A stretch of 60,282 bases of DNA, filler included, from Rhizaria sp. SCN 62-66 (taxonomy: Eukaryota): NCBI GenBank assembly GCA_001724265.1. It is 6 parts of 6 records of this genome, joined end to end, with 100 filler letters (N's around TTAATTAATTAA, not from the genome) between each part and the next. Parts side by side here need not be neighbours in the genome. Positions count along the whole stretch, not along the records: positions 1 to 9,853 come from MEDY01000585.1; 5 more parts are not named here. One strand, given 5' to 3'. The position numbers were made by a program, and so were the translations under genes. The notes under the pieces were generated by a model. The model was not told the origin of the DNA, made no database searches, and saw only the letters and a program-made list of their open reading frames with translations. This document shows, in pieces, positions 1 to 60,282 of this stretch (position 1 is the first letter of the stretch; each line of letters starts with the position of its first letter).

Positions 1-1
1 C

Positions 2-1182
2 CGCGGCCCCCGCCCCGCCCGCGCCGTCCCCGGCCGGGGCAGCCGCGGCAGCTGCGGCGGCCGCGGCGGCCGCGGCGGCGGCGGCGGTGCGGCCGAGCGC
101 GCGCTGGCGGCGGGACGTGGTCGCCACATAGGCGTGTCTAGCCCGAGAGCCGTAGCCGTCGCCGTAGCCGTCGTCGGCGTCGCCGCCCTCCCCGTGACCG
201 TGGTTATGGCCGTGGTGGTGGCTGCTGCGGCCATGGCCGTGATGGAAACCGCCTGCGGAGCCAGCCGTGTCGTCGTTTTCGTCGTCGTCATAGCCACCGT
301 AGCCAGTGCTGTTGTTGTAGCCGTAGCTGTCGCCGTCGTTGCCTTGCTGTGTCGAGGATGCTGCTGCGTTATTGTTATGGTTGTTGGCATTGCCACCGTC
401 GTGGCCGTCATCATACATACCAGAGCCAGCATTCGCATTGTGCGTGTTGTAGGCGTTGGTGGCACCGGGGCGACGCCGCTTGACTTGCGGATACACATCT
501 CCGTTACTGCCGTTCGCGTTGTTCTGGTTAGCTGATGCGGAGTTGTTGCTGTGCGGCAGCTGCGAATGTGACGTCGCCGTGCTGTGGTTATCATCCTCGT
601 CGTCATCCTCGTTGTCGTCGTTGTCGTCCTCCCCATCCAGGCCGTTCGAGCTGGTGTTATGAGCGCCATTGTTGTTGTAGTGGCCGCCACTGGTGAGCGC
701 CGCGGACAGCGCCGCGGGCATCGCGCCCGGCACGTCAGGCCCTGGCAGCTCGCCCCGCATCCGCTTGGCCGAGATGTCAACGAACAGCTGAATCAGCCGC
801 TTGTCGACGTCGCGGCGCGGGAGTGGGGGGAGACGAAACCGCACCCAGTCCTCGATGGTCGCGACGGGCACGTTGAGCTGCGCCGCCATCGACTCAAGCG
901 TGAGGCCCAGGTATGTGGCCTGCGTGCGGATGGCTAAAACAAACGCCGAGTCTCGCTCCAGCGCCCATCGCCGCAGGCAGTCGATGTGGGCGTCCTTGGT
1001 GTGGCGGTATTTGCCCTTAAGCATGGGCGACAGGGTGGATCCCGAGAAGCCGAGCTGGCGCGCGAGCTGCTTCTGCCGCAGCTTGTCGCGGACCAGGATG
1101 TCGCGCACGCGCTGGATCACCTCGGACATCGAGAAGGCGTCGTATGCACACGCGATGCGCGGCTCACCACCGGCGCCGACGA

Positions 1183-1231
<49 letters not shown>

Positions 1232-1682
1232 TTGTTGTTGTTGTTGTTGTTGTTGTGGGGATGCCATACCGTGACCGTGGCCGTGGCCGTGGCCGTGGCC
1301 GCTGGCGACAGAGAGGGCAGAGGGGGAGGCGGCGCCTGACCCAGGGGCACTGTGGCCGGCGCTAACAGCGGCGGCGGCAGCGGCGGCGGAAGCGGCTGAG
1401 GCAGAGGGCCGGATGCCACGAGGACCAACAGCGGTAAGCTGTGCGTTGACGTTGTGAGAGTTGGGCATTGCATTATGGCGACGCGCGCTGTTGTTGGCAT
1501 TGGCACGCGCAGCGGCGGCGGCGGCGGTGGCGGCGGAGTTGATAAGAGTGCCTTTGCCGCCCTTGCCGCGGCCTACGACCGTGCGACCGCCGCCGTGGCT
1601 GACGGCATTCACAGCATGTGCGTACATTTGCTTATTGTTGCTGTTGTTGTTGCCGTTGGGACCCCGTTTCGTCCCATTGCCC

Positions 1683-1717
<35 letters not shown>

Positions 1718-2417
1718 GCGCAGAGTGTTATTAGAGTGAAAGCTGTCGTCGTCGCCATCATCGTGAACCCCGTCGTCGTTGACGCCGTTGTCGTCATAGC
1801 CGTTGCTGCCATAGCCAGCATCGTCGCCGCCGCCGTCATCGTAGTTATTATTGCCGTCGTCGTCATCGTCGTCGTTGCCGTCCATGCCATCGCCGTTGCC
1901 GTAGTGGCCGCCGATACCCGTGCCATCGTCCTCGTCGTCGACGTCGTCGTTCGCCAGCATAGCACCACTCCCACCGCCACCGCCGCCGCCGCCGCGAGCG
2001 TGGTTGCTGTGTGCGAAATAGGCAGGCGTCATATTCCCGCCGCCGGTGCCCGAAACCGAGCTACGGCCGCTGCCTGGCCCCACGCTGGCGCTGCCGCTGC
2101 CACTGCCTCGCGCCAGGGCTAGGGCTGGGCTGCCGACGAAGCCGAGGACGCCGTACTGCGCGCCGGCGCCGTAGCCGCCGCCAGGGCCGCGGGCGCCGGG
2201 GAGGCCGCTGCCCGGGTTGAGGGCGGAGTCGGCGTCGGCGAGGTCGTCGCCGTTGGCGATGGTGTTGGCAGGGTCGCTTGAGTCGTCGTCTGTCATACCA
2301 TTGCCGTTGCCGCTGCTGTTGCCGTTGAGGGTGTGTGAGCTGTTGTTGCTGGTAATGGCGACTGTGAGCAGACGACTCGCATGCACGCTCCTGCCCTGTC
2401 CCTGTCCCTGCCCTTGC

Positions 2418-2460
<43 letters not shown>

Positions 2461-4223
2461 GCAGCTGTTGTTGTTGCTGGCGGCGGCCGTACGCGGCGCC
2501 GGCAGTTAGGCCCAATAACTGCTGTTGTTGCTGCTGCTGGTGCTGCTGGGAGCGAGCTTGCTGTTGCTGCTGCTTGACACGAGCCTGCTGCTGCTGGTGG
2601 TGCTGCTGCTGTTGCTGCTGCAGCTGAAGCTGATGCTGTTGCAACTGCTGCTGTTGCTGTTGCAGGAGCAGTAGCAATTGCTGCTGCTGCTGCGGCGTCA
2701 AAGCTAAGTTGCTGTTGTTGCTGTTGCTGCTTGTGAGATTGCTGAGGATGGAGCTCGCTGCACTGGTGTTGATCGCGCTCAACGCAAGGTTGTTGCTGTT
2801 GCTGTTGTTGTTGTTGCTGTTGCTGCTGCTGTTGTTGCGCAGTAAGCTGCCGCCGTGCGCGTTACTGTTGCTACCCACCATCGCCCCTTGCTGCTGCTGC
2901 TGCTGCTGTTGCTGTTGCATCGCCCAACCACCGGTGGCTCCACTGCTGCTGCCGCTGAGAGTGGGCAGCGAAGTCAAAGCAGCCAGCGTTGATCCGCTGC
3001 TGCCGTTGCCGCCGCTGCCGTTGCTACCAGAGAAGGGCGCTGGGGTCGGGGCAAAGGCCGGCGTAGCGGCCGTGGCAGCGGGCGTGACGCCGAAGCCGTA
3101 CAAGGTGCCGACTGAGCCCGCGCTGTTGATGCTGCTGATGACGGCGCTGTTAAGCAGCGCCGCGCTGGCCGGCAAGCTGCTGCCGCCGCCGCCGGCCGAG
3201 GTGGGTGTCACAGAGCCCCCCGCGGCAGCAGCGGCAGCAGCGGCGGCCGAGGAGGTGAGAGAGGAGGTCGCGGACGCGCTCGGGGGCGCCGAGCCGGAGT
3301 GGCTGCTGAGGGCTGCCGGGGTGGCCACGCCGTAGCCACTCAAGCCGCTGCCGCCGTTGTTGCTGCTGTTGCTGTTGGCGGTGTTGCCGGCGGTGGCTGC
3401 GCCCCAGTGGCCGATGTTCGGCGTCGGAGCCGTGAGGATAGACGGGGTGACGGCGCCGCTCGCGGTGCCGCTCGCAGTGCCCGTGCCTGAGACCGATCCA
3501 AGACCAATGCCAATCCCCCCATGACCGTGGCCGTGGCCATGACCGTGAGAGTGACCGTGGCCGTGGCTGCTGCGGCGGCTGCTCACCCCACTCGCGAGCT
3601 GGCTTAGGTGGCCACCGCCGAGGTGACCGATCGTGAGATCGCCCCCCACGGGGCCGGAGGGCGTCACGTTGCCAGACACAGACCCGCCGCCGGAAGCCAA
3701 GCCGCCGCCGGTGGTGTTGAAGCCGTGGCCGGCGCCCGCCGCGCCAGCGCTCGCGACCGCGGCGGCTGCGTTTGTGGTGGCACGGAGAGATAGCAAGGCG
3801 GCGGCAGAGCTCAGGGGCAAACCAGTACTACCAGTCGGGTTGTTGTTAGCGGAGCTAGTGCCGAGGCCGAGGCCGCCGAGGCCGCCAAAGGCGGAGGCAG
3901 GAAACGGAGAGCCTGAGCCCAGACCCCCAGTCGCAGAGCCAGGGCCAGGGCCAACGGCGCTGCTGCTGCTGCTGTTGCTGCTGCTGGTGGCGAGGGGGTA
4001 AGTGGGCGACCTGGTGGCCAGACCAAGCCCCGCTGCCGCCGCTGCCGCCGCCGCCGCTGCAGAGGCGCCGCCGCCGAGGGGGGCGGGGCCGAGTGCCTGC
4101 TGCTGCTGCTGCTGCTGCTGTTGCTGTTGCTGCTGTTGGGCGAGGGAGACTGGTTGGGGGCCGAGGTTCGAGGTGGCGACAGTAAGGCCGAAGCGGGACG
4201 ACAGCGTCGATAACAGCGAGCCC

Positions 4224-4256
<33 letters not shown>

Positions 4257-4480
4257 ATGCCGAGGCCGAGGCCGAGACCGAGGCCGGCAGCAGCCGAGTG
4301 ACCGTGACCATGTCCGTGACCATGACTATGGGCGAGAGAGGTACCGTGAGCGAGAGCACCGAGGCCGCCGCCGACGCCAGTCAAGGCAGAGCCAGAGACA
4401 GGGCCAGCGTTGACGTTAGCAGAGGGCGGCGGCTGCCCCTGCTGCTGCTGCTGCTGCTGCTGCTGTTGGAGCTGCGACAT
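2..4480 (-). CDS. Large Q/H/G/A-rich putative transcription factor with two tandem lambda-repressor-like (Cro/C1, XRE) HTH motifs; 3' end runs off the window
   Basis: ATG at 4480 in a GCCATG context (MSQLQQQQ...). I found no stop in this frame down to the window start, which explains its absence from the ORF track. Around 800-1165 it reads EVIQRVRDILVRDKLRQKQLARQLGFSGSTLSPMLKGKY...AIRTQATYLGLTLESMAAQLNVPVATIEDWVRFR. Confidence 0.8.
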
Positions 4481-5441
4481 GGCAACAGTTGTGCTGGGAG
4501 GGACACGTGAGCAGCGATGAGACGCGACAGCTGAGCAGTCGTTTCAACAGCGACACGTGGCGTCCGTGCGGGCGGGCGGAGGCGCGGGTGCAGCAGACTC
4601 ACCGGATACAGACGACGTGAGGGAGCGCGAAAGCGAGATCAGTTGGTTAGTCTCGGTCTGGAGGTGGGGCCCTCGAGAGGCGGACGGGGGCTGTGCTGCA
4701 GGAACAATGCAGGTGGATCTTAAACTAGCAAGGATAGAACCTTAAAATGGTAAGGTTTGTCTGCGTAAGGGAATAAAAAGATAACGCGATTGGTTTGTGA
4801 GCGTAAACGTGCGATTCGCGGGCGATGCCGAGGCAATGGGGAGCAGAAGGGGTGACAGCAGGGGGTTTCCTGCCGCACGCAATAAAACGACACCATTAAG
4901 AAACAAAACAATGGGACCAGGAAGAAGCGACTTGTTGCAGCAGAATTGCGCAAAAGCATCACTGGAATAATGAGAGACGAGAACAGGAGAAGGGCGCGAA
5001 GTGGAAAGACCGCGCGTGGAGCAGGCGACCGCTCGATGACCGGCGGGAAGAGCGCGATCAAACGCCGGTATGGCCCGAGGCGTCGGAAACAAACCAATAC
5101 AAAGCGGAGCACGGAGTTGTTCGCGCTATACTTTAAATTGCCTGTTCGTGACGGTCGTTCTAGCGTGGGAATGCGGTCGTTTTGGGTCACTTTCGAGAGT
5201 AAACGACCGTGGGCCCCCGTCCAATCCGGCCACAGGGCGCTTTCGCCAAGCAACGTGACACCAGCGATACGGGCCGTTGATAACATTGAAAACGTGTTAG
5301 TGACTATTTATCATATCACTTTCCCCTTCAATTTCTAATTAAATCACTGCAGGAACTTGTTTACACCAGTTCCCAGTTTCCCTTCTCGCCAGCCCAGTGC
5401 CAGTGTGAGACTGCAGAGCCATCACTCTTCTCAGCAGCCCT

Positions 5442-7439
5442 ATGTCTCACTTACCATCGCTGCCGATGCTGCCCGTCGCTGCCGCCGGCTACGACCGCGA
5501 GCTGATCCGCTTCGTGCCGCAGTGCGATGACTGGGACTGCGGCGTCGCGTGTGTGGCGATGGCCCTGTCCCCACTCCTGCCCACGGTCACTCTCCAACAG
5601 GTCGCAACGGCGCTCAACACAGAGGTACGATGTCTCACCCTTTTAATTCAGCCTTTTACCAAAAAACGTATTTTTCATATTTTCGCATTATATCTCACTT
5701 TCAACCTGTTTGGCTTTTATTCCACTGCTTTTTACCCTCTTTTGTGTCCGCCCTAGAGCGTGTGGACAGCCGACCTCGCCCTGGCTCTCTCCAACCTGCT
5801 CCCTAGCCCCACAAAACCGTCCAACGACCCCAATGACGACGCTAACGACACAGCAAACACACAGCCGCTGCCTCTGCGCGCGTTTTCGCTTGTTTAGGAG
5901 ATCAACGCGGATTTGCAGGCCGATAAGTTCTACGAGAAGGACTGGGACGCAGACCAGCACAGGCTCGCTGCTACGGTGCTGCCCGCACTCAAACAGAGAG
6001 GGATTGGGCTTTATACCGACGAACACGTCTGCTGCGGTGACAACAACAGCACGACTGACAAGAGGACACCCAGTGACAACAATAGTAACAGTCTCCATGG
6101 TCAGAGCGACCGCGCGGGAACACGTGACAGCTTAACTTCTGTCGAGGACGACGGCGGCCACTTGTTGAGCGCGCCGGTGCCAGTGCAGCTGTTGCGCGCG
6201 CTGGGCCGGGCGCAACGGCTCAAGAAGCACACTGAGCGGGGAGGCGTTGCGATCCTGCTTGTGGACGCGAATGTGCTCTATAATGACGACATAAGTGATG
6301 ACAAAAACAACAACAACGGCGATGATGATGACGAGGACACGAGTTACGATGGTGAGGATGAGGATGCTGAGACTGAGACTGGTAAGCCTGAGACTGATGC
6401 GGCGGAGGATGAAGCGGAGAAGCGTCGGGAAAAGCATTACGGCGGTGTCTCTGACGACAACGAGGACGATAATGATACTGTTGAGGACGAGGATGAGAGT
6501 GATAGCGATGACTATGCCGGTCATTTCATCTTAGTCTTCAACATCACGACGCTTAACACAGTGCAAAACACAATCGACCGGCTTAACAAAGAGAAAAACA
6601 ACACCGCTAGTGGTGGTGGCTCTATCAGTGAGAATAAGAGTGATCCTAGCAACACTGCGATAACTGCTGCTCAGTGTGTGCATGTCAGTATCGAAGGCGC
6701 CAATGGCACTTACACGTCTTTGAAGGAGGCACTTGAGGCGTCCCCTTTAGTCGACGACTGGGTGTGGTACTTAGACCCCTCCGACGTGCCCACGGTCACT
6801 CTCAGTGGCAAGGATCTAAGTACTGTCTCACTCAGCACTGGCCGTGGCGCTCACAGTCATTCTGCTCACAGTCACTCTGCCCACGGTTCTTCTGCCCACG
6901 GTCCCTCTGCCCACGGTCCCGGTTACAGCTGTTGCGCCACAAAGGACTCGGCGCAACATGTCCCCAGTCCTGACGGTGATGACTCCGACTCAGATTCTAA
7001 CTCCGACTGTGCCACTGGCACTGGCGCTGGCGCTGCTACTGGCTCTGGCTCCGGTCACACTGCTAAGAACCCGGCTGAAAACCCGGCTGAGAACACTGGT
7101 GAAGCTGATAATGCTTCGGCCATCGACGCCCGCAGTGTGTTGTGGCGGACGCTGATGAAGATCACAGGGGGCGACGCCGAGTCCGCGCCGCCGCCGCTCT
7201 CTGCACACGCCGCACTGGCCACTAACAACAACAGCAACACCAATCACAACAACAGCAGTTGCAGCAGCAGTAACCCGAGTTTGACTGGGAGCGGGCCAGA
7301 GGCAGCTGCAGCAACAATGACCACGACTGCGACGCATTTCGCCCCGATGCTGCTGCCGCTGAAGCGGGTCACACTGGCGCAATTGGAGCTGGCGCGCGCT
7401 GTCAAGGGCACCGATTTCGATAGCATTTACATTGGCTAA
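5442..7439 (+). CDS. GUCD1: GUCD1-like protein (peptidase C39-like fold); exons 5442-5624 and 5757-7439; in-frame TAG at 5895-5897
   Basis: Motifs VPQCDDWDCGVACVAMAL, SVWTADLA, KFYEK, AILLVD, DYAGHFILV, WYLDP and ARAVKGTDFDSIYI match the GUCD1 family in order. GT-AG intron at 5625-5756. Ends in TAA. Confidence 0.85.
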
Positions 7440-8608
7440 ACAAGGTGCTGCTAGCAAACAAGCACTAAATTGCTCATGTCATGTTCCTTAGTCTTCTATA
7501 CGTATTAGATGTGCCTTCAAGCCGCTTTGTTGAGTTCTACAGCTCAGGCAACGCGTTGTGTAGTTGTGCAAGTGTTCGACCTGCTGATGGCTGAGGACTG
7601 CACTCGCGGCGGCGACTACAGCCCCGCGTTGCGCGAGCTGTTGCTGACGCACGCAGCCCCCGAGTGCAGCGGCATGTTCTCGGCCTCTGAGTTCCAGCAC
7701 CGGCTCCAGCTCATCAAGGCCGGGGACTCTGCCTGACGACGCGGGGCCGAGGACGTGGCGCGCTTTGCTCATTAAAGACGGCTGGAAAGAGGCCTTTGAC
7801 GCGTTTATTGCGCGTGATATTGAGAAACACGGCTTTTGACGACGCTTGGTGATGGATTTTGAACCCATAAACACATCTAAGTCACATCATATATTTTTGC
7901 GCCTGTGCCCGTGTTGGCCTACGGTGCGCCATCCCTGCCGGCGTAGTTTCTAATGCGCAGGCGCATACGCCATACCATATTATACAGAGCGCACTGACTA
8001 TCTACATGCCTTATCTTAATGGAATGATAACGGGCTTGACTGGTTGCCCATAGCGTGTTACATCCAAATATATCTGGTTTTGTACAGTACGGTCATCGTA
8101 GTCTGTTTTATGCTATAATTATGTTCAACCTGGCAGCTCGCTCGCCGCGCCGCGACCCCGCGCTGAGTGTCGCCAACGCGCAGGTAGCACGTTGCGCAAA
8201 AGTGATGGATTTGTTTTGTCTCATTGACAGTTGCGAAAACAGCAGTCTCGTGGGATGACACTTCGAACCGTCACACTGTAATAGTCACAAGGGCAACTAT
8301 ATTTTTGTTTTGTTTTGTTACTCGCTAAACTTAACACCTGATACGTACTACCTCATGTCAAATCTTGTACATCGATCTTCTTTGTATTTGATCTTGAATC
8401 AATTCAAAAATACTTACAACGATACAGAAAACAAAACCAAACCATAATCATAAACACACAAAAACACACTAAAGTCATGATTTCATCAACAATACGCATG
8501 GGCACACGTTGTGTGCCTGCGCGAATCTTTCAATGACAACAACAACAAAAAAACAACAACACGCCTATGCGTCACATTTGCACATGATACAACAAAGTTG
8601 GCGTGCAT

Positions 8609-8925
8609 TTACTGCTGTCCGCCGTTCTTGATGACCTGCGCAAGCTCCTTCGCGGCTGCCGCGACCTTGGCATCTGCGCTGGCGCTCCAGTCGGCCGCCA
8701 TATCGCCGACGCCCATAGCCTGCACGAACTCGTGCAGCGACACGGCGCCGTCGCTGTTGCCGCCGCCGCCGCCGCCGCCGCTGCCGTCGTCGCCGTCCGC
8801 GCCGACAATGAGCGTGCCGACGACGACGATGATGCGGTAGAGGATTGCCGCGCTGCCCGCGCTGGTGCCGTCGGCGCCGACGCCCGCGGCGAGCGCCTTA
8901 ACGACGACATTGAGCAAGTAAATCG
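8609..8925 (-). CDS. C-terminal fragment resembling the end of a PUL (PLAA/Doa1-type ARM) domain
   Basis: AILYRIIVVVGTLI...KVAAAAKELAQVI* with host-like high-GC codons. No start or splice acceptor is visible; it abuts the Sel1 segment out of frame. Confidence 0.4.
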
Positions 8926-9853
8926 TTTTGCAGCAAAGCTTTGGCGTCTCGCAAATTACGCTTAACGCCCCATCCTTCAGTCACACATTTAGCGAGCCAG
9001 TAGATGGCCTCGTCGTTGCCCGTCCGATTCACGATATCCTGCAGCATACGGGGATAGGCTCGGTCACAGGAGGCACGTTCTTCAAGCTTAAGGCTCCAGA
9101 GTCGTCCGAAGACGGTTGCCGAATAATGGGCGGGTTGGCAGACGTTGCGAAGTCTGTGTCGCTAACAGAGAGCTGCGGAGGAGGCGGACTGCGGCCAAGA
9201 ATCTTTAGCATGAAGTCGCGAGCGGCACGTTCATCGCTGGGAAGTCCGTCGATCTTCTCGCGGACAGCATCGATGTGTGGCCGGTTGTTGCTTTTAGCGT
9301 CCCAGCAGTTACGAATTAACTCAATCAGCTCCGGCATTGGCTCCGTGCCTGGCAGGAACGCGTCATTCTTCACGCCGTCAAAGTCACTAATATCAACTGC
9401 GGGCCGTGCACCTCCGAGCACTGACGTCGCAACCAAGTGGGAAGGCAGGCTGTTAAAAGGCGTAATACCAAACGCAATCTCGTACAGAGTCATGCCCAGC
9501 GCATAGACGTCTGATTTCGCCGTCTGCCGGGAGGTCAGGTTCAACAGCTCTGGTGCCATCCATCCCACCGTACCCGTATTTGACGAGACTATCGCGCGCA
9601 TGTGAAACGAGAAGATAATCAATCAAAAGGTGAGAGAAAGTTAAATAACACAAAATCAGTATTGGATATGTTTTTTTGTTATCAGAAAATTGAAATTAAT
9701 TCGTCAATATTGAACGTACCAGGGCTCACTTCCAGACTCTTCGCGGTCTCGTGGAGCTTCGAGTTGCCAAAGTCGGACACCTTGACGCTCGGACGAGTAT
9801 CCTGAGCCTCCACGCCCCAGACAAAGTTGAGCGCTTTGAGGTCACCGTGTACA
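8898..9853 (-). pseudogene. Partial TKL-type protein kinase followed by a frameshifted Sel1-like repeat (pseudogene or assembly chimera)
   Basis: VHGDLKALN, VSDFG (exon 9853-9720), intron 9719-9589, then GTVGWMAPE, SDVYALG, CW...RP. After a frame change near 9045: NDEAIYWLAKCVTEGWGVKRNLRDAKALLQ. Truncated 5' by the contig end. Confidence 0.7.
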
Positions 9854-9953
9854 NNNNNNNNNNNNNNNNNNNNNNNNNNNNNNNNNNNNNNNNNNNNTTA
9901 ATTAATTAANNNNNNNNNNNNNNNNNNNNNNNNNNNNNNNNNNNNNNNNNNNN
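9854..9953. other. Artificial contig linker
   Basis: 44 N + TTAATTAATTAA (stops in all six frames) + 44 N. Confidence 0.98.
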
Positions 9954-10878
9954 GCTTTGACGATTATTTCACAGAGATTTCTATTGTGGAAGTTACCTGC
10001 CGAAAACTGCGTTTTTGGCGTTTTTTAGTTGACGCTACATAGGGGTTATATAAGACGAGTGTAGAAGCTGACTGATGGCCGGGGCAGTGTGATGACTGGT
10101 CAGCGACGGTGACAGTGTGACAGTAATGGTATCATGACTGCGGGACTGAATGTGTGACTGTGACATCGGAGGACACAGTAGTGACAACAGTAAACGCTTT
10201 AAACGACATGTGGCAGTATATAGAATCTGCAATCAAAACATGGCAGGAATCTACAGAAGATGATAGGCGGCAACATAAAGCGGATACTTTACACTCACTA
10301 ACAAATCAGATTGGGTGGATCCAAAAACGAAGGAAAGAGGAGTTTTGAATTGAAGAAGAAGGAACAAGACAAACTCGTTATGCAAAAATACGTTGTGCGA
10401 TGACGAGTATTAAATATTGCATTTAGCCAAAAACAAAACAAAAGACCAACGACGCCTTTTGACGAATGAAAAGAAAACGAAACTAAAAATTAAAAAAAAA
10501 AAACCGCAACCGCAATTCAATTCATTGAATTTGAATGCGACGCGACTCAAATGTAGTAACGAGGGCACTGGTCGTGTCGTGCAACAACAAGAAATGTGTT
10601 AGCGCACAAGATCACACCACCACGATGCAACTCTAGATGAAACAAACACACGGCAAGCCAAGAAAAACGAATGGCGATGCAGAGAAAATAACAATAAAAC
10701 ATCAAAACGAACATGAAAAATGAAAGAGACAAAGCCAAACAGAACAGAACAGAACAGAACAAAGCAAGACAAAGAAAATGAAATAAAACACGCAACGCAA
10801 ATAAGCGACATCCTTGATGATCACCGCCACTTATTGCGTGCCTCTCACTTGTTTAAACGTGCTGACTAATTTACTCAC

Positions 10879-11169
10879 TTACTGGTGGCCGCCGCCGCCG
10901 CCGCCCTGGGCGTTGTGGCGGGGCGGGCCACCACGGTGGTGGTGGTGTTGATTGCGGCCACGGCCGCCCTGGCCCTGGCCCTGACCCTGACCCTGGCCCT
11001 GTTGCGGCTGCTGTTGCTGCTGCTGTTGCTGATGCTGCGGCTGCTGACCCTGCTGATACTGCGGCGGCTGGTGCTGCGGTGGTTGCTGCTGGTGCTGCGG
11101 CTGCGGTTGTGGTTGATGCTTGTTGTGCTTGGGGCCACGATGCTGCTGTTGCTGTGGCTGTTGCAACTG

Positions 11170-11241
<72 letters not shown>

Positions 11242-14200
11242 AGGTGGCTGCTGCTGCTGCTGATGTTGTTGCTGCTGTTGATGCTGCGGCTGTCCGTGCT
11301 GCTGCTTGTGGTGTTGCTTGTGCTGATGCTGCTGCTGTTGCTGCTGTTGTGGCTGGGCTCCACGGGCGTGAGCGTTCGCAGACGACGGCTGTCCTTGGCC
11401 CTGCATCTGAGCCTGCTGCGGCTGCTGATACTGCTGCTGTTGCTGAGGCTGGCGCTGTCTGCCAGCCTGGTGCTGCTGGTGCTGCTGTTGCTGCTTACCC
11501 ACAAAGCCCTGTCCAGAGCCAGGATAGGCCTGCTGATGCTGCTGATGAGCAGCGTGTTGCTGATACTGCTGCTGGTGCGGCGATTGCTGCTGCTGCGGCG
11601 GCGGCGGCGGCGGCGGCGGCTGTGGCTGCGCATACTGCTGCTGTTGCTGCTGGTGCTGATGCTGCTGTTGCTGATGCTGTGAGTGGCCGTGCTGTGCAGC
11701 GTGCTGCGCAGGATGGAACGGCTGGTACTGGCCGTGCGGCGCGCCGCCGAAGTGGCCGTGGGCCGGTCCAACCGAGACGGCCGCCGCGCTAACGAGCTCG
11801 CTCGTCGTCTTGTACTCGCCCAGCACGTCCAGCAGCTCGGCAGTCATCGCCGCGGTCGCCTCGGCCTCGGCCTCCGCGGCGGCCACCGTCGAGACCACCG
11901 ACGCCTCCGCCGCGGCGGCCGCGATGGCCAGCGCGCTCGTGGGGCGGCCCACCTTGCCTGAGCCGCCGCTGCCGCTCTCGCTCGCGGCGTAGCCCAGCGC
12001 GGTCAGCATGCCGCCGCCGCCGCCGCCGCCGCTGCCGGCGGTGACGCTGCCGGGCATGGTGAAGACCGACGCGAGCCCGCGGCCGACGGGGGCAGAGGCC
12101 ACGCCCACGGGCGCGCCGGGCCCGCCGCCGCCGCCGCCACCGCCGAGGGGCAGCGCGCCGTCGTCGCCGTAGGGGTCGACCGCGCCCTCGCCGTCGCCCG
12201 CGCCCTCGCCGCCCGCAGCGCCGCCACCGCCGCCGCCCGCGCCGCTAGAGACGCTGTGGTAGCCGCCACTGCGGCTGCCGACGGCGCGCATGCCCGCGCC
12301 GCCCGCGCCGCCGCCGCCGCCGCCGCCGTGCGTGCCGTAGCGGTGGTTGGCGGCCGCGGCAAGCCCGGCCGCGAGCTGTGCGGCGGAGCGGGCCGCGGTG
12401 GGCGCAGGCGTGTGCGACAGCATCTGCAGGAAGGTGGTGGCGCCGATGACGAGCCGGCGAGCGTGCAAGTATTGCAAATACGACGACCACATAGCGTTGT
12501 AGGCGAGGCAGCGCGCGTTGCCGACGATGATGAGCCCGCGCTTGGCGCGCGTGACGGCGACGTTGAGGCGGCGGATGTCCTGCAGGAAGCCGAGCGAGCC
12601 GCGCGGGTTGGAGCGCACGCAGGTGAGGATGATCACCTCCTTCTCGCGGCCCTGGAAACCGTCGACGGACTTGACCTCGACGCGGCGCAGGTTGAGCTCG
12701 TCGGCGGCCTGCTGGCGCGCGGGCGTCGCCGCAGCCAGCACGTGCGGCTGGAACTCGCCGTGGATGCCCTCGAAGTTGCTCTGCAGGCGGTGCAGCTGCT
12801 GCCGCACGGCGCGCACCTGCCCCACGTAGGGCGTCACGACGCCGATCTGCCGCGCGTTGATGCTCGCGCCGAAGAGCGACGGCAGGTCCGCGCTGTTGCG
12901 CAGCGTGGCCGCAAGCGGCGCCGGCAGCGGCAGCCGCGTCATCGGCGGCGCCGAGGCGTGCGCGTAGCCGCGGGCCCACAGAGGCACCTCCGCCTTGCCG
13001 CCGCCGCTGCCGCCGGCCGCGACGTCGACGCCGGCCATCGCGGTCGAGAGCGTGCGCGCAAACTGCGACGAGTAGTCGGCGCCTGACGCGTTGGCCACGA
13101 AGAACGACGACTGCAGGTCTGCGCACAGCTCAGACAGCGCCTGGGGCGGCAGCGAGACTGTGGGGGCGACGGCAGCGGCGGAGGCGGCGGCAGCGGCGGC
13201 GGCGGCGGCGGAGGCCGCGGCAGCGCTGTTGCTGTTGCTGCTGCCTTCGGCCGACGCAGCGGCGGCCGCGGCGGCCGCCTGCGCCTGCGCCTGCGCCTGC
13301 GCCTGCGCCTGCGCCTGCGCGTAGACGCCGAAGCGCGCGCCTTCGGTGGTGTGCTGGAACTGGACGAGCGCGGCGGCGACGGCGGCGACGACGGCGGCCT
13401 CGTCGGTGTTGCGCTTCGACGCACCGTGCGACACGGCGTCTTCTTCGCTCGAGACGTCGATGAACAGCACCGGCTGCAGCCCGAAGCCAGTCGCCGTGAG
13501 CCGGAACAGGTCCGGGCCGCCGGAGCCCGCGCCGGGGGCAGCGCCCCCTGCGCTCGAGCCGGCAGTGCCCGCGTTTGCAGCAGAGGCGGAAGAGCCGGCG
13601 TTGCTGCCAGCAGCAGAAGAAGAAGCAGAGGCTGCCGCTGCGGCGGCGGCGTTGGCCGTGGCAGTCGCAGTGGGCGAGCTCTCTTCGCCAATGCGCTGAG
13701 TGAGGTTCAGAGTCAGGGCCCAAGGCAGGCCCGGAGGGGGCTTGCGGAGCCACGCGGCGCGGTCGCCGAGTCCTACAAAGAGAGCATAATCAATGGGGAG
13801 ATACAGAAGTGAGACAATTATCGTTTAAAAAAAAGCGTTTCGTCAAAAAGTACATGAATTCAATACTTCAAAAAAATCTAATTTCCCTGATCTGTTGCAT
13901 TTGTCACGATAGCTTGCGTTTCACGAGATCTTGCGTTTCGCTGGAGTGCAGGAAAGGGACATACCGGGGTCGAGCTTGCCCGCGTAAAAGGCCGCGCTGG
14001 GCCAGGCGGCGACGAGCGGGTGCATGCGGTACTGCAGCGTAAGCAACGACGGCAGCACGCGGTCCAGGATGTTCACCGCGGCCACCGCGCGCGACATGCG
14101 CTGAGTCTTGGTCAGCGCCCCGCCAGCCAGCCTCGCAGCACCAGCAGAGCCGGCGACGACGAGTGCGGTGCTGAGGCTGCTGTGCGCGCGCGACGCCGCG

Positions 14201-17200
14201 ACGGGCGTGGCGACGGGGAAGCGCTGCTTGAGCGTGGACACGTTGAGCGACGACGCCATGAGCTGGCGCTCAAACAGACTGACGTGCAGTCCGCCCATCT
14301 TGAGCCGCTCCGAGGCGGCCACGGGCGGCAGCTGGCACTGGTCGCCGATGAGCACCACGCGCGCGTACGAGGCCAGCGGGCGCTGCAGCGAGTGCGCCGG
14401 GAAGGCCTGCGCGACGGTGTCGAGCGAGGGGGAGCTCGTGCCCAGCGGCACCGCGAAGTCCGAGAGGCCGGGCGTGCTGTAGCCCGACACCGCAGGCGCC
14501 GTCAGCGGCAGCGCGCCGCCGTCGGAGCCGCCGCCGTTGTGGCTCTGCGCGTGCGTCGCGGCCGGGTGTGCGTGCGCGTACATCGACGCGCGCAGCTCCT
14601 GCCCGGGCGGCGACGGCGCGAGCTTGCTGATGGGGATCAGACACGCCGGCTCGGGCGCCTGCGTGCACTCATCGACGAGCACCAGCGTGAAGCGCGAGTC
14701 AGAAAGCAGCGGCGCGCCCGCACCGACGCACGTGCAGCACACTACGGCTGCCTCGTCGAGCACGCGCGAGTAGGCCTTGTACTCGAGCAGACGCATGCGC
14801 TTCTGGTCGTCGCCGAGCTGCTGCTGCAGCTGTGCGACGGTGTTGCGCATCTGGCCCAGCCGGTCCTCCGCGCGCTGCAGCGCCAGGGTCTCGGTGCTGT
14901 TGTTGCCGGCACTGTTGTAGCCCAGCTGGCCGCCCAGGTGCCCGCGCAGCCGCATGCGGATGCCATCGACGATGCCGCTGTGCTCCGACATGCGCGCCGT
15001 GCACTCGCGCAGCTGCTGCTGCGTCGCGCGGAAGCGCTCCGACAGCATGCCCAGCGAGCGCGCGAATGCCGGGTGGCGTTGCGCGCGCGCCTCGAGCGTC
15101 GACGGGTACAGGTCGGGGTGGATGCGTGAGGTGTCGCCGACGCGGACGACCGAGTAGTGGCGGCGCGCCGAGTGCTCGCGGCCCGCGGGCGAGTCGGGCG
15201 CCACCAGCGGGGGCTCGCCAGGCGGGCGCGAATAGGTGCGGTCCGAGGCCAGCGAGAAACCGGGCAGCGAGAGGATACGCGACAGCAGCTGGTCCGCGGC
15301 AACATTGGAGAAGGCCGTCGCGAGCACGGGGCCGTAGCCCGTGCGAGGCGGCACCCACCGCGCAAAGGCCAGCCCCTGCGTCTGTGCGGAGGACAGCGCC
15401 GCGAGCGACGGCAGGCCCAGCGGCGCGAGCAGCGGCGGCAACGGCGACTGGGGCAACGGTGACGGGAAGTACGGTGCCGCCGCGGCGGTGAACGCGGCCG
15501 AGCCCGCGCCGTGGTTGTTGCCGTGGCCGCCGCCGGAGAAGGTGGGCGTGAAGGGCGTCGCGCGCAGCGAGAGCGAGCTGGACGCGGTCGTGCGGAGATC
15601 GGACGGGGTGACGTCGAGCTCGAGCCCGCTGGCGCTGGCGCTGCGGCTGGCGCTGCTCGCGGAGCCGCCGCTGCTGCTGCTGGGACCGCGCGCCGCCGGG
15701 TTGAGGTGGTTGCGGCTGAGACCACTGGTCTTCATCATCATCACCATCTCTGCATCGTTATCGTCCGCTTCGTCGTCATCGTCGTCGTTGTCGAGGTCGT
15801 TGATGTTCTTGGCGTTTGCACTCGTTGCGCTGCCGTCGTCGTCGTCATCATCGTCGTCGTCCTCGTCCTCCTCCTCGTCGAGGCGCAGGTCGTCGATGTT
15901 GTACACGTCCTGCGCGCGCGCGTTAAGCCACGGCGCGCTCTCGACCTCGGCGCCCACGACCTGCGTCCACACCCACACCAGGTGCGCCACCGTCTGCGTC
16001 TTGCCGGTGCCGGGCGGGCCCTGGATCAGCGTCACCGACTGCCGCAGCACGGCCATCACGGCCGCGCGCTGCGAGTCGTTGAGCGCCGTCGCCGACGCCA
16101 GCGCGGCCGCGGCGCGGGCCAGGTCCGCGGGCGGGAGCGGGTTACTGTTGGCCTGCGGGTGCAGCGCCGTCTCGGCCAGCGTGGGGAAAAGAACGCCGCC
16201 TGAGGCGTCGAGCGTGACCGACTCGCTGTGCGAGAGGCCGTGCGAGCCGCCAGCCCACTCGTCCTCCTCATCCTTGCTATCTTCGCACACGCCACCATCC
16301 TTGCACTCCTCGCTGTCGCCGTCGCGGCCGCCACTCGCGCCGTCGCCGTCGTCGTCCTCATCGTCGTCGTCGCTGTTGTGCTCACAGTCGCTCTCGATGT
16401 CCTCGTCGACGCCGTCGCCGTCGTCGCCAGCGCCGGCGCCGCTGCTGTTGGCCCCGAGCGCGCGCGCGATGGCGCCCGTGTCGAGCAGCAGCAGCTCCGC
16501 TGGCAGCGGGCCCGAGTAGCCGCCGCCACCGCTGCCGCCGCCGCTGAGGTTGAGGTTCAGGCTCACACCGCGGTCGCGCCCTCCGCCGTGGCCGCCCGTG
16601 CACGTGGGCGTGGTCGCCGTCAGCCGCGTCGCCGCGGCCGTCACAAGCTTCGACAGCAGCGCTACGTACGCGGGCTGAATCAGCGCGCCGCGGCGCGTGC
16701 GCACGTACGCCGCGCCCGACGCAACCTGCGCGGCGACAGCGGCCTCGGTCTCCGCGCTGACTGGGGCGCCCGCAGAGCCGCCAGCAGCCGCAGCGGCGGC
16801 CGCGGGGGCAACGCCGGGGACGCTGACGGCAGTCGAGCGCGCGCCGGCGCTCGCGCCGCTGGCCGTGGCGCCGGCGCTGTGACAGAGCAACGGTGGCGCA
16901 ATGACCGTAGTGAGGTCGTTGGCGCGCACGATGTCGTGACCGCGCGGTAGCAGCAGGCGCACAGCCTGCCACACCGGCGCCAGTGCGGCGGCCGCGGCCG
17001 CGGCGGACGCGGCGGCCACCGCGGCGGCGCGGTTGCCTGCGGTGGTGGCCGCGAAGGTGTCGTCGAAGCCGTCGTAGCTCATCACGGTGCCCGCGGCGGC
17101 GCCGCCGTTGGCCCCGGCGGCCGCAGAGGGCGACGACAGCAAGCCGGCGGCGCGCGCGCGGACGAGGGCCAGCTCGTGCGGCAGCGGCACCTCGCGCAGC

Positions 17201-18295
17201 GCGGGGCGCGCGTCCGAGTGGCGCGCCAGCCGGGCCAGCGCCGCGGGCGACACCAGCAGCATCTCGCTCGCACTGCTGTTTGCACTGTGCTGACCGTAGT
17301 TGTTGTTGTTAGCGTTGGCGTTGTTGATGCAGCCGCTGTCGATGTGCTTGGCCTCGCTGGAGATCGTGTACAGCGGGTCCGCGAAATCGCCGTAGACCTG
17401 CGACGTCAAATCGGCCTGGAAGCTCGCCAGCACGGACTTCTTCGGCGCCGTCGACGACACGGGTGCGTTGAACATGTTGGCCACGTCGGGCCGCGGCGCG
17501 AAGGCCGCAATGCGTAGCGGGTGCGCCGCGAGCGCCGTCACGTGGCTGCTGGTCGCGATGGGCGCGAGAACCGCGGACGCCGGCGTCCACGCGATGCCGC
17601 CCGCAGAGCGGGGGCGACCGTGGCCGTGGGCGGAGTGACCGTGGGCGGCCGCAGCCTTGCGGGTGGCGTTCGCCAGCGTCCACACCGCGTTCGACGCGGC
17701 GGTTCTCGTCGCCGCGCCAGCGCCCGCAGCAGAGGCGGCGCCGGCGGCCGTGAGCGTCGCGCTGGCCGCGAGGGCCTTCTTGGCGGCATCGTGCGCGAGG
17801 TCCGCGGCGCCGCTGGCGTGCGCAGCGGCGACGTCGGTGTTGTCGGTCGCGAAGCCGCAGACGGAGCACACCGCGAGGACCCAGCCGCGCGCGGCGGCGG
17901 TCGCCCCCAGCCCGGCCATAGTAGAGGGCGGGGCGCGCGTGAGACGCGGCACGTCGCCGACCTGGCCCGCGGGGCCCGCGCCGCGGGCGGTGCCAGCGCG
18001 GGGCAGCGCGGCGGCCGGCGCCTGGCCCGCAGGCGCGGCGGGCGCGGGGCGCAGCTGCGCGGTGAGCATGGCGGCCGCGGCGGCGGGAACGCGCGCGCGC
18101 AGCAGGGCAGTCGTCACCTGCAGCTGCGCTTTGGCCGTGGCGGCCGTGATGTCGGCAGAGGCGTAGGCGGCGCCGAGCACGGAGACCAGCGCGGCGGCGG
18201 CCTGCGCGGTCGCCGCGGCCGTCGGAGCGTAGGCCCCGTTGCGCACCGTCAGCACGGGGTCCAGGTACGAGCGCAGCGCGTGGTAGGGCGTGCTG
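10879..18295 (-). CDS. UPF1/DNA2/NAM7-like superfamily 1 helicase, 5'-truncated; exons >18295-13965 and 13772-10879
   Basis: LNDSQ (Q motif), IQGPPGTGKT, ATAFSNVAADQL, VLVDECTQ, LIGDQCQLPP, LQYRMHP, SVDGFQGREKE and RRLNVAVTRAK. A GT-AG intron at 13964-13773 joins the two ORFs in frame. Poly-Q tail; ends in TAA. Confidence 0.92.
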
Positions 18296-18395
18296 NNNNN
18301 NNNNNNNNNNNNNNNNNNNNNNNNNNNNNNNNNNNNNNNTTAATTAATTAANNNNNNNNNNNNNNNNNNNNNNNNNNNNNNNNNNNNNNNNNNNN
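18296..18395. other. Artificial contig linker
   Basis: Same N44-TTAATTAATTAA-N44 spacer. Confidence 0.98.
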
Positions 18396-19431
18396 ATCCA
18401 ATTGTATTACAAAATCAACTTCCACCACAAATTTGCTTGGTCAACTACGGATATTTTAGCCACAGCTACGGATATTTTTGCCCGCAGTAGTACTTAGTAC
18501 AAGTCGACTGTTTCTCATTTTTTGACTGGGTTGTGGCAAAGAGCTTTTGATTTACTTGCATAGTTCGGGCATATAAAACACGCCGTCTGTGACGCTTATA
18601 CACGCGCTATGAAAGTATTGCTGAGCTCGAGTGCTGACGACGACGCATAGTTTCGAGAAGCGCGCGCAACCATCGCGCTTGCTGTACACTCGCCAGAGAG
18701 CTTATCAGCGTGGCAAGCACCTATAGAGGCTACAGCAGCAACATTTTTCTCTTGTCTGCGCAAATGTTTGGAGTTGACGCTTCGCGATTTGTGAGAGGTA
18801 ACGATCAAGCGCAACTTGAATTAAGTTACATTTTAGATGATAACTCAATTATATCTGTCAAACAACAAGAAGAATGGCACATCCACATATAATTGACATA
18901 TTTCATAAAATATCATGTAATTTCCTTATTTTATTTTAGTATAGGCTTATGTATTAATATCTGTGCTTGTCCCGTTTGCGCCGTACTACGACACCCGAAA
19001 GAAGCTCCTGTCAAGGCACACTGCAGCCGCACTAAGAGTAACAACGCACTGCCTTGGTTTTGCGCCTTCGTGCGTTTTCCCGCCTTTGGATGAGCCCGCC
19101 ACGGCCAAGACCGCGACACAGCCCGCGGGCGGCCGGTGTGACCTGTAACTTTGTGAGAGATATGTTGCACTATTTTGACCTTTTTATGTTTGAAATTAAA
19201 ACCAAACAGTGTAAAATACAGATTAATAAATGATATTAAGTCGGTGTTTCAAATAAACACTGTTACCGATCGCAAAAGAGATAACGGCGGCACAATGTTG
19301 CGCTTACACTCTGACCACCAGTCCAGTGCCGCGGCCGAACGAACGAGAAGCAGGCCGAGAGTGAGGACGACTTTGAACGTCTCTGCTGAGCGTTTTCGAA
19401 CGTCAGTAGGCTACGTAGTTGAACAACAAGA

Positions 19432-20219
19432 ATGAACTTTTGTCCCGAATGGTACGTTTTTAATTAAATCCGCAATGAGAGTACTTCTCCGTGTGGTGTG
19501 TCCTTCCGCGTGCGCCCGACTTCCGCAACCCAACGTCTCTCTCACTCCGCGCCGTCTGCCCCTCTTGTGCGCGCTCTTTGCTTCCACCGCAGCGATAACC
19601 TGATGTCCCCCAAGGCCATCAACAAGGAACTCTTCTACCAGTGCAACATCTGCGCCAGTAAGCCCCAGGTCCGCGCCGACAAGAAGAACTCCATGATCTT
19701 CTGCAAGGTGATCTCCGGCGGCAAGAGGTGCGTTCACTCTCTCTCTCTGGTTTGCCACGCAATCTTTCTTAATCTTTTCCACACGTCTTTCATTTCAAAT
19801 AATGTCTCTTATATATTTCTTTTTTGCTTATAATTTCTCTATTCACCCACATCTCCCTCACTTGTATCCCTCTAAAACCTCTCTCTATTTCTTTCTCTTC
19901 GCTTTCTCTTCGTTCTCTCGCCTGCTCACTCGCTCCGCTCTCTCGCTCGCTCTGCCTGATTCTACCCGACTCTGCCACGCCCTGCTGCGCCGCCCTTTCC
20001 CCCGCCCGCAGCACGGAGGAGACGTACGCGAACAAGGACATCATCCTGGACCCGACGCTTCCGCGCAAGATGGACCTCTGCTGCCCGCGCTGCGCCGCCG
20101 TGGGCCCCGTGTACTACCAACCCTCCGAGGAGTCGATGGCGCTCGCCTACGTCTGCCGCAATACCGCCTGCATTTTCTCCGGGGAGCTCAAGGATTATCG
20201 CAAGGTCGGCGCCAATTGA
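19432..20219 (+). CDS. RPB9: RNA polymerase subunit RPB9-like; exons 19432-19451, 19593-19727, 20012-20219
   Basis: MNFCPECDNLM...YQCNIC (first zinc ribbon), DPTLPR, CPRC...YVCRNTAC (second zinc ribbon). GT-AG introns keep the frame. Ends in TGA. Confidence 0.85.
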
Positions 20220-20532
20220 GCCCGGCGACGGTTGGAGCTGGAGCTGTATCCAAGCAATGTGACTCTCTGTCAGTGAACCAGCTGTGGCTCTACAGTTGTC
20301 GTTGTTTCTTCGCTGCGGAGCCTCACTATCATTGTTTGTTGTTGTATGTAAGAGACGCGAGTGGTCTCGGCCCGGGCGGTGGTGGCCGTGGCCGTGGCCG
20401 AGACTGTGAGACTGTAAGACCGTGACTGCATAACAGATAGATAAACTGCAGTAAAGCTATCGTGGTGAAACACATGAGGCGCGCTTTGTCCAGTCAGAGG
20501 ATGCAACCACGAATACAAATCGATCAGTCATA

Positions 20533-20645
20533 CAGCAGATAGTAAAATAGGGGGGTATAAATAGAATAATGACCGAGATGCCCCCAAAATCTCTATTCAT
20601 ACTATTTACACTTTTTCTATTTTCCCCCTATTTTACTATCTGCTA
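20533..20645. mobile_element. Putative MITE (Tc1/mariner-pogo-like) with 21-bp perfect inverted repeats and TA flanks
   Basis: AGCAGATAGTAAAATAGGGGG at 20534-20554 and its reverse complement at 20624-20644. TA at 20531-32 and 20646-47. AT-rich noncoding interior. Confidence 0.6.
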
Positions 20646-21364
20646 TACGTTAAGACACAGATAACATTACACCATATCACCCGGGTTTGATCATGAAATG
20701 CGGCTGATATCAGACAGAGTCCATTGAATGCGCGATTAACAGAGTAGTACGACTGCGCCGGAAGTTAGTTACTCTTGCGCAGGCGATGACGAGTGCGCAC
20801 ACGTGACTGCGTGACTCTTTCACAGTGCATATGTGGTTGTTTAATTGTACGAGCGAGAGGTAATGCGCTTTGACGGCATCCCGACATCTATCGTAGCCAA
20901 GAATCGATCGATCTCGATTCGATAAGTATAACTTAAAGGGAGATGTATTCGCGCTTTTACTCCGAAGTCGTCGATGATGTCAGCAGCTTGTTACTTCTAA
21001 AATATAAATATCCCGAATAACATGCAGCACACAGCAGGAACGAGCTGTTGTCAGATCAGTAGGAACACATAAGATAAGATAAAGACTTGAGTACGTACGG
21101 ACAACGCATGTACAAGCCTCGGTGTTTTGTTGTTGCTTTTTGTTAATATTGGGTAGTTTGTGGGGTGTTTTTGTGATGTTTTAATCCTTTTTCGTTTCGT
21201 TCATTGCTTCCTTCCATCGCTTGCTTGTTAAACAGGGTTACACAACAACTGCGTTCTTCGCAACTTCAAGTGCACTGCTGCACTTTAAGTGGCGAATTGC
21301 GCGCGTTCTGGCCCTAATGACTCACTCACTTCGGCGCTCGTCTCTGTTGCACAGACTCGGTCCC

Positions 21365-22062
21365 TTACATGGTGAAGAAGTAGACGACGGCGAGGACGGC
21401 GATGATGGCGGGGATGAGGAGCGGGCCGATGGAGCCGGCGCCAGAGGTGGGCGTGGTGCCCTTCATCAGCGCGTCGTCGTCGCCCTCGTAGCCGGCGACA
21501 GTGCCGACAAAAAAGTCCTTGACCTGCTCGCGGGCCGACTGGGAGTGGAAGATGTCCTCGAACTCGACCGTGCAGTCCTTGCCGCCGACCTACGAGACAG
21601 CGGAAAGAGAAACACAGAGAGAAAGAAACGGAGCGAAACGCGTGTGGGTCAAAGTGAAAAGACGAGAGTACAAGGACAAGACGTGAGTGTGTTGAGGTAA
21701 AATAGAGAATTAATACATATTTACTTAGGTAATTATATAAAGTATTACTTTTAGCGAAAAAATGAATCATTAAATCGTTTGGAGCACATGTCATATGCTG
21801 CATTGAGTGCAAAGTGCGAGCGTACCTGGAGGATGGACTCGGGGCCGCCGGGGTGCTTGGCGAGGAAGTCGGTGACGTCGTAGACCTTGCCGTGCAGAAT
21901 GATGTAGCACTTGTCGCTGTACTTGGCGGCCTGCTCCTTGAGGGACGCGGCCTCGGCGCCCGACGCGGCGGCGGCCTGCTTCTTGAGCTTGGCAGCGGTG
22001 ACACCGCCGTCGAAAAAGGCCACGGCCTCCTTGGTGAACTCCTTGGGAGCAGCCTTGGACAT
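21365..22062 (-). CDS. CYB5: Tail-anchored cytochrome b5; exons 22062-21826 and 21589-21365
   Basis: CYIILHGKVYDVTDFLAKHPGG...GGKDCTVEFEDIFHSQSAR and a C-terminal TM helix (LLIPAIIAVLAVVYFF). Ends in TAA. Confidence 0.92.
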
Positions 22063-23011
22063 TGCGAACGAAACTAGAGCGCGCAAACAGGGCGGGGAGG
22101 CGAAGAAACATGCAAAAGGGGCGGTGAGACGGCGCGGCAGGGGCGGTGGAGGTGTGGTCAGGAGTGCAGAATGCCTTCGCGCACAGTGCAGTCGAGAAAG
22201 GGTGATACAGCTCCAGACAGCGCAGTACGCGCGGTTTCAATTTATAAAACAGATAGCAGCGCAAATAACCCGCTTCAGAATCCAATCCTTTCGCTTAGAC
22301 ATGGACTCTAGCCCGAGTTCCACGCTGCTGCGCGCGCCTGACGAAGCGACGTCATGGCATTTCGATTTGCAACGGGAGGGTCCGAGCCGACCACATTTAG
22401 CCGGGACCGAAAAAACTGCAGCGACGAGCCAGCGAGCTGCGTGGGAAAAGCGCGTCTTTAAGTTTGACAATGCCCACTGTCGCCATTTTACGGGATTTGC
22501 GAATGTTTGAGTGCGTGGCGTTAGCCTTGATTACGTATGTTCGCAGCCCTTGACGTCCATATAGGCATGCATCTGGCCACTTGTGTGACTAGAGGGACAC
22601 CTTGATCGCGACTACTTCCAGTGCATAGAACATCTATCAAAGCTTCAACCTAAGACTGACCGCTCTATCAGCTAGATACAACATGCACCAAGCTGCTTTC
22701 TAGCGGCACCTTGAGCTATAAGATGCGGTCTATGTATCTGTAGACGGGCCTGATGTTCGGCTTCGACTCGCAGTGTCGACGACATCCGGATCTTAATCCA
22801 ATTTTCAGAGGCGATATCGCGATAGTTTGATCGTTAAAGTGGATTTTTTCACAGAGAAAGATCCATAAGACACTATTGAGAAACTGTTTCTAAATCATTT
22901 TTTGTTGCGCGCTCGTTCTTTGCAGCCATAATTGCACTCTCGTCTCTGCCAATTTCCTCATCCTACTACCTGCATGCTTCATGCCCTGTTTCCACACCGC
23001 TGCGCAGCTAG

Positions 23012-23921
23012 ATGGCCGATAAGGACTACGTTCCCCCCATGCCCGATGCTGTGAGCCTTGATGTCGAGACCTGTCCCAAGGTGTGCGCCGGCAAGGCCTT
23101 TATCCCTCCCCACCGCACCGACAAGACCGAGTCTGACATGGAGGACATCGTCATCGTACGTCTCTCCCCTCACTTTAGCAAACAAATAACGCCTTTAAAC
23201 AAACTTTAATCAATGTATTTTTATCAATTCGTATATAATTTACAATAGTATGTGTAAATAGCATGATTTATTTCCACGAAACTAATATTTAATTGCTAAC
23301 GCCTTGCATTTGTTAACTTTGCCTCTTGTCCACCGGATCTAGGACGGAATCGCTCGCAAGCGCCCCACGACGATCCGGTACCTGTGTTCTTTCCGCCGGC
23401 ACCTGGAGGTGGACACGCCGTACCGCTGGTGCGCATGCGGCAAGTCCGCGGACGTGCTGTGCGACGACTCGTGCGGCCCGCTGGACCTGGCCCCGCTCGA
23501 GTTCAAGCTCGCCAAGGAGGTCACGTGGAACGCGCTGTGCGCGTGCCGCTTCACGTCCGCGCCGCCGTTCTGCGACGGGCAGCATTACGAGCCGCAGGTG
23601 GGGCAGGACGAGTTCGCCGAGGAGCAGGGACTGCCGCTGCCGCCCAACGCCGCGGCCTGGAGGGAGGAGAAGGCCGCGCTCGACGCCGCCACCAAGGCCG
23701 CCAAGAAGGTCAAGGCGGACATTCGCGCCGCCGCGAGCGCGGCCGGTGCGCCCATCGCGGCCGCGGACGTGGTCGTGCCGCCCGGCGCCGTCGTCGTCCC
23801 CGGCAAGCGCCCCCACGGCTGCACCGGCGCCTGCGCCCGCGCCAAGAAGTTCGCCGCCGCGGGCGTCGTGGAGGAGATCGAGACTGTGGGCAGCGCCTGC
23901 GGGCTCGGGGATAGCAAGTGA
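23012..23921 (+). CDS. CDGSH iron-sulfur protein with two motifs (CISD3/MiNT-like); exons 23012-23155 and 23343-23921
   Basis: YRWCACGKSADVLCDDSC and ALCACRFTSAPPFCDGQH. GT-AG intron in phase 0. Ends in TGA. Confidence 0.8.
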
Positions 23922-24060
23922 ACACGCGAGGAACGCGTGGAACACACGCGTGACGGAACACGTGACTGACTGTGGGATGTGACTGTGAGCTGTGACTGTA
24001 CGGAGACAGGGGGGCCAGGGCCTGCCTGGAACTGACTGAGTGAGCGTGCTGCTGTGCAGT

Positions 24061-24250
24061 GCTATGCTATGCTATGCTATGCTATGCTATGCTATGCTAT
24101 GCTATGCTATGCTATGCTATGCTATGCTATGCTATGCTATGCTATGCTATGCTTGCTATGCTATGCTATGCTATGCTATGCTATGCTATGCTATGCTATG
24201 CTATGCTATGCTATGCTATGTTATGTTATGCGATGCTATGTTTTGCTATG
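24061..24250. repeat. (GCTAT)n pentanucleotide microsatellite
   Basis: Over 30 near-perfect GCTAT units between the convergent 3' ends of the CDGSH and ACL4 genes. Confidence 0.97.
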
Positions 24251-24622
24251 CTGCACTTTAAAGAACTTTCTTGTTTCCAGGTTTTCAGTGTGAGTGAACG
24301 ACGTTGTTGCGCTAATATGTATGGCTCAACCAGTGACATCGTTTTATCACACTTTATTTATCACAAATGCTGGCCCATGACTTAACAACAATATGAACTG
24401 CAATACAGTCTGATGATTGAAGAACAACAAACGAGCATTGATAGATATGAAAAAATGCTTGAATTTATGTATTACCTCCTGACTGTGCACACACACAGAC
24501 TGACCACTCACAACAACAGATGTGTGGCCACTCACCACGCGAGCCTCGGAATGCTTGCGTTCTCAGCTTACGCAACACGTCAACACCAGATTAGTCATTT
24601 TGCGCTGTCATGTAAGTCCACT

Positions 24623-26047
24623 TCACTCGCCCATAAGCTGGCCGCCCTTGCGCGCGGACCCGCCTTCCTCCTCTTCCTCCTCTTCCTCCTCGTTGTCGTT
24701 GTCGTTGTCTGACTCGACGTCGCTGAGTCCGTGCGGCGCGGCCACGTCGTCGGCCTCGATCGCGCCTGACGCGAGCGCGATGGCGGCCGCCGTGGCCGCA
24801 CCCGCTGCGGCCTCCTGGTCCGCCATGGTCTTAGCCACGACGTCGAGGTCCACGCCCGCGGCCGTGAGCTGCGCGAGCTGCTCCGCGATCTGCGCGCTCA
24901 GCTCCTCGTCGGGCGCCTCGACCAGCAGGCGCTGCGCCGAGATGAGGTACTGCGCGGCGGCGTACTGGTACTCGACGCGCTGCGCGTCCTCGTCGAGCAT
25001 GAGCGCGAGGTTGGCGTGCGCGACGCCCGCATGCACCCACAGCTCGCCGATCTTGTCGTCTTCGTCGAGCAGCGCGTTGACGAGCTCGGCGGCCTCGGGC
25101 CACTGCTCCAGCTTCACCAGCATCTCGGCGATGCCCAGCCGCGCCATGAACTCCAGAGGCTCGCGGCGCTCCTCAGCGTGCTTGGCCAGCAGCTTGTACG
25201 CGTGCAGGATGAACTTGATCGACGGCTCGGCCTTGCCCTGGATCATGCGCAGCGACGAGTAGGAGCGGAAGGCCTCGGCGTTGGTGGGGCACGTGGTTAC
25301 GGCCTCCTTGAGCAAGCGCTCGCACTCGGACTCGGCGTTGTCTTCGTCGCACAGGTCCGTGAGATAGAGGTTCGCCATCGCCGTCATCGTCTGCGACGCC
25401 GCCAGCATGTAGTGCTCGCGGTCCTCGGTGATCTCGGGGTCCTCGCCGCGGCGCGCGGGCGGCAGCGCGTTGAGCAGCTTCTCAAGCAGGTCGAGCCCCA
25501 TCTGCGAGAAGCGGATGCTGTCCAGTCCCTCGGTCATCTGCGCCATGTTCAGGCACCGCTCGTACGAGGACCCGGGCGTCTGCGCCTCGGCCAGGGAAAA
25601 CTGGGCCGCGGCGTCGGAGTCGCGGTCGGGCATCTCCATCAGCGCGAGACCCATCGAGTCGTGCGCGGCGGCCACCTGCTCGGGCGTCGTCGCAAAGCCC
25701 AGCGCGCGCTCAGCGGCAGCCAGCGCGGCCTCGGCCTGGCCCTGCGTGAGGCACAGCTCGGCGGCGTCGATGCAGTCGTCGAACGACTCGAGGCTGATGT
25801 TGGACAGCGCGCCCGAGCCGTCCTCGTCGCCCTCCTCGCCGTTCTCGCGCCCGTCCTCCTCGTCGTCCTCCTCGCCGTCGGCGGACGCGAGCGAGCGCGT
25901 CTGCTTGGCGAGCATCTGCTCCGCGATGAGCACCTCGCGCGCCATGCGCTCCAGCGCTGAGTCCTTGACGGAGCCCGCGGCGAGCTTGCGCATCGCGTCG
26001 CGCTCGCCCTTCTTCTTGTCGCGAAGAAAGTTCTGGGATGCAGACAT
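24623..26047 (-). CDS. ACL4: TPR protein, ACL4-like (assembly chaperone of Rpl4)
   Basis: CLNMAQMTEG, ANLYLTDLCDEDNAESECE, PTNAEAF...SLRMIQ, EFMARL and an acidic tail. ATG at 26047 follows an acceptor-like TGTAG; probable 5' UTR intron. Ends in TGA. Confidence 0.75.
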   Translation of the reverse strand: MSASQNFLRDKKKGERDAMRKLAAGSVKDSALERMAREVLIAEQMLAKQTRSLASADGEEDDEEDGRENGEEGDEDGSGALSNISLESFDDCIDAAELCLTQGQAEAALAAAERALGFATTPEQVAAAHDSMGLALMEMPDRDSDAAAQFSLAEAQTPGSSYERCLNMAQMTEGLDSIRFSQMGLDLLEKLLNALPPARRGEDPEITEDREHYMLAASQTMTAMANLYLTDLCDEDNAESECERLLKEAVTTCPTNAEAFRSYSSLRMIQGKAEPSIKFILHAYKLLAKHAEERREPLEFMARLGIAEMLVKLEQWPEAAELVNALLDEDDKIGELWVHAGVAHANLALMLDEDAQRVEYQYAAAQYLISAQRLLVEAPDEELSAQIAEQLAQLTAAGVDLDVVAKTMADQEAAAGAATAAAIALASGAIEADDVAAPHGLSDVESDNDNDNEEEEEEEEEGGSARKGGQLMGE

Positions 26048-26690
26048 CGGCTCAGAACGGCTACACAGCAGCAAGACAACAGTAGACAACGGGAGCGCAA
26101 GATAAACCGCACGACGCGGGACGGTAGCAGCGAAACAGTGGGCGTCAAGAGTGAGGGAGCACGGAAAGTGTGGGTAAGCAAAGGTGAAAATCCGTTATGC
26201 AGAATAATGTCATTAAAATACAAAACAAAACTGGCGCAAAAGTCACTCACTCTTATTGCATTTCACCAATCAATCAGCAAGGTCACCAAGTTTGTCTTTT
26301 CCGTCCCGTGCTCACCACGGACTGGGCTTGCTACCAGCCAGTCTGGCTCAGAGAGCAACGAAAACCGGTTTGTGGCCACAAAGGTCCCAGACAGGCGCGA
26401 GCGAGATGGCGGCAGGCGGGGCAAAGTTAAGCCGTCGAGAGGTGTCCGAAGTGGAAAAAGAGTCGTCGTGCGGCATAGGAGCAGTGTTGAGTTGTGTTGT
26501 TTTAAATTATTATTTCCAGCGCACGCATCTATGTCATATGTCTTTTCCAGGGGACGTAACCGATGTTTTCTTTCCGCCCCATATCTCCCTAAGCCTTCGC
26601 GAGGCGTTGAGGTTTCCGTCCGGTACCAATGTAAAACCGTCCCCAGCTAACTGATTCAACTCCCCTTTGCTTTTTTATTCCTCAGCCAGA

Positions 26691-28217
26691 ATGGAAGGCG
26701 CGAGCACTCGTTCCTTCAACGAGCTTTATGTACGTCACACCTTCCCCCACGCCACATTCCCCTGCATTTCCCCTCCGCCCTTTCAACCGGCCTCGTCGCT
26801 TTGGGACTAGCACACGCCTTTCTCCCCCTGCGTGCACCGCTTCAGCGCCTCTGTTGTGCAACACACGTTGTGACACCATGCGTTGGCTTTGCATTGCCTC
26901 TCGGCGTTGTCTATATGCCGTTTGCTCTTTTCATTCTCTGCGCGCTCCCGCAAACTCTTCTCGATATCTCGTCCACGTTTTCTCTTCCTTCCACGTTTCA
27001 TCGTCCCAACGCTTCGTATCTCTCTCTCTCTCGCTCATCTCTGTCGCATTTTCTACTTCTCTTACTCGCGCCCCCGCCCCCGCCCACAGGACAAGTTCGA
27101 GGACGTGTACAACCGGCTGACGCTGGGCCGCCGTGACCTCAAGTCGTTCCACGACTTCGTGGCCGCGCGCCAGACCGCCGAGGAGCGCTACGCCAAGGAC
27201 CTCGAGGCCGCCGTGAAGAAGGCGCTGCCGCCCAACGTGACGTGCTCGCTGTCGTCGTGCTACAACGACGCTAAGGACGCCGGCGCGCAGATCGCGAAGC
27301 AGCACCAGCAGGTGGCCGTGACCTGCAAGGACATCGGCGTCGAGCTCGACAAGGCCATCAAGGACATCAAGACGGTCAAGACCAAGCTCCAGGACAACTA
27401 CAACAAGCTGCACAAGGACAAGGAGAGCAAGAAGAGCTCCCACATTAAGGCCAAGATGGCCTACGAGGACTGCGTCAAGAAGGCAGAGACTGCGACGATG
27501 TCCTTCTCTGCCGGCCGCACCCAGGCCCAGGCCGAGAAGTCTCTGCAGAAGCTCGAGGCCGCGGTCAACAGCGCCAACAAGGACCTGGAGAAGGCGCACC
27601 GCACGTACATCTCGTGCGTCACCGAGTGCCAGGCCGCGCAGGAGCGCTTCGAGACCGAGTGCGCGGCCATGCTCGTGCAGTTTGAGGACCTCGAGAAGCG
27701 CCGTCTGGCTACGTTCGAAGACTGCGTCGGCCGCTACGTTCAGGTACGACGAATCAGCATCTCTAGCAGAGTTATCAGACTCATTTTCAAGTATATTCTT
27801 TCACATAGCACCAATCTCACAATCTATCTTCCTCGTTATTCTCTCTGTTTAGGTGCACACGTTCTGCAAGACCGCGATGGAGCAGCTTGCGTCGTTCCTG
27901 ATCAAGTCGCAGGCGTCGATCAACATCCCGCTCGACGTGCACTCGTTCATCGTCGACGCCTACACGGGCAACGCGCCCGAGCCGCACGTCGACTACCGCC
28001 CCAAGACGTCGGAGATCATCCCACACTACGGCGACACCAAGGCGCTCCAGGACTCGAACGCGCACATGCAGGCTTCGCAAACGTCGCACTCGTTCATGAT
28101 GCGCAACTCCGGCAACGCTGCTGCGGCCGCGTACCAGCCCGGCGTCGCCCTCGGGGCCGCCGGCGCCGGCGCGGGCGCCGGCGCTGCTGCTGGCGCCTTC
28201 GGCACGGCCCCCGGCTC

Positions 28218-28254
<37 letters not shown>

Positions 28255-28872
28255 ATGGGCATGGGCGCGGGCGCGAACCCCTTCGGCACGGTGCCCGGCG
28301 CGTCCGCGGGCGGCGCGGGCGGCCACAGCGGCGGCGCGCGCGCGATCGCGCTGTTCCAGTTCGTGGGCCAGGAGGAGGGCGACCTGTCGTTCGAGCCCAA
28401 CGAGGTGATCGATCTCATCGCGCACTCGGACGAGGAGGAGTGGTGGCAGGGCTCCGTGCGCGGCAACACCGGCACCTTCCCGCGCGACTACGTGCGCCGC
28501 CTCGACGCCAACGAGGCCGCGCCCGGCGCCGCGCCTGCGCCCGACGCCATGCCGCCGCAATCGCTTGACTCGTTCCTCTCGGCTGCGCCCGCCGCTGCGG
28601 CCCCGGCCCCCGCGGCCGCGGCCCCCATGGACCACTTCGGCGGAGCCGCCGCGGCGGCCCCGGCTGCGGGCGCCGCGGCGGGCGGCTCGCGCCCCGTGAT
28701 CAAGATGGTGCGCGGCGTGTACGCGTTCCAGGGCGAGGAGAAGGACGAGCTGACCTTCGACGCCGGCGACCTGCTTTCTGTCTTCGCCGAGATCGACGGC
28801 TGGTACGAGGGCGCGCTTGCGAACGGGCAGGAGGGCATCTTCCCCGCCAACTACGTCGAGGACGTTGTCTAA
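26691..28872 (+). CDS. F-BAR (FCH) protein with two SH3 domains; exons 26691-26729, 27090-27743, 27853-28872
   Basis: FHDFVAARQTAEERYAKDL...FEDLEKRRL coiled coil. SH3 motifs ALFQF...DLSF...EEWWQG...GTFPRDYV and GVYAF...ELTF...GWYEG...GIFPANYV. Ends in TAA. Confidence 0.9.
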
Positions 28873-29723
28873 GGTTGCTGCGGTCTGCGTGCAGGGCAGT
28901 CGCACGAAGCAACAGAGAGAGAGCAGAGAGCGCCGAGGGTGCAGAGAGCTCGCTTTGTTGTGCGTTGTCACTTCCGCTGCGTTCCTTTTGCGATGATTGC
29001 AGTCGTAGTTGGAGAAGCTCAAGTTGAGTTTGTTGAGCCGGTCTCTAGTTTTAGTTTTCGTTGTATATTCCATCCTTGCATTCTTTTCTGTATGTTTTGT
29101 AATCTGTCATTATTTCTGTTGTTTTTGCATTGTTTGCTAAAAAATCCTATAAGTCTGGGTATTACTACACATAGCGTACCCCACCACAACTAGCACGTTG
29201 ATAATAGGCTCCTCTCCGTGTTTAAGATTTTTACACCTCGGCCCAAGCGGCGATAGTTTTAGTTCGACGCGCCATTGTGCTTGTATACATATAGTTTTAC
29301 ATTGTCTCTATCTGCCACTTTCTGCATCCATATCTGTTGATATTTCGCCTCAAGCGAACTGTTTAGTCACACAGTGACACTTGGCCAAAGCGCAGCTGTG
29401 GCTCGTTCAGTCACATTCGTCTACGTCGTTCTGAGCTCGAGATTTTCGCGACTAAACAAAACGCTTAACGTCCGATGTTCCGAGTTTGAAAGCTAATATA
29501 TCTCATGTAAGCTCACGTGTCTGTTCGCTTCAATTTTCGCTGTTGTCTATAAAGGCGTACTTTAGCGGTATTCCGCTCATTTTTACCTCCCAAACAGACC
29601 GGCACTTTTCTTTTCCACTCTCCACTCGGCGGCAGCCCTGCCCTGCTGCGCTCCTCACCCGCTACGTTAGCCCGCAACACTAACTCCTTTCCCATAGCAC
29701 GGAAAGCCATCTGACGCCGTATC

Positions 29724-30256
29724 ATGTCGCTCTTGAGTCTCGGCATGGCAGCTGACAGCGTGAGCGACGCGGTCTCTGCCGCGGCCGCCAACACAGCCGA
29801 CTCGGCCGCCGCAGCCGCCGCAGCCGCCGCAGCCGCTGCTGCCGCGGCCTCGGCGCTGTCGCTGAGCCCCGCAGACTCGGCGTACCTGCTGCAGTTGGCG
29901 GCCGAGTCCGCGTCGGCGCCGGCGTGGGATGGCACCGTGGAGCTCTCGTCCGCCGCCGCCGACGCGGCCTCGGCGGCGCTGCTGTCGCCGTCAGCGCTGC
30001 CGACGCTGTCGCTCTCGTCGCTGGGCAGCACGGCGTTCTGGAACGATGTGTGGCACTTTGTGTGGGTGCGCTACACTGATGCGGAGCGCGTTTTTGTTAT
30101 CACCACACGTACGTTACACAGAAACAAAACGACACAGAGCCTGTAGATTCTTCGTTCATCACCCTCCCTTGACTCGAACCTTTCCAAAACGCTCATTCTC
30201 TCTCTGTACCATCAACTTTTCTTTTTTGACGCTTTCCCGCGCTTGCACTCGCACTC

Positions 30257-30317
<61 letters not shown>

Positions 30318-32435
30318 CAGTGGTGTTCACCGTTCTTTACATGCTGCAGCTCTGGTCCTGGCGCCGGTCCCCCTCCCCCGCTGCGTTCCCGCTGCGCATG
30401 CTGCTGCTGGGCGTCCTGGCGCTGGCGCTGCAGCTCGCGCGCGCCGCCGACCCGCACGGCTACCACGGGTTGTTTCCCTACGCGCTGTGCTCGCTGCTGA
30501 GCGACAACGTGACGTGCGTGCTCTCCTTCGCAGGCGTGCACTGCCTCACCACGGTCATCACGGCGCGCTACTCGGCCATGGCCACGCTCGGCGTCGCACC
30601 GCCCACGGTCACGCGCCTGGGCCGCCGCCTCGCCGCGCTGCTCACGGCCGCCTCGCTGCTCGCGCTCGTCGCCGTCAACGCCGCCAACGCGTACCTGCTG
30701 CAGCGGCCCATCCTGCGCGTGCGCTCCGTCGTCTTCCTCACTTTCGGCGCGCTCTTCACGCTCATCGTCGTCGCCATGACCGTGGCCTTCGCAGAGCTGC
30801 GCCGCACGCTGCGCCGCTTCGTCGCACTTCTTCTCGCGCCGCCCGGCGCGGGCGCCTTCGCGCACGCCTCCGCGCTCAAGGCCGCCGCGGCCGCAGAGGC
30901 GGCGGCGGCCACGGCGGCCGCGGTCGCCGCCGCCGCGGCTGCGGTTGGCTCTGCTGGCGCTATTGGGCAGCAGCCGACTGCGGGGACGACGATGCTGCTC
31001 GGCCGCCGCAGCGTCGCCGCCCTCACCACCAGTCACTCCAACAGCCTCAGCCACGGTCACGGTCACGGAACCAGCGGCGCCACCTCTGCGAGCACGACCG
31101 CGACGTCGACCCGCGAGTCGTCGCCCTCCCTCTCGCGCTCTCAGTCGCGGACGCGCGCGCACTCGCAGTCAGGCGACGCCTCTGCCTCTGGCTCTGGCTC
31201 TGGCTCCGGCTCTGGCGCTGGTGCTGGCGCGGGCTCCGTTGGTACAGCGCCTCAGCCTGCGGCCTCAGCCCCAGTGCCCGTGCCGGCCGCCGCGAACGCG
31301 ACTGCGAGCGCGAGTGCGGCCGCCGCTGCCGCCGCCGCCGCCGCCGCCGCGGCCGTGGTCGCCGCGGCCGCGTCGTCGTCGTCGCTCTCGGCGCGCGCCG
31401 CCAGCGGCAGCTACTTCGCGCAGCAGCACTCGCTGTCCCAGCTCCAGGCGCAGTCGCAGGCCAAGTCGCAGCTGCTCGCGCAGCCGGGCGCCCTGCCGCA
31501 GCCTCAGCTACAGGCGCAACAGCAGCCGCTAGCGCAGACGCAGGGGGCGCAGCCCGTGCCCTCGTCCGCCGCGGCCGCCGCCGCTGCAGCCGCCGCGACT
31601 GCCGCTGCGGCCGCCGCTGCCGCGGCCACCGCGGCCGCCGCCGCGGCCGCCGCCGCCGCATCAAGTGGCCCCCGGTCGCTGCCCGGCTCGCGCGCGCACT
31701 CCCGACTGCCGTCGCGATCACATACGCCCGCTGCTGACTCTAGCCACGGCCACGGCAGCGGCAACGGCAGCGGCAGTGGCAGTGCGAGTGCTGCGGCGGG
31801 CGCGCTGGCTGCGGAGGGCGCGCTGAGCCCTGCGGCGCACCGGTACAGCGTTTCCAGCAACGGCGCTGGCGGCAACAACAGCAACAGCACCGGTAGCGGC
31901 AGCGGAGGCGCGTTCTGGAACCAGTCCGCTGCTTCTGCTGCTGCTCAGGGCTCTAGCTCTAGCGCTGGCTCTGGGTCTGGGCGGCCGCAGAGCCTGTCGT
32001 CGCGCGCGGCCGGGCCATCATCGCTACGGGACGCAACATTCACCATCGCTCTGGCACCCAGCAGCACAGTGAACGCACACTCTAGCGCCGCGTTCGACTA
32101 CGACTGCGGCTCCGGCGACGTCTCCGACTCCGGGCTCTCTGTGTCTTCGGTTGATGACGACACGCACCTCCGCTCCAGCTCCAGCTCCGGGCTGGCGCGC
32201 GAGCTTGCTGCTGACGCCGCCGCCGCCGCCACTGCTGCCGCCGACTCTGGCGCGGGCTCTGTGGTGTCGACGACGGGGACGCCCAGTGCGCCCCAGCGCC
32301 GCCGCCGCGCCCGCGCCGGCACCGCGTCGTCGTCATCGTCCATCGCCGGAGTGGCGTCCCCGAGCGGCGCGGTCCCGCCCTCGCCCGCGCACTCGACGGC
32401 CTCCACCTCGGCCTCGGCCTCGGTCGCGGCCGCCA
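29724..32435 (+). CDS. Multi-pass membrane protein (possibly 7TM/THH1-TOM1-like) with a long S/A-rich tail, 3'-truncated; exons 29724-30108 and 30321->32435
   Basis: Several hydrophobic helices around a DPHGYHG loop motif. GT-AG intron 30109-30320 is in frame. The ORF stays open to the contig end. Confidence 0.65.
30260..30314. repeat. (CA)n microsatellite within an intron
   Basis: About 27 CA units just upstream of the 3' splice site at 30320. Confidence 0.97.
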
Positions 32436-32535
32436 NNNNNNNNNNNNNNNNNNNNNNNNNNNNNNNNNNNNNNNNNNNNTTAATTAATTAANNNNNNNNN
32501 NNNNNNNNNNNNNNNNNNNNNNNNNNNNNNNNNNN
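32436..32535. other. Artificial contig linker
   Basis: Same spacer. Confidence 0.98.
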
Positions 32536-33836
32536 AAAGTACAAACTTAACCCCTGTGGGCAAGTCCGAGGTTTCTGCATGAAGAGCAAGTCGTAGAATT
32601 GTGTAAATGCACATTTAAAGAAGGTCAGTTAGTCTACATGTTGTCCACTGCCACCACTTCATTCTAACAAATCCGAATGTTCACTACCTTTAACCTCGTT
32701 GTCATAATAATTTTCGATATCTTCATTATACATCATACTTAATTCATAAACACTATCATCACACAAAATCGCCGTCGTGTTTGTGCGCAAATGGTTAGCA
32801 ATCTCACATTGTAGTTACGTACTCTCCGACACCACCTGCCCCGTCCCTTCCGGTGGGGTTCTCAAAATATCAGTGGGTATTTGCCCCAGTGTGAGCCTGT
32901 GAGACTTGGTATTTTATGCTAAATGTCGGTTGTAACACTAAACAGGCTGCAAAAGGTTATCGAAAAGTTGGGTCGTTTCCTTAGTTAAGCGCACTATTAA
33001 AAATACATTCGTATATTACGACATAATATCACGTTAAGCCTACGAGTTTTAAATGTACACTGACCCCTTTCTTCAAACTTTGTTTTAGAAGAAGCGTCGA
33101 GCGTTCAACTCGCCCGGCGTTTTGTACACGTTTCCCCTGTACATGTACACTGTACTTCACAAAGAAGTTGTGAACTTATGCTCGTGCTGTCACTGCTCTC
33201 TCCTAAATCTCAGCCACTCGAGTCTTCTTGCTGACCTGCCACCGATCAGCCTGCGCGCGCTGCTTTTATGCTGACTTAAAGGTAGTCACAATGAGATTAT
33301 ACGTTTCTGCGCCTCTTGACGCGCTGCATAACGCCTGCGTCACTGTCAGTATCGTCACCGCTGCTCCATTGGTTGCGCTGGAGAGCGCGCTCTTGCCCAC
33401 CGCGCCAGACGCGAGCGCGAGCGCCTTGCTCATCCCGTTCGCCGTCACTGTTGCCGATGTTTTGTTCACTCTCGTCGTTGTTGCGCTGACCGTTAGCGCC
33501 GCCGCGGCGGTCACCAAAGTTGCCACGGCCGTTGTCGCCGCTGTCACTGTCGCTATCGCTGCTGGCTTGGGCGCGACCGCCTTGATTTGGCAGAGCTCCG
33601 CCGCCGTTATGCATGTTGTCGTCACTGTCGCTGTCGTCGCCGCTTTCATCTTGATCAACGTTAGCCTGGACCTGGTGAACGCCGTAGATAATGTTATCGG
33701 GAACCTGACAGTCGTCGTCGAAGTCGCGCTCGACTAGCGGGTTGTTGTCTTTAACACGCACTACGGTGTGCGTCAGACCGTCGAAGGCCTGCCGGAACTG
33801 CAGTTGCGCCTCAACGCCCAGCACGTGCCCAGTGTG

Positions 33837-35180
33837 GTCGTACATCACCTGCGGCGTGCTGGAAAAGAAGTTGACAATCTTGTTGTTGTAGACTATCTTC
33901 TTGACGGTCTGAATGATGCACCGCTGAGGCTTGCTGCCGCGCACCAGTGTCCAACATGGTCGCGGAGCCACGCCAACGGGGCGCGCCGGCGTATAACGCA
34001 TGCACTGCGTGTCCATGACAGGTTTGGCGGTGCGCTGGTAGCTAAAGCTGAGCACCCATGGTGGGTAGTTTTCTTTGAATAGTTTGTAGTTCTCCTTTTG
34101 CTCATAGTCGAGGTTGTTGTACGTCCGGGCGTCGATCGTCTGTCTTTGGTCGTGGATGAAGTAGTAACTCCGCGCTTTTTGCCTCATGCAGCAACAGCAA
34201 ACGGCGTAGCCTGCGTGCAGACAGAGGCTTGTTAACGACTCTTTGTACAGCCGTGACGCCATGTACAGTTTTGGCTTGCCCGACTTATTCAACCCATCTG
34301 CTTGATGCAAGCCTATCAGCAACATACGTGCCTGGATCTTGTCAAGCGAGTTGATTACGTGGCGTGGGATTGCGTCCTTGGACGAACTCGGCGTGGAGAT
34401 ATATTCGACATTGATCATGCGCGCAATGTTCCGGTAGTATGCGCCATGGTAGCGAATCCAGAAGTCCACAAGTGCGGGATACGTCTCACGCGTAATCTCC
34501 CAACGCATGTTGCCGCGCTCCTGCTGCCACTCGCCCAGCCAGTCCTCAACGCCCAACCACCGAAGCGTCTCGCGGATGTAAGCGATGTCAGAGCCTTTGT
34601 GCTGCTGGATAAATATGCCCCCACCTTTTGACATAGATCTGTTGCCGAGCATCATTCCGTAGAACTTCAAAAACCGAAAAATGTCTTCGCGGGTGTTGAA
34701 ACCCATCTCGGCCATCTCACGCATAAACCGCACATAGTCATCGCTCGCACAGTTGGGTACGTTTCCCCTTTTGACAGAGCACACAAATCGCGCTCGTGCG
34801 TTTTGTTGCTCCGAGATTTGCCTTGCCGTGAGCATTTGCAGCTCGCGATGACGCCAGGACCCGCCGGTGGAAATCTGTACGGGAAGCTTTTGACTTTCGC
34901 CGATAATGCCACAGTTGCGCGTTGACTGTTTGAAGTTGCCCTTAATGCCCATGTTACCCGCCCGCTTGCTCATGCGTTTTTGCGCCATTTGCGTGCCATA
35001 GGTATACGTTCCAAAGCGACGATCTTTGTGAAATGTCAGTAAGCCAGGCTTGCGCGTGAGGCTACCATCGGGCAGTATGGTGTCAAACAGCACGTTGTAG
35101 CCCAAATTTGTTAATACGCGCACTTGCTCGGCAAGGATCATGCCGAAGTTCGTATTGATTGCCGTGTCATCAAACAATCC
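33837..35180 (-). mobile_element. Degenerate intein-like region: Hint N- and C-blocks around a double-motif LAGLIDADG homing endonuclease
   Basis: GLFDDTAINTNFG (block A-like), FLKFYGMMLGNRS and ARMLLIGLHQADG...LYMASRLYKESLTSLCLHAGY (LAGLIDADG blocks), PCWTLV...STPQVMYDH (blocks F/G-like). Terminal Cys and Asn are absent. Confidence 0.65.
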
Positions 35181-35322
35181 AACGTTGCCGTCAATGTTAT
35201 TGAGCTGCAGTAGCGCTGCTAGCGCTTCCCGCACCTCCGGACTGTTCCTCTCTGCTCCTTCAAACGTGAACAAGCGCGCGAAATCAGCTTCGTCGCCGTC
35301 GACGTACTCATCACTGTTATCG

Positions 35323-35323
35323 C

Positions 35324-35359
<36 letters not shown>

Positions 35360-35545
35360 TGTTGTCGCCGTCGTCGTTGTCGTCGCCGTCGTCGTTGTCG
35401 TCGCCGTCGTCGTTGTCGTCGCCGTTGTCGTTGTCGTCGCCGTCGTCGTTGTCGTCGCCGTTGTCGTTGTCGTCGCCGTTGTCGTTGTCGTCGCCGTCGT
35501 CGTTGTCGTCGTTGTCATCGTTGTTGTCGTTGTCATCGTCGTCAT
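35323..35545. repeat. Coding tandem repeat with an 18-nt unit encoding GDDND(D/N)
   Basis: Repeated GTCGTCGCCGTCGTCGTT-type units. Confidence 0.9.
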
Positions 35546-38500
35546 TACAGTTTTTTTCGTTGCTATCGAAGTTGTCGCTATGGTAGTCATCACCGTTCCT
35601 GCCGTTATTCTCGTCGTCACCGTCAATGCCACTGCTCATATCATCGTTCTAGCGACTCTTTAACTGAGCAATTTTGACGCTAATGTTGCTTGCAACACTG
35701 CTGTGACCGTTAACAGTTTGACTAATACTAGAGTTACGGCGATTGCCTGGGTCATCAGCGTTGTTGTCCACTTCGTTGTTAGGAAGCATACTCGCTCTAG
35801 CATCGAGAACAGCCTCGGCGTTTTGACCGTGAGCAGCCTTGGCATGACGCCGCTGGGCGGGCCGGCCACTTCGGCCGACCGGGACCGCGGCGGCGACCGC
35901 GGCAGCGCGGGCAGCGGCAGCGTCACCGGCGGCGGTGGCCTGCATCTCGACAGGAACTCCTCGCGTAGCGTCGGCCTCTGGTGTCCGCGCATCAGCCATG
36001 GCGACCAAGCTTGCTGTTTTACTGACCTTCAAACCAGAGTTAACAGTGTCGAAATTGACGACATTGTTGTTTCTAGTCGCTCCCTTCTTGTTTGTGGTTG
36101 CTTTTGTGCTTGTCACAGCCGCAATCTTGAGCGTAATTGACCCCGCTTTAATTGATCTGGTTATAGCTGTTGTCAGTTGATGCTGCTCCAAAAACTCTGT
36201 TTCGACAATGCTGCTGAGAAGTTTGAATGAGGACAACGCCAGATCTGTGCACCAAAGACTGCATGTGTCGTCTGTGGTGCTGTTGAACGCATATGTTGTT
36301 GCACGATTAATATCGCGAATAACAGGATCGGCCTCCGTCGCAGTTGCCGACAGGTGAATCATAAACACAACAAACTGCTTCCGCGTGGCAGTGTCGATAT
36401 TGAAATCCTTCTGCAGCAGCCTTGCTGTGACATACGTCGCCCAAGCCAAGATATCAATGCTTTTCACAGCGTCGAGACGCGCCTTGTTGTCGAGCCGCCA
36501 ACTTAGACAATCGGCAAGCTCGAGAGCCGTTGTTATACGCTTGATCTTGGGATCGTCATCAGCTAGGATACATGTGGACAGGTTCTTGAGATGCTCCATA
36601 TTGTTTCCCTATGCGTCTGTTACCCACTGCGCCAAAACTTGCGCGCTACTTTCAAGCGCACCATGGCTGCCGTACAGCACGTTTGCGATCAGCGGCCGCA
36701 GGGCAAGCGAATCGCTTTCGGAGAAGATGCAGTCTTTCGCCATAATTAGCTTGTTAGGCATGTTGGCTCTGCGGCGTAAGTGAGGGTGAGTAATCATATA
36801 TGGATAACACTTATGCAGCACATCACTGTCACCCGAGACTGCTACGTCAACACTGTCAGCTACGTCGCTGCTGGTGGTGACATTCATTGTCGCAGTAAAC
36901 CCTGAAAACGCAATATGTTTACTGATCTCCTTTGCTGATGCGGAAAAAGCGATGCGCGCAGTTTTAACAGCTGTTGGGAGAGCTTCATCAGCCATGGCTG
37001 CAAAGTTCTTTTGACGGAGTTGCAACAGCTTTATTTGGCAACTTGCATTCGCCCGAATGTCGTCTACAGTGGCAGTAATAGCCCGAACTTTCTGCGCCGT
37101 GATTTGTGGTGACAGGACGTACAGCTTGAAACTGTCCTCACTCTGTAAATGCTTGATGATGCACTCTAAGTTTGAAGTTATCTGAAGTGCGTTAACTAAA
37201 CCCTTATTTAGTTCATCGTAGCGTTTTTTCACCTCTTCTATCTTGCGTTCAGCGAGTTCGAGCTGATTCGCAGAGTTGTGCATCTGAGACGACAGGATGT
37301 TTTTACGGAGGTCCTTATCGTGCTTCTTAGCGCGATCTAACTCGCCACGTACGACCTGTTCCACCTTCATAGCCGCCAAAACACTGTTGTAGGCCTCAAT
37401 TTTGGCGTGCTCCATCGCAAACAGCGCCCTAACCCGCGCTTCGTCTGCCTCAAAACGTGCTTTGGTCGAGTTTGCTGTCTTTGTCAATTCTTTTGCTGCT
37501 GACATTGCGAGCATAGCACGCGAAATTACTTTGTTTGACCCAATGCAAATGGTGTCTGCGCTGATCTGTAGAGTCGCTGTTGCATCACCGACGACAGTCG
37601 CGCTATTAGCTGACTGCATCTGCAGTTGCAATGCAGATGCTCGTGTGTTTGTACGCCTTGTGTTTGATGTTGTTTGCGCAGCCATATCTCTTCTACCAGC
37701 TGCTCGTTGTCGCCTGTCCGCGATGTCTTTTTTCTCCGCCTCGCGGCGCGCCAGAGTCTGCTGCTTCATTTCGTCGAGGGTGATACTGCGAAAGCGTGGC
37801 GTTTCACCGTGCGCAGCTCTGATTTCTCACGCAAGCTCGGTGTTAACATCTCGGTCAGAGTGGAAAACACGTTTCCTATGTGCAACTCAGTCTTAGGCAG
37901 CAGTCTTATTAATATTACAATTGCGGGAGCAGTGGGAGCCTTGACGCGATAAGGTGCAGCAAAGATAACGTGGCTTGTAGTGATGACATGATTTACAGCG
38001 GCAACGGCAGACGACGAACTCATCTCTGCGGCATTATCCAATTTGTCAACCTGGCACATCATATTAACATCTTCATCTTTGCCCATCTCGATCTTTGGTT
38101 GTGGGATCTGGAACTGGACAGTGAGATGCTCAGGACCGAGAAAAAGGAAAGCGTCTGTCTTGGAATCCCACGAGTTACTGCCGGGCGCCAGTGCCCTGCA
38201 GATCGCGACACCAAGCGCTGATGCTGCTTCGCATCGGCAATGTCTGTCCTTGGTGGTGTCGAGCACAGTGTAGCTTAGCCGCATTGCGTCGCGCAGTGGA
38301 ACGCGCGACCTACTGCCGAGCGACAGCGCTGCAGCCTCGACGTTCATGGTCAGCAGCATGGCGAGCGGCATGAGCTCATTGTAGGTACGCGTATTGCGCA
38401 TTGTCATGGCAAGGAATAGAGAGGTGCTTGCGGTCTCTGGGGCCACGGCAAATACAACACTTTGTGTTTTGATTTTCTTGATTCCAGCGCAGCCCTTGAA

Positions 38501-40693
38501 GGCCACGCGAGTAATGGTAGCGAGCTTCCGCGCCCAGTCCCGCTTGACTTCTAGGCTCTGGTCCTCTGTCAAGATCCGCTTTGCGAGCTTGACGGCGTTG
38601 CTTGCGTCAATGCTCTGACCAATCTCAGCACAAAAAACGCGGAGCGCGAGCAGGATGGCGACAACGTCGAGCACCATCATGTTGTTGGTGGTGAGAATGA
38701 TATGAGATTGGATGAATCCGCAGTACTTCTCGTCCGGTGGCAGCACAAAGAGCGAACTCGCGTCGGATCTGGCGGCGTGAACAGGGTCTCAGATTACCAG
38801 CCGGTTGAAATTCTCAACCTCCTTGAGGAGCTTGTTTACATACAGTTGACTGCTGTGGGCGTTTGATGACATCGTGATGGCAGCATAACGCATGTCAGCG
38901 AAGTATGTGTACATAATCTGCATCAGCTTGTTATCGCACCGAGTGTCGTCAATAATGGTCGGAAACACTGAGTTAAGGTACTCGATAACCTTGCTGCGAG
39001 CCCGCGCGTCAAATGCGGCCTTCTCTGCGAAAAGCGCCTCAGGCGTGAGAGCTGGGTACTGCTGCTACGCAAGCTTGGAGTGCGGCACGGGCAAGCGACT
39101 GCACGCAGGAATACTTAACTGAATCGGCTGTTTAAAGAATTTTTCACACACAACATTCAAAAATCGCGTTCATTATGAGAAATATTTTGGTTTTAATGCT
39201 ATTGATGCCACTCAAAATGCGAAAGAATACATGTAGAACATTTACACTTACATGTGTACATGTTTATGTACATCGATGTAGGTAGCTTACCAGTTGAGTG
39301 TTACTGTAAGCGCCAACAGGACTGGCAGCGCCAGCCGCAGCGGCACTTGCACTGCCACTGTTACTACCAGCCTGTGCACTTGCAGCGTTAGATTTGCTAG
39401 CATGGTGCGCTTCCTGGCTTAACATCACTGCTTCGCGGAGCCCCGTGACTCCACCATCACTGGTGTGACTCGTCGAAGCTACGGGTAACACGGGCGCATT
39501 GACATCAAAAGCAACGCCAAGCTCAGCAAATGCTTCCGCACTTGGGGGCCTTAGCTGCATTGTCTCGAACTGATAACCGCAACGACAGTTGCGATAACTC
39601 TCGCAGTCAAAGTCCTGAGACGGCTCGTATTGATGGCTTAGAGCAACTTGATATGAGTCGTCACCAGATTGAAAACAGACAAAATGTCTACTTTAACCAG
39701 TTTTCCGCCGATTAAACACAAGATAAAACCTACAATCAATGCAGCTGGCGACGGCGAAGCTTCTCTGTGACTTGAGATCTGCGACTTAAAGCTTCTCTCG
39801 GTGGTGGAACTTAATTCTGTCGACACAGGTGTAGACACAGCAAAGCCAAGATGCTAACTGCTGGTACGTGCAAATAATATAACTTCTTATTTGGTGAGCG
39901 TAAATTAGCGTTGTTTGCTTCTGGTCTAGGACTTTATCAGATCAGTATCGCTCAACTGTGAGAACGTTTGAGCCGTGGAAGGAAGCAACGCTTGATGTCT
40001 TACAGGAAATCACGGTTCCCAATCGACAAAGGCTGTGACCCAAAGAAAATTAATAAGAAAACAACAAATTTTACTCGAATGTAAGAAAGAAACTCCGGAA
40101 ACCCCATTTTATAGAAGATAAACAACAAAAGATCCCTGGAAAATCTTGATGTCTTCGCACTGGGCCCTTTAGGTCATCAGTGATGAAATCACGCACTAAG
40201 AAAGTGATACATCGCAGATTTTCACAATGAAAGTGTTTCGGAAAACCGAGAGTATATTTAAGTGCGTGATCTCTTTGTATTCATTAAAATATGTTTTATT
40301 TTTCAACAAATTGCCCTATATGGACAATGTATTTTTATACTAGTACAAGTAACACGCCAACAATGCGAATTTTGACGCCTTTTTATTAATAGATCTAGCT
40401 ACTACGCTCATCAGGTTGGTGATTATTTGCACGTTGTTTTATTTGAACTTTAGTTATAGGGTTAAATCCGCTGAAAAATACGTTTTAAACCGATTTCCAA
40501 AGGAAAGAGATACACCACAAATAATGGCCTCCAGCGCCGAGTTCCGGCAACTCTTTTGAACAGCGATACCATATTTTCTTCGTTTTCAAATAATTATAAG
40601 GTAACTTTCAAAAAGTTCCGCCCCCTTTTTCGGAAAGTTTCGTCAGAAAATGTATTAAAATCAGGAATGAATCAAAACAGCAGTGAATTGAAA

Positions 40694-40793
40694 NNNNNNN
40701 NNNNNNNNNNNNNNNNNNNNNNNNNNNNNNNNNNNNNTTAATTAATTAANNNNNNNNNNNNNNNNNNNNNNNNNNNNNNNNNNNNNNNNNNNN
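40694..40793. other. Artificial contig linker
   Basis: Same spacer. Confidence 0.98.
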
Positions 40794-40891
40794 GTAAGGC
40801 TGGCCGTGTCGGTCTCCGCCACCGCATCACCAAGGAGGACGCCATGAAGTGGTTCCTCGCCAAGTTCCAGGACTCCCAGATCAAGGATTAA
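40794..40891 (+). CDS. RPL11: 60S ribosomal protein L11 (uL5), C-terminal end only
   Basis: KAGRVGLRHRITKEDAMKWFLAKF...D*(TAA) matches the eukaryotic RPL11 C-terminus. Confidence 0.85.
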
Positions 40892-41464
40892 GTGCGCCAA
40901 ACGTCGTCGTCGTCGTCGTATTGTCTGAGCTGCAGCAGTATCAATTAAAACCGCTGCTGTGAACTTGTCGTTACGGAACACAACACACTACTTTTTGCAC
41001 ACAACTCTTTGATTGTGAGAAAACCAATAATACACAGTCTATCTCTTGTCAAACTCTTACGCACCCAAACAAAACCAAATCCATATCTCTTTTACAAGAC
41101 AAGCTTCCTCGATGTGCATCTTGCTCGCGTCATGTCGTTAACAGTACCGCAGCTGAAACTTTGTCTGAACTATCATCTCTCTCCGCAGTTTATTGTTGAC
41201 GGTTCAATAAATACTCGGATGGTTGTATTGACGCTGTTCTGGCGTGACACGCAGTGATAATAACAATAACGCCAGATACTCAAATGAAACGCTATGCTAT
41301 CGACTGTGACCACACTGGGACAGGACAGTTCCGTGAAAACACTAAGTAGCACAAAAATAATCTAAATAAATATGAAAAGACTTTACACAGATATGAATCG
41401 AACTGCAAACACAAAATGTACATCACCACCAGCGCTTAATGCCTCACAGCAGACACTGCTTGGC

Positions 41465-44400
41465 TTAAGGCTTCACCGTCGCGTTGTGACTGCCGTCGCC
41501 GCTTGTGGTTTGTTTGGCGCCACCAGTCCCAGCCGCAGCCGCGGCTGCTGCCACCGGCGCCGAGCCCAGAGCCGCCGCCGAAGCCACCGACGCGGCCAGC
41601 GCCGCCGCAGTCGGCAAGTGTCCCGGTGTCGCGCTGCCGCTGCAGCTACTCGCATACGCGTTCGTGGTGTTGCTGGTGTTGGAGTTGAGGGGCGAAGGCG
41701 CCGGTGACGCCGACGACGGCAACATGGGCAGAGACGGCGACGACAGCGCGTTAAGCTGTGGTTGTGGCTGGGCCGGCATAGGGGACGCGTGTCCACCAGT
41801 TCCACTTGTACCGCTGGTAAGATGGCTCGTCGCAGCGGCAGCGGCAGCGGCAGCGGCAGGGGAAGAGACGGCGACAATGGCAGCGTTCAACGCATCGCTG
41901 CGAGCGGTGGCATTCGCGGCGGCGGCGGCGACGACGACGGCGGCGGAGGCGTTTACGCCTGCCGGGGTCGCGGGCGCCGGCGACTGCAGGAACGCGCTAT
42001 TTCCAGTACCCGTGACGGTTCCCGTGGCAGTACCTGTGGCAGTACTTGTGACGGCACCAGTGGCCACAGACACAGGACTGCGGAGCGCAGACACGGCAAG
42101 AGGGCCCGGCGACATCGCACCACCAGCTGCTGCACCGAGCTGTCCGTTACTACTATGAGCATTAGAGCTCGAATTTGCGCTTGCGTTGTTGTTGTTAGGG
42201 TTGAGTGAGGTGATGATCGGCGCGCCAGTGGTCATCGGCAACGGCCTGCGCGCAGACAGCGGCGCCCGCGCAAACACACTGCCACTGGCACCACCATTCG
42301 CACCGCCGACGCCGCTGCCCACGGTCACGCCGACACTGCCGGGGACGGCGCCGCTGGCGTGCAAGTAGTGGTGCAAGGACCCGCCCGTGGCGGACCCGGG
42401 CACGGAGCCCAGGCCACCGCCGCCGATGCTGCCGATGACACTGCTGCTGAGGCCTGGAGCGCCAGTGTACGGGGCCCCGACCGGCGTGAAGGGCGCAGTA
42501 TTGGTGTGGTTGCTGCCATTGGTGCTGTTGCCGTTGCTGTTGTGGACGGAGAGAGCGGCGGTGAGCGCGCCCGCTTGCAGCCCAGTTGCACTGCTCAGCG
42601 CGCCGGCAGCACTTAGATTCCCCCCGCTTACATTCCCCCCGTTTACGCTCGGCCCCGGTGTCACTGCTGCTGCTGAGGCTGCTGTCGAAGCGGACGCTGC
42701 GGCTGCTGCTGCTGCGCCTGCAAGCCGCGCCGCCGCCGCCGAGGCCGCGGCGGCCGCATGAGGCCGCGGGACGCCGACACCGACGCCGACGCCGACACTG
42801 CCGTTGATGGCAGTGCCGCCATTGGAAGCAGTCGCCGGACCGAGTGAGCTTGCGCGCAGTGCGGACGGCACGGCGGCTGGAGGGGAGAACGCAGTGGTCG
42901 ACAGACCGTGGCCGTGGCCGTGGCCGTGGACGTGACCGTGGGCGTGACTGTGAGAGCCGACGATGCCCAAGAGGCCGCGGGGGCTCAGAGCGCCAGTGCC
43001 ACTCAAACCGCCGTTCAAACCGCCGGTGAAAGCGCCCGGGGAGGCTCCGGGTCCGTTGAGCAAAGGCCCGGGGCTCAGCGCAGCGCTGGGAGTGACCCCC
43101 AGCCCACTGCTGCTGCCGAGACTGCCGTTACCGTTAACGCCGTTGCTGCTGTTGCTCTTGCTAAGGCCCAGCGCGGCCGCGGCTGACGCTGTGGAGGCCG
43201 CGGCTGCGGCCGCGATGGAGGCCGCAGTGGCCGAGTGGACCAGCGCCGGTCGCCAGGTTGCCGGCGACGCCGCCGCGGAGGCGGCCGCGGAGGCCGTTGC
43301 CGAGTGCGAGTGTGGGTTTGATGACGAAGCCGAGGACGAAGACGGAGGCAGGCCTAGTGCAGTGTGCGCCGCAGTGTGGCCGTGAGCGTGACCGTGGGCG
43401 TGGGCGTGACTGTGGGTCAGCGAGTGACTGTGGGTAGCGCCGGTCAAGTGGCCCAACTGACTGTGGGCGAGGTGGCCGTGGCCGTGGCCGTGGTGATGAT
43501 GCGCAGACAAGTGACCGTGGACAGCCGCGGGGTGACCGTGGGCAGCGGCGGCAGGGTGACTGTGGGCGGGGTGGCCGTGAGCAGCAGGACTTGACAGCGT
43601 CAAATACGACGATTGCTGCGGCAGCTGCGGCTGCAGCGACTGCAACGACTGGAACGGCTGCGGCTGTTGTGGCTGTTGCGTATTGCTACTGTTGTTGCCA
43701 GTCAGCGTGGCAAGAGCGTGATATAGCGGTTGCTGCTGTTGCTGCTGTTGCTGCAATTGCTGATGTTGCAGCTGCTGCTGCTGTTGCTGCTGTTGCATCG
43801 CAGCCGACGCACCCGCGGCCCCCGCCTGCGCCATCGCAGCTCCCGCCCCCGCGGCCGCCGCTGCAAGCGCCGCGACCGCGGCCGCGTTATGCGCCAGCGC
43901 GTGCCCCGACTCGGGCGCGTTGCGGCACTCGAGGCAGCGGCAGTTGACGCCGCACGGGATGCCCGCCTCGAAGCACTCGCAGTACCGCTTCTGGCAGTGG
44001 GACTTCTTGCAGTTGCATCCTTTGTGGTGCACCGCGACGACAACGCCGCCGCCGACGCCAGGGCCACCGCCGTCAGCGGCGCGGTCAGCGCCACTCTCGC
44101 CGGAAACGCCCGCAACAACGCCAGCGCCGCCGCCGCCGCCGCCGACGCCGCCGCCGCCGACGCCGCCGCCGGCACCAGCACCAGAGGTAAGGATCGCGGC
44201 GGCGGTCGCGGCGCCGTTCGCTGCGAGACCGCCGTCAACACCGCCAGTGACGGAGGGATCTGCCGCTCCGGTCGCCTCGCCGTCGCCAAGCGACACGGCG
44301 GTGACCTTGGGGCGGAACGCGCGGGGGTTGCGCTCCAAGATAAGCCGCCTCGCGTCCGCGCGCCGGCTCGTGTGGTGCGGCTTGTTGAAACACCCGCGGC

Positions 44401-45994
44401 ATCGGCACGAGGCGTCACACACGAGTCCGCTCGCGAAGCACTCGCAGTAGAGCTTCAGACACGCCGAGTTCTTGCAGTTGCACGGCTTGCGGACCGGCGC
44501 GGGGCGCGGAACCACGTGGACCACGGAACCCGTAACTGCACCCCCCGCGCCTGCGCCGCCGCCGCCGGTACCCATGGGACCCATGGGACCTGCGACACTG
44601 GAACCTGTGACTGCGCCGTTGCCGTTGCCGTTGCCGCCAGAGTGGGATCCGGCTGTCGGCGCGGGGACGGCGGCGGCGGCGATGGCGGCGGCTATCAGCG
44701 CAGCTGCGCCATGAGAGAAGCCGTGGTTGTGACCGTGGCTGTGGGGATGAGTGTGACCGTGAGTGGGATTGTGCGTGTTTGCCGTGGACGTGGTGGACGC
44801 GACGGAGGCTGAGTCCGCCGCATTGTCGTCGGCGCTCGCGTTGCCAGCGCCAGCGCTAGCGTTGGTGCTCGAGCTAGTGCTTGTGCCGGCGTTTCCATTG
44901 ACGAGATCAGATGGAGACGTCGAATTGGACCCAGGCCCAGAGCTGGAGCCGGAGCCCGCGCCAGTGCCGGAAGATAATGATGACGACGATGATGCCAGTG
45001 ACGCAGTGTTAGCGTTCAAAGCCGCCGCCGCTGTTGGTGGCAGAGCGGGGCCAGTGAGAGTAGAGTGCGAGTTCACAGTGTGTCCACTGTTCGCGGCAGT
45101 AGCGGCAGCGGCGGCAGCGGCGGCGGTGAGACTGCGGCTGGAGAGCGGCCTCTGCAGAGCACCACCCCACTGCAACTGACCCGGTCCCTGTGACTGTCCC
45201 TGTCCCTGCAACTGCGAGAGAGTCGAAGGCCAGGGGAAGGCGGACCCGAGTGCAGAGGCAGCGCTCGTCGCTGCCAGCGCCCCCCCAAGGCCGTGTCCGT
45301 GACCGTGACCGTGGCCGTGGCTGTTGAGATGGTTCAGCGGCAGAGGGCTGGCGTGGACACTCAGGACTCCGCTGTGGCCGTGACCGTGGCCCTGGCCGAG
45401 AGTGTGACTCAGACCGTCGGGGTGAGAACTGCTATTGTTGTTGTTGTTACTGTTGTTGTGGCTGAGGCCGGCAGCGGAGGACAGCGCTGAGCCAGCCAAC
45501 GCATGCGACTGCAGCAAGTGACCGTGAGCGCTGTAACCGTGAGCAGCGGAGTGGCTGTGCGGTGTGTGCAAGGTCGAGACCGCGAGAGGGGAGCTCAAAG
45601 TCGTCCCTGGGACACCAGTACCTACGGCACCTGCTCCAGTACCGGCGACAGGACCGGTGGCCCCGGAGCCGGCTGTGCTGAGAGAGAACGCGGTGGCATT
45701 CGAAGCGGAGGGAACCGATGGCGTGACCGCGACTAACCGCGACGGCGGGGTCGGCGACGGCAGCATCACAATCGCATCCGTGCCAGCAGTCACCGTCGTC
45801 ACAGCGACAGCGACGTCACGCGCCGCGGTGGCGGCTGTTGTTGGTGCTGCGGATGTGAGGTCGAGAGTGCGGCCGATGCGCGCGCGCTTGGAGCGAGCCA
45901 GAGCCAAACCCGATGCAGTCGCAACAGCGCCAGCGCCAGTGCCAGTGCCAGCGCCCGTGCCTGCGCCTGCTGAAGGGGGTGGGCCGTCAGACAT
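41465..45994 (-). CDS. Tesmin/TSO1/LIN54-like CXC (CRC) domain protein
   Basis: PCNCKNSACLKLYCECFASGLVCDASCRCRGCFN, RNPRAFRPK and HHKGCNCKKSHCQKRYCECFEAGIPCGVNCRCLECRN. Intronless, 1509 aa. Ends in TAA. Confidence 0.93.
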   Translation of the reverse strand: MSDGPPPSAGAGTGAGTGTGAGAVATASGLALARSKRARIGRTLDLTSAAPTTAATAARDVAVAVTTVTAGTDAIVMLPSPTPPSRLVAVTPSVPSASNATAFSLSTAGSGATGPVAGTGAGAVGTGVPGTTLSSPLAVSTLHTPHSHSAAHGYSAHGHLLQSHALAGSALSSAAGLSHNNSNNNNNSSSHPDGLSHTLGQGHGHGHSGVLSVHASPLPLNHLNSHGHGHGHGHGLGGALAATSAASALGSAFPWPSTLSQLQGQGQSQGPGQLQWGGALQRPLSSRSLTAAAAAAAATAANSGHTVNSHSTLTGPALPPTAAAALNANTASLASSSSSLSSGTGAGSGSSSGPGSNSTSPSDLVNGNAGTSTSSSTNASAGAGNASADDNAADSASVASTTSTANTHNPTHGHTHPHSHGHNHGFSHGAAALIAAAIAAAAVPAPTAGSHSGGNGNGNGAVTGSSVAGPMGPMGTGGGGAGAGGAVTGSVVHVVPRPAPVRKPCNCKNSACLKLYCECFASGLVCDASCRCRGCFNKPHHTSRRADARRLILERNPRAFRPKVTAVSLGDGEATGAADPSVTGGVDGGLAANGAATAAAILTSGAGAGGGVGGGGVGGGGGGAGVVAGVSGESGADRAADGGGPGVGGGVVVAVHHKGCNCKKSHCQKRYCECFEAGIPCGVNCRCLECRNAPESGHALAHNAAAVAALAAAAAGAGAAMAQAGAAGASAAMQQQQQQQQLQHQQLQQQQQQQQPLYHALATLTGNNSSNTQQPQQPQPFQSLQSLQPQLPQQSSYLTLSSPAAHGHPAHSHPAAAAHGHPAAVHGHLSAHHHHGHGHGHLAHSQLGHLTGATHSHSLTHSHAHAHGHAHGHTAAHTALGLPPSSSSASSSNPHSHSATASAAASAAASPATWRPALVHSATAASIAAAAAASTASAAAALGLSKSNSSNGVNGNGSLGSSSGLGVTPSAALSPGPLLNGPGASPGAFTGGLNGGLSGTGALSPRGLLGIVGSHSHAHGHVHGHGHGHGLSTTAFSPPAAVPSALRASSLGPATASNGGTAINGSVGVGVGVGVPRPHAAAAASAAAARLAGAAAAAAASASTAASAAAVTPGPSVNGGNVSGGNLSAAGALSSATGLQAGALTAALSVHNSNGNSTNGSNHTNTAPFTPVGAPYTGAPGLSSSVIGSIGGGGLGSVPGSATGGSLHHYLHASGAVPGSVGVTVGSGVGGANGGASGSVFARAPLSARRPLPMTTGAPIITSLNPNNNNASANSSSNAHSSNGQLGAAAGGAMSPGPLAVSALRSPVSVATGAVTSTATGTATGTVTGTGNSAFLQSPAPATPAGVNASAAVVVAAAAANATARSDALNAAIVAVSSPAAAAAAAAATSHLTSGTSGTGGHASPMPAQPQPQLNALSSPSLPMLPSSASPAPSPLNSNTSNTTNAYASSCSGSATPGHLPTAAALAASVASAAALGSAPVAAAAAAAGTGGAKQTTSGDGSHNATVKP

Positions 45995-46662
45995 GAGAGT
46001 GATTCAGTGCAAGAGCGTTCGCGACAGCAGCTGAACAGCAACCGAGAGTTTCGTCGCGCAGGGGTTAGGCGTGGTAGAGCTGTGACGGGGGTTAAAGAGC
46101 GAAACCCGAAGACGTGTGTGGTGCCGAGGTTGCAACACGCTCAAGCTGCCGCACGAGAAAGCAAGCAATCGAAAGAACGAGCAAGGGGGCCTAGGGCAAG
46201 GCAAAGCGCGAGGCCGCTCGGCGCCGGGGTCAGTGTGCGGGGAGGCACTGGACGGGCAGAGGGGGAAAGCGCGGAGGAAGCAGGAACGGAGTCCGGCGCG
46301 TTGTGGCAGAGGACGGGAACGCATCAGACATCGCGAGGAATGAGGAGGGTGTGAGGCGACAGATTCGAGGGAATAAATCGCGAGGAAAGCGTGTGCAGAG
46401 AAGAAATTAGTGAATAAAATCTGCCGGTTGCGCACATAAAAATCGGATATAACCAAAAAGAACTCTGAACAACGATGAAACCATGGCAGTGGACACCGCT
46501 GAAGTTAAACGACGCGTTTGAAGTTTTGAACGTCTCTTCCAAGGCTGAGACGGTCGGCCAGTCGGTCGTCGGTTGGGACCCACGGTCGCCCCGAACCAAA
46601 AAGCGCTTCTGGTCAGAAACTGAAAACGTCTCGTGTGCTGTGCCCATCCGAGAGCTCATATC

Positions 46663-48116
46663 ATGGTACGTATTTTTGCATAGATCTTATTGTTGGCTAT
46701 TCGATCAGTTTCCCACACTTGCTGCAACGGATGTTTTGTGCTTCCAATTGTGCTTGGATCTCGTCCTCTCGCCCAGCCCACCACATGTAGACCTTCTCGC
46801 TCCCCGCCCACGATCTACGCCCATCTACCGCTCGCTCTTGCTCTGCTGTTGTGCTTACCGATTACTTTATGTGCTTTTATACCCTTCCGTGCAGTCCTCC
46901 CGTTACGACACCCGCACGACGATCTTCTCCCGAGAGGGTACGTACCAAGTCTCAACGCTCTCGATTGGCTCTCATCCAATAAGAGGGCCTAGACAGCACT
47001 CGATCTTTTCCATATCTTACTCACCGACGCTGCAGTTGCTAGATACCTTTTATTTCTTTTTGAAATACCCTTTCATATTTGGACTGCACCTCAAAACCTT
47101 CTCCATCCCAACCTTATTCGCCCTGACCTTCCCTCCTCTCATGTCGACTTCCCTCCGCTGTCTGCCGCCACCACAGGTCGTCTCTACCAGATCGAATATG
47201 CGATCGAGGCCATCTCCAAGGCCGGTCCCGCCCTCGGCATCATGGCGTCCGACGGCGTCGTCCTCGCCGCCGGCAAGCGCGTCGGCTCCGCCCTCCTCGA
47301 CATCCGTTCTGCCACCGAGCGTCTCTACACCATCGACGCCAACATGGCGTGCGCCGTCGCGGGCATCACCTCGGACGCGCACACGCTTATTGACACCGCG
47401 CGCACCGAGGCGCAGCGCTATCTGTGCACCTACCAGGAGCAGCCCCCTGTGGAGCACATCGTCACGAAGCTCTGCAACCTCAAGCACTCGTACACTCAGT
47501 TTGGCGGCCTGCGTCCGTTCGGCGCGTCGTTCCTCATCGCCGGGTGGGACCGCGAGCTGGGCTTTCAGCTCTACCACACCGATCCTTCCGGCAACTTCTC
47601 TGGCTGGAAGGCCAAGCCCATGGGCGCCAACTCTGACAAGGCTCAGGTCCGTTCTCAACACTCTCTCCACACACGCCACGAGCTTCGTGGCTTTCTATAA
47701 CGCGTTGAAGAAACAATACCTGCATATGTATTATCGTGTTTTCTAGCTCTGCTTTGAAATACTATTCTAGATCTCATTTATCTTGGCTCACAATCCCATA
47801 TCTTGACAAACTTTTGTCGTTTGTTTATTTGTTTGTTCCTGCTTAGGCTGTGCTCGCCGAGGCGATCAAGGAGGACGCCGCCCCTGCGCTGCCGACGCTC
47901 TCCGTGGCGACTGAGGTCGCGGTCAAGGCGTTGACGAAGGCGATGGACGCGACGCTCACCACGGACAAGATCGAGATCGCGGTGCTGAGCGCGCGCGCGG
48001 ACGGCAAGGGCGCCGTGTACCGTGTGCTCTCGACGGAGGAGCTGACTGTGCTGCTGGAGAAGGTAAACAAGGAGATCGAGGAGGAAAAGGCCAAGGCCGG
48101 CGCTGGTGATATCTAA
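46663..48116 (+). CDS. PSMA4: 20S proteasome subunit alpha-3 (PSMA4/Pre9-like); exons 46663-46665, 46895-46937, 47177-47646, 47847-48116
   Basis: MSSRYDTRTTIFS.EGRLYQIEYA, YTQFGGLRPFGASFLIAGWD, GFQLYHTDPSGNFSGWKA. ATG-only first exon. Ends in TAA. Confidence 0.88.
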
Positions 48117-48671
48117 GAGAGAATGAACCCGGTGAGTCACTGTCGTGTCGAAGCTGTGTGATAAGCTTAAGGCTTAAGAATTTCTTAATCGGCAACACAG
48201 AGACACAACTCGATAGACAACGCAGACCGACAGAGTATGTAAACACGAAAAACGCTCGGTGAGTAAAGTTAATGGGCTATGATCCAATCAACGTCATTTG
48301 CTCTCAAACGGATTTGCAATGATGACTCGTTCGTCATGTCATCTCTTCTGTGTCACAACAAACTAAAAGATACGAGCTACAATGTAAGGCTTACAAAGAA
48401 TATGTGCGAATCAATACTTCAAAATAACAACACAAACAACAACACCATAAATAAACACTAAATAGTCTTTAATACCTCTCATCGAACATCCGTGCCATCC
48501 TGTGCGTGAAATGGTGGACAGGACTGATCGCACCACGCACTACACGACAACAACAACAAAAACCAAAAAAAAAAAACTTGTCGACTGCAGACCCTAACGC
48601 TTGAGCACAAAGGTGTGCCGCAAAAAAAAAAAGCAGTCAAGCTGCGGGGTGTGACCAAAAAAAAAAGAGAG

Positions 48672-48744
48672 AGTCCGCGGTGGGGATCGAACCCACAATC
48701 TCCTGCTTCGTAGGCAGACACCTTAACCATTGGGCTACGTAGAC
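48672..48744 (-). tRNA. tRNA-Arg(ACG)
   Basis: GTCTACG TA GCCCAATGGTTAAGGTG TCTGC CT-ACG-AA GCAGG AGATT GTGGG TTCGATC CCCAC CGCGGAC T, followed by a T-run Pol III terminator. One A-C mismatch in the acceptor stem. Confidence 0.92.
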
Positions 48745-48930
48745 TTATATGTGGGGACGCCAAAATTTTAAAATATATGGTAGTGTGTTCCAATAATGTT
48801 AACCTTGACTTTTATGAATGGAATCTGTACTCCTGATGTAGAGGTTTATGAAAAAACGTGTTTTCCGCGATTTTCGCGCCTTGGTGCGCACTTTTCTATT
48901 TCACTACGAGCGAAATAGTCCATCGTTATA

Positions 48931-49030
48931 NNNNNNNNNNNNNNNNNNNNNNNNNNNNNNNNNNNNNNNNNNNNTTAATTAATTAANNNNNNNNNNNNNN
49001 NNNNNNNNNNNNNNNNNNNNNNNNNNNNNN
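48931..49030. other. Artificial contig linker
   Basis: Same spacer. Confidence 0.98.
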
Positions 49031-52000
49031 AACAGTGCACGCAAATGGATTACGCAAGATTTCACAAGATTTCAACAAGATTTCAGTGACGTCACGAGGT
49101 TTGGGCCAATCATACGCGAGTGTTGTGGTGTGACAAATAGGACAGGAGTCACGCTTAATGTGGCCAACGCACCATTAAAGCATTGCATTTTTATTGCATG
49201 AACAGCAAGCGCAGCTCGAGCGGAACCGAACGACGGTACTTGGAACGCTACTTGACGTCAGGATCAGGTGCGGCGACGCTTGACACTCATCAAACTGTGC
49301 TCAATGGGCGCCACGTCTGGCAGCTCAAGCGCAGCCTCGCGCAACGACTCGAGCGCGCCATTCAACGCCTCCGCCGCCAGTGACTCGGTGCTACCATCAC
49401 CAAGGTCGTCGTCTCCCTCCTCCTGCACCTGGACGTCATCATCCTCTTCCTCGTTTGCCGCATCTTCTTGGCCCTTCTTTAGGTAATCGTTGTACGCGGT
49501 CATTTTTTCGCGCGCCTGCTCCGTTACCCACTCCAGGCAAACCGGACAGCCTGAGGATGCTGCGCACGCGGTATGCGCCGAATGGCGACAGGAAAACCGA
49601 GTGGTCTCGGCCCAGCTGGGCGAGTCGCACACCACACATGGAGCATCACCCGAAATCTCTCGCTGAGAATGGTGCGCACGATGTGTGAGTGTCGGTGTCG
49701 TCAGTTTCGTAGATTCATCATGCGTATCACGTACTTTTTGTTTGAATGCGTAGGCGGGCGGATGAAGTGTTCCCTTGGCGTCAATGTCGTGAGTCGGCCA
49801 TCGATATCCTGTCCTTGTGTTGTTCTTGGGGCTTCTAATGATGGTTGCGACCTGCTTGGCCTGGTACCGGCGGAGCATCTTGTCGAAGAGCGCGACCCAA
49901 TATTGGCCCGCGCGAATGCTCTGCGCAGTCAGGTTACTCACCTTGTTGCGCCTCGCCTCCTTACTTCCATAGATGGCCGCAAATGCTGAGGACGCCCGAT
50001 CCTGTGAGAGAAGGCATCCAGCCTGGCGGACGCTCTCGGCGGGGGACCAGTCGGTCGTGGCGCGGCGCATCCACGAGTGCACGTGCTCCACAGCGTACTC
50101 ATCGGCGCCCGCGAGGCCCGCTTCAAGTGACAGGTACACCGGGTGGAGAGGATGGGCGGGGTCACGCCACTCGGCCAGATGCGCCAGGAACGCTAACGGC
50201 AGTCGGACGTAGTTGCGTCGGCGCCAGGCGAGGAAGACGATCCACGATCTGCGCAATGCGTTAGAAGCGCTCTGTAAGGTATTGTCATTCTCGCGCGCCT
50301 CAAAACAAACTCCTCGTAGACAGCTAACTTGTTCGACCGCTGGACGTTGGCGTAGACGTTCAGGAATGTCGGCAACACTTCCTCCAACAGCCAGACGAGG
50401 GTGTCAACCTCCGCGTCAACAACGGTACGACACTTGCTAACAATTACGTCGCGAATCTCCCGCCATCCCACTAATGCGATCTCCAGAACGCAATGCATTC
50501 TGTGCGCGTGCGGTGCCTCGGGCAGGTCGCGCCCATCGACAGCGCGCCAGAATGGCTGCCACACCGGTAAGTACATCTGGTACGCGTCCTCGATTCCGTT
50601 AAGCGCCAGGTGCAGGGGCCCTAACATGGGAACGATGCGTTGCAGCCAGCACCGGTCCGCCTCCTTCGCGTTGTGCACAAGGTACGTACCATATTTTTGG
50701 CCCGGATTGTCTGCGGGCATGAGGACGATGTGGTCCTTCAAATGTGACAGCAAGGCGGGCGTTTTTGCGACAGTGGCGCGAAGCACGTTGAGGTAGTCGT
50801 CGTGTGATTTTAGAGGCATTTGTTGTACGTCCAACACAATAACCCCTTCCATAGCGCGCGACGGACTCACCTCGTACGTGTGCGTTTGCAGCCGCTCTTC
50901 GACAGTTACCCGTTGTTCTTCGACAATAAAAGTAGACAAAAGGCGCTGAAGCGTAGTAGTGGAAGAAGCATAAACGAAAGTGCTCTTCAGTCGCTCTTCG
51001 AATGGCCCCAAAGATAATTTTCCCGTAAAGCGAACCTCTGGAGGGATCGCGATGGCTGCCACTGATGGGACTGGCTTAATGCACACGGTCGCAAAGAATT
51101 TGCCGTCAGCCTTCAAGTTACGCCTTTGCTTTCTAGGAACAGAGGAAATGTTCATTGTGATTAATGTCAGGAAGGCCATTGCATAATTTGTATTGGAATG
51201 GAAAAAACAACAAAGTTACGCACACAATCCCATGGATCGCGGTATAATCGTCGATATAAAGGTTCATCATCACTCCCGCGTTGTCCCGGAGTGCACGATC
51301 AACCCAAGCAGGATGATTTTCCATACGCTCGTGCTGAAAACGCCGCAAGGTATCAATGGAAACTGTTGCTCCAATAGCATGCAGCATCTCCAAAGCGCGG
51401 TCGCTCACGCCGAAACGGTCGAGCGCGCTGGCGAGCTCCTTTTGGAAAGCATTGGCATGGCTTGACTGGCTGTACGCCAAGTGGTAAAGCGTGGCCAAAG
51501 TGCGCTGAGGCCTGCTCGTTTCAAATGTGGTAAAGAGGTCCGCAAGAAGAGGGTCCTTCCTCATCTCGGTTTTTAAAGAGTCTGGGTCTGTAAACAAGGC
51601 TGATTTGCGGAGAAAGTGGTAGAGGGCATTCAATCGTGCGCGTGTCTCGCTCAACCAATCTGCAAAAATAACAGCGAATGTTGTGAGACAAAAATGGATA
51701 TGTTATCATTAAATTGGCTAAAGCGCACCGGAAGAAGCGCGTGCGGGCGTCGCAACAGGGGGCGCGCTTCCAGCATCCGTCGTGAGAGCATCGCACGCTT
51801 TGCCGTCATCAACATCATCGTCTTCATCTTCACTGTCTTTAACGGGGCGCAACACCGTACGCCTCACCGATCGCGACAGAGTCTTGTAGTGCCTATCGCA
51901 CAAGTGCTTGGTTGGGCGTAGGTCCCACAGGGCAACTACCTCGAGCGGCCGCTTTTTAATGAAGGCAGACGTCAGCTCGCGCAGCACGCCACTGCATTCT

Positions 52001-52305
52001 TCGGATACGTCTCGAGCGCACAAACACTCTCCATTCTTTTCACCGGCGGTTCGCGGCATTGCTACCAGTAGCGTTCCGCTGCCCGACAATCTGAGCGATT
52101 TTGGCCGCTGAGCTCGAATCCGTGGCGACAACCTGTAAAATGCAGCTGCTGGGCGAGTTCGAGTATGCTATTCTGTTTAAGGCGTAATGATTGGCTCGCC
52201 GGGCGAATAACGCAAATTGATTGGTGATTACAAATTAGCTGTAATCTTGTGTAATCCCAGCGTAATCCATTTGCGTGCACTGTTAATCCATTTGCGTGCA
52301 CTGTT
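49031..52305 (-). mobile_element. TIR DNA transposon, about 3.25 kb
   Basis: Perfect 25-bp inverted repeat AACAGTGCACGCAAATGGATTACGC (49031-49055 and 52260-52284). The outer 21 bp are tandemly duplicated at 52285-52305. Subterminal (A/G)GATT(T/A)CA repeats occur at both ends, and the element encloses a single gene. Confidence 0.85.
49264..52059 (-). CDS. Putative transposase, 861 aa: N-terminal C/H zinc finger, acidic catalytic core, C-terminal RING-like finger; exons 52059-51729, 51659-51224, 51132-50299, 50248-49264
   Basis: Three introns (two GT-AG, one GC-AG) join four ORFs into one stop-free frame of 2586 nt. Motifs: CLC...C...LCDRHY, YIDDY, PADNPGQ, PMLGPLHLALN, RRRNY, VEHVHS, CVVC...CRHSAHTAC...CPVC. 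Confidence 0.75.
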
Positions 52306-52339
52306 GCTCGTTGACAATTCGTTGACGTCACGGTCGGTC

Positions 52340-53713
52340 ATGGAGGACGACCTGGATGCCGAGCTGGCGAATGTGGACGTTAGCAATGTGCAAATGAACC
52401 TGGACGACCTCGATCTCGACGAGACGCTTGGTCTCAGTCCGTCGACGTCGCGCGCGCCCATGCATTCGAGCACGCCTGCCGCCAAGCAGCCGGCGCAAGT
52501 CGAGCCTCGCGCGGCATCGCCCCTCGATCCGAATGCGCCGCCGCAGTCAGCGCAGGCCGCAGATCAGTCAGCGTCCTGGTGGGGTAACATCTGGACCGCC
52601 GCTTCGACGGTCGCCTCGACGGCCGCGTCCAATGCCGTCACTGCCGCGTTCGTCCTTGTCGCTTGTGTGGGAGATTGGCTAACCTTTGCGTGCGTGATGG
52701 CAGGTCGACGATCGCCGCTCAGAACCCCGAGCTGACGCATGCGCTCGACAATGCGCGCAAGAAGATCGAGAGCGGGTCCGAGCGGCTTCGCGAGCGCGTG
52801 GCCGATGTCGCCCGCACGACGGCGACGCGCACTCTGGACGGCGTCGAGAAGCTGCTCGACGTCATCGATCCCATCCAGCTCTCACAGTACGTCATGGGCA
52901 TCTTTTGTCGTCCAATAGTATTTTTCTAGTGTTGTAATAGGTCGAGTGCTCTTGTTTATTTATGAATGTGGTTTGTTAATTGGGCAAAATTGGTTCTTTT
53001 CATTCTTATTTCACGCCAAATTGCACCAATTCTTGGCTTCATTTTGTGCCTTTTCCTTTCGTTCCCGCCGCGTTCCCGCCACTTTCCATCCCATATTCTA
53101 ACCCTCTCTCCTCAGGGACGGCTCCGCCACCCTTTTCTCGTTTGAAGAGTGGGTCGGCGTCAAGGACGACCCCCGCGTCAAGATCCTCGTGTGCACGCTT
53201 GACCCTGCCTTTTTCGCCGCCGCCTCGCTCGCCTTTGAGCGCCTCCACGGCGACGGCTCCATCTACGTGCGCGGCCTCGCCTCCGACGCCGACGCCGACG
53301 CCGCCGTCTCCTCCTTTGCGCCGAGCCTCGCCGCCGCCGCGCAGTCCGCCTCTGAGCGCCTCGACCGCGTGCTCGCGCTCCCCGAGAGCCAGCGCCCGCC
53401 GGACGAGTTCATCATGGTGACCATGGTGCCCTTCCTCGCCGACATTGCGTCGCAAACCTACTTTGGCGTGGCGGCGATGCTGCACGACGTGCGGTGCAAG
53501 GTGCGCGTGTCGTCGTTCTCGCCGCTCGTGCAGGTCGAGCGGCACGCGCTGCCCGAGGCGCCGCGCACGTACGAGTGGTTCGCAGAGGCTGTCGACGGGC
53601 AGTTGAGCGTCGCAGAGGTGCTCGATGCCGCCATGCAGGCGCTGCTGGGGGCGTACTGGCACAAGCAGAGGCAGGCGGGGCTCGTCCAGGAGGAGGGAGA
53701 CTGGAAGGAGTAG
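52340..53713 (+). CDS. Hypothetical protein, three exons (about 52340-52648, 52704-52886, 53116-53713)
   Basis: Strong GC3 bias. GT-AG introns join MEDDLDAELAN..., STIAAQNPEL... and DGSATLFSFEEW...EGDWKE. Ends in TAG. Confidence 0.65.
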
Positions 53714-54001
53714 GTGTATAGTGTTTGTTTGTTTGTCAAGTGTACGCAGGTTTTGAGATCATTGTGGCGCTTTTAATATAATATTTGCCATCCAAACATG
53801 GGTCAAATAACGCACTTTTCTGATATATGATATACATCTGCAGCTGAAAATGGGCATTTTACACCATTGACTGCATTACCAACAAGAATATTTACGTTCA
53901 TTTCCATGTCAAATTTTCGCAAAAAGGGGCAATTCAGGCACAATTTACATTTCCGGTAAACAAGAATATACTACAGGGACTATTCAAAGGTAGATCACAG
54001 G

Positions 54002-54867
54002 CTAGTCGCCCGTGGACATGATGACCTGGCCGGGCTGCACCTCCTCCTTGACGACATTAAAGAAAGTGACCAGTACAAGCAAAATCATAATAATGGACAC
54101 TATAGCAATGGTGAGACCGAGTCAAATAAAGAGGCAAATAACGCACCGACAGAGTACTTGATAATGTCGAGCTTGCTGACCTCGATTTCCGTCTTGAGCT
54201 CGGACAGCTCCGCCTGCAGCTTGAAATTCGTCTCTGCGATCCCCCTCTCGTGCCTCTTGTGGTCGTCGCGCATCACAATCTTCATCGTATTCAACTCGAT
54301 ATTCATATTCGTCCTCAGCGTCGTCAGCGCCTCCTTGATCGCCTGGTCGACCGTGACGATCTCGCGCTCCAGCTGAGACAGCTCCGACTTTACACCCAAA
54401 AATTCGCTCTTTTCCTGCAGCCGAAGCTCGTTCCGGACGCTCTTTAGCTCTGCGTCGTAGAGGATTCGCGTGATCGCGTAGCTCGTTTGCGTGACAATCT
54501 CTTCATCAAGCTGCTGAGACCTGCCGCGGGGGTGAGTTGACCAGAAGGAGACAAGGAGGAGAGCGTACCGAACACGCAAATGATGCGCAATTGCTTTTGT
54601 TAATATTTCCGCTTGTGGCCGCGAAAAAGACTGTTCTAACCGCGTCTGCAGCTTGTGCGTGTCAAAAAGTCCCGGTCGGTAAATGTCAAACGACGCGGGC
54701 GCCTGCGACGGCTTGGGAATCGCGGCGGCCGTTCCAAGAGGCGGCATCGCGGCGCTCGCTTCCATCGGCGCCGCCTTCATGGTGAGCGAGCGCACAGAGC
54801 GCAGTATCGAGGTCCGGCACGGTTGTGAGAGGAGCATCCCGCACGGACGCCGCAGCCACTGGCGCAT
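54002..54867 (-). CDS. DUF1640 / CCDC90-MCUR1-Fmp32-like mitochondrial coiled-coil protein with two introns
   Basis: Arg-rich presequence, FDTHKL...FSRPQAE, coiled coil, IEVSKLDIIKYSV, then a TM last exon SIIMILLVLVTFF...TGD*(TAG). Confidence 0.8.
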
Positions 54868-55084
54868 TCCGCCGCTGGCACGCCGATTGATGATAACGTC
54901 GGCACGATGCAAACCAATGCAAACTGACCTGCAAAGTGGTGTGCAAAGTGGTGTGCAAACCGGCGATTCGTGGGATCTCTGCGTGCGCCCGGGACTGCCG
55001 ACGTGCGCAGCGCTCTTTTTCGCCCTATACGGCTTCTTGTACAGCGCAGGAGACTAACATACTTGCGTATGGTAGATATAGATA

Positions 55085-55943
55085 ATGTTTCGAGTATCAC
55101 AATTGAGAGCGGCATTCCGTGCTCCGACCGGTCGCCTCTTGGCCCCGCGTGTGCGGTCGGCCCGGCCAGAATCGTCAGCCGCCGGCGCGGTGAGCGACAG
55201 CGCAGATGATGCCGCGGCCGACACACAAGCGAGCAAGGAGGAAATTTCTGAATCGCCGGCGCCCTTGACGTCGGTTCAGACAGAAGCGCGCGTGCCGCTG
55301 TGGCTCAAGGCGCAGCAGGAGCAGCAGGCCGGGACGGTCGGCGCCGCCAAGCGCCGCTGGAAGGAGCTGCCGTCGGTCGATCAGGTGGTTCAGTTCCTGC
55401 GCGACGAGAACGCGCAGAATATTTGTGTATTGGATATTTCGCAGCGGTCGCCGATCGCGACGTACTTTGTGTTTGCCGGTGGTTACGTCAACCGCCACCT
55501 GCTCGCCATGGCCGAGCAGCTCGTCAAGGAGACAAAGCACTGCCCGTTGCCGCGCGACCTCATCGACGAGGTCGGGATAGAGGGCAAGGGGACGGACTGG
55601 ATGATCGTCGACCTCGGGGATATCGTCGTCCACTTTATGGCCGATGAGGTGCGGCATCTTTGGTTGGCAATTGGAAGCTAAATCGTGTTCAAATATCTTT
55701 ATACGTCTCCTTTTTCTATAATTTACTCTTTCTTTCTTTCTCTTTCTTTTTCTTTTCTGTTTTCCTTAGACGAGAGCCCACTTTAATATCGAGTCGCTAT
55801 GGACGGGGATGGATCTCGACGACTGGTTCAAGACCGGCAACCAGCGCCGGAATTCCGCCGAGCGCCCCGCGCCGCCGGCCTTTTACCAAGCTCCCAAGCC
55901 GCGCAATTCCTCCCCCTCGAACTCTGGCCGGCCCCGGCGCTGA
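55085..55943 (+). CDS. MALSU1: Mitochondrial RsfS/Iojap (MALSU1-like) ribosome silencing/assembly factor; exons 55085-55648 and 55770-55943
   Basis: AQNICVLD...YFVFA...RHL...IEG...DWMIVDLGDIVVHFM..ETRAHFNIESLW with a mitochondrial presequence. Ends in TGA. Confidence 0.85.
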
Positions 55944-56008
55944 TCCCACTCTGTACATGCACCAATACATAATACCCCCCCTTTCAATCATTTCCCGCCA
56001 AATCTGAT

Positions 56009-57322
56009 ATGGCACCACCACGTGGAGGGCAGCGGCGGGATCGGCCGCGCGCCGAGCGTGCACCGCTTGACCCGGAGGCGGCCCTGGAGGCCGCAGAGGA
56101 GCTTGAAGAGGGCATTAACCGCCATGTTGGCGCGCAGTCCATCCGCGCGGCGCAGCGCGCATCGGATGCCTATGCTGCCGTTGAGGCCATGCCGGCGGCA
56201 TCGCCCAAGGATCGGTGGACCGCCGTCGTCGGTCGGTTCGTCCATGCTCTTGCGCCATCCCTTTTCTAACTGTTTTCTTTTAGCGCGCGCTGCTGGCAGC
56301 ATATTGGCGACACGACGTCCGTTGCCGCCGAGAGCCTCTCCTCCCTTTCCCTTTCCCGTGATCTGTTTGCATCTGCGCTTTCGGCCGACGGCTCCGACTG
56401 GGACGTCTGGTACAATCACGGCCAGGTTTGTTCATCCCTCGCCGAAGCGCGCTCGCCAGACACTTCCGCACAGCTTTCTCTCTACCTCGAGTCGCTCTCG
56501 TCGCACCGCCGCTGCGATGCGCTCCTTCAGGTCCCGAACTCGCCCCTTGCCGAGCGCGTCGACTGCCTCGTCGCGGGCGGCCTGTCCGCATCCCACGCGT
56601 CGGTCCTTTCCGCCGCGCCGCAGTCGCACGAGCTGGCCTCGCTGAGCGACGAGCTTGTGTCTCTCGCCCTGTCGGCCGCGTCTGCGTGCGAGGACGCCTC
56701 GCGCGTTCCGACCGTGCAGCTCTCCTGGGCCGAATCGCTTCTCGTCCGCGCCGCCGCCGCCTCCCCCTCTGACGCACCGGCGCACTTCGAGCGCGCGCTT
56801 GAGCTTCAGTCGCTCGCGCTGCAGTCGCCCGACGTCGACCCCGTTTCGGCGCTGTGCGACCGCACCGACGCCTCGTACAACTATGCGACGCACTTGGCCT
56901 CTCCCGGCGACCCCTCCTCTGCGGTGCTCCCCCTCGAGCGTCGCCAGGCCCTCGCCGACGGCGCCCTTCGCGACATTTCGAACGCGATCCAGCTCAAGGA
57001 CGGCGACCCCGCGATGCTCTCCCGTCTCGGCGACGTGCATCTGCTGCGCTTCCACCTTGGCGGCGGCAATTTGGCACTCCACGAGGCCGAGCGCGCGTAC
57101 GTCCGCGCCATGTCGGTGCCATTCAAGCCGCTCAAGGACGCCGACACGCTGCACAACCTGGCGGCCACGTACGCGCTGGGCGGCGACGCTGAAAGATGTG
57201 TTGCCGCGCTCAGGGCGTGGGCAGAGGTGGCGAGCGAGCAGGACAGGGAGGAGATGAGGGCCGACGAGGATTTCGCGAGCGTCAGGGGGACGAGCGCGTT
57301 TAAAGAGATCGTGGGGGAATAG
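56009..57322 (+). CDS. TPR-like helical repeat protein (intron-containing)
   Basis: DASYNYA and DTLHNLAATYALGG...EEMRADEDFASVRG-type TPR C-terminal cap. Ends in TAG. Confidence 0.65.
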
Positions 57323-57808
57323 GGAAGGGTGTGTGTACATTACGGTAGAGAAGGAATAAGAGTCTTGTTTGGGTTAAAGGTATTGAGCACAGTACAAAAT
57401 GGGTCGAGCAAGGGCCTCTTGAATATGGCCTTAATATGAGGATATCGGCCTTAGGCGCAGGGCATGTCCATAATACACTCATTCTGGTCGTACTATGAAT
57501 ACCAGTATGCATATGATATGTATGTATGACATCATGGTATAGCCTGTTACTACGAAGTACAGAAACGAGCCACGAGCTGCCCCGCAGATGGTGCTCTTGT
57601 TACTCGTCACGTGGACGATCGCCCATTCGCTCAAACGGATTCGTCTCAACTCCTCATCAAGCAATCGGAGAGTCCATATTTAGTTTCGATCAACCTCAAG
57701 GTGTGTTGAGACACTTTGCAGGGGCTATTGCAGTGCTGCAGACATCGCGGGGGAACGGGGCGCGCTGTAAAGAGACTGGTTTCAGCGCCGATTTTGCGCG
57801 GAGCGAGC

Positions 57809-60282
57809 ATGGAGGAGCGAAGGAGCCGCGAGGGGGGGAGATCACTCGCCGTCCTGCTCGTTGGTGCCCTGTTGGCTAGTTTGTTTGTGCAAGGTGCGAA
57901 TGGGCGCGGGATTTCAGAGAATGCTGATGTGGTCGCTCCACAGCCGCACAAAGCGCACGCGTAGACGCAATCGATGCCACCTACACAAGGTCGTCCGACC
58001 CTGATACGATCCATAAAAACGTTGAGCTGTGCTATGATACGTGGTTTCTTTTTATTCCCGTGCCTATCTGTGATTCCTACACATTTACGCAAGGCAGTGG
58101 GTCAGCACCAACGAGCGTCGCCTACTACAAATTCAACCTCGCCATTCAAACGGTTCGTTTATAAATATATCAATTGCTACTGACTCATAATGCTTTAGTC
58201 CAATCCTGCGCTCTTTTGCGCAACAGGCACACCGCGGTTATACCTCAGCTATGTGTCGACGGAACCTTCAAGCTTGAGAAGCAATGTCATAGTCGACGTA
58301 CCAAGGGTCCCAGTGTACGTTGTAATATTTCATGCGATTGCTTTATTGACTTGAGATGCAGCAACTTTACAACGGTGACATGGAATAATCAGCCTCCACT
58401 CGATGATTCCGCCGCGCGCGTCAACGCCGGATACACTGAGTGCGCATGTGCGTTCACGGGTTTCGTAGTCTAACATCCGGTTCACAAAGCGAGGGTGATT
58501 GGTACTATTCTGTGCCTTTGACGCCGCCAGACTTTCTCAACACCGCCGTTCGCCAATCGAACAGCGCGGTGCGTTTCCGCTGTGTGATTGAGGCGACATT
58601 TTAACACGACGATTGTCAAGTAACCATTCGAAATTTCTATTCGCACGACATCAGTGTGTTGTGGGAGACGCATGTATCCCGCAGTGGAAGATACAAACCA
58701 TTCCTGTCGTTTGACTACACCACGTGCGATCCGAATGCGACATGTACCAATGGCGCGTGCGTCTGCAACCAGTATTACAGCGGCTCCGAAACGTCGTGCA
58801 CCTGTACGCGCATCCCGCACATCATATGTTACTAATGATAATTTCAAGATACCGCGTGCAATGGCATCACCATGGGCAACGCGAACTTTTCCCTGACAGA
58901 GTCCGACACGACCGCCAACGGCACCTGCTTAAGTGGTTTTACTGGATCGCCAACAGCCGTTTGCAACAACAAAGTCTGGGGTGCCGTGTCCAATCCTTGC
59001 ACTCGTACGCACATCACGCGATGTTGCGTTTGCTGACATGCAATATAGCTTCATCATGCCCCGCTGACAATACAAGCCATGTCGGCAGCGCAACCTATCC
59101 GCTAACAAACGGTGGTGAGTGGGCAAATGGAACATGCCTTTCGGGCTATGCGGGGTCTGCTACTCGTCGGTGCCAAAGCGACGGCGTGTGGGCGACTTCA
59201 GCCTTGACATCGTGCACTCGCCTGCTTTGCGAGGCGACTACAATGGGCAACGCCTACTTTCCAGATACGGATAGCTTGACGAGCGGATATGGTACTTGTT
59301 TTACCGGCTATTCGGGATCTCCTTCAAGCAGCTGCTCTGCGTCGGGCACGTGGGGCGAAGTTACTTCGCCTTGCGTTCGTACGCGCCGTTGTTGTTGTTT
59401 TTAATTGACCTCTAATGTTGTCTTTTGTAGGAAACACGTGTGACAGTTTCGCCGATTCCTTGAACAATGTCATCTGGCCCCAGACCTCCTCGCTCACTAC
59501 TGCGGTTGGCACGTGTTCCTCTGGCTTTGAAGGTGCACCGGAGCGCGAATGCTTGGCATCCGGTGAGTGGTCGCCGCAGATATCTGGTGAGTGCGTTTCC
59601 CTTGCGTGCCCCGAGGATTCCTTGTTCCAGAATGCCGCATGGCCATCGACGAATGGAGGCTCTTATGGTACTGGCGTTTGCATCGCCGGGTACTTTGGGT
59701 CGCCGCAGAGACAGTGTCAACTTGACGGCACGTGGTCGTCGACGGTTTCGCCAATTTGCAATCGCTACTATTGCGTCGCCGGAACGTTTGATAACGCAGC
59801 ATGGCCGGCAAACACGCCTTCAATGACAACGGCCACCGGCTACTGCGTTTCCGGCTATACCGGCACTCCTTCGCGCGCCTGTCAAGCTGACGGCCAATGG
59901 GCATCGACGGTGACCAATCCATGTGTGCAAATGTTCTGCCCCGTCGCGCAAGAATCCTTCGCTAATTGGCCGCACACGCCCGCCTTTTCCAAGTCTGTGT
60001 CTGGCGAGTGCATTTCCGGCTACAGCGGCAACCCTACGCGCGACTGCAGCGCGTACGGCGATTGGCTCGCGGTGTCAAATCCTTGCACGATTACCCGCTG
60101 CGCAGCCGTGACGGAAGGCAATGCCACGTGGCCGGCCGCCGACGCGTTTGCCATGGTTTCCGGCGCATGTGATGCACAGTACGTTGGCAGTCCGAGCCGC
60201 ACGTGCGGCCCCGACGGCACATTCGGCGAGATCATCAACCCATGTCAGCGCATCACGTGCCCTGCAGGCGTGGCGGGCAATG
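57809..60282 (+). CDS. Secreted or receptor protein with tandem Cys-rich (Sushi/HRM-like) repeats; many short introns; 3' end runs off the window
   Basis: Signal peptide (SLAVLLVGALLASLFVQ). About 57-aa repeats of the form G.C..GY.GSP.R.C...G.W....NPC....C......NA.WP.T. This repeat style is typical of unicellular holozoan receptor kinases. Confidence 0.75.

Follow-up and report, generated by a model that had tools for sequence, protein, structure and literature searches.

Nuclear genetic codes in which UAG alone has been reassigned are documented in PMC5304391 for one rhizarian and one fornicate outside the ciliates. In the rhizarian exLh, UAG is reported to be read as leucine: 71 transcripts hold 384 UAGs in frame, the terminators being 56 UAA and 15 UGA. 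The same report has UAG as glutamine in Iotanema spirale and UAR as glutamine in Amoeboaphelidium (PMC5304391). A first-pass annotation of the DNA considered here had invoked UAG=Leu in a rhizarian and UAG=Gln in a fornicate as background, and PMC5304391 agrees with it. Beyond the lineages in that report, our literature search, at the level of listings and abstracts, returned no other GC-rich organism outside the ciliates in which UAG alone is reassigned. Against this background we analysed a GUCD1-like gene that carries one TAG in its reading frame.

The window, by which we mean the whole 60,282 bases of DNA analysed, is not one stretch of a genome. It consists of six contigs (C1 to C6) joined at five linkers, each of them a pair of 44-N runs around TTAATTAATTAA (Table 1). 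Open reading frames and statistics that cross the junctions are therefore artefacts, and the contigs need not share one genome. All six look eukaryotic, with GC-rich coding regions against AT-rich spacers and introns. A proteasome exon had a best identity of 66%, with 61-64% to plants and early fungi, in a search restricted to proteins of at least 276 aa. Stitched windows of several contigs may combine different genomes.

Table 1. Contigs, linkers and features, with positions counted along the window.
Feature	Position	Strand	Remarks
Contig C1	1-9853		
Contig C2	9954-18295		
Contig C3	18396-32435		
Contig C4	32536-40693		
Contig C5	40794-48930		
Contig C6	49031-60282		
Linkers	9854-9953, 18296-18395, 32436-32535, 40694-40793, 48931-49030		N44-TTAATTAATTAA-N44
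GUCD1/C39-like gene, exon 1	5442-5624	+	61 codons, phase 0, DWDCG motif; translation, ATG at 5442
Intron 1	5625-5756	+	132 nt, GTACGA...CCCTAG, GC 0.37; form as in six other introns
Exon 2, start	5757-5894	+	46 codons, SVWTADLA...LPLRAFSLV, coding up to the TAG; translation, BLASTP
T-rich tract and TAG/G, acceptor-like	5880-5897	+	acceptor PWM; CTAAC at 5842-5846 (by eye)
In-frame TAG	5895-5897	+	codon 108 of the spliced frame; Pro in relative P0003
Open codons after the TAG	5898-7436	+	513 codons; GGVAILLVD, GHFILVF and C-terminal LELARAVKGTD common to P0003
TAA terminator	7437-7439	+	C-terminal position same as in P0003
Introns on C1, C3 and C5	5625-5756, 9589-9719 (-), 21590-21825 (-), 23156-23342, 27744-27852, 30109-30349, 47647-47846		
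Orphan ORF on C4	33297-37826	-	1,509 codons with TAG read as sense, ends in TAA; in-frame TAGs at 36609-36611 and 35649-35651
In-frame TGA on C4	38789-38791	-	just upstream of the orphan ORF, in continuous coding-like composition
tRNA-Arg (ACG)	48671-48744	-	only tRNA in the window; ARAGORN and Rfam
DUF5427-like gene on C6, TAG end	53711-53713		
CCDC90-like gene on C6, TAG end	54002-54004		47-nt intron restores the expected hydrophobic tail (by eye)
TPR gene on C6, TAG end	57320-57322		

Several other features were recorded along the way. Near the GUCD1-like gene, a small ORF (MAEDCTRGGDY..., 7585-7850, plus strand) seems to be continued past a TGA in a different frame (...WRALLIKDGWKEAFDAFIARDIEKHGF), and no intron is evident at the change (both by eye). 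The C-terminal half of a protein kinase with a 131-nt intron occupies 8609-9853 on the minus strand and runs off the contig end; downstream of it lie a Sel1-like stretch and a further GC3-rich ORF, in other frames. A TGCTA pentanucleotide array at 24060-24252 (38.8 copies, 94% matches) is locally the source of many off-frame TAGs. On C6, three abutting ORFs in different frames (49264-51702, minus strand) have by eye the appearance of a single transposase-like gene; they gave no family match, and the middle piece is found on 6 contigs of up to 44 kb. A Cys-rich repeat protein with weak HRM, Sushi and Ephrin_CRD matches (58715-60281, plus strand) contains a 52-nt intron and is cut short by the contig end.

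From position 5757 the frame of the GUCD1-like gene reads to ...LPLRAFSLV, meets the TAG at 5895-5897 and continues with EINADLQADKFY. The first-pass annotation had described the TAG as in frame and followed by about 510 codons up to a TAA, which is what we find, the count being 513. For about 455 of these codons there is no in-frame Met, the first lying near the C-terminus (translation, by eye), and GC3 is 0.68 before the TAG and 0.72 after it. The donor and acceptor form of the intron at 5625-5756 is common to six other introns on C1, C3 and C5.

Both sides of the TAG resemble GUCD1/PF09778 (Guanylate_cyc_2), a C39-like papain-fold family, through weak matches that fall where the profile would place them. 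Exon 1 (positions 3-35 of the 212 in the profile) scores 23.4 bits and the part after the TAG (positions 114-145) 21.3 bits, while exon 2 with TAG read as L scores 25.4 bits; scanned singly, none of the pieces reaches the gathering score of 28.1 bits. Exon 1 has weaker Peptidase_C39 and C39_2 matches in Pfam as well, and the nearest Atlas clusters, a lead only, are GUCD1 and C39 families (0.85-0.87). By eye, DWDCG is seen in exon 1 and GHFILVF after the TAG; we take the Cys of the former and the His of the latter to be putative C39-like catalytic residues. The protein differs from the family in its acidic and low-complexity inserts, which make it over twice as long as is usual there.

Just one relative was found, P0003 (397 aa, with PF09778 as a precomputed domain), which matches in BLASTP with 68.9 bits and an E value of 7e-17, the C-termini aligning too. 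Across the stop the alignment is ungapped: LPLRAFSLV-TAG-EINADLQADKFY stands against LPLRTYSAL-P-GVNDGLKDEKFY, so that a Pro of P0003 is aligned to the TAG. The nine residues before the TAG align in register with a BLOSUM62 score of 27. Among 96,130 stop-free control 9-mers taken from all six frames of the window, none but the site's own reaches this score. Since the residues on both sides align to P0003 without a gap, splicing out the TAG would cut conserved residues. The TAG had been placed at a conserved Leu-like site; the conserved coding segment stands, but the leucine given for animals and plants is not confirmed; the only relative retrieved has Pro there and thus indicates no particular amino acid for the TAG. 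The stop codon really does interrupt a conserved region, and the gene is intact apart from it.

Copies of the gene tell the same story wherever they are on record. A search of 5.8 billion cluster representatives returned only the protein itself and P0003, and no copy with a sense codon at the TAG site among representatives of 308-980 aa. With phmmer, 1.84 billion representatives gave six matches: the gene's own product twice (P0002 and P0127), P0003, and three others that are weak, multi-stretch matches in long proteins. A metagenome scan for the GUCD1-like gene found only an identical contig (L001; 1411/1411 bases, TAG included), the genome contigs searched yielded none, and a sequence search of the PDB gave only low-complexity matches with E above 1. 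The ORF that follows the TAG is on record in three variants with single-residue differences, on 5 + 1 + 1 contigs, all of which begin at the first start codon downstream of the TAG, and a 45-aa ORF with its end at the TAG is on record as well. For the GUCD1 ORF the record includes a contig of 28.5 kb. The TAG is shown to be present in every copy on record, and its occurrence in three haplotypes, on 7 contigs, follows by inference.

Elsewhere in the window, 14 confident coding segments on C1-C3 and C5, together 8,081 codons, are free of in-frame TAG, TAA and TGA alike. No sense codon is found fewer than three times in this set, the rarest being AGA (3), ATA (5) and CGA (7); TAG, if it is a sense codon, can therefore be no commoner than the rarest of these. 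The 11 terminators on C1-C5 are TAA in eight cases, TGA in three and TAG in none. An Amoeboaphelidium-type code (UAR=Gln; PMC5304391) is rejected because TAA ends 8 of these 11 genes. No tRNA(CUA) was found in the window, the single tRNA being Arg-ACG, nor was there an eRF1 gene among the Pfam matches of the window. A codon-usage log-odds scan for in-frame stops discriminated poorly, with false positives from antisense frames.

On C6 the terminators are TAG in three cases and TGA in two, with no TAA, so that TAG ends 3/5 genes there against 0/11 on C1-C5 (Fisher p = 0.018). Across the TAG of the TPR gene, GC3 drops from 0.85 to 0.47, which indicates that this TAG is a terminator. Introns shorter than 60 nt are also confined to this contig in our sets: 4/6 (47, 48, 52 and 56 nt) compared with 0/7 on C1, C3 and C5, where the minimum is 109 nt (p = 0.021; Mann-Whitney p = 0.035). 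Tetranucleotide correlations of C6 to the other contigs are 0.62-0.74, and those among the others 0.75-0.84. C6 has the same unusual donor form, GTNCG, and similar codon usage, and the RSCU correlation fails to separate it from C2 and C3 (0.87-0.88). We consider that C6 is probably a related second genome, and its TAG stops accordingly weigh weakly against a code change in C1.

With TAG treated as a sense codon, one further long ORF appears in the window, the orphan ORF on C4. Neither of its two TAGs has an acceptor-like context. Two of its pieces (386 and 316 aa) recur without change, each on 7 recorded contigs. The whole 1,509-codon ORF gave only a low-complexity match in a homologue search, nothing in viral contigs or PHROGs, and no Pfam match, the C-terminal part having none even at E 10. 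For that part the Atlas offers LAGLIDADG-like clusters (0.90-0.91), a lead only, which Pfam does not support. C4 is the codon-usage outlier among the contigs (RSCU correlation 0.63-0.83 to the others), and the reading frame upstream of the ORF switches near 37770, where TGA and ATG overlap as ATGA (around 37768-37771). Given the outlying codon usage, the frame switch and the in-frame TGA, C4 could be a decaying selfish element or come from another genome, so that it carries little weight either way; its ORF may or may not belong to the same genome as the GUCD1 contig. The block at 33297-39290 (minus strand) also holds a long Asp/Asn-rich repeat and, by eye, a likely GTAAGC...TAG intron at about 39065-39290.

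We give roughly an even chance to a standard code and a recent premature termination codon in this GUCD1/C39-peptidase-like gene. A single-base change, for example from TTG, CAG or TCG, would recently have created the TAG. Translation would then stop after 107 residues, and the product would retain the Cys-bearing N-terminus and lack the half that holds the GHF His block. The 513 downstream codons would still be open only because so little time has passed since the mutation, and some transcripts, a minority, may escape termination if the TAG serves as their 3' splice site. New genetic codes are far rarer than single nonsense alleles. Arguing for this explanation, the TAG is real and within coding sequence, none occurs in 8,081 codons in which each sense codon is found at least three times, and the relative has Pro at its column. 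Haplotypes that differ by single residues point to a young population, in which an ORF need not yet have decayed. The contig of the other TAG-bearing ORF has outlying codon usage, an in-frame TGA and a frame switch, as fits a decaying element, and three genes on C6 end in TAG with an abrupt drop of the coding signal. The lack of tRNA(CUA) within the window and of readthrough-type structure downstream of the TAG (z -0.41) fits as well.

Counter to this, all three in-frame stops of the two long ORFs are TAG, and neither ORF has a frameshift. TAG terminates none of the 11 genes on C1-C5, and C6, which differs in stops, introns and tetranucleotides, may owe its TAG terminators to another genome. 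The long open stretch after the TAG, with all conserved blocks intact and mostly devoid of in-frame Met, also speaks against it, and no sense-codon copy came to light among the cluster representatives searched.

Alternatively, UAG may be decoded as an amino acid (Leu, Gln or another), with UAA and UGA kept as stops, a reading that we hold only tentatively. It would amount to early-stage or low-frequency capture of UAG by a tRNA with anticodon CUA. The organism would be an uncultured, GC-rich eukaryote with GTNCG...TAG introns in which TAG was lost as a terminator and is returning as a rare sense codon, a scenario that is possible but doubtful on present evidence. Consistent with decoding, every recorded copy has the TAG within a conserved segment of a gene that is otherwise intact, and two more TAGs interrupt the 1,509-codon, TAA-ending ORF on C4, whose recorded pieces are unchanged across contigs. 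No TAA or TGA stands in frame in these two long ORFs or in the 8,081 other codons, and TAG is missing from the terminators of C1-C5. The density, however, is very low, with 1 TAG in 620 GUCD1 codons and 0 in the 8,081 others, set against the abundance of UAG in exLh. The aligned residue in the only relative is Pro rather than Leu, the C4 ORF may be of another genome or a decaying element, three C6 genes end in TAG (if C6 is of the same genome), and the window contains no tRNA(CUA). With 11 terminators and TAA-rich usage, the absence of TAG stops is only mildly unexpected.

The inference of a nuclear code with UAG=Leu rests on one codon. A change from TTG to TAG takes one nonsense step. Both readings would therefore lead one to expect a stop at a Leu position, and for the same reason they cannot be told apart by a lone in-frame TAG at a Leu-like column. 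From 60 kb we cannot tell a code change from a recently broken gene.

A less probable explanation, which we regard as unlikely, is that the TAG is the last triplet of an intron at 5625-5897, whose removal, be it constitutive or a rescue of a nonsense allele, would drop 47 codons (46 sense codons and the TAG). We enumerated every GT/GC/AT...AG/AC pair that encloses the TAG. In exon 2, GT donors upstream of the TAG lie at 5760, 5762, 5819, 5882 and 5892, and among all pairs no frame-keeping intron around the TAG spares both SVWTADLA and the residues conserved with P0003. The sole in-frame option is 5625-5897, which deletes the whole conserved segment. The full enumeration thus upholds two statements of the first-pass annotation, that no phase-0 GT donor removes the TAG and that splicing of 5625-5897, at 273 nt, is in frame; its caveat that TTGTTTAG resembles a 3' splice site is confirmed by the acceptor PWM. 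One candidate intron, 5819-5897 with a GTCCAA donor, was rejected: its 79 nt do not keep the frame, which then runs into a stop (partly by eye).

The acceptor-like context makes it conceivable that 5897 serves as a 3' splice site with the donor at 5625. Its PWM score is 4.6, just below the weakest of 13 inferred acceptors (4.9-16.3), although the matrix was built from these same 13 sites and their own scores are thereby inflated. The site ranks in the top 20 of 1,669 AG sites within coding sequence, and 15-mers with at least 8 T, like the one that precedes it, are rare there (112/30,338 coding 15-mers). A CTAAC lies about 50 nt upstream (by eye), and the length keeps the frame. In our small intron sets, inferred partly by script and partly by eye, 9/13 introns end in TAG after a pyrimidine tract, as do 6/7 on C1, C3 and C5; the splice signals of these seven are unusual, with GTACG donors in 6/7 and GTCCG in 1/7. 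Against such splicing, the segment that would be skipped comprises SVWTADLA and the nine residues homologous in register to P0003, and this homology implies that it is coding now or was until recently. GC3 is coding-like on both sides of the TAG, and a good acceptor, 5756, lies upstream of the skipped segment.

Programmed readthrough of UAG by a near-cognate tRNA, which would give a full-length protein in an organism with the standard code, appears very unlikely. In its favour, the downstream ORF and its conserved blocks are intact, and a G follows the stop. From the TAG onward, however, 100 nt fold no better than shuffled sequences (69/200 at least equal), the UAG-GAG-AUC context matches no readthrough motif known to us, and readthrough has no evident use in the middle of a catalytic domain. 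That a sequencing or assembly error made the TAG is hardly credible: the assemblies on record may share raw reads, but the separately deposited contig is identical at every base, all three protein variants on the 7 contigs start after the TAG, and an ORF that ends at it is on record. Only a sliver of probability falls outside these five readings.

Looking across the known systems, the locus is like exLh and Iotanema (PMC5304391) in having an in-frame UAG in a conserved gene and UAA and UGA terminators on the same contigs, with TAG at 0/11 on C1-C5. In exLh the UAGs fall on conserved Leu columns; here there is one codon in a conserved gene, with Pro in P0003, plus two to three further TAGs in an orphan ORF and none in 8,081 codons. 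Many UAGs in conserved genes, on columns of one amino acid, as in codes of the exLh and Iotanema type, are not seen in this window.

If UAG is decoded here, the organism would add a lineage outside the ciliates to those with a UAG-only reassignment, seen near its origin, with the codon returning in weakly codon-biased genes. A further lineage of this kind in which the codon is still rare would open to study the order in which stop loss, tRNA gain and eRF1 changes occur. If the TAG is instead a nonsense allele, the case is an ordinary one. It has the features of a premature termination codon in a recently disabled gene: a single stop that one base change would turn into any of several sense codons, a gene intact elsewhere, and low sampled diversity. 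Unusual but possible for such a gene are the presence of the stop in every copy and a second ORF that is also interrupted by TAG only.
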